Origin: a virus
Strand: one strand, 5' to 3'
Virus record (IMG/VR): IMGVR_UViG_3300031419_000013
Span: 1-64,000 of that record
Length of the DNA stretch: 64,000 nucleotides
Shown here: positions 1 through 64,000 of the stretch, one piece after another
Numbering within the stretch: the stretch's first letter is position 1
Layout: every line of letters starts with the position of its first letter
The notes under the pieces: generated by a model
What the model was told of the DNA's origin: nothing
What the model saw: only the letters and a program-made list of their open reading frames with translations
Databases searched by the model: none
Program-made: the position numbers and the translations under genes

Positions 1-1
1 C

Positions 2-127
2 CAAAACAGCACAGCACGTACTAACGTAATGATTCGTGGTCGTGATGGTAAGTTCATCAGTTATAAGAACGTACCTGAGTTGTTTGATGCTGTCCTTTCT
101 TTAAAGCCTTTCCCTCTCGGTGAATAA
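2..127 (+). CDS. 3' end of an ORF entering from upstream (hypothetical, partial)
   Basis: Open frame from window edge to TAA 125-127; no motif recognised. Confidence 0.3.
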   Translation, partial: QNSTARTNVMIRGRDGKFISYKNVPELFDAVLSLKPFPLGE

Positions 128-129
128 CT

Positions 130-366
130 ATGATTGAACGTGATATGGGACATTACATAGTTATCAATCGTAAAGACTTAGAAGACTATGTAAACGACTA
201 CGGAAAAGATAGTTTACAACTTATCTTGGAAGTTATCAAAAGAGGTCGTCGTGAAGATGGTAAACCTCTAAGAGATTATGTTTTAGTCTCTGATAAACGA
301 CCAGCCTTGTATGAAGAGGTATGGGAGTTGGTTCTCAAAGCTATTGAGGAAGAAACTAATGCCTAA
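130..366 (+). CDS. hypothetical protein (78 aa)
   Basis: ORF track; tight packing, stop overlaps next start (ATGCCTAA). Confidence 0.55.
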   Translation: MIERDMGHYIVINRKDLEDYVNDYGKDSLQLILEVIKRGRREDGKPLRDYVLVSDKRPALYEEVWELVLKAIEEETNA

Positions 367-907
367 GTATTACACTGGAATCGGTAGTCGTGAGACACCT
401 CCAGAAATCTTGCAGGCTATGGAAACAGTTGCCAATTGGTGCGCCATTGAAGGAGTAATCCTTAGAAGTGGTGCTGCTGATGGAGCTGACTCTGCTTTTG
501 AAAAAGGTTGTGATGCTGTGCAAGGGGAGAAAGAAATTTACATCCCTTGGAACAACTTCCATGGTAGGTCAGTAAGAGAGGAGGGCGTTTACTCCAGAGG
601 AAGTGATCAAAACTCTTCCGCTATTGCTTATACTCTACACCCTGTTTTCTCAAACCTAAGTGTTGGTGCTCAATTACTGCACACAAGAAACGTGAATCAG
701 GTTCTAGGGAAAGATGCTTCTAACCCTGAGCTGAGCCACTTCTTAGTGTATTATGCCCCTAGAACTCGTGCTGGAGCTGTTAAAGGTGGTACAGCTACTG
801 CTGTTAAGTTAGCAGAGAGTCGTGGTGTTCCTTGTTGGAATCTTTGGGATAATAGTGATCTTGCTGAACTACGGGGTTGGGTCAACGAACAGTTCGAACG
901 GGAGTAA
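359..907 (+). CDS. DprA/Smf-like SLOG-fold protein
   Basis: MPKYYTGIGSRETP...LRSGAADGADSAFEKG motif; start moved to ATG 359 overlapping upstream stop. Confidence 0.6.
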   Translation: MPKYYTGIGSRETPPEILQAMETVANWCAIEGVILRSGAADGADSAFEKGCDAVQGEKEIYIPWNNFHGRSVREEGVYSRGSDQNSSAIAYTLHPVFSNLSVGAQLLHTRNVNQVLGKDASNPELSHFLVYYAPRTRAGAVKGGTATAVKLAESRGVPCWNLWDNSDLAELRGWVNEQFERE

Positions 908-908
908 T

Positions 909-1073
909 ATGCAAGATATTTTTATCTGGCCGGATGATTCTTGGGTCTATCGTGAAGATTATAGTTGGGAAGAATATAAATTCCTAGGGGATGACTTTCG
1001 GGTTGTCCCTGAAGGTACTTCTGAGTGGCAATCTATTGTAGATGGAGGGACTTTTGATAAGCTATTCTTTTGA
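909..1073 (+). CDS. hypothetical protein (54 aa)
   Basis: ATG 909 directly after upstream stop (TAATATG); in frame with track ORF 822..1073. Confidence 0.45.
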   Translation: MQDIFIWPDDSWVYREDYSWEEYKFLGDDFRVVPEGTSEWQSIVDGGTFDKLFF

Positions 1074-1362
1074 AGAGGAACTCCGTCGTCGATTTTTAGA
1101 AATGAGAGATCTTAAAAAAGCTAACTTACTTGCAGAACAAAGAGTCCTTGCACTTGAGGATGTAGTCTCTAGGTTAGAAGATGCAGTTAGAAATCTTGGT
1201 GGAGAGCTTGAGTTTAATCTCGTCAAACGAGAGCTTGAAACACCTATTAATAACGAGATCTTTCATATATGTTGTTGGGAACCTTTCCTCAGAGGTTGGG
1301 TAGAAACAAAACATGAAATTGTAGGTCACTTGAGTGTAGGTGATGAGTCAAGTATAAAATAA
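1042..1362 (+). CDS. hypothetical coiled-coil protein
   Basis: ORF track; start uncertain (alternative ATG 1102). Confidence 0.4.
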   Translation: MEGLLISYSFEEELRRRFLEMRDLKKANLLAEQRVLALEDVVSRLEDAVRNLGGELEFNLVKRELETPINNEIFHICCWEPFLRGWVETKHEIVGHLSVGDESSIK

Positions 1363-1377
1363 GGAACATTTAGGTAC

Positions 1378-3225
1378 ATGGAGAGTGAAAAGAATGTGAA
1401 CTATGACCCATTCAAAATTGAAATGTGTGTAGCAGATATTATCAGTAAGCAGGCTAAGCACGGAGTAGATTTTAATGGTCGTCAAGCACGTTGGTTTGTT
1501 CATGTTCTGACTGAGTATATTCTCAAGTTAGATCTTGAATTAATTCCTCTCCTACCCAAAATGCGTCTCGATGGCACCTCGTACAGAAAACCATTCAAAT
1601 TGAATGGAGAACTCAGCAAATGGCCAAAAGAGTATGCTGAAAGGGTGGGCTTGAGTCGAGAAGAAATCGGTGGGCCGTTTACGGCTGTAGAGTTTGTTGA
1701 TTTCGACCCGTCAAAAACACAACGTGTAAAAGAAGCTCTGATGAATGAGGGATTTCTTCCTCCAGAGTGGAACACCACTAAGAAGCCGTGGAATGTCCAT
1801 GACTTCAGACGTGAACTTCAACGGTCCAGTTATTCAGATTGGATTGAATCCTACAGAAGAGGTAATCAGAAAGAGCGTCAGATTGCTGAAATGGTAGATG
1901 CGGATATTAATAAATTTATCCAAAAGCATTTTAAAAGCCGTTCAGTTAATTATATGAAAGCTATTCTTTACGGTTTAGGTTTTAACGTTAAAACCAGACC
2001 ACCGACTTTTGATCAAATCAAAAAGAAACTTGCGTTATCTGACAAGTGGATTACGATGCCAAAAGACTTGGAAGAAACCTTAGATGAAAGTCTAGGTGGT
2101 GATCTAGGTCGTGTAGGCGGTCTGCTTAAGAAACGTATGGTTGCTGCTCACCGTATGGGTCTTATTAAAGGACTCATCGACAAGGAACGTAAAGATGGCA
2201 AGCTTTCAGCGGATGCTAACTCTTGCGCTACTCCAACTTTCAGGTTTAAGCACCGTGTTGTGGTTAATATCCCATCACGGGGATTCTTTGGTCATGAGTG
2301 CCGCAGCTTATTCCAATCTGATAGGAATTTTGACGACCATCACTCTACTTCTTTTATTATCACTAACACTGTGCCAGACGGTTGCTACGTCAAGAAAGGT
2401 ACTAATGTTATTTATGAGCCGGGTAAACCGGGCAAGGCAGATAAACCAGTAGGTCAACTTCATTATTACGTTCCACAGGGACGTGAAGTGTTTGTTGGTT
2501 ATGATGGTTCAGGTCTTGAGCTTCGTATGTTGGCTCACTATCTGATTGCTGAATGTAGAGCAATGCTTGCTGAAGCGATTGCAGAAGATAATCCTTCTAA
2601 GAAAGCTACAGCAGAACGTGGTTTAGCATCAGCTATTCTGTATCGTGATATCCTTCTTGATGGTGATATTCACACTCATAATATGAAACTGGCAGGTCTG
2701 CCAACTCGTGATAATGCTAAGACGTTTATCTATGCATTTAACTATGGCGCTGGCAACCTTAAGTTAGGTTCTATCGTTGGTGGTGGTGCTGATGAAGGTC
2801 TGATTATGCGTGAACGTTTTCTCGCTGAGAATCCTTGTATTGCGATCCTGATTGAACGTATGACAGAGAAAGCTAAGAAGGGTTTCATTATCGGTATTGA
2901 CGGTCGTAAGATTACAATGCGTCGTGATGCTCAGGGTAAAGTAATGACCCATAAGGCGTTAAATACGCTGTTACAGAGTGCTGGTGCGATTGTAATGAAG
3001 TATGCGATGGTCTTCTTAGATAAGTGGATTAAACGTGATGGCATTCGTTGTGCGAAGGTTATTGACATGCATGATGAAGGTCAGTTCTCTTGTCACAGAG
3101 AAGATGTAACAAACCTTTGTGACTTAATGAAACTGTGTGTGAAACGTGCTGGCGAATATCTGGAGATGGAGTGTCCATTAGCTTCTGATTGTCAGATTGG
3201 TCGTAACTGGTTACACACCCACTAA
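1378..3225 (+). CDS. DNA polymerase, family A (Pol I-like)
   Basis: Motif A YDGSGLELRMLAHY, motif B KTFIYAFNYGAG, motif C DMHDEGQ. Confidence 0.9.
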   Translation: MESEKNVNYDPFKIEMCVADIISKQAKHGVDFNGRQARWFVHVLTEYILKLDLELIPLLPKMRLDGTSYRKPFKLNGELSKWPKEYAERVGLSREEIGGPFTAVEFVDFDPSKTQRVKEALMNEGFLPPEWNTTKKPWNVHDFRRELQRSSYSDWIESYRRGNQKERQIAEMVDADINKFIQKHFKSRSVNYMKAILYGLGFNVKTRPPTFDQIKKKLALSDKWITMPKDLEETLDESLGGDLGRVGGLLKKRMVAAHRMGLIKGLIDKERKDGKLSADANSCATPTFRFKHRVVVNIPSRGFFGHECRSLFQSDRNFDDHHSTSFIITNTVPDGCYVKKGTNVIYEPGKPGKADKPVGQLHYYVPQGREVFVGYDGSGLELRMLAHYLIAECRAMLAEAIAEDNPSKKATAERGLASAILYRDILLDGDIHTHNMKLAGLPTRDNAKTFIYAFNYGAGNLKLGSIVGGGADEGLIMRERFLAENPCIAILIERMTEKAKKGFIIGIDGRKITMRRDAQGKVMTHKALNTLLQSAGAIVMKYAMVFLDKWIKRDGIRCAKVIDMHDEGQFSCHREDVTNLCDLMKLCVKRAGEYLEMECPLASDCQIGRNWLHTH

Positions 3226-3265
3226 TAGAAGGAGGGGAAACCCTCCAATCTCCTTTGGAAAATAT

Positions 3266-3469
3266 ATGGAAAATTTAATCGGTAAAAAATCTTGGCAAGT
3301 TATTACAACTTGGGAGGATGGGAGTGTTATTGTTTGTGAGTTTAAGACTCGGAAGGAAGCAAGAGCTTCAAAAGCTAGATTCCTAAATCACAAAAAAGAA
3401 TCTAAAATTTATAAAAAAGTAGTGATACATGAAGATGGTCTGCAACATTACCTTAAACCTAGTCACTAA
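3266..3469 (+). CDS. hypothetical protein (67 aa)
   Basis: ATG 3266 in frame with track ORF 3197..3469, downstream of hairpin GGAGGGGAAACCCTCC. Confidence 0.5.
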   Translation: MENLIGKKSWQVITTWEDGSVIVCEFKTRKEARASKARFLNHKKESKIYKKVVIHEDGLQHYLKPSH

Positions 3470-3481
3470 TAGAGAAAACAA

Positions 3482-3703
3482 ATGAAACGATATTGGTGGA
3501 TTCTGGATGAGTGGGATATTCTTAACGTATTCGATTCAACAGAGGTATATAACCATGCTAGAAAACATGTTCATGGCTGCATGACGTGTGACACCTTCAC
3601 TGTCGGAGCTTTCAACGCTGAAAACGTAGAAGGTTGTTGGACAATGGAGGAAGTTCTATTGTGGGAAGATGGAATAAAGAAAGAGATTGATAAGGATACC
3701 TAA
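3482..3703 (+). CDS. hypothetical protein (73 aa)
   Basis: ORF track; stop overlaps next start (TAATG). Confidence 0.55.
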   Translation: MKRYWWILDEWDILNVFDSTEVYNHARKHVHGCMTCDTFTVGAFNAENVEGCWTMEEVLLWEDGIKKEIDKDT

Positions 3704-3915
3704 TGGGTACAGATCTTATAGGATTCATTTATATAACCGATGTTTGTCCTCGATTTGAAATAGAAACTGAACCAGCAGATGAGTACGAAGTGTACCGTCG
3801 CTATCATGAAAAACTTATTTCAACAATTCCAGTATATTCAAGCAAGGATGATTATGTTGTACTATTATCACACTTACAAAGTTTCGAGCGGGAAAGATCA
3901 GAAGATGATCTCTAA
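3703..3915 (+). CDS. hypothetical protein (70 aa)
   Basis: ORF track; ATG overlaps upstream stop. Confidence 0.5.
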   Translation: MGTDLIGFIYITDVCPRFEIETEPADEYEVYRRYHEKLISTIPVYSSKDDYVVLLSHLQSFERERSEDDL

Positions 3916-4001
3916 GATCTATCTGGATGAAAAAGTCGCTCAAGAAAACCACCTATTGATGGGCGGTGTAATGAAAGTCTTACAGGAAGTGGAGACCGAC
4001 A

Positions 4002-4667
4002 ATGCCTAATAGAATTACATCTGCAAATGTACCAACTTGGAGAACAGCACCACGAAGATTTGATACACTTGCCCTCATGCAGAGCGGCGCACTTGACGCG
4101 GAAAATAACCCATTTGAACAGATTATGGGAAGGGGACATGCTTTCGAAGAAGCTATTGTCACTTGTCCAATCTGTCAGGAAAGAAAGCAATCGGTGTGGG
4201 GTTCTTGTCATAACGAGTTTTGTCTATCCGAACGTGTAAATGTTACAGTTTATGATCAAAGTGTATTTGAGCCTTTCGCTGTTTCAAACGGTACAGTTAG
4301 TATAAATCAAGACTTATTGACAGTGAGAGATTCCGCTGGTTCAAGAAGAGTTGCAATAGGTAATCTTGATAGAGACTTGACACAAGTATCGGGACGCAGT
4401 TTTCAATGGACTGTAGCTGATGAGCTTGACTCTGACGAAGACTCCGATGAAGGTATTGAGGAGGATTTTGATGAAGATGCAACAATCTCTGATCAACCCG
4501 TAAGCTTAAGAGTAGATTCACTAGAAGAGTCTGTCTCTGAAATCCGTAGGACTCTTGAGGGATGGATTATGGCTGATGGAGGTACTATATCAACTAGTGA
4601 TCGTTATTCAAATCTCAGAAGCTATATGAACAATTTCTACACAACAGCTTCTTCGCTTTATCGGTAA
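4002..4667 (+). CDS. hypothetical protein with Cys-rich zinc-finger-like segment and acidic tract
   Basis: CPICQERK...CHNEFC; DELDSDEDSDEGIEEDFDED. Confidence 0.55.
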   Translation: MPNRITSANVPTWRTAPRRFDTLALMQSGALDAENNPFEQIMGRGHAFEEAIVTCPICQERKQSVWGSCHNEFCLSERVNVTVYDQSVFEPFAVSNGTVSINQDLLTVRDSAGSRRVAIGNLDRDLTQVSGRSFQWTVADELDSDEDSDEGIEEDFDEDATISDQPVSLRVDSLEESVSEIRRTLEGWIMADGGTISTSDRYSNLRSYMNNFYTTASSLYR

Positions 4668-4683
4668 TCTAAAAGGATAAATT

Positions 4684-5121
4684 TTGGTAAAATTTGAACC
4701 TCTGAAAATAGCTATGGATTATGATGAAACCTTTAACGCTGATAAACAGATGTGGGCTACCATCATAAAGTTCATGATTGCTAATGGATGCGATGTAAGA
4801 TTCGTAACTTTTAGACATGAGTATCCTGCTACTTTCTCTAATGAAGATATTCTTCAAGACTCTGACAAATTAAACATCCCTATTATCTTCTGTGAAGGGG
4901 TTCAGAAAAGAGCTGTCACTGAGAGAAAAGGATTTAATCCTGATATTTGGATTGATGATAGTCCAGAGTTTATTCCTAATGAAGTTGAGTTAAGTAATCA
5001 ACTTTTACATATTCATAAAAAGGAAAGAAATCCTGTTGTTCCTAACAGTCAACTTACTGCAACTACTGTGACATCTTCTGTTTCTTCTTATCCAGAGGAA
5101 ACTTTAGTTATTCCTCGATAA
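4684..5121 (+). CDS. HAD-superfamily phosphatase/nucleotidase-like protein
   Basis: N-terminal DxDxT motif (IAMDYDET); TTG start per track, start uncertain. Confidence 0.5.
   Translation: MVKFEPLKIAMDYDETFNADKQMWATIIKFMIANGCDVRFVTFRHEYPATFSNEDILQDSDKLNIPIIFCEGVQKRAVTERKGFNPDIWIDDSPEFIPNEVELSNQLLHIHKKERNPVVPNSQLTATTVTSSVSSYPEETLVIPR
5061..5072 (+). promoter_or_regulatory. conserved phage motif variant (AACTACTGTGAC-A)
   Basis: 12-nt core inside the 3' end of the HAD-like ORF, 200 nt upstream of the SSB gene. Confidence 0.4.
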
Positions 5122-5271
5122 TGTGGAACTGTAGGTCTATACTATAAAATGGATAAAGCATATAGCTTAGCTTAGCTTTGATATGCTAGCTTTGCTAGAT
5201 GCTTCCAGTTAAGAAGCTAATAAAACTCTAGTTCAATGATGAACTCAATCTTTATAAGGAAATATTAATCT

Positions 5272-6018
5272 ATGTCTATGATCCCTGAATTCAACACTGG
5301 TTCTTCTTCTAAGAAATTCTCTTACAACGTTATTCCTGATGGTGAGTACGAAGCGCGTATTGTTCGTTTCATTGGTCTGGGTGTTCACAAACAAGATCCT
5401 TGGACTGACCCAAAAACTAAGGAAGTGAAAGAGAAACAGCCTGCATTCCGTGCAGATGTAACCTTTGAGTTGATTGGCTTGGATGCCACAGGTAAAGACG
5501 CAGAAGGTAAAGATCTGGAAGCTCGTCCAGCTTGTCAGTTCAAAACCTACCCTGTTAATCCTCGTGCTAAGAACTCTGGCATGTTGGATCTTTGCAAAAT
5601 GATTGACCCATCTATCACTGCTCTTAAGGGTGATCTGAATTGGTTCAAAGAGATTCTGTTAGGTCAGCCAGTAAACATTACTATTGGTCACTACGTCAAC
5701 AAAGCTGGCGAGACTAAAAATAAGATTGCTCGTATCGACCCAATCCCAACTAAGTATCGTGCAGCGGTTGGTGATGCTCGTACAGATCTGGTGTTCTTCG
5801 ACCCGTATGCTAGCAACGATGAAAGCAACGCTTCTTACAACAAAATCTACCCATATCAGCGTAACCTGCTGACTGAATCACTGGATACTAAAAATATTCC
5901 ACTGGCAGGTAAAGAAGTTGTATCAGCAGCAGCTACAGAAATGCAGCAGCCGAAACCAACGATTGCTACTGTGGACAAAGAGCCTGAAGTTGCATTCGAC
6001 GATGACGTTCCATTTTAA
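5272..6018 (+). CDS. single-stranded DNA-binding protein
   Basis: C-terminal acidic tail FDDDVPF (cf. E. coli SSB DDDIPF); sits in replication module. Confidence 0.7.
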   Translation: MSMIPEFNTGSSSKKFSYNVIPDGEYEARIVRFIGLGVHKQDPWTDPKTKEVKEKQPAFRADVTFELIGLDATGKDAEGKDLEARPACQFKTYPVNPRAKNSGMLDLCKMIDPSITALKGDLNWFKEILLGQPVNITIGHYVNKAGETKNKIARIDPIPTKYRAAVGDARTDLVFFDPYASNDESNASYNKIYPYQRNLLTESLDTKNIPLAGKEVVSAAATEMQQPKPTIATVDKEPEVAFDDDVPF

Positions 6019-6021
6019 TAG

Positions 6022-6423
6022 ATGATAATAGAGGCTGCCATTATGGTGGCCTTTTTCTTTTTAGGAATAGTCATTATGTTTAACAGATGTTCTTTCTGTA
6101 AGCGTTTATATGTTTTCCAAATCTCTTGCTTTAGTTGTGAAGATAATCACAGACGTAAGAAGATTGAAGAAGACAACCTCCGAAAGTATTATGCACATCA
6201 TTTTAAAAGGATAGCCGATATGAATAACACAGCAACAGCAGCACGTCGTCGTGAAGAAGAAGCTCGTCGTCGTAATCGTAACAGCAGTTCTATCCCGACT
6301 TCTAATTCAGTGTTAGACGGTACAGTGTATACTGGATACAATAACAGCTACTCAGATAGCTCTTCCGATAATTGTAGTCCCTCTGATTCCTCTAGCTCGC
6401 CTTCTAGCTCATGTGATTTCTAA
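6022..6423 (+). CDS. membrane protein with Cys cluster and Ser-rich tail
   Basis: N-terminal TM AAIMVAFFFLGIVIMF; CSFCKR...CFSCEDNH; Ser-rich C-terminus. Confidence 0.5.
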   Translation: MIIEAAIMVAFFFLGIVIMFNRCSFCKRLYVFQISCFSCEDNHRRKKIEEDNLRKYYAHHFKRIADMNNTATAARRREEEARRRNRNSSSIPTSNSVLDGTVYTGYNNSYSDSSSDNCSPSDSSSSPSSSCDF

Positions 6424-6425
6424 TT

Positions 6426-6629
6426 ATGAGTAATAGCCTCCAAAGTCAACTAGCCTTTGCTAAGAATCGAATTCGTCTCTTACAAGACGCACTCTATGAA
6501 TATCAGAGGGAGTGTCACAGGGCTACTAATAAAAAGTTGGATGAACAGTTAGAAATTAATCAGATGTTAACTGAGTATGTTATTCAATTGGAGGATGAAC
6601 TGGATGCAATTAAACAGCGCAACAGTTGA
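6426..6629 (+). CDS. hypothetical coiled-coil protein (67 aa)
   Basis: ORF track. Confidence 0.5.
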   Translation: MSNSLQSQLAFAKNRIRLLQDALYEYQRECHRATNKKLDEQLEINQMLTEYVIQLEDELDAIKQRNS

Positions 6630-6972
6630 TAGAGTTCTTTATCTTACAATGTTCTTAGTTGCTGTTGGTATTGGTTATTACATTAAAGGTCTTGTTATTG
6701 ATAAAGATGCTTTAGCGCAAGAGAAGATCTCACAGCAGATTGCACAGAGACAAGATGAAGCAGCTAATAAAGTTGCCACCAAGGTTCTTGATAATCTTAG
6801 TGCTTGGAAACAAAACACACGGGATGTAGTTAAGGAGATGCACTTTGAAACAACTAATCCGGTTTTCGTTAATGTCTGTGCTACTGATAACTATGTCAGC
6901 TTGTTCAATCAACGGCAGCAGCAAGCAAGAAAGGCTCTTGCCGGTGAACTTGAAAGAAAAGTGCAGGATTGA
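6604..6972 (+). CDS. i-spanin (Rz-like)
   Basis: N-terminal TM VLYLTMFLVAVGIGYYI then coiled coil; GGAGG 9 nt upstream of ATG 6604; contains overlapped lipoprotein ORF. Confidence 0.6.
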   Translation: MQLNSATVDRVLYLTMFLVAVGIGYYIKGLVIDKDALAQEKISQQIAQRQDEAANKVATKVLDNLSAWKQNTRDVVKEMHFETTNPVFVNVCATDNYVSLFNQRQQQARKALAGELERKVQD

Positions 6973-7105
6973 TGTTCCCGATTTAAGCGGTCCAAGAGGA
7001 GTTGACTTAACCCTCGTAAACGACTGGTATCAAGAAGAATACACTGAGTGTGCTGCTAATCATAATGGATTAATTGACGCTCTAAGTGAGCGAGGTATTA
7101 ACTAA
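6845..7105 (+). CDS. o-spanin (Rz1-like lipoprotein), overlapped architecture
   Basis: Signal MKQLIRFSLMSVLLITMSAC with lipobox Cys; begins inside and extends past the Rz-like ORF in another frame; TTG start (alt ATG 6872). Confidence 0.6.
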   Translation: MKQLIRFSLMSVLLITMSACSINGSSKQERLLPVNLKEKCRIDVPDLSGPRGVDLTLVNDWYQEEYTECAANHNGLIDALSERGIN

Positions 7106-7338
7106 TGGCAATTAAGTTTACTAAACATCAGCCAAAGTCTGGAACATTTTCAGTGGTCTGGGAGTTTGAAGGTCAAGTTTGGTCCAGTACTTTTAGCAAT
7201 AGAAAAGGATTATGGTACAAATATTATAGTAGTGATAGTGGTGATTCTTGGACTCATATTGAAAGTCCAGATCATAATATCCCTTCTAGTAACCCAAAAG
7301 TTACAGGTATTAAATATGCAGTTATCCGAGAAGGGTGA
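7105..7338 (+). CDS. hypothetical protein (77 aa)
   Basis: ORF track; ATG overlaps upstream stop. Confidence 0.5.
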   Translation: MAIKFTKHQPKSGTFSVVWEFEGQVWSSTFSNRKGLWYKYYSSDSGDSWTHIESPDHNIPSSNPKVTGIKYAVIREG

Positions 7339-7645
7339 TGTATTAAACTTCTATAAGCTTGGATGTAGAGTACCGAAAGGGGCAATCTATATTGGTCGCC
7401 CTAATTATAAGTGGGGTTTGAAGGGTTCTAAGTTTCAGAATCCTTATAGCCTTGAGAAGTACACCAGAGAAAAGGCGATTGAGAAATACAAGAACTGGCT
7501 CTGGAATGAAATTAAAATAGGTCATATAACAATTCAAGAACTTGCCAACATGAAAGGCAGAGATTTGGTTTGTTATTGTAGTCCTCAAGAATGTCATGGA
7601 GACGTTCTGTTAAAAGCTATCGAATGGGCTGATAGTAAAGTTTAA
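7316..7645 (+). CDS. DUF4326-like protein
   Basis: GRPNYKWG...FQNPY...YKNWL...DLVCYCSPQECHGDVLL pattern; start moved to ATG 7316. Confidence 0.5.
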   Translation: MQLSEKGDVLNFYKLGCRVPKGAIYIGRPNYKWGLKGSKFQNPYSLEKYTREKAIEKYKNWLWNEIKIGHITIQELANMKGRDLVCYCSPQECHGDVLLKAIEWADSKV

Positions 7646-7656
7646 AAGGAATTAAA

Positions 7657-7827
7657 ATGTTCTTAGTGTTTGCTGGACAAGATAATAGTCTTGGTGGTTG
7701 GAAAGATTTTATAGAGTCTTTTAATAATGAAGAACTTTCTATTTCTTATGCCAATAGGCTTCTTTCTCAATACGATTGGTCACATGTAGTTGAATTAGAA
7801 ACTGGCAAAATTATCTGGAAAAGTTAA
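7657..7827 (+). CDS. hypothetical protein (56 aa)
   Basis: ORF below track cutoff found by reading; fills gap between flanking genes. Confidence 0.4.
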   Translation: MFLVFAGQDNSLGGWKDFIESFNNEELSISYANRLLSQYDWSHVVELETGKIIWKS

Positions 7828-7842
7828 TGACATGGAGGTCAT

Positions 7843-8490
7843 ATGGCTGGTAAAACAACAGCAACACGGTATCGTATTCACGGTATTCCTATTGAGTATC
7901 GAGATACATACACAGATTTCTATAAAAAGAACTGGCCGATTGTTCACAAGTTTTTCATGTATGATTTGAAAGATTATCATGAGGCTGAAGATATTACGCA
8001 AGAGATCTTCATTAACGTATGGAGATTCATTTTTGAACGTCAGGACCGTATCTACCGTCTGTTGCCGTCTCATCAAGAGAATATGACTTATCAGGTGAAG
8101 AACATCATCTGGTCTATTCGCTCGAATCGTAATACAATGTTGGAACGTCGTATTGATGTGCTCACTGAGAGTATGATGTTTGATAATCCAAACAGTGATG
8201 AAACCCCTCTGGAAACGGCTGTAAACCGCTGTCATAGTGTAGGTGATCCATTCACTGAGTCAAGAGTCTACTTCTTCTTAGAAGACCTTCAAGACGCTTT
8301 TAGCGATAAGAAAGTAAGTGACATGTTCACTCTTATGTTCTTAGGATTCTCCCATGATGAGATTCAGCAGAAATTGCATATCTCTCACGGAACATTCTAT
8401 CGTCGTTACAAAGAATATAAGACGAAGTATGAAACAATTTCTTTACGTCACTTTTCTTCAGAGGAGATGGAACTTCATGATGGTAGTTAA
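7843..8490 (+). CDS. RNA polymerase sigma factor, ECF-like
   Basis: Region 2-like EAEDITQEIFINVWRF; region 4 HTH-like LGFSHDEIQQKLHISHGTFYRRYKEYK; GGAGG RBS. Confidence 0.65.
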   Translation: MAGKTTATRYRIHGIPIEYRDTYTDFYKKNWPIVHKFFMYDLKDYHEAEDITQEIFINVWRFIFERQDRIYRLLPSHQENMTYQVKNIIWSIRSNRNTMLERRIDVLTESMMFDNPNSDETPLETAVNRCHSVGDPFTESRVYFFLEDLQDAFSDKKVSDMFTLMFLGFSHDEIQQKLHISHGTFYRRYKEYKTKYETISLRHFSSEEMELHDGS

Positions 8491-8671
8491 GAGTTTTGAT
8501 TTTTATGATATTGTCTATGTTAAGTATGTCCAACAGTATTGGATTATTAACAAACAGCAGGATGTAAAAGAAGGGGATGGTAAGAACCTCCCCGAAGCAA
8601 TCGCTTTAGCAGAAGCTTTAGACGGTGCTCTTAAACGTTTCATTCTTGAGGAAGTAGGTAGTGACGAATAA
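8477..8671 (+). CDS. hypothetical protein (64 aa)
   Basis: ATG 8477 overlapping sigma gene end; in frame with track ORF 8354..8671. Confidence 0.45.
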   Translation: MMVVKSFDFYDIVYVKYVQQYWIINKQQDVKEGDGKNLPEAIALAEALDGALKRFILEEVGSDE

Positions 8672-9257
8672 GATTGTTGTTCTGAATGGACCTCCGGGTT
8701 GTGGTAAAGATACCATCGGACTTGTTGCAGCAGATGAATGGAGCTATGCTCCTATCTCTTTTAAGGAGCCTATGTTTGTAATGGCTGCTGCTACTATCGG
8801 TATGGATTTGGTAGAGTTTAAGCAGAACTATGATAATCGTGAGTGGAAAGAAAGACCACGAGAGGAATGGGGAGGCAAGTCTATAAGGGATCTCTTAATT
8901 GCAATTAGTGAAAACTACATCAAACCTTTCTTCGGAAATGAATATTTTGGTCGTAAGGTTGCAGATACTATCCTTAAAAATCAGCCCTTTCTACGATATT
9001 ATGTCGCTACTGACGGCGGTTTTTATGATGAAATTAATGCCTTAATCAAGGAAGATATTAAGGTTTATATCGTTCACATGTATCGTGACGGTTGTACTTT
9101 TGAGGGTGACTCTCGTTCTTATATCAATCATCCAGAGGCAGTTACTCTGAGATTAGATAATAATGGAACAATCGAGGAAACCGTCAATGAACTGACAAGG
9201 ATGTTACAACAAAATGGACTCCCTATTAGCACAGGGCACGGTGATCCCGTCCTATGA
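8661..9257 (+). CDS. P-loop kinase (dNMP kinase-like)
   Basis: Walker A VLNGPPGCGKDT near N-terminus; GTG start per track. Confidence 0.6.
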   Translation: MTNKIVVLNGPPGCGKDTIGLVAADEWSYAPISFKEPMFVMAAATIGMDLVEFKQNYDNREWKERPREEWGGKSIRDLLIAISENYIKPFFGNEYFGRKVADTILKNQPFLRYYVATDGGFYDEINALIKEDIKVYIVHMYRDGCTFEGDSRSYINHPEAVTLRLDNNGTIEETVNELTRMLQQNGLPISTGHGDPVL

Positions 9258-10059
9258 TTATACTCTAGCTCTTGTTGATGCTGATGTGCTTCGATATGAG
9301 TTAGGTGCAATCCAGACGAATCATCCATTTTTAGACGGGGAGAGAATCCCCGCTAACCCTGAATTTATATATCAAAGGATTGAAGACAGAATCACTCGTA
9401 TAAAGGAAGCTACAAGCTGTTACAACGTACTCCTAGTGTTTAGTGGTTCTGGTAATTTCAGGTTCTCACAAGCCACCCTAGAGCCTTATAAGGGTAAGCG
9501 TGAGGGGTTAACTAAACCTCATCACTGGCAAACTGTGAATGATTATCTCAAAGAGCATTTTGCTCACATTGTTATTGATGGTAGAGAAGCAGATGATTAT
9601 CTCGCTGAGAAGCAACGTATTGATAAGAACACTATTATCTGTACGAGAGATAAGGATTTGTTAGTTACTCCGGGATGGCATTATAGATGGGCATGTGGTG
9701 ATAGACAGCCAGAAGTTCCACCTCATTATGTTACAGAGTTAGATGCTTGGAGAAACTTCTTCCATCAGATGTTGATTGGGGATAATACTGATAACATTAT
9801 TGGTTGTGGTGAAAGACGTCCAGTTATCAGAGGTGGTAAAGAAGTGATGTGGCGTCATGGTGTTGGTCCTAAAGAATCTAAAAAGCTTTTAAAGGACTGT
9901 ACTACTGTGACGGGCATGTATCATACGGTCCGTATAGAATATATGAGACTATTCCCTGAAGCTTGGGAATGTAATATGTTAGAGAACGCTAGACTACTAT
10001 TTGTTGGACAACGTGAAGACGATTTGTTTGACTGGTCTTGGCTAACTAAAGAATGGTAA
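9214..10059 (+). CDS. 5'-3' exonuclease (T7 gp6-like / FEN family)
   Basis: LALVDADVL, ICTRDKDLL and MLIGDNTDNIIGCG resemble T7 gp6 motifs; start uncertain (alt GTG 9241). Confidence 0.7.
   Translation: MDSLLAQGTVIPSYDYTLALVDADVLRYELGAIQTNHPFLDGERIPANPEFIYQRIEDRITRIKEATSCYNVLLVFSGSGNFRFSQATLEPYKGKREGLTKPHHWQTVNDYLKEHFAHIVIDGREADDYLAEKQRIDKNTIICTRDKDLLVTPGWHYRWACGDRQPEVPPHYVTELDAWRNFFHQMLIGDNTDNIIGCGERRPVIRGGKEVMWRHGVGPKESKKLLKDCTTVTGMYHTVRIEYMRLFPEAWECNMLENARLLFVGQREDDLFDWSWLTKEW
9901..9912 (+). promoter_or_regulatory. conserved phage motif variant (gtACTACTGTGACG)
   Basis: 12-nt match inside the exonuclease ORF, 165 nt upstream of ORF 10079. Confidence 0.4.
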
Positions 10060-10078
10060 CATATTACAAGGATGATAT

Positions 10079-10234
10079 ATGAAAGTAGACTACAGCCGTT
10101 ATGAAGAGATGGATTCCCGTGAGTCAACTCGTGATGTTCGTATTAAGAATCACCTGATGGATAAGCGTGGTAATAAATCTCGTACTTATAAAACTTCTCA
10201 TCGTGTCGTAAAACGCCGTGATTGGGAGGAATAA
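10079..10234 (+). CDS. hypothetical basic protein (51 aa)
   Basis: ORF below track cutoff; stop abuts next GTG start. Confidence 0.35.
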   Translation: MKVDYSRYEEMDSRESTRDVRIKNHLMDKRGNKSRTYKTSHRVVKRRDWEE

Positions 10235-10669
10235 GTGTTGGCTAAAACTGCTAAGAAGATGACTACCAAAGTACCGCTGACTAGATGTGGCGGTAAATGG
10301 ACTGAAGCAAGGTTTAACAGTTTTGTTAAATCAGCTATCCGAAGCATGTCAAGTCGATGGCCTGTTAAGTATGATGCTTTGAAAGAAGCTAAGGTTGGTA
10401 TTAAAGTCAACCCAAAGACAGGCCGTAACGCAATGCACTATAAGTGTGCTTGTTGTGGAGAAGACTTTCCTGTTAAGGAAGTTCAGGTAGATCATAAAGA
10501 GCCTCTCGTACCAACGGACGGTACAGCAACTAATGACTGGAATGTAATTATTTCAAGAGCTTTGCCAGAGATTGATGGCTTGCAAGTTCTTTGTAAAAAC
10601 TGTCATAAATTAAAAACTAAGGAAGAGAATGATGAGCGCAGAAGCAGTAGAAAGCACTCAAACCCCTGA
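10235..10669 (+). CDS. HNH endonuclease
   Basis: CACCGEDF...VDHKEPL...CKNCHKLKT. Confidence 0.75.
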   Translation: MLAKTAKKMTTKVPLTRCGGKWTEARFNSFVKSAIRSMSSRWPVKYDALKEAKVGIKVNPKTGRNAMHYKCACCGEDFPVKEVQVDHKEPLVPTDGTATNDWNVIISRALPEIDGLQVLCKNCHKLKTKEENDERRSSRKHSNP

Positions 10670-10868
10670 GTTAACTTTCCTCTATACTAATTACAAGGGT
10701 GAGACAGCTTTGAGAAAGGTTGTAACTCCTAGTCTTACGTATGGTATCTCTGAGTATCATAACAACGGTGAACCGTGTTGGTTGCTCGTTGCATTTGATG
10801 TTACTAAGGGTGATTGGAGGTCGTTCGATTTCTCTAGCATTCATAGTTTTGAACAACTACCCTTCTAA
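10629..10868 (+). CDS. hypothetical protein (79 aa)
   Basis: ORF track. Confidence 0.45.
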   Translation: MMSAEAVESTQTPELTFLYTNYKGETALRKVVTPSLTYGISEYHNNGEPCWLLVAFDVTKGDWRSFDFSSIHSFEQLPF

Positions 10869-10914
10869 GGAGTGAGTATGAATATTGAACTTATTATTGG
10901 TTATGGTGAAGGTG

Positions 10915-11055
10915 ATGAACACCCCGATCTGTAAGGATAAGGTTAGTAAAGCAGCTAAAAAATCTCTTGATTTTTGGTCCAGTATTGATGGAAACAAACT
11001 TTCTAAACTAAATCGAAAAGAAAAAGATTTTGATGTTGTTGGTAAAATTAAATAA
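10915..11055 (+). CDS. hypothetical Lys-rich protein (46 aa)
   Basis: Read by eye; overlaps an 18-aa ORF (10878-10934) that has a strong AAGGAG RBS, in +1 frame. Confidence 0.3.
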   Translation: MNTPICKDKVSKAAKKSLDFWSSIDGNKLSKLNRKEKDFDVVGKIK

Positions 11056-11058
11056 ATA

Positions 11059-11098
11059 AGCCCCCGTTGGATTTCTCCTTCGGGGGCTTTCTTCGTTT
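11059..11098. terminator. bidirectional rho-independent terminator between convergent operons
   Basis: AGCCCCCG...CGGGGGCT stem flanked by A/T runs on both sides (TTTCTTCGTTTT on +, TTATTTATTT on -). Confidence 0.75.
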
Positions 11099-14000
11099 TA
11101 GTCTCTTCTCAGGTTCAGTCTACGAGGCTTTGGACCACCTTTCCTCTTAACCTTCACCTTCGGCTTATCTGTACCAAGCAGAGCAGCTCGACCAACTTTG
11201 TTCAGTGGAATCTGTTTAGTAATCTCACCTCTATCAACAGCCACTGCATACTTCTCTCTATCTGCATTCGTCAGAAGCTTAACTTCATCAAGGTTTTTAC
11301 CCAAGACAGTTCTAACAAGTTTAGATTTCAATCCATTAGCGTGTGGGCTATTGCTCTTAGCAATATTACCAACATCATCACTCGACAACCACAAAGCAGG
11401 TTGGTCTGGATAAGTATCAGAATACGATTTAGACTTCTGCATCATACGAGCATACTGTCTCAGCGAATAACCAGCAGGAGAGTCTTTGCCATAGTAAACT
11501 TTAGAAAGGAGTTCAGCAGCTTCGACAACTTCATCTAAACTGTCCCCATCTTTCAGTGCTTTCTCGGCACGGTCAACAATCTCACCACTTACTGCATCTT
11601 GCGTATCTTTAACATCATCAGACTTAGCGCCTTTAACTTTCTTCTGCAACTCATCAATCTGTTTGTGCAGTGCTTCTAACTCAGGATTAGCTTCTGACAG
11701 TGGACCTGTAGAACCGGAGATTTCCATCTCTTTCTCAGCAGGAGTCATACCAGCTTCTGATTTATTGGCAAAGCGTTGTGCAGCGTTACGAGCTTTGGTA
11801 GCAGCTTCTTGGAAAGCTCTGTCACCTAGTGGGGCAGTAGTAACACCGAAGTTTCTATCCATATGAGCGTCGATGAAGTCATTGATATCCTTCTCAGAAA
11901 GATCCTTTCCTTCCAACTCTTTTCTCATACCCTGTTGAATCTTATCAGTCTGAACTGACAGGTCATGCAGGTTCTGAATATCCTTCGCTACCTTCCTAGA
12001 TTTAGCCAATTTCTCAGCTTCAGCAGCTTCTCTATCAGCCTTAGCCTGAGCATTTTCTTCCTGCTCTTTAGCTTTACGTTCTGATTCTTCAGCTTCTTTC
12101 TTCTTACCAAGTTTCTTATTAACCTCAGCTTCTTGGTTATAGATCTTTTTCCAAAGACTTCTAACTTCCGACGGAGTTAACGGAGTATCTGTTTTCTCAG
12201 CGGCTTTGAACGCTTGGTTAATCATTGGCATAGCAGACTTCTGAACATCACCATGCATTTTAGAAACATCATTGAAGAAGTTCTCACGCTGGTCACGCCA
12301 TTGTTCTGGAGCTTCTTGAGGAACTGATTCCATAGAACCGTCTGACTTAGGTTTCAAAGATCTCTCAAACATCTTCTCAGCCCTTACCTTGATATCAGAG
12401 ATACCTAAGATGTTAGAGTGAGACAGACCTTTAGCTTTGATTGCTTGGTCAATAAACTCAGAAGGAATACCGTACTCTTTAGCCCATCTATCCAGCTCTT
12501 TGACATTCAATTCATGCTGCTTAGCTTCACGAATCTTACGAGCTTTATTCACTTGTTCTACAGAGTGATGCAGTGATTCAACGTTGTTAGCAACATCTTC
12601 ACGTCTCATCTGTTGTAGGAAGTGAGGGTCGTTCATGTTTTCAGGAGTAATCTGGTCTTTGACAGCATCAGTAGTAAAGCGATTCTTAACAGAGTTCAAC
12701 TGTCTTTGTTCGATAGATCTAGTAGCACCAGTCTGGAAGTCCACAGCCTCTCTAGGATCAATTCTAGCAGGTTCTGGCTCAGATGTAGGCTCAGCTACTG
12801 GTTCTTCGTTAGAAGCTCTTCTAGGGTCTCTAGCAAGCGTCTGATCGACTTCTGGAGTTGGCTCTGGAGTAGGTTCAGGTTCAACTACTTGTTCTTGCTG
12901 AACTGGAGCCTCTTCTTCGACAGGTCTGCGAGGAGTTCTCACCATTTCCTGATCTACAGTACGAGGTGCTTCTGGTTCAACAACAGGTTCCTGAACAGGA
13001 GCTGGTTCATCTTGTACTGGTCTACGAGGAGATCTAACAAGAGTCTGGTCTACTTCACGAGGAGTAGGCTCAGGAGCTACGATTTGCTGTTCTGGAACAG
13101 GTTCATCAATAACTGGTTCTTCTGTTGGTCTACGTGGAGAACGAACTAAAGTTTGATCAATCTCTGGAGCAACAATCTGTTGTTCAGGGACTGGCTCATC
13201 AATGACAGGTTCATTACGTCTAGGAGCACGAACAAGACCTTGGTCTGGTTGTGGACGAACTACTTCTGGCTCTGGAGTAGGAGTTGGTTCTGGTTGACTA
13301 TATTCCATCTCTGGAGTTGTATCTTCAATCGGAGTTTGTTCCATCTCTGCACGAGCAGCTTCTGTAGCGTTACGACTTTTAGCAACAGCCAAATCACCAC
13401 GAGCAAGTTGTCTTACTTGAGCAAGGTTACGATCTTTCTCAGCACGAAGTTGAGATCTCGCTCTACCAGACAGCAAAGCATCCTTAGTAGTCCCTACAAC
13501 GTCTAGGAGGCTCTTAGGGACGTTATCAGCACTACGCCCTTGTGTTGGGTTGGTTGATGCGTTACGGAAGCTAGGATGCATGTTATGGAGCTGTTGGTAA
13601 GCAGCATTATATTCAGCAGCATGTGCAACAGGATTGAATCCTTCAGTGAATCCATCAACACCTTTATAAGACTTCAGGAAATCATTCTTAAAGTAATCTG
13701 GAGTAGAGTCGAAAGCATCTTGTGCTTCTTTAGCTCTGTCCAAAGTTTCTTTGAAGGTATTGTTATCCTGACCTTTATCACGCTTCATTGCAGTAACATA
13801 GTCACCAAAAGCTTGTTTAAAGTTGTTGATAGGAGTCAGTTCTTCACGAATCGCTGAACCATAACTACCTGCTTCTGTAGCACGTTCACCATAAGAGTTG
13901 TTTAACTTCTCAACCATACGGTCAACATTGTTCTTAGCAGAGTCAAGACTTGTAGTTACATCACCAACTAAAGATTTACCGCCACGTTCAATCTCATCAC

Positions 14001-15147
14001 GAGTGACAGCCATTTTACCAGCGTCAGTTTTATTCGTAACAAAAGGAATCATAGTGTTAGTCGCTGAATCTCTGTGAGCATCCATTGATTTAACAATGTC
14101 ATCCTGAGTCTTACCGAAAGCAGCCATACCGTCAGCATCATTAGCCAGACGGCTATCTAACAGAGGTACGCCACGGTCAGCAAGAATCTGACTACCACGA
14201 ACAGCGTTGTACTGACCAGCAGTAGAATAAGCATTAACCAAATCATCACTAGATTTTGCATTAGCAACAATCTCAGCTTGGTCTGCAATGTTTCTCTGCG
14301 AGTTAGGGTTCATATTGTTCACTACATCTTGAGCAGCTTTACCACCACGAGTCAGGAGATTAGAAGCAGCACCGAAGGCACCACCGAATGCAGCACCAGC
14401 CGCAGCCTCTTCCAAAGACCCACCAATAATATCCCCAACATCTGCGTTAGGGTTGTCGTTAGCTTCTCTAGCAGCACCAGTAGCTAAACCACCGCCAGCA
14501 CCCACCAAAGCATTTCTTCCTGCATCTCTAGCCACATCCATAGAACGACCAATCAAACCTTCAGCAGCACGACCACCTGCACCCGGCAGTAATGAGTTAG
14601 CTAAGAAAGTAGCACCACCCACGTTAACTGCATCGGTAAGATTCTCTTGTCCATCTTTCTGATTAGCATAGGCATTACCCATCTCACGAGCAGCAATACC
14701 CGGAATAGCAACACCCGGAGCAGCAATCATAGCTCCAACATCACCAACGATACGTCCACCAAACTCACCTACAGATCTAGCGGAATCGCTTTGAATCTCT
14801 GCCTGACGTTTCTTATACAGAGTGTCAGAGTTTTGTTCCATTCTTCTGCCATAAGTAGAAAGAGAGCTAGGCTCCATTCCTAATGCAGCATTAGCAGCTC
14901 TATCACCCATCTGCACTAGACCAGCAACACCTCTTGCCACATCGTGGCTTACTGTGTTAGCACCGGACTGAACAGCATCCCCTAAAAAACTGCCTAGTTG
15001 ACGAAGAGAAGATTCATCAGAACGAGCTTGGGGGATTACTCCCCCTGCGTTCTTATATTTGACTTCCATCTCTGCTTTCTGATCATCACTAGCATTTTGA
15101 TAGAGAGGGGATGCAGCAATTTCACCCCAATCTTTTAAAGAAGCCAT
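11098..15147 (-). CDS. large virion (internal/ejection-type) protein with Pro/Glu-rich tandem repeats
   Basis: 1349 aa; Gly/Ala-rich N-terminus, five DQxLVRxPRR repeats, Lys/Glu coiled coil; last gene of late operon. Confidence 0.65.
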   Translation of the reverse strand: MASLKDWGEIAASPLYQNASDDQKAEMEVKYKNAGGVIPQARSDESSLRQLGSFLGDAVQSGANTVSHDVARGVAGLVQMGDRAANAALGMEPSSLSTYGRRMEQNSDTLYKKRQAEIQSDSARSVGEFGGRIVGDVGAMIAAPGVAIPGIAAREMGNAYANQKDGQENLTDAVNVGGATFLANSLLPGAGGRAAEGLIGRSMDVARDAGRNALVGAGGGLATGAAREANDNPNADVGDIIGGSLEEAAAGAAFGGAFGAASNLLTRGGKAAQDVVNNMNPNSQRNIADQAEIVANAKSSDDLVNAYSTAGQYNAVRGSQILADRGVPLLDSRLANDADGMAAFGKTQDDIVKSMDAHRDSATNTMIPFVTNKTDAGKMAVTRDEIERGGKSLVGDVTTSLDSAKNNVDRMVEKLNNSYGERATEAGSYGSAIREELTPINNFKQAFGDYVTAMKRDKGQDNNTFKETLDRAKEAQDAFDSTPDYFKNDFLKSYKGVDGFTEGFNPVAHAAEYNAAYQQLHNMHPSFRNASTNPTQGRSADNVPKSLLDVVGTTKDALLSGRARSQLRAEKDRNLAQVRQLARGDLAVAKSRNATEAARAEMEQTPIEDTTPEMEYSQPEPTPTPEPEVVRPQPDQGLVRAPRRNEPVIDEPVPEQQIVAPEIDQTLVRSPRRPTEEPVIDEPVPEQQIVAPEPTPREVDQTLVRSPRRPVQDEPAPVQEPVVEPEAPRTVDQEMVRTPRRPVEEEAPVQQEQVVEPEPTPEPTPEVDQTLARDPRRASNEEPVAEPTSEPEPARIDPREAVDFQTGATRSIEQRQLNSVKNRFTTDAVKDQITPENMNDPHFLQQMRREDVANNVESLHHSVEQVNKARKIREAKQHELNVKELDRWAKEYGIPSEFIDQAIKAKGLSHSNILGISDIKVRAEKMFERSLKPKSDGSMESVPQEAPEQWRDQRENFFNDVSKMHGDVQKSAMPMINQAFKAAEKTDTPLTPSEVRSLWKKIYNQEAEVNKKLGKKKEAEESERKAKEQEENAQAKADREAAEAEKLAKSRKVAKDIQNLHDLSVQTDKIQQGMRKELEGKDLSEKDINDFIDAHMDRNFGVTTAPLGDRAFQEAATKARNAAQRFANKSEAGMTPAEKEMEISGSTGPLSEANPELEALHKQIDELQKKVKGAKSDDVKDTQDAVSGEIVDRAEKALKDGDSLDEVVEAAELLSKVYYGKDSPAGYSLRQYARMMQKSKSYSDTYPDQPALWLSSDDVGNIAKSNSPHANGLKSKLVRTVLGKNLDEVKLLTNADREKYAVAVDRGEITKQIPLNKVGRAALLGTDKPKVKVKRKGGPKPRRLNLRRD
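12780..13275 (-). repeat. in-frame tandem repeats encoding (EPV..EQQIVAPE..)DQxLVRxPRR x5
   Basis: Repeats visible in translated residues about 625-790 of the 1349-aa protein. Confidence 0.8.
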
Positions 15148-15161
15148 TAGCTCCCTCCTTA

Positions 15162-16880
15162 TTACTTAGTATTTAACATCCAAGAATCATCTCCACCTGA
15201 CAAAGCACCTTGTTTCTTAGGAGTGTTAGGACCACTACCTGTACCGAAACCAAGTGAAACAGATGAAGTGATTAAGCGTCTAGCTTTATCTTCTGGCATA
15301 CCAGCCTCAATAAGTCTCTGAACAGAAATGTCCATACGTTTATTAAGTTCATCATGCTCAGCACCTTGAGCCAGCTTAATCTGATCTTTCATGAAAGCTA
15401 ACCCTGCTCTTGTAGGACCGAAGCCACCTTGCAGGGAAACTTGGTTAGCCTTTCTAGTAAGGAATGCTGGAGATTCTGTAAGAGCATCACGACGTTCATG
15501 GTCAAGCATACCTTGTGAACCAAGAGTACCACGAGCCAATTCATCCTGTGCTTCACGATATGCAGCAGCAGCTTTACTATAGTCACCTGCATCCAGAGCA
15601 TCTTGAGCTTGCTGGATAAGACGTTCACCTTTATTAAAGGCCATCATCTTAGTAGCATTCTGGTTGATTGCAGTTCTGAATTGTGCGGTGATTGGACTAA
15701 CTTGACGAGCTGTTAAACCACCGTAGATATCATTACTATCATCTTCAGACTTCTTCTTATCTTTATAATCCAGAACAGCAAGCTGTCTCTTAAGGATTCT
15801 ATCGGAAGAAGCTTCTTGAGAATCAATCTGACGTTGTTGTCTATCAATCGCCCACTTATTATCTCTCTCAGCTCTAGCCTGCTCTTGCTGACTTGTTACA
15901 TCATTACGAGCTTGCCAGATGTTGTTCTCAGCAGCCAAACGATCTTCATCGGACATACGTTTCTGTTTCAGAAGAGTTGGATCACCAGAGGCAGTTGCAG
16001 CAGCAATACTATCAGGAGTATACATCTGCATTAAATATTCTCTGTTACCTTTCAACTGTTCTTTCATATCAGCGTTAGTCATTGCTTGAGAGCCAGCTTG
16101 GAATGCTTGCATTGGATTAGCACCAGACATAATTGCCAAACCAACATTCATCATCCCTGTATAGAAGTTAGAGTCTTTATAGAAAGGGTCTTTCTTAACT
16201 TCCTGCCAAGCAGCTTTAGGATCTTTTGCTTGAGCAATAGAAGTCATATCACCTTTAATTCTCTGAGCATCTAAGTTCTGAGATTCAGCAGACATTCCAT
16301 TAGCTGGAGTACGTGCTTGGAAACCTAGGTCTACACCGTTTAAACCAGCCTGTACAGCATTCTGTGAGAACTGTGTAACATCATTGGTTGGGTTCTGAGA
16401 AATCTCTTTAGGAGCGGATGTAGGAAGTAATCCAGCCTGTCCCATAGTTTGTTCATCTTGAAAAACTTCTGGACCCGGTTGAGCACCGTTAGGTTGATCT
16501 TGAGGAGCACCAGCTTGAATACCTGCAAGACTACCAGCACCAGTGATTTGACTCAGAAGAGAATTAACATCAATCCCTTGAGGAGCCATAGGCTGTTGTG
16601 GTTGTTGAGGGTTGATATCATAATCAGGTCTAGTGATGTTTTGATTATCTTGTTGAGCCTGATTTGCAAGTGATGCTACGTCCATACCCCCTTGCTGAAC
16701 ACCCGGTTGGGTAGCAGCATAAGCGTCAGGAGTCATCCCCCTAGACGCTTTCATGTAATCCGCAAGCTGAGCCATGTTCACTCTGTTACGAGCAGGCTGA
16801 CTAGCCATTGGATTATATGGGGTAGGTTGAGCAAAGCTAACCGGACTTTGCCCGGTTCTTTGTGAATAAATCGTATCCAT
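15162..16880 (-). CDS. virion/internal protein, Gln/Pro/Ala-rich (572 aa)
   Basis: Low-complexity N-half and helical C-half; position among internal virion genes. Confidence 0.55.
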   Translation of the reverse strand: MDTIYSQRTGQSPVSFAQPTPYNPMASQPARNRVNMAQLADYMKASRGMTPDAYAATQPGVQQGGMDVASLANQAQQDNQNITRPDYDINPQQPQQPMAPQGIDVNSLLSQITGAGSLAGIQAGAPQDQPNGAQPGPEVFQDEQTMGQAGLLPTSAPKEISQNPTNDVTQFSQNAVQAGLNGVDLGFQARTPANGMSAESQNLDAQRIKGDMTSIAQAKDPKAAWQEVKKDPFYKDSNFYTGMMNVGLAIMSGANPMQAFQAGSQAMTNADMKEQLKGNREYLMQMYTPDSIAAATASGDPTLLKQKRMSDEDRLAAENNIWQARNDVTSQQEQARAERDNKWAIDRQQRQIDSQEASSDRILKRQLAVLDYKDKKKSEDDSNDIYGGLTARQVSPITAQFRTAINQNATKMMAFNKGERLIQQAQDALDAGDYSKAAAAYREAQDELARGTLGSQGMLDHERRDALTESPAFLTRKANQVSLQGGFGPTRAGLAFMKDQIKLAQGAEHDELNKRMDISVQRLIEAGMPEDKARRLITSSVSLGFGTGSGPNTPKKQGALSGGDDSWMLNTK

Positions 16881-16889
16881 TATAACCCC

Positions 16890-17864
16890 TTATGAAGAAG
16901 ACAGCGCACCAATAACACCACCTGCCATAGCACCATAAGGTCCAAAGGCAGAACCAGCAGCAGCACCTGACATAGCACCACCCAACATTCCCGTACCACC
17001 ACCAGAAGATGTAGTAGTGGTTGTCATACCCTGAGCACCATTCAACACTGAAGCTGCATTAAGCATATTCTGAATCTGTGTCCAATCGTAGTTCTGGTTG
17101 TTGATGGCATTGTTATAGTTCATGTTGTTTTGGTTCTGTGTGTTAGCTTGCATCTGATTACCAGCAGCAAGAGCATTCTGGTTTGCAGAGTTAGCGAACT
17201 GAGCGCCTGTACCAGCCAAGCCAGCCATATTAGAACCGTTCTGAGCTAAAGCGCCTAGAGCGTTATATTGCTGTTGTCTGTTACCAGAGAGAATACTATT
17301 AGCTTGACCAACAGCATTCTGATAGGCTGAGTTTGTAAGATTCGATGCATCATTCTGCATTTGAGAAAGAGCCGCTGTCTTAGCATTATCCTTAGCCATT
17401 CTTGAAGCACTACCGCCACCACCGCCCTGCATAGTCTGTTGTGCGATATTGGTTAACTGATTCTCTGCAAGGTTCTGCTTTGTGCCATAGTTAGTAGCAT
17501 CAATAGCAGCTTGTACAGAATCGTTGTCGTATAGTTGACCGGCTAGGTTATTAATCTGGTCAGATGTAATACCACCATTACCAGCCAAGTTCTGAAGCTG
17601 TGAATAAGCACTATCTAAAGTACTCAAACCAGTTTGGCCCCCTGAGATCAATTGACTTGATAGGGAGTTTAGTTGGTCTGAATTGATAAGCTGATTCAGA
17701 GCGTCCTGTTGAGTTTGATTAAGTCCAGCAAATTGTTGATTAACATAACTACCGTTAGTAGTGTTGTTAGTCTGATTCATCAAGGAATCAATCATGCTTT
17801 GGATATAATCAGGTCTGGTAGTCTTACTCTTCTGAGCAGAATTACCTCCACCAAATAAGCCCAT
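16890..17864 (-). CDS. Gln/Asn/Gly-rich virion protein (paralog A)
   Basis: MGLFGGG... N/Q-rich, Gly-rich hydrophobic tail GGAMSGAAAGSAFGPYGAMAGGVIGAL. Confidence 0.55.
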   Translation of the reverse strand: MGLFGGGNSAQKSKTTRPDYIQSMIDSLMNQTNNTTNGSYVNQQFAGLNQTQQDALNQLINSDQLNSLSSQLISGGQTGLSTLDSAYSQLQNLAGNGGITSDQINNLAGQLYDNDSVQAAIDATNYGTKQNLAENQLTNIAQQTMQGGGGGSASRMAKDNAKTAALSQMQNDASNLTNSAYQNAVGQANSILSGNRQQQYNALGALAQNGSNMAGLAGTGAQFANSANQNALAAGNQMQANTQNQNNMNYNNAINNQNYDWTQIQNMLNAASVLNGAQGMTTTTTSSGGGTGMLGGAMSGAAAGSAFGPYGAMAGGVIGALSSS

Positions 17865-17873
17865 GTTGCCTCC

Positions 17874-18881
17874 TTATGATGAGAACCAATTAGTCAAACC
17901 GTTCAATGCACCAGTACCACCGTTGTTATACCACTGGTTAGTGTATTGCTGTTGACCTTTGCTGTTAAGAATAGCGTTACCACCATTATCTGCTAAGACA
18001 TTACCCGCACCAGTAAATCCACCAAGACTTCCGTAAGTACCGAGAGCAGAGATACCTGCACCGAGTAATTGCTGACCTTGTGACATACCGGGGGTAACTC
18101 CAGTAGTTGTGTAACCCGCCATTGGACTTAATGAATTAAGTACATTGAGTTTGTTATTGAGCTGGTTCCAGTCAAACTGCTGAGCACCCAAAGCATTCTG
18201 CCAATCGTTGTTGTATTCATTCTGAGTCTGAGCCTGTTGCTGATTACCAGCACCAAGAGCATTCATCATGGCAGTCTGATTAAGAGCAGCAGACTGATTA
18301 CCGAGACCAATATTGGAATTAGCAATATTACCAAGTAAGTTAGCAGCTCCAAGCTGAGCAGAATTATTTCCCTGAAGAACATTAGCACCCATAGCATTCA
18401 AAGATTGTTGTCTACTATTATTAGTAAGAGCAGCAATGTTGTTTGCCCCTGTCTTATTAGCTGCACGAACAGCCGCACCACCACCTAGACTCGCAGCAGC
18501 ATTACCTGCACTGGTTCCTTGATTGATGGCAGTCTGATTGAGTTTATTACCCAACATGCTGCTAGTGAAATCATTTACATTCTGACCAGTGACAGGACTG
18601 TTAGCAAGATTCTGTAGCATGGAATTAACATCACCATACTGATTGATACCTTGCTGAGTTCTATCTCCGTACATACCAGCCACTTGATTAAGAGCAGTGT
18701 TATTAGTCAGAGCATCTAAAGCACCTTGCTGAGTTGAATTAAAACCAGCTAAGTCATGATTGATATAACTACCAACGTCCATCTGATTGGTCATTGTTGC
18801 AATTTGTTTTAACAGATTAGCAACGTTATCAGAAGGTTTTACGCTGGTCTTAGTTGTGGTTGCCCCACCGAAAAGAGCCAT
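17874..18881 (-). CDS. Gln/Asn/Gly-rich virion protein (paralog B)
   Basis: MALFGGATT... same architecture and composition as neighbour. Confidence 0.55.
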   Translation of the reverse strand: MALFGGATTTKTSVKPSDNVANLLKQIATMTNQMDVGSYINHDLAGFNSTQQGALDALTNNTALNQVAGMYGDRTQQGINQYGDVNSMLQNLANSPVTGQNVNDFTSSMLGNKLNQTAINQGTSAGNAAASLGGGAAVRAANKTGANNIAALTNNSRQQSLNAMGANVLQGNNSAQLGAANLLGNIANSNIGLGNQSAALNQTAMMNALGAGNQQQAQTQNEYNNDWQNALGAQQFDWNQLNNKLNVLNSLSPMAGYTTTGVTPGMSQGQQLLGAGISALGTYGSLGGFTGAGNVLADNGGNAILNSKGQQQYTNQWYNNGGTGALNGLTNWFSS

Positions 18882-18892
18882 AAGTCCTCCTA

Positions 18893-19681
18893 TTATTTAT
18901 TCCAAGTAGGAGCACCGATACTTCCCAAAAGTCTCATGACTTGATTGGTATCGTTATTCCATCCTGACGCACCTCTACCAATACCATTATTGTAACTAAC
19001 AGTTTTTGATTTAGGTTGTTGATTTGCCAGCATAGATAATGCGGCTAATGCAGCGTTACCCCATTGTGTATTATCAGATTGATCTGTAGGAGCATTCTCT
19101 GAAACAATAGGGAGAGCAGAACCCATCTGAGACTCAGCTTGATTGGGAGCCTGAGCAGCTACAGTTCTATCCAGCAAAGCAGGACTAAACTGATCGGCAG
19201 GTTTCCTTGAAGCTAGAGCAGCAACAGGGTTTAGTACATCATCAATATTCTCTGCTGTTGAATACTGAGATGGTGTGTTAGAAGAAAGGTAATTACGGAA
19301 GTTAGGATGCCTAACATATTTCCAACCCTCTTCAGGCATTTCTCTTTTACCAGAAAGAATCTGTCTTGCACCTGCTGTACCTTGGTTGTATCCGAGTAAT
19401 GCTTTAGGGACATTACCTTGAAAACTTCTAAGATTGTCAGCGAGGTATCTTGCACCCATTTCAATATTCTTTGCAGGATCATATCTATCTTTTGGGTCAT
19501 AACCGTAATCTTTGGCAACAGCTCTGCTGACTTGCATTAAGCCAACAGGACCAGTACCCGATTCCGCATTAGGATTACCACTAGACTCTGTTTGGATAAC
19601 AGATGTGATTAGATCAGCAGGAATACCGTAACGAGCTGAAGCATCTTTGATAAGTGCTCCGTAGTTTGCTTGAATGGTCAT
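18893..19681 (-). CDS. lytic transglycosylase (SLT domain) virion protein
   Basis: IQTESSGNPNAESGTGPVGLMQV catalytic-Glu motif. Confidence 0.8.
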   Translation of the reverse strand: MTIQANYGALIKDASARYGIPADLITSVIQTESSGNPNAESGTGPVGLMQVSRAVAKDYGYDPKDRYDPAKNIEMGARYLADNLRSFQGNVPKALLGYNQGTAGARQILSGKREMPEEGWKYVRHPNFRNYLSSNTPSQYSTAENIDDVLNPVAALASRKPADQFSPALLDRTVAAQAPNQAESQMGSALPIVSENAPTDQSDNTQWGNAALAALSMLANQQPKSKTVSYNNGIGRGASGWNNDTNQVMRLLGSIGAPTWNK

Positions 19682-19743
19682 CTAGCGTCTCCTATTAAAC
19701 GTCTATATATTATTCATCCTTTCCACTGTAATATAGTTCCAAA

Positions 19744-20823
19744 TCAGAAGTAATCAGCAGCATCAAGACAGGCTAGGTTATAACCAATCTGTCCCATTAC
19801 AGGATAGTTCTGATAGTAGATCATTCCATTGGCAGGTTTAGCTCTATATGTAGAAACTGAGTTGCCGGACATAAGCAATCCTGAGTACATACAAACTCGT
19901 TTTGGATAAGTTTCTGCGGTTGTATAATCTCCACATTGGAAACCATAAGAACCTAAAGGAACCATAGGTAAAGCAACATTACCACTTGCACCTACCCACT
20001 GGATTTTAGCTCCCTGACTTGTTGAGTTTTCTAGGTAGTAAGGGAAACCAAAGTAACCACCTCTCCAGATAACAGGTGGATATTTACTTGAGTATGTGAT
20101 TACACCACTGGCATTTCTAATTAGAATACCATAACCACTATCAGGCGGAGCAGGAGAGAATCCTGTAGAAACAATAACAATCTGAATGTTGTCAACTTGT
20201 CCACCAATCTGAGAACCACTTGCACTACCAAAAGCTGTATAGGTTCTAATCTGATTAGTCTCTCTATCATGGTACAGCGGAGTAGCTGTGTTATTCCATC
20301 TAGCAAAAACAACACAAGTAGATCTATTAGGAATCCAATCAGGAATAGTCCAAGTACCAGCAACGCTGATAACACCTCTCCAAGTTACATAACCAAACCG
20401 ACTAACATCTGTAAGAGCTAAGAAGTTAGCCGAGTCATACATAGCAATCCCATAGGATTCCATATTCTGATTAGCACCGGGAATTTCAAATAAACTAATA
20501 TCAGCAATACTCACATAAGGTTCTCTAAAAGCTGTTCCTTGATAAAACTGAACATTCATGTTATTACCTGAAACAGTAATACCTCTTAACAGGTTAGCTC
20601 TTGTAGGGTTATTACTGCTATCAATCCAAGCAGTCTTAGTAGGGATAGCTACTGCAACACCGCCAGTCGTTACAGCATTAATAGGAACATTCACGCTAGT
20701 GTTTCCGGTAGCGTTAGCTCCTGCTACATTATAGTTTCCTAAGAATCCTAAAACCCTAGATGATGTGCTAATATCAACAGCCTTATTATTGTCATCGGGT
20801 CTAACCATAAATCCATAAGCCAT
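19744..20823 (-). CDS. structural protein (359 aa), function unknown
   Basis: ORF track; translationally coupled in tail module. Confidence 0.5.
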   Translation of the reverse strand: MAYGFMVRPDDNNKAVDISTSSRVLGFLGNYNVAGANATGNTSVNVPINAVTTGGVAVAIPTKTAWIDSSNNPTRANLLRGITVSGNNMNVQFYQGTAFREPYVSIADISLFEIPGANQNMESYGIAMYDSANFLALTDVSRFGYVTWRGVISVAGTWTIPDWIPNRSTCVVFARWNNTATPLYHDRETNQIRTYTAFGSASGSQIGGQVDNIQIVIVSTGFSPAPPDSGYGILIRNASGVITYSSKYPPVIWRGGYFGFPYYLENSTSQGAKIQWVGASGNVALPMVPLGSYGFQCGDYTTAETYPKRVCMYSGLLMSGNSVSTYRAKPANGMIYYQNYPVMGQIGYNLACLDAADYF

Positions 20824-21869
20824 TAAGAAACCCTCCCCACTTGCACCCTAACAGTTCCCGCAGCATCTGTTACAGTCAAACCATTACCATTCAAATATAC
20901 CCTACCCGAACCGTCAGCATTACCCATCTGGAATCCACCATCCTTTCCAATATACCAACCAACAACACCGTTCCAGTTATCAGAAGAGATAGCACCAGAG
21001 ATCTTAGCATTGGTGATTGCACCATTCTGAATCTTAGCGTTAGTAATCTGACCATCCTGAATCTTAGCATTAGTAATTGAACCATCAATAATAGAAGCAG
21101 CTTTGATGTAAGTTGTACCACCACTGATTTGGAAAGGGGTTGATGCAGTTTGCCCACCATCTGTAAAGATGATGTTATTAGCATTGACAGTAAAGGCAGT
21201 ATAAGAACCGTTGTTATAAAAACCAACCCCGCCTTGTAACCCACCGACATTAGTCTTAACATCCCACTGAGCACTATACTTCCCATCAACAGTCTGAGCA
21301 GTAGTCAGAGCCTGTGTTGCAGTTGCCTGAGCATTACTTACCCTTCCAGAGATAGTTTGAATCGAACCATTGATATCTGTAATCTCACCAATGATCTGAC
21401 TGATACTACCAGAGTTGGTTACAACCTGAGTAATGACACCATCAATTCTAGTGTTAGTAGAAACGATCTCACCCTGAATAGTTGTAATCTTACCGTTGGC
21501 TGCATTGACTGTAGTTTGGATACCTTCAAGAGTTCCGTCCAGAGTTGAACCATCTGGCATAATGATATCATCTACAGTGATACCTTTACCGAGTTCAACT
21601 TTGACATTACCTAATTCAAGCCAGACTTTATCCATAGCATCATTGGTCTGAAGATTCAAAGCTTGCAAAGCCCTTGTTCTTTCTTCTACCTCTTTATTGA
21701 TATCGTCAATCGCTTTAAACATTTGATTAGTTGATGTACTGATCTTATTCAACTCATCGTAAACTGCAACGTTATATTTATCACTGTCAGTTTCATTAAG
21801 AAAACCTACAGCATATGGCTGAGTGGTATTACTTCTTAATGTCTGACGTCTGTTACCATTAGCTCCCAT
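20823..21869 (-). CDS. tail fibre-like structural protein
   Basis: N-terminal coiled coil; repeats ITNAKIQDGQITNAKIQNGAITNAKISG. Confidence 0.55.
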   Translation of the reverse strand: MGANGNRRQTLRSNTTQPYAVGFLNETDSDKYNVAVYDELNKISTSTNQMFKAIDDINKEVEERTRALQALNLQTNDAMDKVWLELGNVKVELGKGITVDDIIMPDGSTLDGTLEGIQTTVNAANGKITTIQGEIVSTNTRIDGVITQVVTNSGSISQIIGEITDINGSIQTISGRVSNAQATATQALTTAQTVDGKYSAQWDVKTNVGGLQGGVGFYNNGSYTAFTVNANNIIFTDGGQTASTPFQISGGTTYIKAASIIDGSITNAKIQDGQITNAKIQNGAITNAKISGAISSDNWNGVVGWYIGKDGGFQMGNADGSGRVYLNGNGLTVTDAAGTVRVQVGRVS

Positions 21870-21877
21870 AGAACCTC

Positions 21878-21905
21878 CATAAAAGAAAGGAGGGCAAAGC
21901 CCTCC
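21878..21905 (-). terminator. rho-independent terminator (minus strand)
   Basis: GGAGGGC-TTT-GCCCTCC followed by TTTCTTTTA on minus strand. Confidence 0.7.
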
Positions 21906-21910
21906 AGTTC

Positions 21911-24790
21911 TTATCTACGTCCACCAACCACATATTCAATAACCAAGCTATTAACTGCAAGATTAGAATCCACGTCTCTATCATAGATTTCATAATAAAG
22001 GTAAGGGTGATTTAACCTCACATTAACCTGTCTTGTCTTACCTGCAATGTAGTCTCTTGTTGAGTGGTTGTGTCCCTTCTCGTTTGAGTATTGAGTACCT
22101 CCAGCAGTAAACTGAATTGTACCTCTACCAGTTACTTGAGGGTTAAACACATTGACATGTTTCTGATTCCATTCATCTGTTAGATTATCAAAATCAATTC
22201 CATATCTCTCCACCCACATTTCCAGAGGGACTTCTTTTACCACATCAGGTTCATCAGGATTCCACAAGTGATTGTAGGCTCCAATGTCTACCTGATAAAA
22301 ACCTTTAGCAGCAGAAGCAACAACAGTAATCCTTTGATGGAAGTTACTGGTATCTTTTTGCCAAGGAGTTTGTTTAGCAATATCACTGTCCCAACTTACT
22401 TCTGCATAATCTTCCCAAGTAGCAGACTTCTCTAGAATAGGAGGATCAATCAAAGCAATGTCGTAGCTATAAGGAATGTCACAGAATGACCAAGTATCAA
22501 ACTCATAATTCCAAATAGCAGCTTTGTTACAAGCCCAGCTTTGCTTATCCGAACCCGGAGCTACATAAGTAATCCACACTTCCTTTTTATCAGAGTGCAA
22601 ATGAACCTTAGTTGCTGATGGGTTAATCTGGCTAATCTCGTTGATGATTTTATTCTTCACTCTGTTAGATGCAATAGACTTCTTGGTTGCACCGTTGTGT
22701 AGGATAATATCATTCTGAGTTACTACCAGATGGCTACCTTCAACTTCAGTAACACATTCAGGAGCAAGGATACCAGAATCATTGAACAGCTTCTTAAACT
22801 GGAACGGTTGATAGGCGTTCATAGTTGGTGTACCAACATATGTCTCAAACTCAGTATAGACAAACAGATAGTCCTTGAGTGGGAGCATATCAATTAATCC
22901 ACCGTTAGAGTCAGCCAAGTCAATGTAACCAGCGTAACCATTCTGCAAAGCTTCGATAGTACCTTCAGTTGATGCTGTACTATCAGGATCTCTCAAGTCT
23001 GCAAAGTCATCCCAAAGGAAAGGAGCAGCATTCTCTTCAGCAAAGTTAGACCAGCGAAGTCTTAACGGATAATGAGTAGAAGCACCAGAGGTATTAGTCT
23101 CTGTCATATTAAGAGCAAACAACCTGTTGTTAAAAGCTCTGAGTCTTTCAGCAAACCAAGTGTAGTTCTTAACAGAGATGTTACCTGCATCATCTACTTC
23201 AGTCTGATCACCCCATCCCGGAAGGTCTGTAAAGTATTGACTAGAATACTCTTTAACCTGTGGGACATGTCTAGCACAAGTAGCAACAGCGCAGTTAGAA
23301 ATTACTGTATGATACCAAGTACTATCAGGAGAAGCTGCGTAGCTTTCTTGACGAGTATCATAAACAGTAACAGTCACTGTCACGTTACCTTTCTTAAGTG
23401 CTGTGATATCCAGAGTAGGTTTGGTTGAAGTGGTATAAGAGATAATACCATCTCGGTTAACTGCCCACTTATACTGCAAGTTAGGAACATCGGCTGGAGT
23501 GACTACCGCAGTTAATGTTTCTTTATCACCAACTTCTAAGCTCAGGTTGTTTTTATCAATCTTCACAGAAGTAACAACAGGAGTTGCTGCAAGTGCAAAC
23601 ATTGCAAACCTAGCTTGTGTAGTGATACCTGCTGCACGAACAGTGAAGTTACAAGTCGCTGTACTTCCACCTTCCTCAGCAGTTGCCATAACTTGAGCAA
23701 CACCAACTTTGAGGTAACGCAATGTCACAGTAGTTCCGCTTCCTACAATCTGTACAACATCATTACCAACAGGAACTGACCATTGAATACCAGTCTTTCC
23801 AGTGTTGGCTGGATAGAAACCAACAGTTAAAGTATCAGTGGTAACATTGACATTGGTTGTAACCTGAGATTTATCTAAGAAGATATAATCAACAGCAGAA
23901 ATAACCTGTACCGCACACTCAGCTCTAAGGGTAGGAGTGTTAGTCATGAATACACTAATGGTACATGCACCACGTCTTAACGTTCTCACAGTAACCTGTA
24001 GAGGGTTATTAGGGTTAACAGTAATAGTAGCAACTGATAGATCACTAGATACCCAAGTAACAGCTTGATCAGCAGGGTTAGCTGGATTGAAAGATACTGT
24101 CAGTGTGTTGCTATCACCATTACGAATCTGTAACTGAGACTTATCCAGATAGATAGAATCTACGTTAGGAGTGATGTTAACAACCACGGTATCCCAATAA
24201 GCTTGGTCCAGAGTTGCAACACGAACAGTTACGTTACCAGTATAAGTGCTATTAGCTTTTACTGTAGCCCTTAATGGGTCATTAGGATTCGGTGTGATAG
24301 TCGCATAACTTTCATTACTCACTGTCCAAATAGTGTTTACATTCTTAACACCATCAGGAGTAACTTTAGCAACTACCTCAAATTCTTCTCCAAGCTTAAT
24401 CTGAATGAAACTTTGTTCAATAGACAACCCACCAATGACAGGAGTTACTGTCAGAGATGCAGTAGCAGAATGGCTTTTATAAGGAGTGAACTTATTGACT
24501 TTAGTCAGTTGGTTATTGTCTAGTTTATATAAGTTCTCAGAAGTACCTACAATATTAAAACTGTTTCCACCACTGTAAAAGTCGAAAGGTAGTGGTAGAA
24601 TAGAAAGAGGAACAATCTCTTTATCTTCTGGAACAAAGGAGCTAGGGGCATTGCCTCCAATCTTAAGTACACGACCATCTACAAATCGCGCATTAAGCGC
24701 GTCTGTAAATCCATTAGGTGGTAAGTCGGTAGCTGAGATATCGGCAACAACCCCTACAGCACCCAAATTTTTAATTTGAAACTGAGCCAT
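21911..24790 (-). CDS. large tail/structural protein carrying about four tandem Ig-like (Big_2-type) domains
   Basis: 959 aa; repeated about 85-aa units (e.g. VTSVKIDKNNLSLEVGDKETLTAVVTPADV) in residues about 100-490. Confidence 0.6.
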   Translation of the reverse strand: MAQFQIKNLGAVGVVADISATDLPPNGFTDALNARFVDGRVLKIGGNAPSSFVPEDKEIVPLSILPLPFDFYSGGNSFNIVGTSENLYKLDNNQLTKVNKFTPYKSHSATASLTVTPVIGGLSIEQSFIQIKLGEEFEVVAKVTPDGVKNVNTIWTVSNESYATITPNPNDPLRATVKANSTYTGNVTVRVATLDQAYWDTVVVNITPNVDSIYLDKSQLQIRNGDSNTLTVSFNPANPADQAVTWVSSDLSVATITVNPNNPLQVTVRTLRRGACTISVFMTNTPTLRAECAVQVISAVDYIFLDKSQVTTNVNVTTDTLTVGFYPANTGKTGIQWSVPVGNDVVQIVGSGTTVTLRYLKVGVAQVMATAEEGGSTATCNFTVRAAGITTQARFAMFALAATPVVTSVKIDKNNLSLEVGDKETLTAVVTPADVPNLQYKWAVNRDGIISYTTSTKPTLDITALKKGNVTVTVTVYDTRQESYAASPDSTWYHTVISNCAVATCARHVPQVKEYSSQYFTDLPGWGDQTEVDDAGNISVKNYTWFAERLRAFNNRLFALNMTETNTSGASTHYPLRLRWSNFAEENAAPFLWDDFADLRDPDSTASTEGTIEALQNGYAGYIDLADSNGGLIDMLPLKDYLFVYTEFETYVGTPTMNAYQPFQFKKLFNDSGILAPECVTEVEGSHLVVTQNDIILHNGATKKSIASNRVKNKIINEISQINPSATKVHLHSDKKEVWITYVAPGSDKQSWACNKAAIWNYEFDTWSFCDIPYSYDIALIDPPILEKSATWEDYAEVSWDSDIAKQTPWQKDTSNFHQRITVVASAAKGFYQVDIGAYNHLWNPDEPDVVKEVPLEMWVERYGIDFDNLTDEWNQKHVNVFNPQVTGRGTIQFTAGGTQYSNEKGHNHSTRDYIAGKTRQVNVRLNHPYLYYEIYDRDVDSNLAVNSLVIEYVVGGRR
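23724..23735 (-). promoter_or_regulatory. conserved phage motif variant on minus strand (AACTACTGTGAC-A)
   Basis: Reverse complement GTCACAGTAGTT inside the 959-aa structural ORF. Confidence 0.3.
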
Positions 24791-24807
24791 AGAGGTTGCT
24801 CCTTATA

Positions 24808-25641
24808 TTACGAAGTTCGTTTCCAAATGTTTGTTACTGCATATGGAGGCATAACATCCAGTGGTGCTTGGTTCTCAATTGCAGTACCTAAACGAAGAAC
24901 ACCTTGCAGTCCGTGAGTATGATTACCAGCAGCATCTGTATAGTTAGTCACTGCTGAACCAGTGCTACCAAATACATCACCATTGGTATCATCAATACTG
25001 ATTCTATAACGTCTCATGGTTAATGAGTGAGTATGGTTTCCAGATGCTGTCATCGAGATACCATTGTTAGAGAAGTCAGAAGTCAGAAGAGGTACGTTTC
25101 CAACAGTAATCTGTTTAGAGAAACTACCACCACGCTCACCAACGGTAAAGGTTCTTGCAGATTGGTTAGGAATAGAGCCAGTAGGCTGTACAACACCAGA
25201 ACCCATCAGCATACCTGTGATTCTAGTCCAAGTACCAAAGCCAAACACATCAGCAGGGTTGACATTACTATCAGTCATCCAGTAACAACCTACCGGGTAC
25301 ATTGCTTTAGTTGCAGTGGTAATCAAATCTTTAACTTGCTGTAGAATAACAAAGTCATTGTTTGATGTACCAGCTACACCATTCTTAATCTTCACGTCTT
25401 GCAAATCAATGATAGGTACATCAGCACCATTCACTGTTTCAGTAGTAAAGGACATATAAGAAGGAATCTGATTGAGTACAGAAAACTCTGTAGTCATTGG
25501 GGTGTTAGATGTAGGAAACGTGTTCTTTAAAACCTGTTTAATAAGTTTTAAGTGGTCGTCACCTTCAGAGATATAATCTCCGGGAAATGGGTATTGTGGA
25601 TTTAGATCATTCACAACTACCGCAGTGGTCTCAATTGCCAT
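24808..25641 (-). CDS. tail-collar-domain fibre protein
   Basis: GNHTH motifs and C-terminal PLDVMPPYAVTNIWKRT typical of phage tail collar domains. Confidence 0.6.
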   Translation of the reverse strand: MAIETTAVVVNDLNPQYPFPGDYISEGDDHLKLIKQVLKNTFPTSNTPMTTEFSVLNQIPSYMSFTTETVNGADVPIIDLQDVKIKNGVAGTSNNDFVILQQVKDLITTATKAMYPVGCYWMTDSNVNPADVFGFGTWTRITGMLMGSGVVQPTGSIPNQSARTFTVGERGGSFSKQITVGNVPLLTSDFSNNGISMTASGNHTHSLTMRRYRISIDDTNGDVFGSTGSAVTNYTDAAGNHTHGLQGVLRLGTAIENQAPLDVMPPYAVTNIWKRTS

Positions 25642-25652
25642 GTTTTAATCTC

Positions 25653-26144
25653 CTAGTATTGGCCTTTGTCGAACAAGGCTTTATCGGCAGTACGTCTGTT
25701 CACGAGTCCGGGGGACGTTACTTTTTTACCCTTCACAGTAACTTTAGTCCATTTCATAAACCAGTTAGACGCTGCCGGATAGTTGCCTTTATTCAATTCT
25801 TTAACCATAGTCGAACCACAGAAAGCATAGTTACCAATGTTAAAGGCAAAAGAAGTTAGGGCATCAAACTGATATTGATACAAGGGGACGTAAACGCATT
25901 TTTGAACAGCTTTGCTGTGGTTAGAAATATCTCGGCTAAGTAAGCTAAGACAAGTTTGTGGATCATATCTCAGACCTCTCTTTACTGGTTGATCATTTAC
26001 ATCTAAGATTGCTCCAGTACAAATAGTCCATACACCACCTACATCTTGGTACGCTACGGGAGCGTTACCCTCCTTCTTCATGAGATAAACTACTCCTTGA
26101 TCGCTCATCTCCATCTGAGAAGGAGGCAGTGCTTCAGCTAGCAT
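25653..26144 (-). CDS. endolysin, GH24 lysozyme family
   Basis: LMKKEGNAPVAYQDVGGVWTICTGA catalytic-region pattern. Confidence 0.8.
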   Translation of the reverse strand: MLAEALPPSQMEMSDQGVVYLMKKEGNAPVAYQDVGGVWTICTGAILDVNDQPVKRGLRYDPQTCLSLLSRDISNHSKAVQKCVYVPLYQYQFDALTSFAFNIGNYAFCGSTMVKELNKGNYPAASNWFMKWTKVTVKGKKVTSPGLVNRRTADKALFDKGQY

Positions 26145-26159
26145 AAAACCTCCTATTAT

Positions 26160-26375
26160 TTAATCCTCTACTACTTCCGTGTAGGTTGAGCACTGTAATG
26201 TGGTCGCCGTGCCCTTTTTATAACTTACACAACCAAAGGTGGTGCTGTTAGTTTCAACAGTGTATCTTCCATTCCGCTCCAGCGTAACTTTGATTGTAGT
26301 GTGCGTACAACCGACTAGCACAAAAGAAAATACAATAAGAAGCAAGCACCAGATAAACTGGTGAAGCTTCCTCAT
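26160..26375 (-). CDS. small lipoprotein (71 aa)
   Basis: Signal plus lipobox FVLVGC; two further Cys in the mature part. Confidence 0.65.
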   Translation of the reverse strand: MRKLHQFIWCLLLIVFSFVLVGCTHTTIKVTLERNGRYTVETNSTTFGCVSYKKGTATTLQCSTYTEVVED

Positions 26376-26590
26376 TATTCTTCAGCACTGGTAGACTGAA
26401 TAATTTTAGCGAGTTTAACAGCATCTTCACCTGAACAAGAGATAACTAAACTCTTGCCAACTTTGGCGGCAGCACACCCTTTACCAAAGCTTGATGCAGA
26501 TGCTTGACCTGCTTGGTTAGTATAAGACTTAGATGAACTACAACCAACCATAAGTACACTTGCAATTGCCACGATAATTAAACCTTTCAT
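26375..26590 (-). CDS. small lipoprotein (71 aa)
   Basis: Signal plus lipobox LMVGC; two further Cys in the mature part. Confidence 0.65.
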   Translation of the reverse strand: MKGLIIVAIASVLMVGCSSSKSYTNQAGQASASSFGKGCAAAKVGKSLVISCSGEDAVKLAKIIQSTSAEE

Positions 26591-26604
26591 ATTTATCTCC
26601 TATA

Positions 26605-26628
26605 GTTTTAAAAGGGAGTTGCCTCCCT
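26605..26628 (-). terminator. putative rho-independent terminator (minus strand)
   Basis: GGGAG-GCAA-CTCCC then TTTTAAAAC on minus strand. Confidence 0.5.
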
Positions 26629-26634
26629 CTAGTA

Positions 26635-27039
26635 TTATGGCTTTGCGGGCCAGTTAATATTAGGGGCATCGGTTAGATCAAGTCTGTTCAACGCCACGCG
26701 GTAGCTCATCAAAGATTTCAGACGAGCCTCTTCATCCTCAGTAGCATCACCTAGAGTGACCGCATCTTGCAAAGGTGCAATATCCACAGTTGCTTCTGCA
26801 ATCAATCTAGCTTTTTCTAAAGAGGCGAGATTTACATAATCTGGTTCTGGAAGTTTCTCAACTCTCGGACCGTCTTCATCAAACACCCCATAGAAACCTT
26901 CAGGTGGATTGAAGAATAAATCGTAATCATCTTTACTAATAGCTTTAAGATCATCAGGAAGAATACCAGAGGACTTATAGCCCTCCATATTACTTTCAGG
27001 GTAAAACCCTTTAGTGTTAACACTATAAAACATTTTCAT
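26635..27039 (-). CDS. tail fibre assembly protein (Tfa-type chaperone)
   Basis: MFYSVNTKGFYPE... and C-terminal LQDAVTLGDATEDEEARLKSLMSYRVALNRLD pattern; directly downstream of a fibre gene. Confidence 0.65.
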   Translation of the reverse strand: MKMFYSVNTKGFYPESNMEGYKSSGILPDDLKAISKDDYDLFFNPPEGFYGVFDEDGPRVEKLPEPDYVNLASLEKARLIAEATVDIAPLQDAVTLGDATEDEEARLKSLMSYRVALNRLDLTDAPNINWPAKP

Positions 27040-27054
27040 ATAGTAGCTCCTAAA

Positions 27055-28719
27055 TTAAGCAGTAACAAACCCTGTCGCAAGCCAGTTGATACGGGTAGCA
27101 CTGGTGTTAGGCGTACCATCCATCTTTCTACATCTAACATCAAAGGAAGGTGCATCAGTTCTTCTGGTTGATACGTTTCCAGTGAATGCATCAAAGTCTC
27201 CACTAGAAGCCACAACAGAACCAAGGACTGTAAAGGTTTCTGGATAACTAATGGTTGCGTCTCCATTACTGTTAGGAGAAACTACAGTAGCACCAGCCTG
27301 AATTACAAAGTAACCTCCGGCCATAGGTAGACGACACTTAACACCACTAACAGCGGTAAAGCCCATATTGGATGCGGTAGTTCTGGCTGATGCTGTGCTA
27401 TTCCAAGAAAGAGCATTGATACCAATAAGAGAGTGGTTGTTTAAGAAAGAGTCACCGTTAGCCACAAAGCCGCCATCAGGACCAACTAAGAACTCGTTTG
27501 TTCCACCATCAACAGCAATGGAAGCATACTTAGTTCCTCCGATAGTCTCTTTAGAACGAAGTCTAGCAACAGTTCTATCAACACCCGCTACCTGATAAAC
27601 AGACCTGATATCACCACCATAAACAATAGTGTTATTCGCAGGAAGTTCAGCATCACCAGTGATAACATTGAAATTAGTGTTTGATGCACTGAATTTACCA
27701 TTTACTCTGATAATCCAAATACCTGCTGCAAAGTTAGGACGAACTTCAGTAGCTCCGTTGGTATACACACTACTTGATTTACTAGCATCAATTTGAACAC
27801 CCGATGGAGCTGAAACAGTGTTAAACCCAGGTACAGAACTCAGTACATTACTCGGACTATCAATTGGAGATAATGCACCTGTTGCACTTGGCCCTGTTGG
27901 CAAGAAGAACTGGCCTGCTACAACAGTGGTTAACGTACCGGCAATATTTGGGGCCACAGATCTACCAGTAGAACCGACACCGCCACTTAAGCCTTGATCA
28001 CCACGAAGGAAAAGTGCTCTAACAGAAGGAACTCCTGAAGTAATCGCACCATTAAGATCTGGCATACGGAAAGTGGTTGTACCGTTACCGGTAGAATACT
28101 TAGCCCTGCCATCTGCATCAGCCAACCAAGCAGTATCCGTAACAGATACAAACAAGCCTGAGTTGATCGCATTCCAAATATCAGGATAATCAGCACGATT
28201 TAAAACCTGACCATCAGCAGCTAAGTGACCTGAAGGTAATTTAGCACGAGAACCATTAAACCATTCAACAGCACCTAAGAAGTTATTCATAACTCCAGAC
28301 ATGCTAGCACCACCTGAACCACCAGAAGCAGCTACTAGTTGCTTCAGGGTAACAGCGTCGTAGTCAGAAGCAGCATCACCACCAAGACGGAGTGGACCAG
28401 ACAGTGCAGTCAATGCTGTAATATCTGAGTTAACCCCTTTAGCAGCTTTACCGTTTAAAGAGGTGTTGATAGTTGTAATGCTTCCGTTAATACTAGATAC
28501 TGTAGTCTTAAGGTTAGTGATATCACCAGTGTTAGTCGTCACCTGCGTTTCAAGAGAACCTACACGCTGATTATAATTAGTAATCTGCACATACTTCCCT
28601 GTTAAATCTACACTCCCGCCTTCGCCATCAACAGTAAAGACGCCCGATACAGCAGCGTCCCTGTTTACTACGACGTAAGGCATGAGAGCGCCCGATTTGG
28701 GCATAAACTCTCTAGCCAT
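27055..28719 (-). CDS. tail fibre (receptor-binding) protein
   Basis: NRADYPDIWNAI...GNGTTTFRMPDLNG tail-collar motif; shares KGVNSDITALTALSG segment with the other fibres. Confidence 0.75.
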   Translation of the reverse strand: MAREFMPKSGALMPYVVVNRDAAVSGVFTVDGEGGSVDLTGKYVQITNYNQRVGSLETQVTTNTGDITNLKTTVSSINGSITTINTSLNGKAAKGVNSDITALTALSGPLRLGGDAASDYDAVTLKQLVAASGGSGGASMSGVMNNFLGAVEWFNGSRAKLPSGHLAADGQVLNRADYPDIWNAINSGLFVSVTDTAWLADADGRAKYSTGNGTTTFRMPDLNGAITSGVPSVRALFLRGDQGLSGGVGSTGRSVAPNIAGTLTTVVAGQFFLPTGPSATGALSPIDSPSNVLSSVPGFNTVSAPSGVQIDASKSSSVYTNGATEVRPNFAAGIWIIRVNGKFSASNTNFNVITGDAELPANNTIVYGGDIRSVYQVAGVDRTVARLRSKETIGGTKYASIAVDGGTNEFLVGPDGGFVANGDSFLNNHSLIGINALSWNSTASARTTASNMGFTAVSGVKCRLPMAGGYFVIQAGATVVSPNSNGDATISYPETFTVLGSVVASSGDFDAFTGNVSTRRTDAPSFDVRCRKMDGTPNTSATRINWLATGFVTA

Positions 28720-28732
28720 TTAAATCTCCTTA

Positions 28733-30865
28733 TTAAGTAAGACTACGCATTTTATAGGTAATCTTATCCTTGGTTTTATTCTCATCAGCAGTTGATGTGT
28801 TCATTCCAGCAATGATAGTATCCAGAGCAGTTTTAGCAGATTCAGGATCTTCCAAAGCCAATCTTAACAGTTTAACAAGAGACTTAGTAGCCTCAATATT
28901 CAGAGCTGAAATACCTGCATAATCCAGAGCTTTAGGATCACCTACTACATCGCCATTAGAAAGAACTAAAGTTCCGCTAGAAACACTGACTGACTCAGGT
29001 AATACCTTCTCAACATCTTGCACAACTACCCCATTCTTACGTTCACCGTTTAAGTCATAAGACATACCTCTAAGAGATACTAACTTATTCAGAGGATCAC
29101 TTAAGAACTTCTTGTTGAACTTCAAACGAGAATCAGAAGTTGGGTTGAAGCTTGCAGCATAACAAGAACCATTGGATCTAGCTTCAAAGCTTGCTGTGTT
29201 GTTCTGTACAACCCTAAAAGCATGGTATTGATTATTCAACAGCCAATACTGAAGTTGCACCGTGTAGTTGGTATCAATCGAATAGAGAGAAATAGTGTTG
29301 GATACGTTCCCACTTCCATCAGTAATAGGTCTTGTCAGGCTTAATCCACCCTTAAGATCAATATCACCATTAACAAGACCACCAGTTTTATTATTAACAG
29401 TGTCTAAGCGAGCATCATTACCAGCAGCAACAGTTCCTGAAGTAGTGCCTACATCCAAGACAGCAGCACCTTTAAGACCTAAATTGGTTCTAGCAGAAGA
29501 CGCAGTTGTAGCACCTGTACCACCTTGAGAAACACTTAATGCAGTAGTCAATCCAGACAGAGAAGTAATATCAGTGTTAGCACCTTTATTAGCTTTATTC
29601 GCTGTTGCATTATTAATTGCAATAGTTGTATCAGAGGTTTTCGCATAAGAAGAAAGGTCTAAGAAGACATTACCTGTGGTATCGTTAGGAAGAACACCGT
29701 TGACAGAAACAACGTAAGGAATCTGAACACTTACACCACCTTTTTGATCAGTAGCATTAGGTGTACGAATAGCTTCACCCTGCCATTTAGGAACTCTGAA
29801 AGTGGTTGTTCCGTTACCGGTGGAGAAGCAGTTAGTTCTACCAGCTTGCCATTCAGCTTCAGTCACACTTGGAATAAGCTCTTGTTCAATAGTAGCCCAC
29901 AAATCTGGATAGTCAGCTCTATTATATTCATTACCATTTTGAGGAAGCAGTCCGGGATAACTAACACCTTTTTCTGGATCATATTGAAAGAATACAGTTT
30001 CACCTAACCACAGAGATGGATTTCCACTAGGAAGTGTAATCTGTACGTTACCATCAACATCTGGTTGAATATTGTTTACAGACTTAAGACGTTTCTCTGT
30101 AGAGTTTAAGGTGAGTTCTTTATTGTCTAAAGTACCTGTAATGTCATACCAAGTATAAACAGAAGTACCTTCATCCCAAACAAGAACTTTATCACCAAGA
30201 GTTCTATCAGGCAGGTCGGCCTCAGCATCTGCTTTAGTTTTATAAAGCTTAGCAAAACCATCAATAGTTTCTTTGCCCGGAATACCTGCTACAATCTCAG
30301 CAGCTCTATCAGCTTCACTCTTGGCTCTGTCAGCTTGTGTTGATGCATCAGATACGGCAGCTTCAGCTTCAGCTACATGAGTCTCTGCTTCGTCAGCAAA
30401 ACCATCAGCTTCATCTCTAAAACCTTGTGCCTGAGTTGCAGCATTATTAGCAGCAACAGAGTATTGTTGAGCAGTCTGACTGAAACCTTGAGATGCCTGA
30501 GCAGAAGTTCTTGCGTCACTTGCATAACCCTGAGCAGCAGCAATAATACCCGCAGTATCCTGAATAGCTTGCTGAGCTTTTGCAATTGCTTCATTGGCAA
30601 TAGCCTCTGCTGCTGTTACACGAGTTTCAAGTTCTTCAACATCAGTTTCAATATCTTTAACACTATCAAGAATCTCTCTAGCTTCTGCTAAAACTTCTTC
30701 TGCTCTGTTTAAGAGGTTATCAGCATCTACGATAGCTTCAGCAGCTTGAATAGCATAAAGTCTAGCATCCTCCGCGTATTCAGCCGCCTGTTTATACCGA
30801 ATAATGTTCGTATTATCAGCACCAAACTGACCTACATTATTCTCACCTACATCAAATAATCCCAT
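28733..30865 (-). CDS. tail fibre with C-terminal intramolecular chaperone (S74-type) domain
   Basis: Coiled-coil N-terminus; NRADYPDLW...GNGTTTFRVPKW; C-terminus SDSRLKFNKKFL...LVSLRGMSYDL...VVVQDVEKVLPESV. Confidence 0.8.
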   Translation of the reverse strand: MGLFDVGENNVGQFGADNTNIIRYKQAAEYAEDARLYAIQAAEAIVDADNLLNRAEEVLAEAREILDSVKDIETDVEELETRVTAAEAIANEAIAKAQQAIQDTAGIIAAAQGYASDARTSAQASQGFSQTAQQYSVAANNAATQAQGFRDEADGFADEAETHVAEAEAAVSDASTQADRAKSEADRAAEIVAGIPGKETIDGFAKLYKTKADAEADLPDRTLGDKVLVWDEGTSVYTWYDITGTLDNKELTLNSTEKRLKSVNNIQPDVDGNVQITLPSGNPSLWLGETVFFQYDPEKGVSYPGLLPQNGNEYNRADYPDLWATIEQELIPSVTEAEWQAGRTNCFSTGNGTTTFRVPKWQGEAIRTPNATDQKGGVSVQIPYVVSVNGVLPNDTTGNVFLDLSSYAKTSDTTIAINNATANKANKGANTDITSLSGLTTALSVSQGGTGATTASSARTNLGLKGAAVLDVGTTSGTVAAGNDARLDTVNNKTGGLVNGDIDLKGGLSLTRPITDGSGNVSNTISLYSIDTNYTVQLQYWLLNNQYHAFRVVQNNTASFEARSNGSCYAASFNPTSDSRLKFNKKFLSDPLNKLVSLRGMSYDLNGERKNGVVVQDVEKVLPESVSVSSGTLVLSNGDVVGDPKALDYAGISALNIEATKSLVKLLRLALEDPESAKTALDTIIAGMNTSTADENKTKDKITYKMRSLT

Positions 30866-30909
30866 TGATTATCTCCTTAAAGATAGGGGGCCGAAACCCC
30901 CAATTTAAC

Positions 30910-33651
30910 TTAACCAGCGCTGACTTTATCAGAAAGAGCTTTAATCTGTTTTGCCTGATCCTGAATGATTGCATAAAGTTCTTTAATAGCCTCTGTATGA
31001 TATGCTGCTGCCACGCCAGAAGTGTTTAAGGACATTACATCATCGACAACCGTTCCATCTGCATAAGAGTGTTTACCTAAGTTTGAAACGGCATCAGGGC
31101 AAGTTTTATAAACATCTTGCGCTACTAATCCGATACCAAAGATCTTATTATCTTTATCATCATCTTTCGCTGGTTTATAATTCCAAGTAGCTCCTCTCCA
31201 AGACAATACGGCATCTAAAGCACCATCCACAGTTTTTAAATCATTCTTAATTCGCTCATCTGAACTATTATTCCAACTGCCTCCAACAGCAGTAGCGTTA
31301 CCATTGGCTTCAAAATTCCAAGTCTTACTAACGCCAGCCCAATTTCTATAGGCAATACAAGCAAAATCTGTTGTGCCAATAGTGGCTCTAGCATCAAGAG
31401 AGACTAAAGATGATCCGTTAGAAGCTCCGGTATGTACAAGCCTAGAACCAATTTGACCACCTACAGCAACTTGCCCAATGGCGGTAGAAGATCTCTCTGG
31501 GCCAGCTACAATAAAATTGTCATTATAGATTAATTGCTCTCCATACCAAAGACCATCCAAAGAAGTAAACTTCAAAGGTCTTCTTGATTGATATGACAGA
31601 GGGTTAATCCAAAAATCAGCTCCAGATGGGTTGTAAATACCATTAGTTGTTGTGCCTGCTTTAAGAATGATAGTACCTTTATTACTGGAGGTTGAATTTA
31701 CCATTAAATAAAATACAGAACCATCAGGGTAGGTAGTTGGTAAATTACTGATTGTTACAAGACCGTCAGTATCATTGGTATAATAAGTAACTCCCGGAAC
31801 AGGTTTCCAAGATATTGGAGAGATAGTAGGGTTAACAGTGAAATTACCTGTACCTGTACCACCCGCATCTGTAGTTAACCTTACCAACATTGAGGGGTTC
31901 CCAGAAACATTGGATGTTGATAGTGAATTTAGATGCGCAATTGCTAACGTTGGATTATCAAAATTTGATAAATTAAGAATTGTTCCATGTCTCATCTTAC
32001 CTTCCAGTCCAATTTTACCAACAGACCCATAGGTAGAAAAATCAGTCGTGTCAATATAATGACAATGATAATCTGTTGCATAATAGTCAGCAAAGATTCT
32101 AATAGATCCATTAGGTAATTCAACAGCACACGGACCTTCTGCATCTTGGGTAAAAGGAACAGTTCCTACAGAGGTAAAAGCTCCAGTAAAAGATGAAGAG
32201 GAATAGACTTTAATTGTTTTTAGATTCTCATCTTTAATTAGGCAGTAATATGTAGACCCTGCTGATTTCTTAAAGATAGAGGGATCAATTACATTTGTCG
32301 TAATTGGCAAGTTGAGGGCTACAGGGCTACCAAAAGTAAGAGCATCAATATCAGAGCACAACGAATAAAAGGGTTTGAATGCAGCAATCGTATTGCTATT
32401 CTTATCAGTGGAGTCATTGTAATATCTAAAGCTTGCTAACAGATAAACTTTATCTCCATCAATCACCCATTCTGGTGCCCAGATTTTATCTGTAGGAACC
32501 TGACCTCCCGGAAGAGTTGTTCCTGTTACAGCAGATGTTCCATACTTGATTCTCACAGACTCCCAACTTGAAAGATCTCTAGATCTCCAGATTACCGAAT
32601 CGTAAGTATTAGGGGAGTACCCTGTAGTAGCAACTAGCCACCAACCTTTGTAAAAAATTATGGATGGGTCTCTACCACCAATAGGAGTTAAGTCTGACTT
32701 ATTAACCAATCCGTTATTAGTGATTCTTTTGAAAGAACTACCATTAAAAGAAGTTGCTAAATCAATACGACTTTCTGCATCACTGTTAAAGAAAGAATAG
32801 AGGAAAAGATTCTGAGTATTTTTAATACCCAAATTCTTTAAAGCTTCTTGTGAAGTTTTAGCCCCTGTACCACCCTGATCTACAGACAAAGCAACAGTAA
32901 GACCCGACAGTGCTGTTATATCAGCATTAGCCCCTTTAGAAGCCTTACTACTTACAGCAGCAGTAATCTCATCAGTTGCTTCTGTTTTACTAGGAACCTG
33001 AAGATTAATTCTAGCAGTTGCTTTATCAACAAGATCAGAAAGGTTTTTAGTCTTATCCAAAGATTTAGTGTTTAAACTATTGAAATCCTCCAGTGTTCCA
33101 TTGTAACCTGAGATAACAGCAAGTTCATAAGCAGAATATCCATTGGTTCCATCTGTACCATCCTTACCGTCTTTTCCATTAATCCCATCAACACCATCAC
33201 GACCATCTTTACCGTTGATAGTTTCTAAGAATTGAGCTTCAGTTTTACCTTCATTACCGGGCTGCCTTACCCAAATCTGATAAGTAGACTCACCATCAGT
33301 TCCATCTTCACCAGAAGGGAGTGTAAAATTAATAGTGTTCGTTTCTTTATCATAATCTGCATTAGCGACAGTGCCCGACTGAGCAGAAACTTCAAGCTTA
33401 GTGACAGTATCAAAAGCTTCCTCTACATCTTTTTCTAAACCCTCAACCCTAGTAGTTAGGACTGTTACTCTGTTGATTTGATTGTTTAAATCCGCAACAC
33501 CAGACTCAGCAAGTTCTGCATACTTTCTAGCATCATCTGCATAATCAGCAGCTTGTTTATATGAGTCAATTGTTGCGTCAAGTGGGCCGTACTGCCCCAC
33601 ATTGTTAATGATATTAATAGCTTTGTCTAATAGACCTCTATCAACTGTCAT
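30910..33651 (-). CDS. tailspike with collagen-like repeats, GH43-like beta-propeller and S74-type chaperone domain
   Basis: GKDGRDGVDGINGKDGKDGTDGTNG; GGRDPSIIF...WAPEWV; C-terminus SSDERIKNDL...WRGATWNYK...GLVAQDV. Confidence 0.75.
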   Translation of the reverse strand: MTVDRGLLDKAINIINNVGQYGPLDATIDSYKQAADYADDARKYAELAESGVADLNNQINRVTVLTTRVEGLEKDVEEAFDTVTKLEVSAQSGTVANADYDKETNTINFTLPSGEDGTDGESTYQIWVRQPGNEGKTEAQFLETINGKDGRDGVDGINGKDGKDGTDGTNGYSAYELAVISGYNGTLEDFNSLNTKSLDKTKNLSDLVDKATARINLQVPSKTEATDEITAAVSSKASKGANADITALSGLTVALSVDQGGTGAKTSQEALKNLGIKNTQNLFLYSFFNSDAESRIDLATSFNGSSFKRITNNGLVNKSDLTPIGGRDPSIIFYKGWWLVATTGYSPNTYDSVIWRSRDLSSWESVRIKYGTSAVTGTTLPGGQVPTDKIWAPEWVIDGDKVYLLASFRYYNDSTDKNSNTIAAFKPFYSLCSDIDALTFGSPVALNLPITTNVIDPSIFKKSAGSTYYCLIKDENLKTIKVYSSSSFTGAFTSVGTVPFTQDAEGPCAVELPNGSIRIFADYYATDYHCHYIDTTDFSTYGSVGKIGLEGKMRHGTILNLSNFDNPTLAIAHLNSLSTSNVSGNPSMLVRLTTDAGGTGTGNFTVNPTISPISWKPVPGVTYYTNDTDGLVTISNLPTTYPDGSVFYLMVNSTSSNKGTIILKAGTTTNGIYNPSGADFWINPLSYQSRRPLKFTSLDGLWYGEQLIYNDNFIVAGPERSSTAIGQVAVGGQIGSRLVHTGASNGSSLVSLDARATIGTTDFACIAYRNWAGVSKTWNFEANGNATAVGGSWNNSSDERIKNDLKTVDGALDAVLSWRGATWNYKPAKDDDKDNKIFGIGLVAQDVYKTCPDAVSNLGKHSYADGTVVDDVMSLNTSGVAAAYHTEAIKELYAIIQDQAKQIKALSDKVSAG

Positions 33652-33662
33652 CGTTAATCTCC

Positions 33663-34442
33663 TTATTCGTTATAATCAACACCGTAGTTGATAGTGGTGC
33701 GTCTTCCTAACATATCATAAGAGTTAGGGATGACTAATGGACTACCAGAATACTCAGCGTTGTCGGCTTGTCTCTGAATATCAGACATAGATGCCATAGC
33801 TAATGCTGCCCACTTCTGAACACCTGCGTCATCTTGAACAAACAGACATGCATGTTTAAGAGCAGTGTAGAGCAGAAGTTCTGGAGCAATAGAAAGAATT
33901 GCACAAGAGTCAGAATCATTAACCATCTCAGCGGTATCTCTGTAATAAGATACAAGCACTTCATTACCAGTCAGTTCAGTTCCTTCAGGAATAGTAGAAG
34001 TGATTGGTGGATAGAAGTAAAAGCGTCCAGTAGTTCTAGCCCAGACAACTTCCGATTCATTAAACTGAGTTGCATGAGTAGTCTTACCACGTCTCAGCCA
34101 ATCTAATTCTTCTATAGAAGTTGTTCTATATACTTGTCCTGTCTGAGCTTTCATAATATAGTTAACTTGAACCAAATCTGTAGGAATGTAAGCCATCCCA
34201 TTGGTGATTTTTAAATAGATCTCACGTTCGAATCTTGGAATCCTAACCGCTCTGTAAATTTCCTTTTCAGCAAAATTGATGAAGTTAGGAATCTGATTAA
34301 CGAACTCGTCATCATCACGGTCAATCCACAAGGCAACGGCATTTTTAAGGTCGCCGTAAGTACGAATTTGAGAAGGTACAGTAGGCATCGCCATAGTTAC
34401 TCTCCTTAGTGGTTTGTCTAGTTTATATTCATTGGTCAGCAT
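33663..34442 (-). CDS. head-tail connector/adaptor candidate (259 aa)
   Basis: Position between head genes and fibre genes only. Confidence 0.4.
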   Translation of the reverse strand: MLTNEYKLDKPLRRVTMAMPTVPSQIRTYGDLKNAVALWIDRDDDEFVNQIPNFINFAEKEIYRAVRIPRFEREIYLKITNGMAYIPTDLVQVNYIMKAQTGQVYRTTSIEELDWLRRGKTTHATQFNESEVVWARTTGRFYFYPPITSTIPEGTELTGNEVLVSYYRDTAEMVNDSDSCAILSIAPELLLYTALKHACLFVQDDAGVQKWAALAMASMSDIQRQADNAEYSGSPLVIPNSYDMLGRRTTINYGVDYNE

Positions 34443-34457
34443 GTCATACTGGTGCTA

Positions 34458-34494
34458 GAAACGAAAAAAGCCCCAACCATTTCTGGAAGGGGCT
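34458..34494 (-). terminator. rho-independent terminator (minus strand) after head genes
   Basis: AGCCCC...GGGGCT stem followed by TTTTTTCGTTTC on minus strand. Confidence 0.75.
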
Positions 34495-34499
34495 TAGTA

Positions 34500-34961
34500 T
34501 TACGCAGTTACTGTAATAGCGGAAGTAGCAGTCTTAGCTCCATCAGCCGTGGTTACGGTGATAGTTGCTGTACCTGCTGCAACGCCAGTTACTAAACCAG
34601 AGGAGTTCACAGTTGCTACACCTGTTGCGCTACTTGAATAGGTAACGTTCTTATTAGATGCACCAGCCGGAGCTACTGTAGGAGTTAACTGTCTTGTTGC
34701 ACCAACTGCGATAGAGGCGGTCGTAGGAGAAACGGTAACACCACTAACTGGAGTGGTCACTGTTACAGTTGAAGTTCCTTTGATTGTTCCGTCTACGGTC
34801 GAAGTTGCTGTGATAGTAGCCGTACCATTTGCTACTGCGGTCACTAAACCAGAAGCACTCACTGTTGCGGTTGCTGCTGCGGAAGTGGACCATGTTACGC
34901 TTTGATCAGCGCCACTAGGGGCTACAGTTGCGGTCAACTGACGAGTACCACCAACAGCCAA
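34500..34961 (-). CDS. Ig-like (Big_2-type) head decoration protein
   Basis: Two tandem units GATRQLTxTVAPxGA...TxxSSxxxVATV...GLVTxVAxGTATITxT; immediately after capsid gene. Confidence 0.7.
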   Translation of the reverse strand: MAVGGTRQLTATVAPSGADQSVTWSTSAAATATVSASGLVTAVANGTATITATSTVDGTIKGTSTVTVTTPVSGVTVSPTTASIAVGATRQLTPTVAPAGASNKNVTYSSSATGVATVNSSGLVTGVAAGTATITVTTADGAKTATSAITVTA

Positions 34962-35002
34962 GTTATTAGTTGCTGGTGATACCGTTACGCCCGTAGGGGC
35001 GC

Positions 35003-35935
35003 TTACGCCTTTACCTTCAGGATGCCGGATGCAAACGGGTTGCGGTGACGCAGACCAACTTCCATCTCAATCATCCACTTCTCGTAAGAACCATCTTTCG
35101 CCAGTTCGGTACGTTTTGGAGCACGCAGAACCATCTGAGTCCAGTCAGAAGCGCGGAAGAAGTAGATTGCATCTTCAGGCATCCAACGGTTCACAACGAT
35201 CTTATAGGTCTGGCCCAATGGATCGGTGATGGTATTAACCTGCTTGATGAAGGACTTGGTATTCTCGAACAGACGAACACGGGTAGCCGCACCACCAGTT
35301 GCTTTCTCTTGCAGTTCAGCAAACTGTACAGCATGTTTCGGGTGAATCATGATGATATCAGCTTCAGAACCTGCGGTGTACAGCTGAAGAGTAATGTCAA
35401 ACAGTTCATCTTCAGTGAATACGCCAGAAGCAGCAGTTTCTTTGTGAACAACCGCACCAGTATCTGGGTCAGCTTGGTCAAGGTCAGCAACCAGAGCTTG
35501 GAAGCCAGCAGTTTTACGTGCTACAGTGCTTGAACCAGTAACCATTTCCTGATCAGATAGCAGGATAACTTCGAGGTCACGCTTAATCTCTTTACCAGCT
35601 TTTTCCATCTGATACATCAGCTCACGACCACGGCCATAGTTAGCCAGAGTGTTAGCAGTATCAGATACTTTAACAACCTTACGCAGAATCTGAGTAACGT
35701 TATTCAGTACAGTGGTCGAACCGAGAGTACCGTCTACAGCAGCCGAACCTTCAACAACAGCGTTGTTCTCGTTCACAGCAGCAAGACTATCAGTCTGCCA
35801 TTGGAACAGGGTCTGGTTGATGGATTCTTTACCAGTCATAGACACAAATGGGGTGTCTTCTGGAGAGATCATTGAGATCCAGTTTGCGAACGAGAGTTTC
35901 TTACCGTTCTGATCATATGATACTAAAGTAGCCAT
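35003..35935 (-). CDS. major capsid protein
   Basis: 310 aa after scaffold gene; N-terminal ...DTPFVSMTGKE...FQWQTDSLA pattern; strongly biased codon usage by eye. Confidence 0.8.
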   Translation of the reverse strand: MATLVSYDQNGKKLSFANWISMISPEDTPFVSMTGKESINQTLFQWQTDSLAAVNENNAVVEGSAAVDGTLGSTTVLNNVTQILRKVVKVSDTANTLANYGRGRELMYQMEKAGKEIKRDLEVILLSDQEMVTGSSTVARKTAGFQALVADLDQADPDTGAVVHKETAASGVFTEDELFDITLQLYTAGSEADIIMIHPKHAVQFAELQEKATGGAATRVRLFENTKSFIKQVNTITDPLGQTYKIVVNRWMPEDAIYFFRASDWTQMVLRAPKRTELAKDGSYEKWMIEMEVGLRHRNPFASGILKVKA

Positions 35936-35974
35936 AAATATTTATCTCCTATCATAACTTTTATTTTTAGTCGA

Positions 35975-37036
35975 TTAGTCTACGAGGTGGCTGAAAGCAT
36001 CACCGTGTGACATACGACCCTCTGAAAACGCCTTAGCGGCGGCTGCTTTACTGTCGCCAGTATTACCTTGTTTGTTGCCCGACTTCATTACTTTCTTCGG
36101 AGCACCAACTTTCTTAATCTTCGCTACAACTCGCTGTGTACCTTTGTCGTATTGATACGCTTTGTACAGAGCTAGGAATACCGAAGGACGGTTCTCTTTC
36201 AAGATCTCTTCTTCTGATGCACCAAGATCAACTGCATATTGCAAAAGGTTTTGATACAGTGGTTCATCCCATTGAGGAATAGCTTTCTTGAGTACCTGAA
36301 CACACTCGACACTGCGAGCACGATACGCTTCTTGCTCTTTAGCTTCAGCTTCCTGCTGCAAGCGTTGCTGCGCAGCTACGAGTTCGTTTTTCCGTGCCTT
36401 ATATCTTTCAAGGAATCTGTTGTTCTCTACATATGCTTGAGGATCTTTAACCGCCAAGTCATCCCAATCAAAACCTTCATAGTCTTTAATAACTTTGTCA
36501 GCTTCGAGTTGAGCAAGAGAAAGAATATCTTTCAGACCAGCAACACGAGTGTCGAACTCTTGAGCTTGTGTCTGGAATTCTTCAACACGAGAAGTAAGCT
36601 CTGTACCATTCATATAACCAGTAGACAATTCTTCAATAGTCAGTTCACGACCATCAGGAAGAGTAATCACGGTATCGAAGTCTACATCAACTGCTTCACT
36701 TTCTTCGTATTCACCATCATCTTCTTCAGACTCATCAGCTTCTTCTTCTGATTCTTCGTCTTCGGACTCTTCATCCTCAACTTCATCTTCTTCGTTTTCT
36801 TCTGACTCATCTTCTTCATCTGCTTCAAAGCCTTCTTCGTCTTCGAACACAGGATTGTTTTCATCAATACCTTCGAAACCTTCTACGCCGTCATCAGCGT
36901 ACTCTTCTGGATCATCTTCGATAACTACTTCAGGTTCTTTAGTAGAACGGTAGCTCTCTAAGTCTTGAGCAAAAGAACCCTTGAGATCGTCAAGGGCCAG
37001 AAACGTTTCAAATGGATCATTAGTTTGTGAACTCAT
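35975..37036 (-). CDS. scaffolding protein
   Basis: Extremely acidic N-half (EDEESEDEESEEEADESEEDD), helical C-half; between portal and capsid. Confidence 0.65.
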   Translation of the reverse strand: MSSQTNDPFETFLALDDLKGSFAQDLESYRSTKEPEVVIEDDPEEYADDGVEGFEGIDENNPVFEDEEGFEADEEDESEENEEDEVEDEESEDEESEEEADESEEDDGEYEESEAVDVDFDTVITLPDGRELTIEELSTGYMNGTELTSRVEEFQTQAQEFDTRVAGLKDILSLAQLEADKVIKDYEGFDWDDLAVKDPQAYVENNRFLERYKARKNELVAAQQRLQQEAEAKEQEAYRARSVECVQVLKKAIPQWDEPLYQNLLQYAVDLGASEEEILKENRPSVFLALYKAYQYDKGTQRVVAKIKKVGAPKKVMKSGNKQGNTGDSKAAAAKAFSEGRMSHGDAFSHLVD

Positions 37037-37272
37037 TAATTAAAATCCTCAGCATCATTGATTGCAGCTTTGATTACCTCTTTTAACTGACCAATCATTC
37101 TGTATTGCGTATAGAAATCTTCGCGTTTTTTAAGCTCTTGAGGTTCTGTTTCCAGAATCTTTTTACCAAGCTTATCTTTTAATGCCTCTAATGCTGCTGA
37201 AAGACTTCCGTTTGAATCAATGGCGGCCAAAGCCGCCTTGTGTTCATGTTTCAATTTATACTCCTTATTCAT
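37036..37272 (-). CDS. hypothetical protein (78 aa)
   Basis: ORF track; coupled between portal and scaffold. Confidence 0.5.
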   Translation of the reverse strand: MNKEYKLKHEHKAALAAIDSNGSLSAALEALKDKLGKKILETEPQELKKREDFYTQYRMIGQLKEVIKAAINDAEDFN

Positions 37273-37275
37273 TCA

Positions 37276-39513
37276 TCAATCATTTGAATCAGTATCATCT
37301 TTTTTCGAAGATTTATTCTTAGATGCCTTTGATTCTTCCTGTGCTTTACTCTGGAGCTTTAAAGCCTCATAAGACTGGTTAGCCGTATGGACAAGTTTGT
37401 GTGCTCCTAGCTGTGCATTCAGGTTGATCTCAAGCTCTTTAAGAGTTGATTCGTACTGACGAACTTGTTGTTGCATTAAGGCAAGATTATGTTTCATCTG
37501 TTCAACCGTAGCTTCATTATCAGCCTTACGATTTTCAAGAGACATACGATCAGCCGACTCTTCTTGTTTATACTGCAACTCGATATTCTTCTGTTGAGTT
37601 TCATCTGCTGCTTTCTGCTGTTCAAAGACAAGCTTATTCTCAGCCAGTTGTCCGTCATGCATAATCTTCTGAACATTCGCATTAACCAAAGCAACCTGAG
37701 CTTGTAACTGTTGAAGATTAAGAATCTCAGCAGGGCTTGGCTGTGGTGGTTGGAATTGTTCAAGAGGCATGAGGTAGTTATGAACATCATCAATGCCCAT
37801 TAACTTCATGATCTCAGCAGTCATGAATCTATCTTGTTCCATTGTGTACAGAGGAGCGATAGTCTGGTCTTGCTGCAACATCCCTTTAATAGTCATCAAG
37901 TTAGAAGCTCGCTGTTGTTTCTCACTAGGAGAAATAGCTACGCTAGTAATGATGTTATTACGAGGAGGTAATTGTTTAGGATCAATATTAGCTAATCCCT
38001 TAGAGGTTTGGATTGTCAGTGGAGCTTCACCATTCTCTCTGAAGAGTTTATAGATAGACTTCATTAATCCAGTCATGCCACCATTAGCAATGTTACGGCT
38101 CACCATACGAATACGGTTCTGAGCAGCATTCATCATTAAGCCTACGGTTGCATAAGCATTATCATTCTTAAAGACGTCAGGGTTGATACCCATACCTAAA
38201 CGTGTAACACCGGTACGGACTTCCTTGACTTCATCAGTCATCGCAAGCAATCCGTCGATACCGTTAGGAAGGCTATGGTAAGGGAAAAGATTAACTGCAC
38301 CCTCTCTTTCCATTTCAACAACACCGCCGGGTCTGTTATCCAGTAATGAGCGTCTATCATAGGCACCTTGGATAGCAGTGTAACGTCCATAGTTAGCATT
38401 ATTGATGTTATCAATATAACCACGGATAATAGCAGTACGAAGATCTTGAATATCTTTAGTAATGTCGTAGATTGATTCACCGAAGATTGCTCCGGGGATT
38501 GGATATGGTGTGAATGTTTCAAACGGGATATCATTTACTTCATTAACTTCCAAGATAACGCCGCCAGCGTCAAACACTTGGTAAAGCCTAACGTTGTTAT
38601 GGCGGTCCAGAATAGAGGTACGAATGTAATGTTCATAAATCCAAACCCTCGCTGCTAAGTCTTGACTGTCAGAACCAATCCCGTTATCAGGATCAACACG
38701 CCAGTCTGTACGTGAGAAAGTAACAGTACTTCTGTTAGAATCTTCACTGGTATCAAAGTCATTAATATTCTCAATGTCGTCTTCAGGGAAACCCATATCC
38801 AACAGATCGCGTTTAGACTTACGAGTACGATGACAAAAGTATGTGGCATCTTGGATGCTTGTTGCATATTCGTCGATAACAATCTCTTCGATTGGTGTAT
38901 ATTCAACACGAACATGTTTAACATCTAGGACGTAGCTAATAGTTGCATCTACCAAACCTTCGGGATGCTCGTCTTCATCAACAAGAATAGTTGCTTCGAT
39001 ATCACGAACACCAGCAGCTTCCAAGCCTTGAATATAAGCGGTAAGTTCTTGTGGGTTTACACCTTCAACGGATTCACTCATTGATTTAGTTTCGGTGTCC
39101 CAATAACGTTTGATAAAAGAGTTACGAGTGACTAAGCACTCCTTCAGCGCAGATTGTAAAATATTATAACCTTCGTTATCACGAAGAAGAATTTGATTTA
39201 CAACCTGTGTTGCAACTTTAGCTGCGTCGCTATCTCTCTCGTCTACGCTAGCAAAAACTACTGCATCCTCACCACTGGTGAAGACATTCAACAGATCTTG
39301 GAGAGTTCCGTTCACGGTTTCCCATACAGTACGGTCAACATACTTAGAACCACCAGCTGTAACAGCAGCAGGCAGGTTGCCATAGTAATATTCCCATGCT
39401 TCACGAGCGTAACCAGTAACGGCAGTGTTCATGTAGTCCTGTGCATAGTTGTAGTGATTATCTAAAACCACTTTCAATTCTTGTTTCTGGTCATCAGAAA
39501 GCTTCAGACTCAT
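37276..39513 (-). CDS. portal protein
   Basis: 745 aa immediately downstream of terminase large subunit; call by size and synteny. Confidence 0.75.
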   Translation of the reverse strand: MSLKLSDDQKQELKVVLDNHYNYAQDYMNTAVTGYAREAWEYYYGNLPAAVTAGGSKYVDRTVWETVNGTLQDLLNVFTSGEDAVVFASVDERDSDAAKVATQVVNQILLRDNEGYNILQSALKECLVTRNSFIKRYWDTETKSMSESVEGVNPQELTAYIQGLEAAGVRDIEATILVDEDEHPEGLVDATISYVLDVKHVRVEYTPIEEIVIDEYATSIQDATYFCHRTRKSKRDLLDMGFPEDDIENINDFDTSEDSNRSTVTFSRTDWRVDPDNGIGSDSQDLAARVWIYEHYIRTSILDRHNNVRLYQVFDAGGVILEVNEVNDIPFETFTPYPIPGAIFGESIYDITKDIQDLRTAIIRGYIDNINNANYGRYTAIQGAYDRRSLLDNRPGGVVEMEREGAVNLFPYHSLPNGIDGLLAMTDEVKEVRTGVTRLGMGINPDVFKNDNAYATVGLMMNAAQNRIRMVSRNIANGGMTGLMKSIYKLFRENGEAPLTIQTSKGLANIDPKQLPPRNNIITSVAISPSEKQQRASNLMTIKGMLQQDQTIAPLYTMEQDRFMTAEIMKLMGIDDVHNYLMPLEQFQPPQPSPAEILNLQQLQAQVALVNANVQKIMHDGQLAENKLVFEQQKAADETQQKNIELQYKQEESADRMSLENRKADNEATVEQMKHNLALMQQQVRQYESTLKELEINLNAQLGAHKLVHTANQSYEALKLQSKAQEESKASKNKSSKKDDTDSND

Positions 39514-39587
39514 GTTTTCACTTCTCCTTAAAATAAAATGAGGGGCGTTCTGGTTAACTTAATCTCCAGCACCCCGCCCCTTAAAAC

Positions 39588-41102
39588 TTAATAACTAGAA
39601 TTCCAACGACTGATGTTGTCATTGTAGGCAGCAGTATAACCGTGGTTCGCATCGTTCTTCGAAACTCCACGATGAGTAACAGACATTGCTGAGTACCTCA
39701 TGGCATCCATAGTATCATCGAAGGTTTTAACAATCTTTCCTTCGGTACGATGGTATCTAGCTTTCTCTTCAAAGACTCTGTGACAATGGTTGAATACTTT
39801 AAACCTACCAGTCTTCATTCGTTCACGAATCTCCATAATTCCGGGTTCAACAAAGTTGTTCTTCTTACCATCCATTCCGATTTTGTTGTAGAAGGTTTCA
39901 TGTTTCGCATTAACACCTGCATTGATGTAATATTGAGCCACGGACATACCGCTACCACGCTCCATATTCTGACTATCATGCGGCAGGATGACAGGTATCC
40001 AATTACCTCTCGCGTTAATTGCATGTGCGTGTAAGGCAGGCACTCCACCATCTGCGTGATAAGCGTCATAAATGTAAACAACATCACCATCTGGATCATA
40101 AGCAGACCAAACCACCGCTGTATCATGGGTAATACCAATATCTACACCAGCGACTCTTCTCCAATGATCAGGAATTGGGAAGGATTCACAACGAATCATT
40201 TCATCTGACACATCATAAATCAATCCACTACCCATAACTGGTTCACCTCTTGAACGCATCTGAACCTGCCAGTCTGGAATAGCAGCTAACATATCTTTAA
40301 TATCTTTCTCAGTGATATGCGGAGCATCCCACCAAGTTGCATTCTGCCAATACAAGTCACCTTCTTTGTTGACCATGAACTTATCAACTAACTCTGTACG
40401 TCCATTCTCCGGTGTAGCCGTTAACACCACTAAACCTTTAGTCGTTAGGGTACGTGTAACGCACTGAGAGAAGATGTTCATGCTATCATAAGGGTCTTCT
40501 TCGTCTAGCCAAATGAAATCTACTGTAGCACCCATCAGAGCATGTTCACCCTGTTGAGTTGATCGAAACTCTAACGTACTCATTCCATCAAACTCGCCTC
40601 TAGCGTTGTGATGTTTAATCTGTACAATTAGAATCTTGTTACCGTCTTTCTCTATAGTGTCAAAGTCGATGCAATCTCTTGGGATAGCGCCAGTTCCTAG
40701 TGCTCCCAAATCTTTAGCCACTGATGTACCGAACAATTCTTTTTGCAGAACCTTTCTTGTTGAGTCACCTGTGATACCAACTGCCCAAGCTAGGATTGGT
40801 TTAGGAAACCTATGACCAGTCCACCACGTTGGGTATCTCCCTGTTAAATGACATGCCATCTCGAATGATTCGCTGTATGATTTACCCACACGGTTTGCAG
40901 CGCATAGGAATCTAAAGCGAAAGTCTTTGCTAGCACCATAGAATTGTTTTTGAAAGTCGTAAGCTTTGAAGTAATTAAGTTTGTTATATTTCTTTAAGTC
41001 CTCTTTCTCTTGTAACATTCTTAACAGCTCTGCCTTGCCCTCTTTATCCAGTTTACTCAGAGCCTCTTCAATTGCTTGACTGATTGAAATCTTTTCCGAC
41101 AT
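39588..41102 (-). CDS. terL: terminase large subunit
   Basis: Walker A-like AANRVGKSYS, Walker B-like VDFIWLDEED, nuclease-half pattern; start moved to second ATG with GGAGG RBS. Confidence 0.85.
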   Translation of the reverse strand: MSEKISISQAIEEALSKLDKEGKAELLRMLQEKEDLKKYNKLNYFKAYDFQKQFYGASKDFRFRFLCAANRVGKSYSESFEMACHLTGRYPTWWTGHRFPKPILAWAVGITGDSTRKVLQKELFGTSVAKDLGALGTGAIPRDCIDFDTIEKDGNKILIVQIKHHNARGEFDGMSTLEFRSTQQGEHALMGATVDFIWLDEEDPYDSMNIFSQCVTRTLTTKGLVVLTATPENGRTELVDKFMVNKEGDLYWQNATWWDAPHITEKDIKDMLAAIPDWQVQMRSRGEPVMGSGLIYDVSDEMIRCESFPIPDHWRRVAGVDIGITHDTAVVWSAYDPDGDVVYIYDAYHADGGVPALHAHAINARGNWIPVILPHDSQNMERGSGMSVAQYYINAGVNAKHETFYNKIGMDGKKNNFVEPGIMEIRERMKTGRFKVFNHCHRVFEEKARYHRTEGKIVKTFDDTMDAMRYSAMSVTHRGVSKNDANHGYTAAYNDNISRWNSSY

Positions 41103-41118
41103 ATATCCTCCATCCATT

Positions 41119-41153
41119 AAAAAAGGGGCTAACCCTTTAACGAGTATCGCCCC
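41119..41153 (-). terminator. possible attenuator/terminator hairpin (minus strand)
   Basis: GGGGC...GCCCC followed by TTTTTT on minus strand, between TerS-like and TerL genes. Confidence 0.35.
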
Positions 41154-41169
41154 TCTCCTCTAATAACCT

Positions 41170-41580
41170 TTAGTCGTCCTCTGAATCATCTTCATCTGAC
41201 GGAGGCATAACATCTTTGCCAAGCTCAGCAGAAAGGAAGTCACGGATCTTGTGTTCCATTTGTTCCTCAGTCATTGCATCATGATCATCCATCTTAACTT
41301 CAATCGAAGCAGCTTTCGGATATACCAGATCGGCAATCTTCGATGCAGCTTTAAATCTCAAGTCAGGAGGAATTGTTGGATCTTGATAAAGATCAATCAA
41401 CACTTCATCTGGAGATAGACCAGCCTGTGCAACTCTGTCAAGCATAGCTTGTGTAAGTTTGTTTCGTTTACCTTTTGCTCTTCCGAGTTTATTTCCTTTT
41501 TCAAATCTGCCTGTCTGTGGGTTCATACCTTTATCCTCTAAATCCTCTGTGACCCCAGCCAACCTTTTAAGATCTAACAT
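41170..41580 (-). CDS. terminase small subunit candidate
   Basis: GRFEKGNKLGRAKGKRNK basic motif, acidic C-terminus; immediately upstream of TerL; AAGGAG RBS. Confidence 0.5.
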   Translation of the reverse strand: MLDLKRLAGVTEDLEDKGMNPQTGRFEKGNKLGRAKGKRNKLTQAMLDRVAQAGLSPDEVLIDLYQDPTIPPDLRFKAASKIADLVYPKAASIEVKMDDHDAMTEEQMEHKIRDFLSAELGKDVMPPSDEDDSEDD

Positions 41581-41715
41581 CTATGTTCTCCTTTTCTTTC
41601 ATTATAAAAATTTTCGCGCCGGTTCCACCTCCGCCCCCAGCTACGCGGGGTCGTCGGCGTGTCGCTACCGCTCCTTCCTCTGAAAGAAGGGAGTAAAGCA
41701 ATGAAGGGCATGTTT

Positions 41716-41760
41716 CTATGAATGGCTATCTTGTGAATGCATACCCTGTGAATGGCTGTC
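41716..41760. repeat. three perfect-phase 15-bp tandem repeats (YTRTGAATGSMTRYC)
   Basis: CTATGAATGGCTATC / TTGTGAATGCATACC / CTGTGAATGGCTGTC. Confidence 0.8.
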
Positions 41761-42366
41761 TTATACGTGAGGAGTTAGGATGCTACCTGAGTACACATCT
41801 TCTTTAGCTAATCCATTAATGCGATGGTAAGCTTCAGGTCCACTTCTCTCAGTGAGGTAGCGTCTAAGAATATTTTCATCCATAGGAATAATATCACCCG
41901 GCTTAGCTTTGTTTGTGTTATTGATGAAGTCTTCATAGCGTGCCTTCTCTTCATCACTAACCTTGTTAATGGGAATCCACACAGGGACTTGCTTACCCTT
42001 AACAGTTTTGATTACACGTTCCCATTCACCTTTCGAATCTAAGTAATCTCTGAATGCACCATCAAACTCTTTATCCTCTGATGTGAATGCAGATTCTTCA
42101 TACATATCTGTTAATGGCATGTCAGGTTCTGTCTCAGGAATATCAGTGCGCTTGCATTCATGGTATTCTTCGAATCCCTCAACATCATGTTCAACACCAA
42201 CTTCAAATCCACCACCTAATGTCAGCTTATCATTCTCCACGTCATAGGCTTCGTTAACTGCACCACCACGTAAGCTATCCACCAGTTCACCAAACTCTTG
42301 TTCAGAGATGTGACCTTCATCAAACAGCTCAGTTAGTAATTTAATTCTCTCAATATAGTTACTCAT
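41761..42366 (-). CDS. hypothetical acidic protein, first gene of the late operon
   Basis: ORF track (201 aa). Confidence 0.55.
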   Translation of the reverse strand: MSNYIERIKLLTELFDEGHISEQEFGELVDSLRGGAVNEAYDVENDKLTLGGGFEVGVEHDVEGFEEYHECKRTDIPETEPDMPLTDMYEESAFTSEDKEFDGAFRDYLDSKGEWERVIKTVKGKQVPVWIPINKVSDEEKARYEDFINNTNKAKPGDIIPMDENILRRYLTERSGPEAYHRINGLAKEDVYSGSILTPHV

Positions 42367-43130
42367 AATATTTTAAATCTCCTAATCGGATATGTGAATG
42401 CAAGATGAATCAATCATCAAGCATGTATATTAAACGTTAACTCTTAACACAAGTCTTTATTCAAGACTATGTATATAAGGTTTTTAATTTCAAAATTTTC
42501 GGATGCGTGATATAGGCCCGCGCGACAAACTGTAAAAGGGGGAGTCCTCATTTGGATTTCTTCTCTCAGAGAATGTCTTTATTGTCAATAGGACTTATCC
42601 TAATCCACCTATCATCCCCACGTATGCATAACTATGTACCCTACCCCCACGTTATTAGTAAGTACCCCTTTAAATGCGCATGTTATCAGAGGATCTAATG
42701 ATGCAGCGTTATACCTCATAAGTTATTGATTAATGTAGTATAAATAATATGGAAAACTACCCGTATTTTGCTTGACAAACATACCGCGATGTGATAGGCG
42801 TACGTTCTAGTCTATATGTTTCAATAGCTTACTATTCCACTGGATAAACATACAGGACACAGCATTAACAGCATAGTTATTCACTTACTTTGCATACTTA
42901 AGTGTTCGCTGAAGAAGATAGGACAAGGCAATGTGTAACAAGGAGTAACTGATTGGGGCAGATTGATTGGGAGTTAGTTGTAATAGGGTTAAGTGTAATA
43001 GAGTTAAGCTGTTGTTTTCTCTACTCTTTTCTCTTCTTTCAGAGAGTCTTTTCTGGTTTTTAATAGAGAGTTACATGCTAGGTTAGTTTTATGTTAAGAA
43101 TGTTAATCAGATGTTATAGGAATCATTGGT

Positions 43131-43190
43131 TTGTAAAGTTATGTCAAGTTTTGTAAAGTTATGTCAAGTTTTGTAAAGTTATGTAAAGAT
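43131..43190 (+). repeat. 20-bp tandem repeat x3 (TTGTAAAGTTATGTCAAGTT)
   Basis: Two perfect copies and one variant copy ending 2 nt before a -35 hexamer. Confidence 0.9.
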
Positions 43191-43192
43191 AC

Positions 43193-43222
43193 TTGACAAA
43201 TACCCCTAAAGTGTGTTATAAT
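43193..43222 (+). promoter_or_regulatory. sigma70 promoter P1 (TTGACA-18-TATAAT, extended TG)
   Basis: TTGACA 43193-43198; TGTTATAAT 43214-43222. Confidence 0.7.
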
Positions 43223-43712
43223 AGATGGTTAATGTGATAGTTGTATCTGCTAATTATATCACTGGTAACTATTACGATTAAAACAATTCACTGAAGAAAT
43301 GATTAACAACCTAATTAATCTAAATTGAATGATTAGTTAATAGAATTATTATTAGTAGAATTATTGTTTATTGAAATCATAACTCTGATAATTATTAACA
43401 AGGTTAACTCTATTACATTGCCTTGCGGGTATGCTGAGTGCCAGTATTCTGGTTAGATTATGAGCGGTTAGATTAAGTTGTTGATTTATAAGGGTTTTTA
43501 GTTTGTAAATCAGCTTGATTATTGGCACTTAGGCATATACGCATGTACGCGGTCTATCTATTGATGTGCTGTTGTTGTGGTACTAGATAGAATAAGTTGT
43601 TATTTATCAATGAGTTGCAGGATTAGTACTGACGAGGGAAGGTTTTTATCAAAATAAATTCCTTTATAAATCAATCACTTACAACTATTTTCAATCTTTT
43701 TAAAGGAATCGC

Positions 43713-43741
43713 TTGTCATCATTATGCGTTTCCTCTAATAT
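43713..43741 (+). promoter_or_regulatory. sigma70 promoter P2 (TTGTCA-17-TAATAT)
   Basis: Hexamers at 43713-43718 and 43736-43741. Confidence 0.6.
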
Positions 43742-43901
43742 CTCTTTCACCGGGACAACAAAGCAACGTTGAACCGGGTAGTAAGAAGGTTTAATAAGCG
43801 GTAAACGTATTACTTCCCCGCGAAGCCCCCGAAAGGGACCGCCAGCGGTTAACTCTAAGAGTTATGGTAATGGAAAGTGACGTGATGCAGTGCTTCTTAC
43901 A

Positions 43902-43914
43902 TGCTCTTTAATAA
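43902..43914 (+). promoter_or_regulatory. boxA-like element A (TGCTCTTTAATAA)
   Basis: 12/13 match to rrn boxA TGCTCTTTAACAA; about 155 nt downstream of P2. Confidence 0.6.
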
Positions 43915-44042
43915 TTAGGCTGTTAAGTTAACCTTTATTAGTAGCGAGTCACAAGCTGGCGAGGTTTGAACGGATTAACGTTTAGTTTGTCGTTGTTTAT
44001 CAGCGACTTAATAAAAAGTTCAAATGAAAGTGAAAATAAAGG

Positions 44043-44070
44043 TAGACATTAAATAACAGTCTGATAATAT
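44043..44070 (+). promoter_or_regulatory. sigma70 promoter P3 (TAGACA-16-TAATAT, extended TG)
   Basis: TAGACA 44043-44048; TGATAATAT 44062-44070. Confidence 0.55.
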
Positions 44071-44149
44071 GAGCACCAGTTAGACGAAACGCCGCGCTGA
44101 ATAAGTTGAGTAAGCCCCGCTGATTAGTCCGACATTGCAGTAAGATATA

Positions 44150-44162
44150 TGCTCTTTAACAA
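44150..44162 (+). promoter_or_regulatory. boxA element B (TGCTCTTTAACAA)
   Basis: 13/13 identity to the E. coli rrn leader boxA consensus; about 75 nt downstream of P3. Confidence 0.7.
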
Positions 44163-44219
44163 TTTGACTTTGATTCTAGTCTGATAAACTAATCAACCTT
44201 GACAGGGGATGTGTTAATC

Positions 44220-44405
44220 ATGGCGAAGAATACTCTTAAGCGTGTTATGTTAGGCTTAGTGCTAATTGATCATGAAACTGGAGCGGTGTTTGATAAAGGC
44301 CCGTATTCTAAGGAATGGCAGTTAGTTAGTCCTAAACGTGCTAAACTGTTGATAGAATGGCAGTCAGGCGAAACGATTGGACATAACGTGGTTTTTAAGG
44401 GGTAA
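44220..44405 (+). CDS. early hypothetical protein (61 aa)
   Basis: ATG 44220 in frame with track ORF 44199..44405; first ORF after the promoter/boxA cassettes. Confidence 0.5.
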   Translation: MAKNTLKRVMLGLVLIDHETGAVFDKGPYSKEWQLVSPKRAKLLIEWQSGETIGHNVVFKG

Positions 44406-44410
44406 TTATC

Positions 44411-44482
44411 ATGCACGATATCATCGTTATTATGACAGTGTGTTTAGTGTGTGGTGGTTATGCTCTGGTTAGCTGGCGCTGA
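44411..44482 (+). CDS. hydrophobic micro-protein (23 aa)
   Basis: AAGGGG RBS; MHDIIVIMTVCLVCGGYALVSWR. Confidence 0.3.
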   Translation: MHDIIVIMTVCLVCGGYALVSWR

Positions 44483-44526
44483 AAGGCGCTGGTTTATCAG
44501 ACTGGAATTGAAGTTGAAAAGATTTG

Positions 44527-44554
44527 TTGACTCTAACAGCGTTTGCTGTAGAAT
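44527..44554 (+). promoter_or_regulatory. sigma70 promoter P4 (TTGACT-16-TAGAAT)
   Basis: Hexamers at 44527-44532 and 44549-44554. Confidence 0.6.
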
Positions 44555-44615
44555 GTGTCACAAGTTAGGCCGGTAAAGCCTGACAACGATAAGGATTGCA
44601 CATAGCGCCTTATCA

Positions 44616-44628
44616 TGTTCTTTAACAA
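44616..44628 (+). promoter_or_regulatory. boxA-like element C (TGTTCTTTAACAA)
   Basis: 12/13 match; preceded by hairpin GATAAGG...CCTTATC; about 55 nt downstream of P4. Confidence 0.6.
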
Positions 44629-44920
44629 TTAGGAATGGTTATCTAACTATCGAAAGCTGGCGCTTATATAGGCTAGTTAGTAGCGGTCTAAGGTGCAGCG
44701 GAAAAGTAAACCTTATGATTGATAGTGAAGTACCGATGAAAAGCTGATTATCTTATCAGGCTGATTTACGCGCCTTGCCTATCCGGTGAAGGAAATGCGA
44801 TTTCAACCGCTAATGATATTATGAAAGGTGAAGTAAGAAGGAAAAGCGAAAATGGTTAGTCGTTATCGTATAGAGTGTAACAACTCGCCACGGTCTACCA
44901 TTCCAGCGGCGCAAGCCGTT

Positions 44921-44933
44921 TCCTGTTTAACAA
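44921..44933 (+). promoter_or_regulatory. boxA-like element D (TCCTGTTTAACAA)
   Basis: 11/13 match; no obvious promoter immediately upstream. Confidence 0.4.
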
Positions 44934-45270
44934 TATGGTTTAGATTCTATCCTCGTTTGAGACTTTCGAGATAGTTTAATCTTACAGAATGAAATGTGAC
45001 TAATTCCCTGCTTTAGTATTAGCAAAGCGAGTTACAAAGTAGAGGTGTAAGAGTTCAAAGCGGCAGTAAAAGTAAGACGCGAGTACGTGATAGGCCGGAA
45101 AGTGTGTGAACTGAAATAGCGGAGAATAAGCGGCGATTGAGATAATGAGGAGCAAATAGAATCACCTTTGTTAAACAGGAGGAAACAAAAATTGATTTAA
45201 AGTAAAGGTTATGTGAGACGGCCTTTAACTCACAATCACCCTGTTATTTCATCGGTAAACAGCGAAGCGG

Positions 45271-45285
45271 TTAACTACTGTGACG
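45271..45285 (+). promoter_or_regulatory. conserved phage motif copy 1 (TTAACTACTGTGACG)
   Basis: Exact core AACTACTGTGACG; in untranslated leader 160 nt upstream of ORF 45446. Confidence 0.6.
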
Positions 45286-45445
45286 CGGTTTATGAGATAA
45301 CAGGGTTTAGTTGATTGTCTTGTCGCCTTAACGTGATAAGCGTTATGTGAGCGAGAGATGATTTACCTGTTGGCAGTGGATTAAGAAACCGCTGCTAATG
45401 GTGAAGCATTTCAAACAACAACTAACCTTGACAGGGTAAAACATC

Positions 45446-45733
45446 ATGGAAAAGAAACAGCTCGTTATATCTATGCGTCAATTGGTAGATAGTGCAATTG
45501 ATAAACTCGACAAAAGCGGTTATAAGCCGGAAGTTGTTTACAAGGAATTTAATGAGCGCAAAAATGCAATCATTACCCTAGTCAATAACACGACTAATCG
45601 CCGTGAACATCTGGCTTTGATGGTTATTTTAAACAAAGTCTATGTAAACCCCACTACCCGTAACAATGCTGAATTGTTGCGCAAAGAATTTATTAAGGTT
45701 AAAGGTAAATTGCCTTATCCTAGTGATCTTTAA
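45446..45733 (+). CDS. early hypothetical protein (95 aa)
   Basis: ORF track; initiation region duplicated from ORF 44220 (AACCTTGACAGGG..ATCATGG). Confidence 0.55.
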   Translation: MEKKQLVISMRQLVDSAIDKLDKSGYKPEVVYKEFNERKNAIITLVNNTTNRREHLALMVILNKVYVNPTTRNNAELLRKEFIKVKGKLPYPSDL

Positions 45734-45814
45734 AGGTAGTGTTTTAAATTAGCTACACACTGTTTCACCTTATTAGTGTGATAGCTCTACTCTGATAAAA
45801 TAAGGTAACACTTA

Positions 45815-46714
45815 ATGTCAATTAACAATATCCAAGAGGTTCAAACTATGTCTATTCAACTGTTAACTACTCCTACTGAAATTGAAACCGCTATTCTTTC
45901 TATCGGTACAAAAGCTGTTGCTTACAAAGCCGTTGTAAGCTCTGCCGTGCTGTCTTCAACTCAGCATTACCGCACTCATGGTGATTTTACCCTGTTACAG
46001 GGCGCACTTGATGCAGTTTATGCCGTCAACTACCGCGATTATCAAGCGGTGGTCGAATTTATCAAATCTTTAACGTGGGTTGGCTTGTCAGAAACTAAAG
46101 CAGGCCGTCGCACTCGCTTTGAAATCGTTGGCGATCTGTCTGATGCAATGGGCACTAAACCGGCTGACGTTACCGCTAAAGACTGGGGCGATCGCAAGAA
46201 AAAGGTAGCGGAGCAGGTCACTATCCGTCAAGGTCTGTTTAACAACTTCGCAACTGATATCGGCGTGCCAGTGAAAAATCTGGATTGGTCTGTCGGTATG
46301 CCGAAAGAAGAAAAGCAGGTTATCCAGAAATATGGCTGTGATATCTTTGCATGGTATGACGATGTTAAATACCTGCGCTCTGTTAACGACAACGGCGGCA
46401 ACAATGACAACGGTTCTTCACCGGCCTTGCGTACCCTGTCTGTTGAGCAGACCGCTAAACTGGCGGCAACGTTTGAAGATCGTCTGTTAAACTCTGTTAA
46501 CAAGCCAGTTGCATCGACTGTTATTCACATTCTGGAACGTTTCGAAATGGAAGCCGATGTTTTCGTGACGCCGGAAGAAGAAGAGAAACTCCGCGCTCGT
46601 CTGGAACATTTCATCAACCGCGCTAAAGCTCGCTATGAAACTCAGCAACAGATTGAAGCTGAAAAGAAAGCAGCGGCTGAAGAAGCGACTAACGGCGACA
46701 ACGTAACAGCGTAA
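45815..46714 (+). CDS. early hypothetical protein (299 aa), host-like codon usage
   Basis: ORF track; alternative start ATG 45848; CTG/CGC/GGC-rich codons by eye. Confidence 0.65.
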   Translation: MSINNIQEVQTMSIQLLTTPTEIETAILSIGTKAVAYKAVVSSAVLSSTQHYRTHGDFTLLQGALDAVYAVNYRDYQAVVEFIKSLTWVGLSETKAGRRTRFEIVGDLSDAMGTKPADVTAKDWGDRKKKVAEQVTIRQGLFNNFATDIGVPVKNLDWSVGMPKEEKQVIQKYGCDIFAWYDDVKYLRSVNDNGGNNDNGSSPALRTLSVEQTAKLAATFEDRLLNSVNKPVASTVIHILERFEMEADVFVTPEEEEKLRARLEHFINRAKARYETQQQIEAEKKAAAEEATNGDNVTA

Positions 46715-47022
46715 TTCTACTTCACAACTGTAAAGGCTGGAGGGAGCAATCCTTCTAGCCTTTTAGGGTGTGTGTAGTAACATATCAAGCTCAACCGGGC
46801 AATTGTGACGGTTCGCAATTATGCGTTAAATAGTCAAACAATGGTAAATATCACAGCCAGCGTAAACGTATACAATGGCGGCCTGAAGTCAGGGCCAAAT
46901 ATGTTTAGTAACAAAGCAGTGTTACTGTTATACTTACCTTGTTACATCCTAACCCTGTCAAGTTTATGTAATGGGGTAGGTATATCAATTAGCATTCTAT
47001 TTTATTCAGAGATCCTCACATA

Positions 47023-47433
47023 ATGGCTTATGTACAGATGAAAGATTTTGGCAGTGATACAACGCCAGAACAAAAAGCCGCTGCGATTGCAGCCATTGCA
47101 GAACGTAGTCAGAAGCGTCACCTTTCTAACACTGGCGCTAGTCGTGGGGCATTGCGTGTTAATATGCAAGCCTCAAACGTTGCAACTATCGGCAAAGTAT
47201 CATCACGCTTTCGTAAACCGGCGGCTAACTCAAAGTTTGAGAATCAGGAAGCCCGCAAGGTAACGAAAGGCAGACAGAAGGTTAAAGGCGGTACTATTCA
47301 GCCAGAAGGATGGTATAAAACATCACAAGGCGCTGATAGTGTAGTAGGCCGCGACGAACATAAAAACGCGAAGGCTATTACAACTCAGGGGATTTTTAAG
47401 AATGGCAAAAATCAAGGCTTTAAAGTTCGCTGA
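47023..47433 (+). CDS. hypothetical basic protein (136 aa)
   Basis: ORF track. Confidence 0.55.
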   Translation: MAYVQMKDFGSDTTPEQKAAAIAAIAERSQKRHLSNTGASRGALRVNMQASNVATIGKVSSRFRKPAANSKFENQEARKVTKGRQKVKGGTIQPEGWYKTSQGADSVVGRDEHKNAKAITTQGIFKNGKNQGFKVR

Positions 47434-47581
47434 TTTTAAAGACGACCTTAACCATTTCATAATCTCAGGCGCTACTGAAAACCCTGAGTTTATTTACCAG
47501 CACATTGACGAACATTATTCACACATCAAAGATAAGTGTGTTGAGTATGTCAGAAGTCGTCAGAAAGATTTATCAGAGTAA
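47402..47581 (+). CDS. hypothetical protein (59 aa)
   Basis: Read by eye (below cutoff); ends immediately before a strong terminator. Confidence 0.4.
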   Translation: MAKIKALKFADFKDDLNHFIISGATENPEFIYQHIDEHYSHIKDKCVEYVRSRQKDLSE

Positions 47582-47588
47582 GTTTACT

Positions 47589-47615
47589 GCCGTCCTTCGG
47601 GGCGGCTTTTTTTTT
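47589..47615 (+). terminator. rho-independent terminator
   Basis: GCCGTCC-TTCG-GGGCGGC followed by T9. Confidence 0.85.
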
Positions 47616-47655
47616 GCTTTAAATAAAGTAAACGTCCTGATTGATAGGTGGATAA

Positions 47656-53909: not shown

Positions 53910-53983
53910 GCAGGCATAGTATAAAGGTATTACCGTTGGTTTCCACCCAACTAATCGGGGTTCGATTCCCCGTGCCTGCTCCA
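53910..53983 (+). tRNA. tRNA-Gly(UCC)
   Basis: Acceptor GCAGGCA/TGCCTGC, GTTGG-TTTCCAC-CCAAC, T-arm CGGGG-TTCGATT-CCCCG, CCA. Confidence 0.85.
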
Positions 53984-54177
53984 ATCTCTATCAGAATACG
54001 GCCCCCACTGTTATTTAATTAACTCACATATAGGGCTGACAGGCAATATTGCCGGGTGGAATAAGGCTGTATTCTAATAGAGATTTCTAAAGAACTGAGT
54101 CCTCCAATAAGAATGCTAGACGCCATGCAAGTTGGTGCGGGACTCGATTTATCATTAACACTAAGTAGGATTACAGA

Positions 54178-54390
54178 ATGAAACGTATGCTTCTTGCATC
54201 AGCAATTGTATTATCTCTCAGCGCCTGTACTGCTCCAGTAGTTGTAAAGTCAGCAGTTGAACGTGATGCAGCTTATGCAAAAGCTGTTGATTTCTGTGGT
54301 GGTAAGGACAACGTGTCTTACTTCTTCTATAAACCACAGGTCCGTGCATTTAAGACCTATTGCATGGATGGTCGAGGCCGTGAGTTATAA
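54178..54390 (+). CDS. small lipoprotein (70 aa)
   Basis: MKRMLLASAIVLSLSAC lipobox. Confidence 0.55.
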   Translation: MKRMLLASAIVLSLSACTAPVVVKSAVERDAAYAKAVDFCGGKDNVSYFFYKPQVRAFKTYCMDGRGREL

Positions 54391-54679
54391 AAGCCCTCAT
54401 GCTGTTTTGGAAATGCTTCGAAAGAAGAAAGAAGAAACAGCTTTTGATAAATTAAGAAGAAAATCAACAGCAAAACGTCGTTGGATTTCTTTGGATATTG
54501 AACTTCAAAAAGATATTAAAACTATCAAATGGTATGCAACTAAAAATGGTTTCTATTTAGGAACTGATGCATATTATATGGTTAAGTTTCGTATCAGACA
54601 AGCTTCTTCAGAAATGAAGGCTCTCATGTTAGAGTATAGGGAGGTAACGAGTGATCTCAGAGCTTATCGAAACCCATAA
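54368..54679 (+). CDS. hypothetical basic protein (103 aa)
   Basis: ATG 54368 in frame with track ORF 54257..54679. Confidence 0.5.
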   Translation: MVEAVSYKSPHAVLEMLRKKKEETAFDKLRRKSTAKRRWISLDIELQKDIKTIKWYATKNGFYLGTDAYYMVKFRIRQASSEMKALMLEYREVTSDLRAYRNP

Positions 54680-54845
54680 ACTGTCAGTGGTTCACGCTGC
54701 ATTGAAAGAACCTGAAGTAGAGCAAGTGTGGCACGTTGTAAGCCCTTTTGTTGACGGGACTACCAAACGTATCTCTTCTACTAATGCTCGTCTCTCAGAC
54801 GCTGTTCTGGACGTTGTGTTCCAACTTACTGAAGGTACTGCGTAA
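54651..54845 (+). CDS. hypothetical protein (64 aa)
   Basis: ORF track (GTG start). Confidence 0.4.
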   Translation: MISELIETHKLSVVHAALKEPEVEQVWHVVSPFVDGTTKRISSTNARLSDAVLDVVFQLTEGTA

Positions 54846-55003
54846 TGTGGCCTATCTGGATTTTTAATGCAGTCTGTGTTGCATGGCTGGCAGTGATCTA
54901 CTTCTGGATTCCACAGGCTGATGCAATTCTGAATGCCTGTATCCTCGTCCCCAACATGATTGGATGGACTGTCTGGTCTTATTTCATAACTCATATAAGA
55001 TAA
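54845..55003 (+). CDS. membrane protein (52 aa)
   Basis: Read by eye; two hydrophobic segments; preferred over antisense track ORF 54692..54994. Confidence 0.4.
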   Translation: MWPIWIFNAVCVAWLAVIYFWIPQADAILNACILVPNMIGWTVWSYFITHIR

Positions 55004-55009
55004 TTAACT

Positions 55010-55045
55010 GCCCCTGCCAGAAATGGTGGGGGCTTTTTTCGTTTT
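55010..55045 (+). terminator. rho-independent terminator
   Basis: GCCCC...GGGGC followed by TTTTTTCGTTTT. Confidence 0.75.
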
Positions 55046-55103
55046 ATGTAAAGTGTAAAGCTACACAATGGCATCCTGCCTTAATTCGAATAGGAAAAGT
55101 AAG

Positions 55104-56294
55104 ATGACTCAGATGTTTGACCAGTACGGTCCGATTGTCTCTCTGGCAACTGATCGTGGTACAGAAATCCCAACCATCCCGGCTGGCGTTTACCTGATTC
55201 AATTTCATCCAGCGAAAGGTTTTTACCTGAAGCAGCAAGCAGCTCTGGTTCGCCCTGAAAAGCTGTACAGTAATACTTCTGAGCGTGCTGCTAAGATCCT
55301 GAATACCTATCTGGACCGCCCGAATGCCAATACTGGCGTGCTGTTCACCGGTAATAAAGGTTCTGGTAAAACTTTGATTACCAAAGAAGTTGCCATGCAG
55401 TCTGTTGAAATGGACATTCCGGTTCTGATCTGTGATGAGCCATACACCGGCAGTCAATTCTTCCAATTCCTGAACGCTATTTCTCAGCGTTGCGTCGTCC
55501 TTATTGACGAGTTTGAGAAAAAGTATGACGATGATGAGAAACAAAACTCTCTTCTGTCATTACTGGACGGCACAGGTACTGGCGGTAAGCTGTATCTTCT
55601 GACCTCAAACGCCCCTCGCGTGTCAGAGTTCCTGACTTCTCGCCCAAGCCGCATCTTCTACCACTATCGCTATGATAAGCTGGATGAAGAAACGCTGGTT
55701 GGTTATTGTCAGGATAACCTGAAAAATCCGGAGCAGTTGGAAAACATGCGTACTCTGCATTCACTGTCAACTGACTTCTCGTTTGATGTGATGCAGTGTC
55801 TGGTTGAAGAACTGAATCGCTACCCTGATGTATCTTTCGCTCAGTCTCTGACTGAACTGAACATCCACGTCACCGGTATGCTGGACCGTCATTATTCACT
55901 GGAACATGTGAAGATCAACGGTGAAGATTTCAGCACCACAGATATGCAGCGTATGAATCTGCTGACCATTTCTGATGGTAAAGATATTATCATGGGTCGC
56001 TGTTTTATCAATGATTGGGATTTGCAGAAAAATCTCTATCAAGCTGTTGGTAAAAACTGTAGCAATTTTTATAACCTCGATATGCTTCAACAGGAAGAGC
56101 GTGGTGAAGAAGTGGATATGGATGATTTTGATCCAGACTTCTCCTTCCGTCTGACCTATGCTCCTGAAGACACTCGTGCTAACACCGAGATTGTGGAAGT
56201 GCGTCGTACCTTTGGCGAGTTTGAAGTTGAGGTTCTGTTCAAGGCACATAAAGTGTCTCAGCAACAGGATTTCTACAACCGCATCTTTAAGTAA
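55104..56294 (+). CDS. AAA+ ATPase
   Basis: Walker A GNKGSGKTL, Walker B VVLIDEFEK; start ATG 55104 with AGGAAAAG RBS; host-like codon usage. Confidence 0.75.
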   Translation: MTQMFDQYGPIVSLATDRGTEIPTIPAGVYLIQFHPAKGFYLKQQAALVRPEKLYSNTSERAAKILNTYLDRPNANTGVLFTGNKGSGKTLITKEVAMQSVEMDIPVLICDEPYTGSQFFQFLNAISQRCVVLIDEFEKKYDDDEKQNSLLSLLDGTGTGGKLYLLTSNAPRVSEFLTSRPSRIFYHYRYDKLDEETLVGYCQDNLKNPEQLENMRTLHSLSTDFSFDVMQCLVEELNRYPDVSFAQSLTELNIHVTGMLDRHYSLEHVKINGEDFSTTDMQRMNLLTISDGKDIIMGRCFINDWDLQKNLYQAVGKNCSNFYNLDMLQQEERGEEVDMDDFDPDFSFRLTYAPEDTRANTEIVEVRRTFGEFEVEVLFKAHKVSQQQDFYNRIFK

Positions 56295-56302
56295 TATTTA
56301 TT

Positions 56303-56326
56303 GGCCTCTTAGCGGAGGCCATTTTC
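56303..56326 (+). terminator. putative terminator
   Basis: GGCCTC-TTAGCG-GAGGCC then ATTTTCC (weak T tract). Confidence 0.45.
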
Positions 56327-56355
56327 CAATCATCATATTAAGTGTGGATTGCAAA

Positions 56356-56556
56356 ATGAAACTTCATAACATTCTGTATTTGAAATGGCGTAATTTCCTA
56401 TATAGAAATATCCCAGCACGTATCAGTGACCGTCTTGATACAGAATCTAAAGTGAATTTTATTTTTGCTAAGAGGGTTAGTGATACGGCTAAGAGTCTTG
56501 AAGATCTTGAAAGTCGTGTCAAGCGTCTCGAAATGCTGGAGAAACACAGACTATGA
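56356..56556 (+). CDS. hypothetical protein (66 aa)
   Basis: ATG 56356 in frame with track ORF 56158..56556. Confidence 0.45.
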   Translation: MKLHNILYLKWRNFLYRNIPARISDRLDTESKVNFIFAKRVSDTAKSLEDLESRVKRLEMLEKHRL

Positions 56557-57107
56557 AATTGTCTAAGAAGTTGACTAAGGTTGATTTCATTAATCAACTA
56601 GCCGAACTGGTTGGCAAGAAGATGTACCTCGTTCACAGTGGGCACCGCATTGGTAGTGTCACTGTGGTAGAGACTGAATCTTTGGTTGGTTACCCATTCC
56701 AAATAACCATCATCTTCACAGGCCGTGTTGGCAAACGTATGTCTATGTACCACAATGACGGTAATGTCAAAAGAATTTCTTGCAGCGGTGGTTGGGTGAA
56801 TTCTGGCTATCGTATTAATGATCTTCTCGAACACCGGTCAATCGAAGTGGTTGAAGAAACCAAAGAAGAGGTTAAGCCTGTGCAAAAAGAACCTGTAGTA
56901 ATCCATGCACCTGTAAGCCCAACCAATTTGGTTGAGTTTGCAAAGATAGGTGACGGTGTACCTTTCTGGTACAACAGAAAGCTGTACATGGCTGATGATG
57001 AAGGTGGTGCTCTTCGCTTAGAAGATGGTACTGCTGAAAGAATCGATATTGAAGCTCTGGTTCTTCCAACCACCATCGAAATCACCGTTACTGGAGATGT
57101 TCAGTAA
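56553..57107 (+). CDS. hypothetical protein (184 aa)
   Basis: ORF track; overlapping start and stop. Confidence 0.55.
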   Translation: MKLSKKLTKVDFINQLAELVGKKMYLVHSGHRIGSVTVVETESLVGYPFQITIIFTGRVGKRMSMYHNDGNVKRISCSGGWVNSGYRINDLLEHRSIEVVEETKEEVKPVQKEPVVIHAPVSPTNLVEFAKIGDGVPFWYNRKLYMADDEGGALRLEDGTAERIDIEALVLPTTIEITVTGDVQ

Positions 57108-57340
57108 TGGAAATTCTTCGTAGAGATAAGACTGTAAAGTTCAGCACTCTTATGGGCGGTACAGTGTTTCTGGCTCATGGTGATATTCCATACCTAAAGC
57201 TGACTAATCCTGTGGTTCTGAAACATGAGCCAGATCGTGAATTCACTGCGGTTCATCTTGGTATGTCTGCAATGGCAGCAGTAACACCAGACACTGAGTG
57301 TGTTCCGTTAATAGGTCGTTTTGTTGAGGATGCAAAATGA
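57107..57340 (+). CDS. hypothetical protein (77 aa)
   Basis: ORF track. Confidence 0.5.
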   Translation: MEILRRDKTVKFSTLMGGTVFLAHGDIPYLKLTNPVVLKHEPDREFTAVHLGMSAMAAVTPDTECVPLIGRFVEDAK

Positions 57341-57567
57341 AAGTTGAATTGAATAAAGAAGATGTTATTCCCCTGTCCCATATTGCGCAGGGAGACTGCT
57401 TTGTCTTCAATAACGGTAGCACGTACATGAGGATTCGTAACCCTTTTCACCACAATTCTCAAGAAGAGCGTGTAGACGTGGTAAATCTCACCAGTGGCGA
57501 AGCTACTTCGTTTAAATCAGATTCTCCTGTAGTTCCTGTAAAGATTACTGCGGTAGAAACCAAATAA
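57337..57567 (+). CDS. hypothetical protein (76 aa)
   Basis: ORF track. Confidence 0.5.
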   Translation: MKVELNKEDVIPLSHIAQGDCFVFNNGSTYMRIRNPFHHNSQEERVDVVNLTSGEATSFKSDSPVVPVKITAVETK

Positions 57568-57709
57568 GTGGACGGGAGTTGTAAACCCAGTTCCACTACC
57601 CTAGCAGTAAGATGCGTGGCTATCAACCACACCCTCGCTGTAGTGTTCAGTGCATCGAACTGCTAAGCCTTCCTGTTTTCGGTCAGGGTATCAAAACCGT
57701 TCAAATTCC

Positions 57710-57781
57710 GGGCGTTCTGGCATGAGCCTCTGACTTGTAACTCAAGTTATGCCATGGGTTCAAATCCCATGACGTCCACCA
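57710..57781 (+). ncRNA. 72-nt tRNA-like RNA with alanine identity set (G3:U70, A73, CCA) and a non-canonical D/anticodon region
   Basis: Acceptor GGGCGTT/GACGTCC, canonical T-arm ATGGG-TTCAAAT-CCCAT, A-CCA end; interior GGC-ATGA-GCC and GACTT-GTAACTC-AAGTT. Confidence 0.45.
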
Positions 57782-58041
57782 AACGCGGCGCAGTGATGTG
57801 TGTCTAGCGGAGTTGTTCTCCGTGAGGAGCCTTTCATCAAGGCAAACGAACTACATTAGCCGGTATTAGGTTAACGTGACGTGGCACGAATGAGGATGGG
57901 GTGGAGGAGCAATTCTGTGAAGCCACTACCCTCAACCATACTAATTCAAACAATGGGATGAAAACGTGCAGTTAGTAGAGTTGGATAACACCTATCGAAA
58001 GCAAGCGCCGAAGTAGTCCCACCCAATCTTTAGAGGTGGTT

Positions 58042-58152
58042 ATGCCACTAATTAAAATAATCATAGGCATACCTATACTCGCTGTATTGTATGGCGCAGT
58101 AGTGATGATGTGCCCTGCTTTCTGGCCTTTATGGTCCTACGTGTTTAATTAG
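58042..58152 (+). CDS. hydrophobic micro-protein (36 aa)
   Basis: GAGGTGG RBS; MPLIKIIIGIPILAVLYGAVVMMCPAFWPLWSYVFN. Confidence 0.35.
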   Translation: MPLIKIIIGIPILAVLYGAVVMMCPAFWPLWSYVFN

Positions 58153-58161
58153 AGGTTAGCT

Positions 58162-58356
58162 GTGTCTAATAAACCAACTAGAGCTATTTGTATTTTTCCT
58201 TTTACTCTTGAAGTAACAGAGAGAGCTGGGAATCTCTACAGGTTTTCTGTTGCAACTGGAACTATCGCAGATCTTAAAGATGGTAAATGGAAAATCTGGT
58301 GTGGTGATGTATCAGATAAAATGAAACAGTATTTCAGACCATTACCAGAATGGTGA
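58162..58356 (+). CDS. hypothetical protein (64 aa)
   Basis: ORF track (GTG start). Confidence 0.45.
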   Translation: MSNKPTRAICIFPFTLEVTERAGNLYRFSVATGTIADLKDGKWKIWCGDVSDKMKQYFRPLPEW

Positions 58357-58486
58357 TGAAGTAATCGGTACTCGTGTTAAGTTAGTGTAAATGTACAAAA
58401 GTTATAACAAGAAATTAATTTCCTCTGTTATCCACCCGTAACTACCACAGACAATTGGATTGTCGCTAACCGAAAAGGTAATCTAC

Positions 58487-59230
58487 ATGGGAAGACAACG
58501 TAATAATTCTCGCAGATCTAACCGTCAAACGGATTTTGAAAACATGGGAGCCACTTCTAATGTTGAACAACTCCACCTCGTAACCAAAGTTAAACGTGAC
58601 TCCTCACCGATTGAAGCCCGCACTGCTAATCAAGCGCATTACATTGATGCTATTGAGAACAAAGTGCTAATCTTCTCAACAGGTGAAGCAGGTTGCGGTA
58701 AGACTTTCATCAGTTCTGCCTTAGCAGCAGAGCGACTCTGGAATAAAGAGATTGACAAAATCGTTGTCACTCGTCCAGTGCTTCAGGCTGATGAAGATCT
58801 CGGATTCCTTCCGGGCGATGTAGCAGAGAAATTTGCTCCTTACTTCCGTCCGGTGTATGACGTTTTACAGAAACGTCTCGGTGCTTCATTCCTTGAGTAT
58901 TGTCTCAAACCACAAGTAGCGAAAGTAGAGATTGCTCCTTTTGCTTATATGCGTGGTCGTACTTTTGAAAATGCTTTTGTCATTCTTGACGAAGCACAGA
59001 ACGTCACTGCATCTCAGATGAAAATGTTCCTCACTCGTATTGGTGAAAACTGTACAGTGGTAGTGAACGGTGACGTTACTCAGTGCGACTTACCAAGAGG
59101 CGTTCAAAGTGGTCTGGCGGATGCCTTACGTCGCTTTAACCCTGATGAATTGGTAGATCTGGTTGAGTTCACAGCAGAAGACTGTGTTCGTTCTGAAATC
59201 TGCCAGAGAGCATTGTTCGCTTACCGTTAA
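58487..59230 (+). CDS. phoH: PhoH-like ATPase
   Basis: Walker A GEAGCGKTF, VILDEAQN, GDVTQCDLP; start moved to ATG 58487. Confidence 0.85.
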   Translation: MGRQRNNSRRSNRQTDFENMGATSNVEQLHLVTKVKRDSSPIEARTANQAHYIDAIENKVLIFSTGEAGCGKTFISSALAAERLWNKEIDKIVVTRPVLQADEDLGFLPGDVAEKFAPYFRPVYDVLQKRLGASFLEYCLKPQVAKVEIAPFAYMRGRTFENAFVILDEAQNVTASQMKMFLTRIGENCTVVVNGDVTQCDLPRGVQSGLADALRRFNPDELVDLVEFTAEDCVRSEICQRALFAYR

Positions 59231-59454
59231 CATGTGTCCCGGTGAAAGCCGGGCACAACAGATAGTGCATTATTGCAAACCCTTTCAACACTATGTGCTC
59301 GGCATTCCACTGACGGTGATAGTGTGCTATCTGTTGTGTTCCAAAGCACAACAAACAAACCCTTTTATTAACTTAGAAGCCGTTTGTCTCGTGAAATGAT
59401 CTTACAATTCTAGGGAGTAACAGGGTTCATCCCCCTGCCCTATTTATTCAGAGG

Positions 59455-59486
59455 CTCCGACAGCAATGTCGGGGTCTTTTTTTTTT
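59455..59486 (+). terminator. rho-independent terminator
   Basis: CTCCGACA-GCAA-TGTCGGGG then TC plus T10. Confidence 0.85.
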
Positions 59487-59502
59487 GCTCGGAGTTTGTT
59501 GT

Positions 59503-59814
59503 ATGGAAGATCTTTTAGAGTTTTATGGTGTGTTGATGACCCTAGCTCTTGCAGCCCATCAACAACCTGACAAACAAGCAACAGCCATGCGTAATTGCGC
59601 TAGGAAGATGCTTGAACATGGTGGTCACTCAGAGAATATGCGTCGGTTCTTGAGAACAATGTCTCAGCCCGTATCGTTCTTTAACAGGTTTGATCCTGTA
59701 GGCCACTATCTCGCTGCGGTAAGAAGAGTAACGGCAATCACAGAGGACAGCCCCTTATCGTATGTATTTATCAAGGATGAGGAAGGCGAACGATGGATGG
59801 TACCCGATATGTAA
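59503..59814 (+). CDS. hypothetical protein (103 aa)
   Basis: ATG 59503 with GGAG RBS; the track TTG start lies inside the terminator. Confidence 0.5.
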   Translation: MEDLLEFYGVLMTLALAAHQQPDKQATAMRNCARKMLEHGGHSENMRRFLRTMSQPVSFFNRFDPVGHYLAAVRRVTAITEDSPLSYVFIKDEEGERWMVPDM

Positions 59815-59936
59815 GTGCAAGAGAGGCATTAATTGATGCATTTCTTGATGATGAATTCGAAGAAGGTTATGCAATCCTTTACCCCTTCGAAGAGTTTTAT
59901 GTAATAAGAACTTTTCAACCAATTATTCTTCATTAA
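59793..59936 (+). CDS. hypothetical acidic protein (47 aa)
   Basis: Read by eye; AAGGATGAGGAAGG upstream. Confidence 0.35.
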   Translation: MDGTRYVSAREALIDAFLDDEFEEGYAILYPFEEFYVIRTFQPIILH

Positions 59937-59948
59937 AAGGTACATGAT

Positions 59949-60365
59949 ATGACAGACCAAGCTGTAACTTTCCAACCTGCGGATGTTCTAAAGGAAGCTA
60001 ACGACTTCATTAAGGACCACAAAAAGCGCACTGGCGAAACTCTGGCAGTTGATGCACTGCTGGTCAGCTCTCTGAAGCAGTGGAATAGCACTATCCACAC
60101 AACTCAGTTGGGTATTCAGGAGATTCGTTTTCTGAACAAAGCGACCAACGTAGCTCTGGCAGATCTGAAAGCGCAGCGCATTGCTGCTGATCGTAATGGT
60201 GGTGGCGTAACCACCTCTAAACTGACCCGCAAAATCAATGCTGGTCGTCGTATCGTCAATCAGGCTCGTGTTGATTTGACTGGTGCTCGTGAAGGTCTGG
60301 TGCAGTTCAAAGCATCTCGTGATGCGATTCTGGCTGCACTGCGTTCTTATTACGCTTCTCTTTAA
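59949..60365 (+). CDS. hypothetical protein (138 aa), host-like codon usage
   Basis: ORF track. Confidence 0.6.
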   Translation: MTDQAVTFQPADVLKEANDFIKDHKKRTGETLAVDALLVSSLKQWNSTIHTTQLGIQEIRFLNKATNVALADLKAQRIAADRNGGGVTTSKLTRKINAGRRIVNQARVDLTGAREGLVQFKASRDAILAALRSYYASL

Positions 60366-60369
60366 GGGG

Positions 60370-60383
60370 TAACTACTGTGACG
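60370..60383 (+). promoter_or_regulatory. conserved phage motif copy 5 (TAACTACTGTGACG)
   Basis: Exact core; intergenic, contains the GTG start of the HD-domain ORF; shares the GGATT extension with copy 2. Confidence 0.6.
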
Positions 60384-60860
60384 GATTTCTGTGTAACAGC
60401 TCTTAATCTGGCTAAAATACATCATGAAAAACAGATGTATGGTGAGCTACCGTATTTAACCGGCCATCTGGAACCTGTAGCGTTTCAGGCTGAGTTAATT
60501 GCCCAAGGCTTACGGATGGATTCAGAAGAAATCCGTTTGGTAGTAGCCACCGCGTATCTCCATGATATTCTGGAAGATACAAAGTGTGAGCATAAGACGC
60601 TGGTATCAATTGGTATCCCTAAGATTGTAACGGATGCCGTTGTTCTTATGACAAAAGGTTGTGAATCTCACAATCAATATCTGTTCACTCTCAGCAATAA
60701 TAGCTTAGTCGCTACAATTGTTAAGCTGGCAGATAGCATGTGTAATCATCGGGCATCACTGATTGACGGTAAGTTTACCAACGTCCTGAAGTATGCCAAT
60801 AACATCAATTATCTTTCTACGGCCTTGAGCCGTTGGGCAGAGAAACGTGAGCGTTCTTAA
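60378..60860 (+). CDS. HD-domain hydrolase (SpoT/Mesh1-like small alarmone hydrolase candidate)
   Basis: AKIHHEKQMYGELPYLTGHLEPVA ... AYLHDILEDT pattern. Confidence 0.65.
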   Translation: MTDFCVTALNLAKIHHEKQMYGELPYLTGHLEPVAFQAELIAQGLRMDSEEIRLVVATAYLHDILEDTKCEHKTLVSIGIPKIVTDAVVLMTKGCESHNQYLFTLSNNSLVATIVKLADSMCNHRASLIDGKFTNVLKYANNINYLSTALSRWAEKRERS

Positions 60861-61071
60861 AAAGTTCTTCGTCTTTGCAGTGTGTATCTTCGTCATTCTG
60901 TTCTGCTTCCGAGCATTCGGTTTGGTGAAGTGTACTGTTGCTCAGTACGATCTTAAGCGTCCTACCCATTTCAGCTTTGTTACCGGCAATTGCATGGTAG
61001 ATGCTGGTAATGGTAGCAGGGTATATCTGAAATCACTGCGTGGTTATGGTGACGAAGGTGCAGACCAGTAA
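60847..61071 (+). CDS. membrane protein (74 aa)
   Basis: N-terminal TM FFVFAVCIFVILFCF; GTG start. Confidence 0.45.
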   Translation: MSVLKKFFVFAVCIFVILFCFRAFGLVKCTVAQYDLKRPTHFSFVTGNCMVDAGNGSRVYLKSLRGYGDEGADQ

Positions 61072-61203
61072 GCCGTTTCAAATGGACCGCTCACCATTCT
61101 TAGTGGGCAGTCTGTTGGGTAATCGCCCATTCATTTTCTATCGTTTCGACAAACGTTTCTATATGTCGATTTTTAACAAACCTCAAGAAAAGGTAATTCA
61201 CTA

Positions 61204-64000: not shown

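Follow-up and report, generated by a model that had tools for sequence, protein, structure and literature searches.

Candidate promoter-boxA cassettes and a structured leader RNA in the early control region of a phiEco32-related phage

A functional boxA consensus of gamma-proteobacteria, GYTCTTTAANA, has been derived from experiments, and the element is used outside rRNA as well (PMC5725501); this is the consensus against which all copies were tested here. When placed in a 5' UTR, a boxA can repress (PMC5725501, PMC12360218). For rRNA leaders, tethering through boxA and NusB was proposed to promote the leader-trailer helix, and a chaperone role was suggested for the antitermination complex (PMC10250234). 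Phage T7 carries GCTCTTTAACA at 813-823, 63 nt downstream of the A3 start, and mutation of this T7 'boxA anti-termination element' makes Gp2 dispensable (PMC3709561, citing Savalia 2010). In phiEco32, sigma70 early promoters have been located in the spacer (PMC4281155), and the antitermination strategy of phiEco32-like phages 'remains to be defined', in the words of the group studying them (PMC8948821). The stretch analysed here (the window) comprises 64,000 nt of an IMG/VR virus record, and the region described below most likely governs early transcription in a phage related to phiEco32.

Promoters and boxA copies

The promoters and boxA copies of the region are as follows.

43193 to 43222, plus strand: P1, perfect sigma70 consensus TTGACA-18-(TG)TATAAT
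43713 to 43741, plus strand: P2, sigma70-like, TTGTCA-17-TAATAT, hexamer match 9/12
43902 to 43914, plus strand: boxA A, core GCTCTTTAATA at 43903-43913, perfect against GYTCTTTAANA, kept in L003 and L004
44043 to 44070, plus strand: P3, sigma70-like, TAGACA-16-(TG)TAATAT, 9/12; the L003 orthologue is TTGACA-16-TAGAAT
44150 to 44162, plus strand: boxA B, 13/13 against the rrn boxA, core at 44151-44161 perfect against GYTCTTTAANA
44527 to 44554, plus strand: P4, sigma70-like, TTGACT-16-TAGAAT, 10/12; the L003 orthologue is TTGACC-16-TATAAT
44616 to 44628, plus strand: boxA C, core GTTCTTTAACA at 44617-44627, perfect against GYTCTTTAANA

A preliminary description of this DNA had claimed four rrn-type boxA 13-mers and the promoters P2, P3 and P4. 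The coordinates and mismatch counts of the four 13-mers are both correct, and the three promoters lie where they had been placed, with the hexamer scores given above. Three of the four copies stand, with A, B and C each matching the functional consensus perfectly, whereas the fourth, copy D, is the arm of a helix. Copy D (TCCTGTTTAACAA, 44921-44933) has two mismatches, at a quality for which 3.8 matches are expected per window. It was rejected as a boxA because it breaks the consensus at positions 1 and 4 and is base-paired, its partner being its own inverted copy at 45168-45180 within a covarying long-range helix.

Analysis of the whole window revealed seven matches to GYTCTTTAANA against 0.53 expected, and at least seven matches occurred in none of 100 shuffled sequences, the control that the preliminary description had called for. 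The core with the AAT extension common to the cassettes is matched in the 64 kb by copies A, B and C only, all of which lie on a single strand, that of the early genes, within a span of 725 nt. A first-order Markov model predicts approximately 0.005 boxA matches per 1.1 kb of a single strand; at least three would then fall in a 1.1-kb stretch with a probability of approximately 2e-8, or approximately 2.5e-6 after correction for the 116 stretches in the window. The remaining core matches, at 25522, 30978, 37434 and 59676, were rejected as functional boxAs; each of them falls within an ORF and has no AAT extension, and none occurs in L003 or L004 over the part of the region that these two cover.

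All three copies are kept in L003 and L004, two related metagenomic phages. Comparison of the window with these two revealed that the alignments around the boxA copies are 67-74% identical overall, with changes within the orthologous A, B and C motifs limited to the degenerate Y and N; the motif appears to be under purifying selection relative to its flanks in these three phages. Between the cassettes, the common part is a motif of 13-16 nt only, and the flanks differ. When the RNA synthesised up to each boxA is folded, the minimum-energy structure leaves the core unpaired, with unpaired probabilities of 0.50-0.82. Direct reading of the sequence after boxA A, B and C found no boxC-like GU-rich element of the UGUGUGGG type. 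The exact 20-mer around copy B has no match in IMG/VR. A scan of IMG/VR with the 14-mer GCTCTTTAACAATT returned mostly single chance matches and became informative only after filtering for same-strand clusters.

P1 is preceded by five 10-bp-phased repeats at 43130-43189 and may also feed the boxA cassettes. P3 and P4 are conserved in position and stronger in L003 (11/12), and an A-tract lies upstream of P4. P2 is without positional conservation; in L003 and L004, another promoter stands approximately 50 nt before boxA A. The distances from the end of the predicted -10 hexamer to the boxA core are 161 nt (P2 to A), 80 nt (P3 to B), and 62 nt (P4 to C). Promoter-like sites in the region number 13 against a shuffled expectation of 12.7, that is, no excess, and a guessed phage-sigma promoter motif, TAATGTGATAG, showed no enrichment.

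Long-range helices and the leader RNA

The structured elements and the open reading frames that accompany them are as follows.

43914 to 43936, plus strand: segment 3' of boxA A, able to pair with 44034-44066 in the P3 promoter region
44163 to 44191, plus strand: 5' arm of the B helix (28-29 bp), beginning 1-2 nt past boxA B
44220 to 44405, plus strand: 61-aa ORF inside the B helix, with conserved counterparts in L003 and L004 and no family match
44411 to 44482, plus strand: 23-aa hydrophobic ORF inside the B helix, present in L004 and deleted in L003
44491 to 44519, plus strand: 3' arm of the B helix, ending just upstream of P4
44564 to 44614, plus strand: two leader hairpins (44564-44584 and 44588-44614) directly 5' of boxA C, itself without a boxC
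44632 to 44904, plus strand: leader domain 1, closing helix of GGAATGGT (44632-44639) with ACCATTCC (44897-44904)
44920 to 45182, plus strand: leader domain 2, interrupted D helix of approximately 31 bp (44921-44957 with 45144-45180)
45183 to 45445, plus strand: leader domain 3, 22-bp helix (45355-45378 with 45390-45412)
45446 to 45733, plus strand: first gene after the leader, 95 aa
45815 to 46714, plus strand: second gene after the leader, 299 aa, homologous to SU7 gp105 and phiEco32 gp124

The B helix is predicted and conserved, with a dG of -39 to -45 in the window, L003 and L004 (-19 +/- 3 when the arms are shuffled) and with compensatory changes between the phages. It was resolved by duplex folding; RNAalifold with the shorter L004 segment missed it. 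The pairing of the segment behind boxA A has modest support (dG of -25 to -28 in the three phages against -17 +/- 3 when shuffled). A boxA-adjoining long-range helix is strong for cassette B only, and it is weak in phiEco32. A small ORF was compared with SU7 gp104, and no homology was detectable between them. The 7-bp hairpin that the preliminary description had noticed before copy C (44588-44614) is real, in a leader fold with z = -3.5, and in L004 and SU7 a similar hairpin stands ahead of the orthologous boxA. The order in cassette C is hairpin and then boxA, as in rrn.

BoxA C opens a conserved, structured and untranslated leader of approximately 890 nt. The preliminary description had spoken of an untranslated leader and had overlooked its nature as a conserved structured RNA, as well as the long-range helices that abut the boxAs. 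The closing helix of domain 1 starts 4 nt past boxA C; in L003 and L004 it differs by a substitution and an indel that are both compensatory. In the D helix, seven pairs are changed on both sides, and 44921-44933, the former copy D, forms the outer part of its 5' arm. Domain 3 extends as far as the ribosome-binding region in front of the first long gene. Together, the C and D helices show 18 pair changes on both sides against 7.0 +/- 2.0 in shuffled and 1-4 in slid controls, a test whose covariation power is limited by a close clade of three members (the window, L003 and L004). The leader contains 16.6% C and 24.4% G and is highly structured; being C-poor and folded in this way, it is intrinsically a poor Rho substrate. 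Protection of the leader from Rho by boxA, as the preliminary description had suggested, is no more than plausible. Rfam searches of the window at the gathering cut-off, and of 43000-45600 down to E <= 10, found no rRNA or other family for the leader, the only matches being tRNAs and one chance snoRNA.

The 299-aa protein matches gp124 and gp105 with E = 7e-11; this homology shows the spacer to be syntenic with that of phiEco32-type phages. By tblastn, the same protein has no match in phages or IMG/VR. The early operon includes a 3.5-kb stretch with eight tRNA genes. A phage ProQ/FinO-domain protein is encoded 2 kb downstream. A gene for a DksA/TraR-type protein also lies nearby; proteins of this class are known for their action on rRNA promoters. 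Nineteen early proteins were searched against Pfam, nine of them also against PHROGs, and none matched an antiterminator family, which is weak evidence because N-like proteins are small and poorly conserved.

Related phages and the reading of the cassettes

Comparison with phiEco32-type phages revealed three to five cassettes each in the syntenic ORF-free spacer of phiEco32, SU7 and two more Gordonclarkvirinae contigs. Across seven genomes (the window, L003, L004, SU7, phiEco32, L006 and L010) there are 25 perfect boxAs, all on the early-gene strand and most of them 15-165 nt after promoters scoring 9-12/12. The phiEco32 spacer is present in 97 GenBank phage records, and the Kuravirus leader of approximately 830 nt is more than 90% conserved across the four Kuravirus-type loci compared. 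With the leader alignment, nhmmer found no sequence homology to the Kuravirus leaders, so that the correspondence of the leaders between the clades is one of synteny and architecture only. Among GenBank phages, neither megablast nor blastn detected a homologue of the region beyond one 65-nt stretch, and a metagenome scan with a conserved 23-mer recovered L003 and L004 and nothing further. In the related phage 7-11, whose leaders are similarly AT-rich, the early leader lacks a boxA; the boxA device is therefore dispensable for such a genome architecture.

We consider that copies A, B and C are probably N-independent Nus-loading sites of the rrn and T7 type, one per promoter. The preliminary description had proposed host rrn-type antitermination without an N-like protein, and this is the reading that consensus, strand and placement, predicted single-strandedness, conservation, recurrence in the syntenic spacers of phiEco32-type phages and the T7 precedent best support. 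The repeated unit would consist of a promoter, a short leader (often with a hairpin), an rrn-type boxA and a cargo. Host sigma70 RNA polymerase would initiate at P2, P3, P4 and probably P1, and within approximately 60-160 nt the nascent RNA would expose a single-stranded GYUCUUUAANAAU. NusB-NusE(S10) would bind this element and, together with NusA, NusG and SuhB, make the polymerase fast and termination-resistant, with no phage N needed, as on rrn operons and the T7 early transcript. The modified polymerase could then cross the leader and the long early operon, including the tRNA stretch. Each promoter would have its own boxA because a boxA acts only on polymerases that started upstream of it, and with the promoters spread over approximately 1 kb and cargo between them, the boxA would therefore be reiterated. 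Directly behind boxA B, and less strongly behind A and C, the RNA would form the 5' arm of a long-range helix, whose closure boxA/NusB tethering may also favour, creating RNase III-type processing sites; the fourth 'boxA' is part of such a helix and no Nus site. Several observations count against this reading: P2 and P3 score only 9/12 and promoter-like sites are no more frequent than after shuffling, Rho may load poorly on the leader anyway, a boxA can also serve to promote termination by Rho or to repress translation (suhB, hisG), no boxC-like element is evident after the boxAs, a strong helix abuts boxA in cassette B only, and phage 7-11 does without boxAs.

The alternative that survives best, though we regard it as unlikely, overlaps with Nus loading. 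According to it, the boxAs are mainly devices of RNA folding and processing: the Nus complex would hold the 5' arm beside the polymerase so that the long-range helices close, RNase III would free defined small mRNAs and structured non-coding RNAs, and termination resistance would be secondary. The 28-29-bp arm directly behind boxA B in all three phages, the compensated helix behind boxA C, a similar arrangement in SP6-like cassettes, the poor Rho-substrate composition of the leader, and the chaperone and tethering role proposed for the rrn complex (PMC10250234) are consistent with it, but the boxA-abutting helices are weak in phiEco32, and the T7 genetics (PMC3709561) indicate read-through and interference, not folding.

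We consider it very unlikely that the cassettes act as a decoy, whose abundant boxA RNAs would sequester NusB, NusE and SuhB and lower host rRNA synthesis as a form of host shut-off. Three to five copies per genome behind predicted strong promoters would suit such a role, as would, circumstantially, the nearby DksA/TraR-type protein. A decoy would, however, need neither one boxA per promoter before a cargo nor long operons behind it, and T7, with a single copy, shows the genetics of cis antitermination (PMC3709561). The titration of Nus factors away from rRNA synthesis that the preliminary description had suggested found nothing in its support.

Just as improbable is repression of the suhB type, in which Nus factors at boxA would block translation of a small ORF and trigger Rho termination, throttling early expression. 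Repressive boxAs do exist in 5' UTRs, and 59 nt separate boxA B from the start codon at 44220. This distance exceeds the limit of at most 50 nt for the class (PMC5725501), and B is the sole copy with a start codon in its vicinity; hundreds of nucleotides lie between A or C and any conserved ORF, and A, C and most phiEco32 and SU7 copies precede non-coding RNA. Least probable of all is that there is no RNA signal, and that chance matches, leftovers of cassette duplication or DNA-binding sites explain the copies: the intergenic region is AT-rich and repeat-rich and the four other core matches of the window look like chance, but the clustering probability of approximately 1e-6 or lower, the sharing of the 13-16-nt motif without its flanks, the placement of 25/25 copies on one strand, the restriction of substitutions to degenerate positions, and the absence of boxA from the similar leaders of phage 7-11 argue against it.

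Beyond Nus loading, we tentatively propose, as a possibility that we rate below even, that the ORF-free spacer is a 'pseudo-rrn operon', in which tandem strong promoters, hairpin, boxA and leader-trailer helices serve to make one or more abundant structured non-coding RNAs. The host rRNA antitermination/chaperone complex would transcribe and fold the RNA, here the leader of approximately 890 nt and in Kuravirus its counterpart of approximately 830 nt, and release it via RNase III. If this were true, the leader RNA would have a host take-over function of its own, for example by partnering the ProQ/FinO-domain protein or by serving as a host-factor decoy; the RNA would then be the purpose of the arrangement, and boxA its instrument. 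Novelty lies more with this structured leader than with the boxAs; it is a large, conserved, unannotated RNA that had been overlooked, in a spacer whose 97 phage records include several therapy candidates.

Comparison with known systems

Lambda nut sites share with the cassettes the predicted recruitment of NusB-NusE to host polymerase by boxA RNA on early phage transcripts. In lambda, a shorter, weaker boxA precedes the boxB hairpin that binds N, and N is required, whereas here a full rrn-type boxA is found, with the hairpin 5' of it. A lambda-type nut site was rejected for this locus; the 3' side of boxA is the arm of a long-range helix, and no N family match was found among the early proteins searched. 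The suhB 5' UTR resembles the locus in using the consensus GYTCTTTAANA outside rRNA and differs in that the suhB element represses. The boxA in CRISPR-array leaders of Salmonella, with the consensus likewise in use outside rRNA, reportedly protects a long untranslated RNA from Rho (attributed to Stringer et al. 2020). The suhB and CRISPR boxAs are single-copy and chromosomal, whereas here reiterated promoter-boxA cassettes are found in a virus.

The rrn leader is similar in its strong tandem promoters with upstream A-tracts, in the order of hairpin and unpaired boxA, the boxA sequence being the same (13/13 in copy B), in the long-range helix whose 5' strand begins just past boxA and which encloses structured untranslated RNA, and in the tRNA genes downstream. 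It differs in that no boxC is recognisable here and the boxB-boxA-boxC order is absent, in that the enclosed RNAs are not rRNA and have no Rfam family, one segment encoding small proteins, and in that the copies are reiterated within approximately 0.7 kb.

Among phages, cassettes of this type are apparently undescribed for phiEco32-like members; a literature search, in which the primary papers Savalia 2008 and Pavlova 2012 lay outside the material covered, returned nothing combining phiEco32 with boxA. A boxA behind every early spacer promoter offers a testable hypothesis for antitermination in these phages, with the exclusion of 7-11. The novelty of an rrn-type boxA after early host promoters as such had been overstated, T7 being a known case (PMC3709561) and SP6-like cassettes having been found here. 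At the early end of its genome, the SP6-like phage UAB_Phi78 carries three promoter-boxA cassettes, with long-range helices of 24-29 bp beginning 3-4 nt past boxA, and no description of SP6-like cassettes was found in the literature. The SP6-like phages belong to an unrelated family (Autographiviridae) and have no long structured leader.

T7 is likewise a virulent phage with host sigma70 early promoters and, approximately 60-70 nt downstream of these and upstream of gene 0.3, a full rrn-type boxA before the first early gene; here too, the boxAs are placed after predicted strong promoters for host polymerase and ahead of the first early genes. The T7 boxA involves no N protein and is followed by RNase III-type structures; the possible counterparts here are the absence of an antiterminator family among the early proteins searched and the predicted, conserved B helix. 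T7 has one boxA for three clustered promoters (A1-A3), whereas here each dispersed promoter has its own copy, giving one copy per genome in T7, three in the clade of the window and three to five in Gordonclarkvirinae. T7 also has local hairpins in place of the long-range helices and the conserved structured non-coding leader of approximately 890 nt, and it belongs to an unrelated family that encodes a phage RNA polymerase, in contrast to the phage sigma factor here. Taken together with T7 and the SP6-like phages, the locus points to a strategy that recurs among virulent coliphages relying on host polymerase at the start of infection, namely to capture the host rRNA antitermination complex independently of N.

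BoxA copies in the early region

The window covers most of one phage genome, in which a late and an early gene cluster flank an almost non-coding stretch.

11098-42366, minus strand: late/structural gene cluster
39588-41117: large terminase, ~68% identical to phiEco32-type coliphages of Gordonclarkvirinae
42366-45446: almost ORF-free stretch of ~3 kb
44220 onward, plus strand: early gene cluster, with eight tRNA genes inside at 50509-53983

No GenBank phage matched the boxA region at the DNA level. Two close relatives were found in IMG/VR, the contigs L003 (82 kb) and L004 (88 kb), with terminases 93% identical and a DNA identity to the boxA region of 67-80% when aligned. The first tRNA gene (50509-50586) was reported by ARAGORN as 'tRNA-???' with anticodon 'ga' and by Rfam as tRNA (48.5 bits), and its anticodon loop may be unusual.

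All four 13-mers of the preliminary description (copies A-D) were located, and three of them stand as boxA. The functional consensus GYTCTTTAANA, derived from rRNA and suhB boxAs and mutational data (PMC5725501), served as the yardstick. The copies at 43903 (A), 44151 (B), and 44617 (C) fit it without a mismatch. The one at 44921 (D, TCCTGTTTAACAA) deviates at positions 1 and 4; at a stringency of two mismatches, 3.8 hits are expected per window, so this copy is no better than chance. The whole window contains seven consensus matches against 0.53 expected, and the consensus with the AAT extension common to A, B, and C has no other match in the 64 kb. In a Markov estimate, ~0.005 matches are expected per 1.1 kb of one strand, and the probability of at least three in 1.1 kb is ~2e-8, or ~2.5e-6 when corrected for position. 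The four core matches outside the cluster (25522, 30978, 37434, and 59676) were dropped as functional boxAs, being inside ORFs, without the AAT extension, and without a counterpart in L003 or L004 where the region is covered; they are probably chance matches. The plus strand holds all seven core matches, and of the four outside ones three run antisense to late genes; having these four on a single strand is above expectation.

When the window was aligned to L003 and L004 (67-74% identical overall), copies A, B, and C stood out as islands of identity, with substitutions only at the two positions that are free in the functional consensus.

boxA A: window GCTCTTTAATA; L003 GCTCTTTAACA; L004 GTTCTTTAAAA
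boxA B: window GCTCTTTAACA; L003 GCTCTTTAAAA; L004 GTTCTTTAAAA
boxA C: window GTTCTTTAACA; L003 GCTCTTTAACA; L004 GTTCTTTAACA

Perfect boxAs are also present in the Gordonclarkvirinae phages SU7 (four, plus a D-like motif) and phiEco32 (four) and the contigs L006 (five) and L010 (three). Every one of them is located on the early strand, within the ORF-free spacer that precedes the gp124/gp105 gene, and most lie 15-165 nt downstream of promoters with scores of 9-12 of 12. Downstream of the leader, the window encodes a 299-aa homologue of SU7 gp105 (E = 7e-11), indicating that the spacers are syntenic. The phiEco32 spacer occurs in 97 GenBank phage records, where annotation is almost always absent; the SU10 paper describes three sigma70 promoters in the spacer 'like phage phiEco32' and leaves boxA unmentioned (PMC4281155). 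The early leader of the more distant phage 7-11 contained no boxA even with one mismatch allowed, and the motif is therefore not an automatic product of AT-rich phage leaders. An origin of the boxA strings by chance or at the DNA level is disfavoured by the match and clustering statistics, the substitution pattern, the non-homologous flanks of the copies, and the confinement to one strand in all seven genomes.

Promoters and helices of the cassettes

Each cassette consists of a promoter, a short leader, a boxA, and cargo. The predicted sigma70 promoters lie at the positions first described; P2 and P3 score 9/12 (P3 with an extended -10 TG) and P4 10/12. The region holds no more promoter-like sites than shuffled sequence would give, and the promoter scan by itself therefore says little. 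P3 and P4 keep their positions, and in L003 they are nearer consensus (TTGACA-16-TAGAAT and TTGACC-16-TATAAT); P2 has no positional counterpart in L003 or L004, where another promoter lies ~50 nt 5' of boxA A. The hairpin preceding copy C is also real and has an analogue ahead of the orthologous boxA of both L004 and SU7.

43193-43222: P1, upstream of P2, with the perfect sigma70 consensus TTGACA-18-TATAAT and an extended -10 TG

P1 is preceded by five 10-bp-phased repeats, TTTGTAAAGT / TATGTCAAGT (43130-43222 including the promoter), which may be a phased array that bends the DNA or resembles an UP element, or an array bound by a protein. Upstream of P2, AAATAAATTCCTTTATAAATCAAT (43653-43681) is part of one arm of an inverted repeat (43474-43516 / 43639-43681). 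In phiEco32, a near-identical string lies upstream of the first spacer promoter, and the record of the Salmonella phage SeKF_80 has a stretch of 85% identity close to its left end, indicating a short element common to otherwise unalignable phages.

Long helices were predicted beside the true boxAs.

44163-44191 with 44491-44519: cassette B helix, continuous 28-29 bp, 5' arm 1-2 nt after boxA B, 3' arm just 5' of P4

The duplex energy of this helix is -39 kcal/mol in the window, -45 in L003, and -41 in L004, against -18 to -20 +/- 3 for shuffled arms, and compensatory changes were observed among the three sequences. Two ORFs lie inside the helix, a conserved one of 61 aa and a strongly hydrophobic one of 23 aa (44411-44482), the latter kept in L004 (24 aa, likewise ending in SWR) and deleted in L003. 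Direct reading of SU7 revealed the same layout, in which a boxA is followed by a 22-bp helix enclosing the 66-aa gp104 and then by the next promoter. In cassette C, GGAATGGT, 4 nt 3' of boxA C, pairs with ACCATTCC 258 nt downstream, with a compensatory substitution in L003 and a compensatory one-base insertion in L004. The RNA 3' of boxA A can pair with the P3 promoter region, a pairing with modest support.

Copy D and the structured leader RNA

Structural analysis placed copy D within a separate helix.

44921-44957 with 45144-45180: copy D helix, interrupted, ~31 bp, with copy D and its inverted copy (45168-45180) as the outer part

Between the window and L003/L004, pairing is kept by changes on both sides, including a U-A to C-G exchange inside the 'boxA-like' string and five consecutive pairs at the inner end, and Kuravirus leaders contain a D-like string with the corresponding helix. 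Copy D is therefore a structural RNA and not a Nus site. The untranslated leader (44555-45445) contains no conserved ORF and folds into three helix-closed domains. RNAalifold predicted 190 pairs, 61 with changes on both sides. In a set of 72 selected pairs, pairing is kept in 97.7% of cells, and both sides have changed in 18 pairs, against 7.0 +/- 2.0 in shuffles (0/500 reach 18) and 1-4 in slid controls, a covariation that rests on three sequences with most helices chosen from the same alignment. The Kuravirus counterpart of ~830 nt (L012, minus strand, ~2620-1790) is >90% conserved among four Kuravirus-type genomes, and a high degree of structure is predicted for it too. The phiEco32 spacer of the 97 GenBank records includes this counterpart. 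By nhmmer, the leaders of one clade showed no sequence homology to those of the other, and the leader matched no Rfam family. This conserved structured RNA is the part best worth following.

The string AACCTTGACAGGG occurs at 44196-44208 and 45427-45439, 12-17 nt before the starts 44220 and 45446, with CTTAGCAGGG at both corresponding places in L003 and L004, and looks like a translation-initiation context common to the genes that come first behind each non-coding stretch. Approximately 2 kb 3' of the leader, a ProQ/FinO-domain RNA-binding protein (47656-48009; PF04352, E = 4e-13) is encoded, directly followed by a DksA/TraR-type zinc-finger protein (48009-48269; phrog_54, E = 7e-18); they are possible partners of the leader RNA and in rRNA-promoter control, respectively.

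Proposed mechanism and known systems

Recruitment of NusB-NusE by boxA RNA starts the assembly of the rrn antitermination complex, in which NusA, NusG, and SuhB also take part. The phage boxAs, predicted to be accessible in the RNA, would load this complex on the host polymerase at each early promoter, and the polymerase so modified would transcribe processively through the untranslated leader and then the long early operon with the tRNA cluster. A boxA serves only polymerases started upstream, and the promoters are separated by cargo, which explains one boxA per promoter. Tethering via boxA and NusB was proposed to promote closure of the rRNA leader-trailer helix (PMC10250234), a proposal that the 5' helix arms abutting boxA fit; with these arms, the RNA may also be processed by RNase III, as T7 RNA and pre-rRNA are. 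The leader is structured and C-poor (16.6% C against 24.4% G), so Rho is perhaps not the main threat, and phage 7-11 manages without boxA. Titration of Nus factors by phage boxA RNA acting as a decoy is an unlikely reading, supported by nothing beyond the boxA copy number. BoxA can also repress, in a class defined by a distance of at most 50 nt from the start codon (PMC5725501), but only copy B is near a start codon, and its 59 nt exceed this limit. The analysis established the motif, its significance, strand, position, conservation, and predicted accessibility, and the adjacent helices. The antitermination reading of the preliminary description, without an N-like protein, is largely right. 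Its claim to novelty was overstated, given the known T7 boxA and the cassettes found in SP6-like phages.

Within the literature searched, the two primary phiEco32 papers apart, the presence of boxA in phiEco32-type phages, its reiteration, and its link to a large structured leader appear undescribed, and phiEco32-group researchers wrote in 2022 that the antitermination strategy 'remains to be defined' (PMC8948821). A lambda nut site was ruled out by the hairpin on the wrong side and the full rrn-type boxA, and no N-like family was found among the 19 early proteins scanned. The cassettes functionally resemble the rrn leader in the hairpin-boxA order and the leader-trailer helices; unlike it, they have no boxC and no rRNA. 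Among known systems, the early-leader boxA of T7, which has the same sequence and lies 63 nt after A3, comes nearest; according to PMC3709561 (citing Savalia 2010), T7 with mutations in this 'boxA anti-termination element' can dispense with Gp2, an inhibitor of the host polymerase. A boxA scan of IMG/VR, filtered for same-strand clusters, revealed 2-4 perfect boxAs behind sigma70-like promoters in L031 (UAB_Phi78), L018, L019, L071, L087, and L122, and likewise in L098, L116, L100, L115, and L062, loci that include SP6-like phages and several unclassified contigs. Two of the three boxAs in L098 follow a GAAA-loop hairpin. SP6-like phages carry three such cassettes, and in UAB_Phi78 (copies at 671, 1056, and 1739) long-range helices of 24-29 bp begin 3-4 nt after boxA. 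Together with the T7 precedent, these clusters indicate that the principle of an rrn-type boxA behind early promoters is known and probably widespread.

Follow-up and report, generated by a model that had tools for sequence, protein, structure and literature searches.

A putative non-decoding tRNA-like cassette and a candidate new RNA motif in a non-coding tract beyond a phage tRNA island

Small structured RNAs other than tRNAs are known from phage tRNA clusters, as in T4, where species 1 and 2 (rnaC/rnaD) are stable small RNAs that are co-transcribed with the tRNAs and released by the tRNA processing machinery. Phage tRNAs are also known to counter tRNA-cleaving defences. Phage tRNA islands are usually annotated with tRNA-finder calls only, and the locus described here suggests that a further, sub-threshold layer of tRNA-derived RNAs adjoins them, with quick turnover between near-identical genomes. 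It resembles T4 species 1 and 2 and the sub-threshold tRNA genes of phages in having small structured RNAs among tRNA genes, and differs in that the sequences are unrelated and the units are arranged as a hypervariable array of cassettes that lies outside the main cluster of tRNAs. Other systems relevant for comparison are the tRNA-like domain of tmRNA (RF00023), the mascRNA of MALAT1, the YrlA Y RNA, a tRNA mimic outside decoding (RF02553; PMC4201824), and bacterial tRNA-Ala with its minihelices. The bacterial alanine determinants are A73, G2-C71, G3·U70, G4-C69 and G20, and the part read by AlaRS is the acceptor/T-arm stack (PMC9976931); minihelices carrying G3·U70 are charged by this enzyme according to Francklyn and Schimmel (1989), as cited in PMC9976931.

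The window, which is the whole 64-kb stretch of viral DNA that was analysed, encodes a portal of the SU10 type, found in a protein-family scan of its ORFs, and an AAA ATPase with 42-44% identity to homologues in Salmonella phage SE131 (Moazamivirus) and Aeromonas phage LAh_8. On account of these two features the source is, by its sequence, an uncultured phage of ~90 kb related to the group of Salmonella phages 7-11 and SE131. No close relative of the window was found among the deposited phages searched, and a 184-aa protein neighbouring the tract had no match in IMG/VR; one ENA metagenome contig (ERZ27247421, 90 kb) and one Logan contig were 100% identical to it across the compared positions 57300-58400. 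Every gene past 41 kb sits on the + strand, including the tRNA genes at 50.5-54 kb, of which ARAGORN and Rfam each call eight. The tract of interest (57568-58041) is flanked by a 76-aa ORF and by small ORFs upstream of phoH. Promoter-like or terminator-like sites are missing inside it before 58029, and the nearest preceding + strand terminator is at 55010-55033; together with the uniform gene orientation, this missing punctuation indicates that the tract probably belongs to a polycistronic transcript.

The longest ORF in the tract has at most 38 aa, in agreement with the original prediction, which saw no coding potential here. A coding reading was rejected on this ground and also because relatives rearrange the region and substitutions in its stems are compensatory. 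The same prediction had described the tract as structured, which does not hold for the whole: the fold of the 474 nt is not unusually stable on the + strand (z = -1.0) or on the - strand (z = -0.5).

Its most tRNA-like part is a 72-nt element at 57710-57781 on the + strand, here called M5, recognised from the sequence, folds, a pattern scan and Rfam models. The features that had been predicted for it can be read directly in the sequence. The 7-bp acceptor pairs GGGCGTT (57710-57716) with GACGTCC (57771-57777), resulting in G3·U70 and U7·G66, and is followed by the discriminator A73 (57778) and an encoded CCA (57779-57781). The T arm is ATGGG-TTCAAAT-CCCAT, and its loop fits the UUCRANY of canonical tRNA in a check of RF00005 features. 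The D region is a 3-bp stub, GGC-AUGA-GCC, from which G18G19 is absent. The 'anticodon' arm GACTT-GTAACTC-AAGTT carries the predicted pyrimidine as U at position 37 and has G32 in the loop GUAACUC, which departs from the canonical set Y32, U33 and R37. Pairing of G32 with C38 gives a 7-bp helix (UGACUUG/CAAGUUA) with the 5-nt loop UAACU, the alternative being 5 bp and a 7-nt loop; because the arm can close in this way, decoding by M5 is judged unlikely. The expectation of a non-decoding tRNA-like RNA was thus borne out, the acceptor/T-arm minihelix and encoded CCA being intact and the anticodon loop abnormal. M5 lies on the same strand as all the called tRNAs, and a + strand reading is further favoured because on the opposite strand C·A mismatches would stand in place of its G·U pairs. 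Its encoded CCA and ACCA-AA junctions are the same as in the true tRNAs of the phage.

A pattern of 7-bp acceptor, 5-bp T stem, TTCRANN and NCCA was matched nine times in the whole 64-kb window, always on the + strand (9/9), and in none of 200 Markov simulations. Eight of the nine matches fell on six tRNA genes called by ARAGORN and Rfam, one of which was matched twice, and on a sequence at 51298 that is uncalled; M5 was the ninth. A 76-nt fold around M5 gave z = -3.9. The cloverleaf with its T arm lies 0.5-2.7 kcal/mol above the MFE, and the T arm has a probability of only ~20% in the thermodynamic ensemble. The tRNA-like architecture of M5 is non-random and stable. The uncalled sequence (51298-51370) is a second sub-threshold tRNA-like gene, located in the main tRNA cluster.

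Of the detectors proposed for the tract, ARAGORN called neither a tRNA nor a tmRNA there, and the Rfam tRNA and tmRNA models aligned below threshold; apart from sub-threshold alignments, M5 matched no Rfam family. On M5, the tRNA model (RF00005) scored 16.0 bits against a gathering score of 29, and the mascRNA model gave a weak match of 11.9 bits. Given the sub-threshold scores and the silence of ARAGORN, M5 is, as far as its sequence tells, neither a standard tRNA nor a tmRNA. No convincing similarity was found between M5 and the phage's own tRNAs, the tRNA-Cys of sister contigs or the sequence annotated as 'tRNA-Ala' in Kuttervirus EP75, and an exact 26-mer from M5 had no match in IMG/VR.

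Three of the five alanine determinants are present in M5: G3·U70, which is the dominant one, A73 and G2-C71. The full alanine identity set that had been claimed is therefore incomplete by the table of PMC9976931: C4-G69 replaces G4-C69, and the D region holds no equivalent of G20. M5 resembles bacterial tRNA-Ala and alanine minihelices in its G1-C72, G2-C71, G3·U70, A73 and encoded CCA, and in its continuous acceptor/T-arm stack. It differs from tRNA-Ala in the fourth pair, in the missing G20, in a D stub without G18G19, in lacking an alanine anticodon, with a loop (GUAACUC, G32 and U37) that can close to 5 nt, and in failing the tRNA covariance model. Since it carries G3·U70, A73 and G2-C71, the M5 RNA is a plausible AlaRS substrate and its charging with alanine is possible; provided that the RNA is made, the charging of G3·U70 minihelices by AlaRS makes this plausible.

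Related contigs were collected via the neighbouring proteins of the tract, and their cassette orders were compared using Block A for 57568-57708 and M5 for the 72-nt element. The window reads A - M5 - C - D, and the relatives read A - M5 - M2 - M3 - tRNA-Cys (L027), A - M1 - M3 - YrlA-like - C - D (L024), A - M1 - M2 - M3 - YrlA-like - C - ORF - D (L050), A - DUF7566 gene - M1 - M3 - tRNA-Cys - D (L049) and M3 - tRNA-Cys - D (L031); in L033-L039 the Block A motif, whole or partial, comes straight after the AAA gene. M1 measures 118 nt, has a T arm and ends in ...CCCCGACCA, and M2 is an 80-nt unit with the acceptor GAGGGU/ACCCUC and AACCA. A T arm, an ACCA end or both are likewise seen in other cassettes; the majority terminate in ACCA, and neighbouring units meet at ...ACCA(AA), which is also how the true tRNAs of the phage end. 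The YrlA-like unit of L024 and L050 is a tRNA-like module in circularly permuted order, with a T arm, a closed acceptor hairpin and a D arm; the L024 copy gave a partial match to the Rfam YrlA model (22.5 bits against 69), and the two copies differ by a compensatory change from C-G to U-A.

M5 itself was found only in the window, L026 and L027, which are nearly identical contigs, with a single substitution (A49G) that keeps the pair as G·U. It is absent from L024, L049, L050 and L031, and in the relatives its slot is filled by other tRNA-like units, the YrlA-like permuted module, tRNA-Cys or a protein gene. An ordinary tRNA or a protein gene at this position had been named beforehand as evidence against the prediction, and this was seen in part, with tRNA-like units occurring beside tRNA-Cys and the protein gene. 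Because it is replaced in sister genomes, M5 is dispensable. Between the window and L024, identity is 99.3% and 97.2% in the blocks that they share, 97.6% in the genes downstream and 90.7% in those upstream. The identity of 97-99% in the tract is no higher than the 97.6% of the adjacent downstream genes, so the conservation of the tract reflects recency rather than demonstrable constraint, and the comparison of contigs indicates that cassettes are exchanged between near-identical genomes.

The occurrence of the permuted module in the equivalent slot of L024 and L050 brings the tract close to the YrlA Y RNAs, with which M5 would also share the character of a tRNA mimic outside decoding. M5 differs from them in that it is not permuted, has an open acceptor with CCA, and lacks the Ro-binding stem and the GNCGAA motif. 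The YrlA model found no match in the window tract at E up to 10, and no TROVE, Ro or Rsr protein was found among the 30 window ORFs scanned; a Y RNA reading of M5 was rejected on these grounds.

The explanation that we consider probable, on the evidence of the sequence, is that M5 is a tRNA-derived, non-decoding cassette in an extension of the phage tRNA island, processed by the tRNA machinery and a plausible substrate of AlaRS. The tract would be a non-coding extension of the island, co-transcribed with the flanking + strand genes and built of cassettes for small structured RNAs, with recombination at their ...ACCA(AA) ends. M5 would have kept the tRNA half recognised in processing and charging, with its 12-bp stack of acceptor and T arm, its T loop, A73 and CCA, and would have lost a normal D arm and anticodon loop. 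As a tRNA-like gene cassette it is probably processed like a tRNA: RNase P would cut its 5' end, and 3' trimming would halt at the encoded CCA. A small stable RNA would thereby be released and the polycistronic transcript punctuated, as by the tRNAs in T4 clusters and in mitochondria. The released RNA would be chargeable by AlaRS and should not decode. In this respect M5 is comparable to mascRNA and to tRNA punctuation, its fold with a degenerate anticodon region being a candidate signal for RNase P or 3'-end formation; mascRNA is eukaryotic and unrelated in sequence, and processing is a prediction in the case of M5. Against the explanation stand the restriction of M5 to three near-identical contigs, its replacement in sisters, a conservation no better than that of the adjacent genes, the low ensemble probability of its T arm and, for alanine, the missing G4-C69 and G20. 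If M5 is processed and alanylated, it would represent a natural stand-alone RNA of the alanine minihelix type in a virus, and would offer a direct handle on the role of non-decoding charged tRNA mimics.

Much of the same evidence bears on whether M5 could instead be a decaying pseudo-tRNA, a neutral and functionless remnant of a one-time tRNA gene in a recombination-prone region, whose alanine-like ends are a coincidence or a relic. The low Rfam tRNA score, the silence of ARAGORN, the degenerate D arm and anticodon loop, the absence of the cassette from sisters and a conservation that does not exceed its surroundings all agree with decay, as does the apparently truncated neighbouring unit at 57891-57938. 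Random decay, however, would affect both halves of the molecule, and in M5 the differences are confined to the D and anticodon parts, whereas acceptor and T arm, stem and loop alike, are perfect, with 0 mismatches in 12 bp, as are discriminator and CCA. The sole substitution preserves its pair, and the fold has a z of about -4. Taken together, these observations make a pseudo-tRNA unlikely.

A broader interpretation takes the whole tract as an undescribed class of phage locus, a hypervariable array of non-decoding tRNA mimics anchored by a three-way junction, in which the RNAs would act as decoys or modulators and the 72-nt RNA would carry alanine and take no part in decoding. The mimics of such an array would comprise the Ala-type minihelix RNA, YrlA-like permuted modules and ACCA-ended minihelices, and the targets of the decoys or modulators would be host tRNA-binding enzymes or tRNA-targeting defences. 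We regard this interpretation as improbable. A rival reading takes M5 as a functional tRNA mimic in conflict with the host that would serve, alanine-chargeable or uncharged, as a decoy or inhibitor of host tRNA-targeting defences or tRNA-binding enzymes. It would explain why cassette content is hypervariable among genomes whose flanking genes are 91-98% identical, since turnover would reflect an arms race; a non-decoding design with intact enzyme-recognition surfaces suits a decoy, several tRNA mimics occur in the array, including the YrlA-like permuted module with its compensatory change, and the phage encodes a ProQ/FinO RNA-binding protein. On the other hand, no nuclease-related or repair genes were found among the ORFs scanned, and the case is built on architecture and turnover; this reading is likewise improbable.

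The remaining alternative follows from the original prediction, in which M5 was possibly related to tmRNA, either as a stand-alone tRNA-like domain or as part of a 214-nt fold, charged with alanine and bound by SmpB. M5 shares with the tmRNA tRNA-like domain an alanine-type acceptor, a T arm and ACCA, with GGG...UCCACCA ends and G3·U70 that match both tmRNA and tRNA-Ala, as well as a reduced D region and a helix replacing the anticodon arm. When 111 nt were searched, the Rfam tmRNA model gave it 16.3 bits (E 2.9e-5), far short of the gathering score of 47. The alignment, of high posterior probability, covered the acceptor, T arm and ACCA and nothing more; the D-loop analogue was deleted along with 308 positions of the model, and the P2 pairs were marked as non-standard. 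The L027 copy behaved in the same way, and the permuted tmRNA model gave 8.8 bits. At 72 nt against the ~360 nt of tmRNA, M5 contains no tag reading frame, resume codon, pseudoknot series PK1-PK4 or conserved D-loop analogue. No mRNA-like domain was recognised either, and ARAGORN, which calls E. coli ssrA as a tmRNA in a positive control, is silent on the tract and sees no tag peptide in the window. Nor was an SmpB-like Pfam match found among the 30 window ORFs scanned.

Two similarities to ssrA had been predicted. The internal one exists, with 17 of 20 positions identical between GACGGGAGTTG-TAAACCCA and GACGGGATTTGCGAAACCCA, 140 nt upstream of M5, but its local alignment score was matched by 10 of 300 shuffles (~3%), which is chance level; the proposed 5'-end similarity reduces to a common TTCTGG. 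The predicted long-range partners GTGGACG and CGTCCAC are complementary, but only at chance level, the tract having four 7-nt complementary pairs against ~6.8 in random sequence of the same composition, and the 5' partner is kept without the 3' partner in L024, L049 and L050. A 214-nt closing stem was rejected accordingly, and so was tmRNA identity, since ARAGORN and the Rfam tmRNA and permuted models, run at permissive thresholds, aligned nothing beyond generic ends. With its anatomy, Rfam score and ARAGORN result all against it, the tmRNA reading is largely refuted and, for a phage RNA with generic tRNA-Ala-like ends, scarcely credible.

The strongest functional signal in the tract is not M5 but the motif at 57604-57699, which combines a three-way junction with AGCCU and a hairpin. 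The junction (57604-57663, + strand) is supported by MFE folds, covariation and a covariance model. Its helix P1 has an outer part (57604-08 with 57659-63) and an inner part (57611-15 with 57652-56); P2 is GUGG/CCAC (57616-19 with 57627-30) with the loop CUAUCAA (57620-26), and P3 is GCUG/CAGU (57637-40 with 57648-51), the junction strand being ACCCUC. Downstream (57666-57699, + strand), an invariant AGCCU is followed by hairpin S1, for which covariation and matches in Ackermannviridae are the evidence; its stem is CCUG/CAGG (57672-75 with 57684-87). A tentative H-type pseudoknot would pair CGGU of the loop (57680-83) with ACCG (57696-99); it can form in all three sequence types, with individually weak shuffle P values of 0.31, 0.04 and 0.15. 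The motif is read as an RNA of the + strand because of its G·U pairs.

The 46-nt stretch 57607-57652 has at least 87% identity in 115 Ackermannviridae genomes (87% over 46 nt in the Kuttervirus match), within their ORF-free tRNA region, and the AGCCU-hairpin part is 94-97% identical among the listed Ackermannviridae matches, which come from Salmonella, Escherichia, Klebsiella and Erwinia phages. Further copies were taken from L033-L037, Vi01, MK-13, HMGUkp5, PhaxI and Bue1. Across copies P1 is variable (5-17 bp), P2 has 3-4 bp with an invariant CUAUCAA loop, except for UUAUCAA in one copy, and P3 is a variable hairpin, with AGCCU and the further hairpin downstream. The stem of S1 varies among lineages as CCUG/CAGG, CCAG/CUGG, UCAG/CUGA, CGUAGA/UCUACG and CGUUU/GAACG.

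Single-sequence MFE folds give the junction in most lineages. With helices anchored by hand, 98.3% of cells were paired and both sides had changed in 10 of 11 pairs, a result reached by 0 of 500 shuffles, and slid controls collapsed. A covariance model built solely from the L033, L034, L036 and L037 sequences recovered the window copy (57607-57660) at 44.6 bits (E 7e-11), Vi01 at 43.2 bits, PhaxI and HMGUkp5 at 33 bits and MK-13 at 14.5 bits. Each genome had a single copy, and the rest of the 64-kb window had none. In the alignment made with this model, which is fitted to the structure of the model and so biased in favour of that structure, 96.4% of cells were paired and both sides had changed in 10 of 16 pairs (0/500 shuffles). 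RNAalifold on MAFFT alignments recovered only P3, because P2 differs in length by one pair between subfamilies, a difficulty solved by the covariance model.

No match to the motif was found in Rfam, nor to its pattern in JGI metagenomes; it is apparently undescribed and common to Ackermannviridae and 7-11-like podophages. Its copies lie behind the stop of an ORF, ahead of a ribosome-binding site or of tRNA-like units, or far inside non-coding DNA, and since its context varies it is not a cis-regulator of one particular gene. The varied context and the silence of Rfam also led us to set aside an rrn boxA-like element, a riboswitch or a known ribozyme. One match in GTDB, on a Sporosarcina chromosomal contig, was taken as chance, as its surroundings lack the other features of the motif. 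We regard the motif as a well-supported candidate for a new family of RNAs, and its presence in well-studied Ackermannviridae (Vi01, PhaxI and Ag3/MK-13) makes it experimentally accessible at once.

The other parts of the tract are smaller units. On its 5' side, 57568-57603 (+) forms by sequence and MFE fold a hairpin GUGGA-C-GGG...CCC-AG-UUCCAC followed by UACCCUA, and is kept in L024, L049 and L050, where CGTCCAC is absent. This stretch has the appearance of an incomplete copy of the 3' half of the minihelix-like unit X2 (57891-57938, +), with which it has GUGG...CCACUACCCU in common. The original prediction had pointed to a repeated 10-mer, CCACTACCCT, which is indeed present at 57593 and 57923, and which such a partial copy would explain; a 10-mer repeat arises in ~10% of simulations and is thus near chance. 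X2, delimited from the sequence and from relatives, ends in CCCUCA-ACCA and is related to M2, the longer tRNA-like unit of L027, L050 and L036, which in L050 folds with its GAGGGU/ACCCUC acceptor.

Between M5 and X2 lies a spacer block (57782-57890, +) with small hairpins seen in the sequence and MFE fold. The hairpin GGCGCA/UGUGUC (57787-57804) has a one-sided, pairing-consistent change from G·U to A-U in L024 and L050. Two hairpins that had been predicted in the flanking sequence are present, CGGAG/CUCCG at 57808-57822, with one non-compensated change in L024, and GCCUU/AAGGC at 57829-57843, from sequence and fold. The last unit is a 70-nt element (57955-58024, +) with a closing stem GGGAU/GUCCC followed by A-CCC. 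Its fold energy is ordinary (z = -0.6), it is conserved with 95-99% identity in related contigs, it comes after tRNA-Cys in L031, L049 and L050, and in L050 a U·G pair of its closing stem is U-A. On its 5' side is an AAACAAU spacer, which is also found 5' of tRNA-Arg and of the tRNA-like gene at 51298.

Kuttervirus genomes carry an ORF-free, hairpin-rich region of 2.4-4 kb upstream (5') of the tRNAs, found at positions 753-3150 of Salmonella phage Vi01 (L001) and in its homologues. Within this region, the three-way-junction motif is accompanied by long perfect hairpins and by a tRNA-like unit of 67 nt. This unit, named 'putative tRNA-Ala' in the EP75 annotation (L002 1389-1455), has U3·G70 and the 3' end ACA. 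The Rfam model for STnc100, a prophage-associated sRNA family, matched Klebsiella phage HMGUkp5 (L045 531-745) with 54 bits (gathering score 47), beginning immediately 3' of the AGCCU-hairpin motif; Shigella phage MK-13 (L044 600-709) was matched in part.

In the sister phages L024 and L050 the cassette slot is filled by a circularly permuted tRNA-like module (L024 6097-6172 and L050 2405-2480), composed of a T arm, a closed acceptor hairpin and a D arm, with an 8-bp stem closing the module. It is a partial match to the Rfam YrlA model (22.5 bits), and a compensatory change distinguishes the two copies (UAUGCC/GGCAUA vs UAUGUC/GACAUA). Compared with L024 and the related contig L031, 330 bp are inserted in the window (58028-58358), between the 70-nt element of the tract and the phoH leader; the insertion encodes two ORFs of 38 and 64 aa. 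A homologue of the 64-aa ORF was found in a further related contig, L033, right after the three-way-junction motif.

A second uncalled tRNA-like gene of the window maps to the main tRNA cluster, directly 3' of tRNA-Gln (51298-51370, + strand). Its acceptor and T arm are perfect and GCCA is present; the Rfam tRNA model scored 28.6 bits against a gathering score of 29, and ARAGORN made no call at these positions. The spacer between tRNA-Tyr and tRNA-Arg (50758-50836, +) contains GCCGGAUA, complementary to UAUCCGGC, with ~50 nt between them. It ends in AAACAAU, and the same spacer sequence stands before both the tRNA-like gene at 51298 and the 70-nt element at 57955. Two ARAGORN-predicted genes of this cluster have unusual anticodon loops: one tRNA whose anticodon ARAGORN left undetermined, giving two bases ('ga'; 50509-50586, +), and an 86-nt tRNA-Phe with anticodon AAA (52524-52609, +). 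Just 5' of this tRNA-Phe, weak and local Rfam matches to tmRNA_permuted (18.1 bits) and tmRNA (14 bits, model positions 84-140) were found at 52377-52441 (+), overlapping a 75-aa ORF.

The RNA array lies 10 kb downstream of a 117-aa ORF (47656-48009, +) with a hit to PF04352, the RNA-chaperone domain of ProQ/FinO (49.6 bits, cut-off 27), whose predicted product is a phage-encoded structured-RNA-binding protein.

In Aeromonas phage LAh_8 (L042), a tRNA-like sequence with a CCA end (4707-4787) is located directly 3' of the homologous AAA ATPase gene, and a gene for a DUF2828 protein (6205-7701) follows 1.4 kb downstream.
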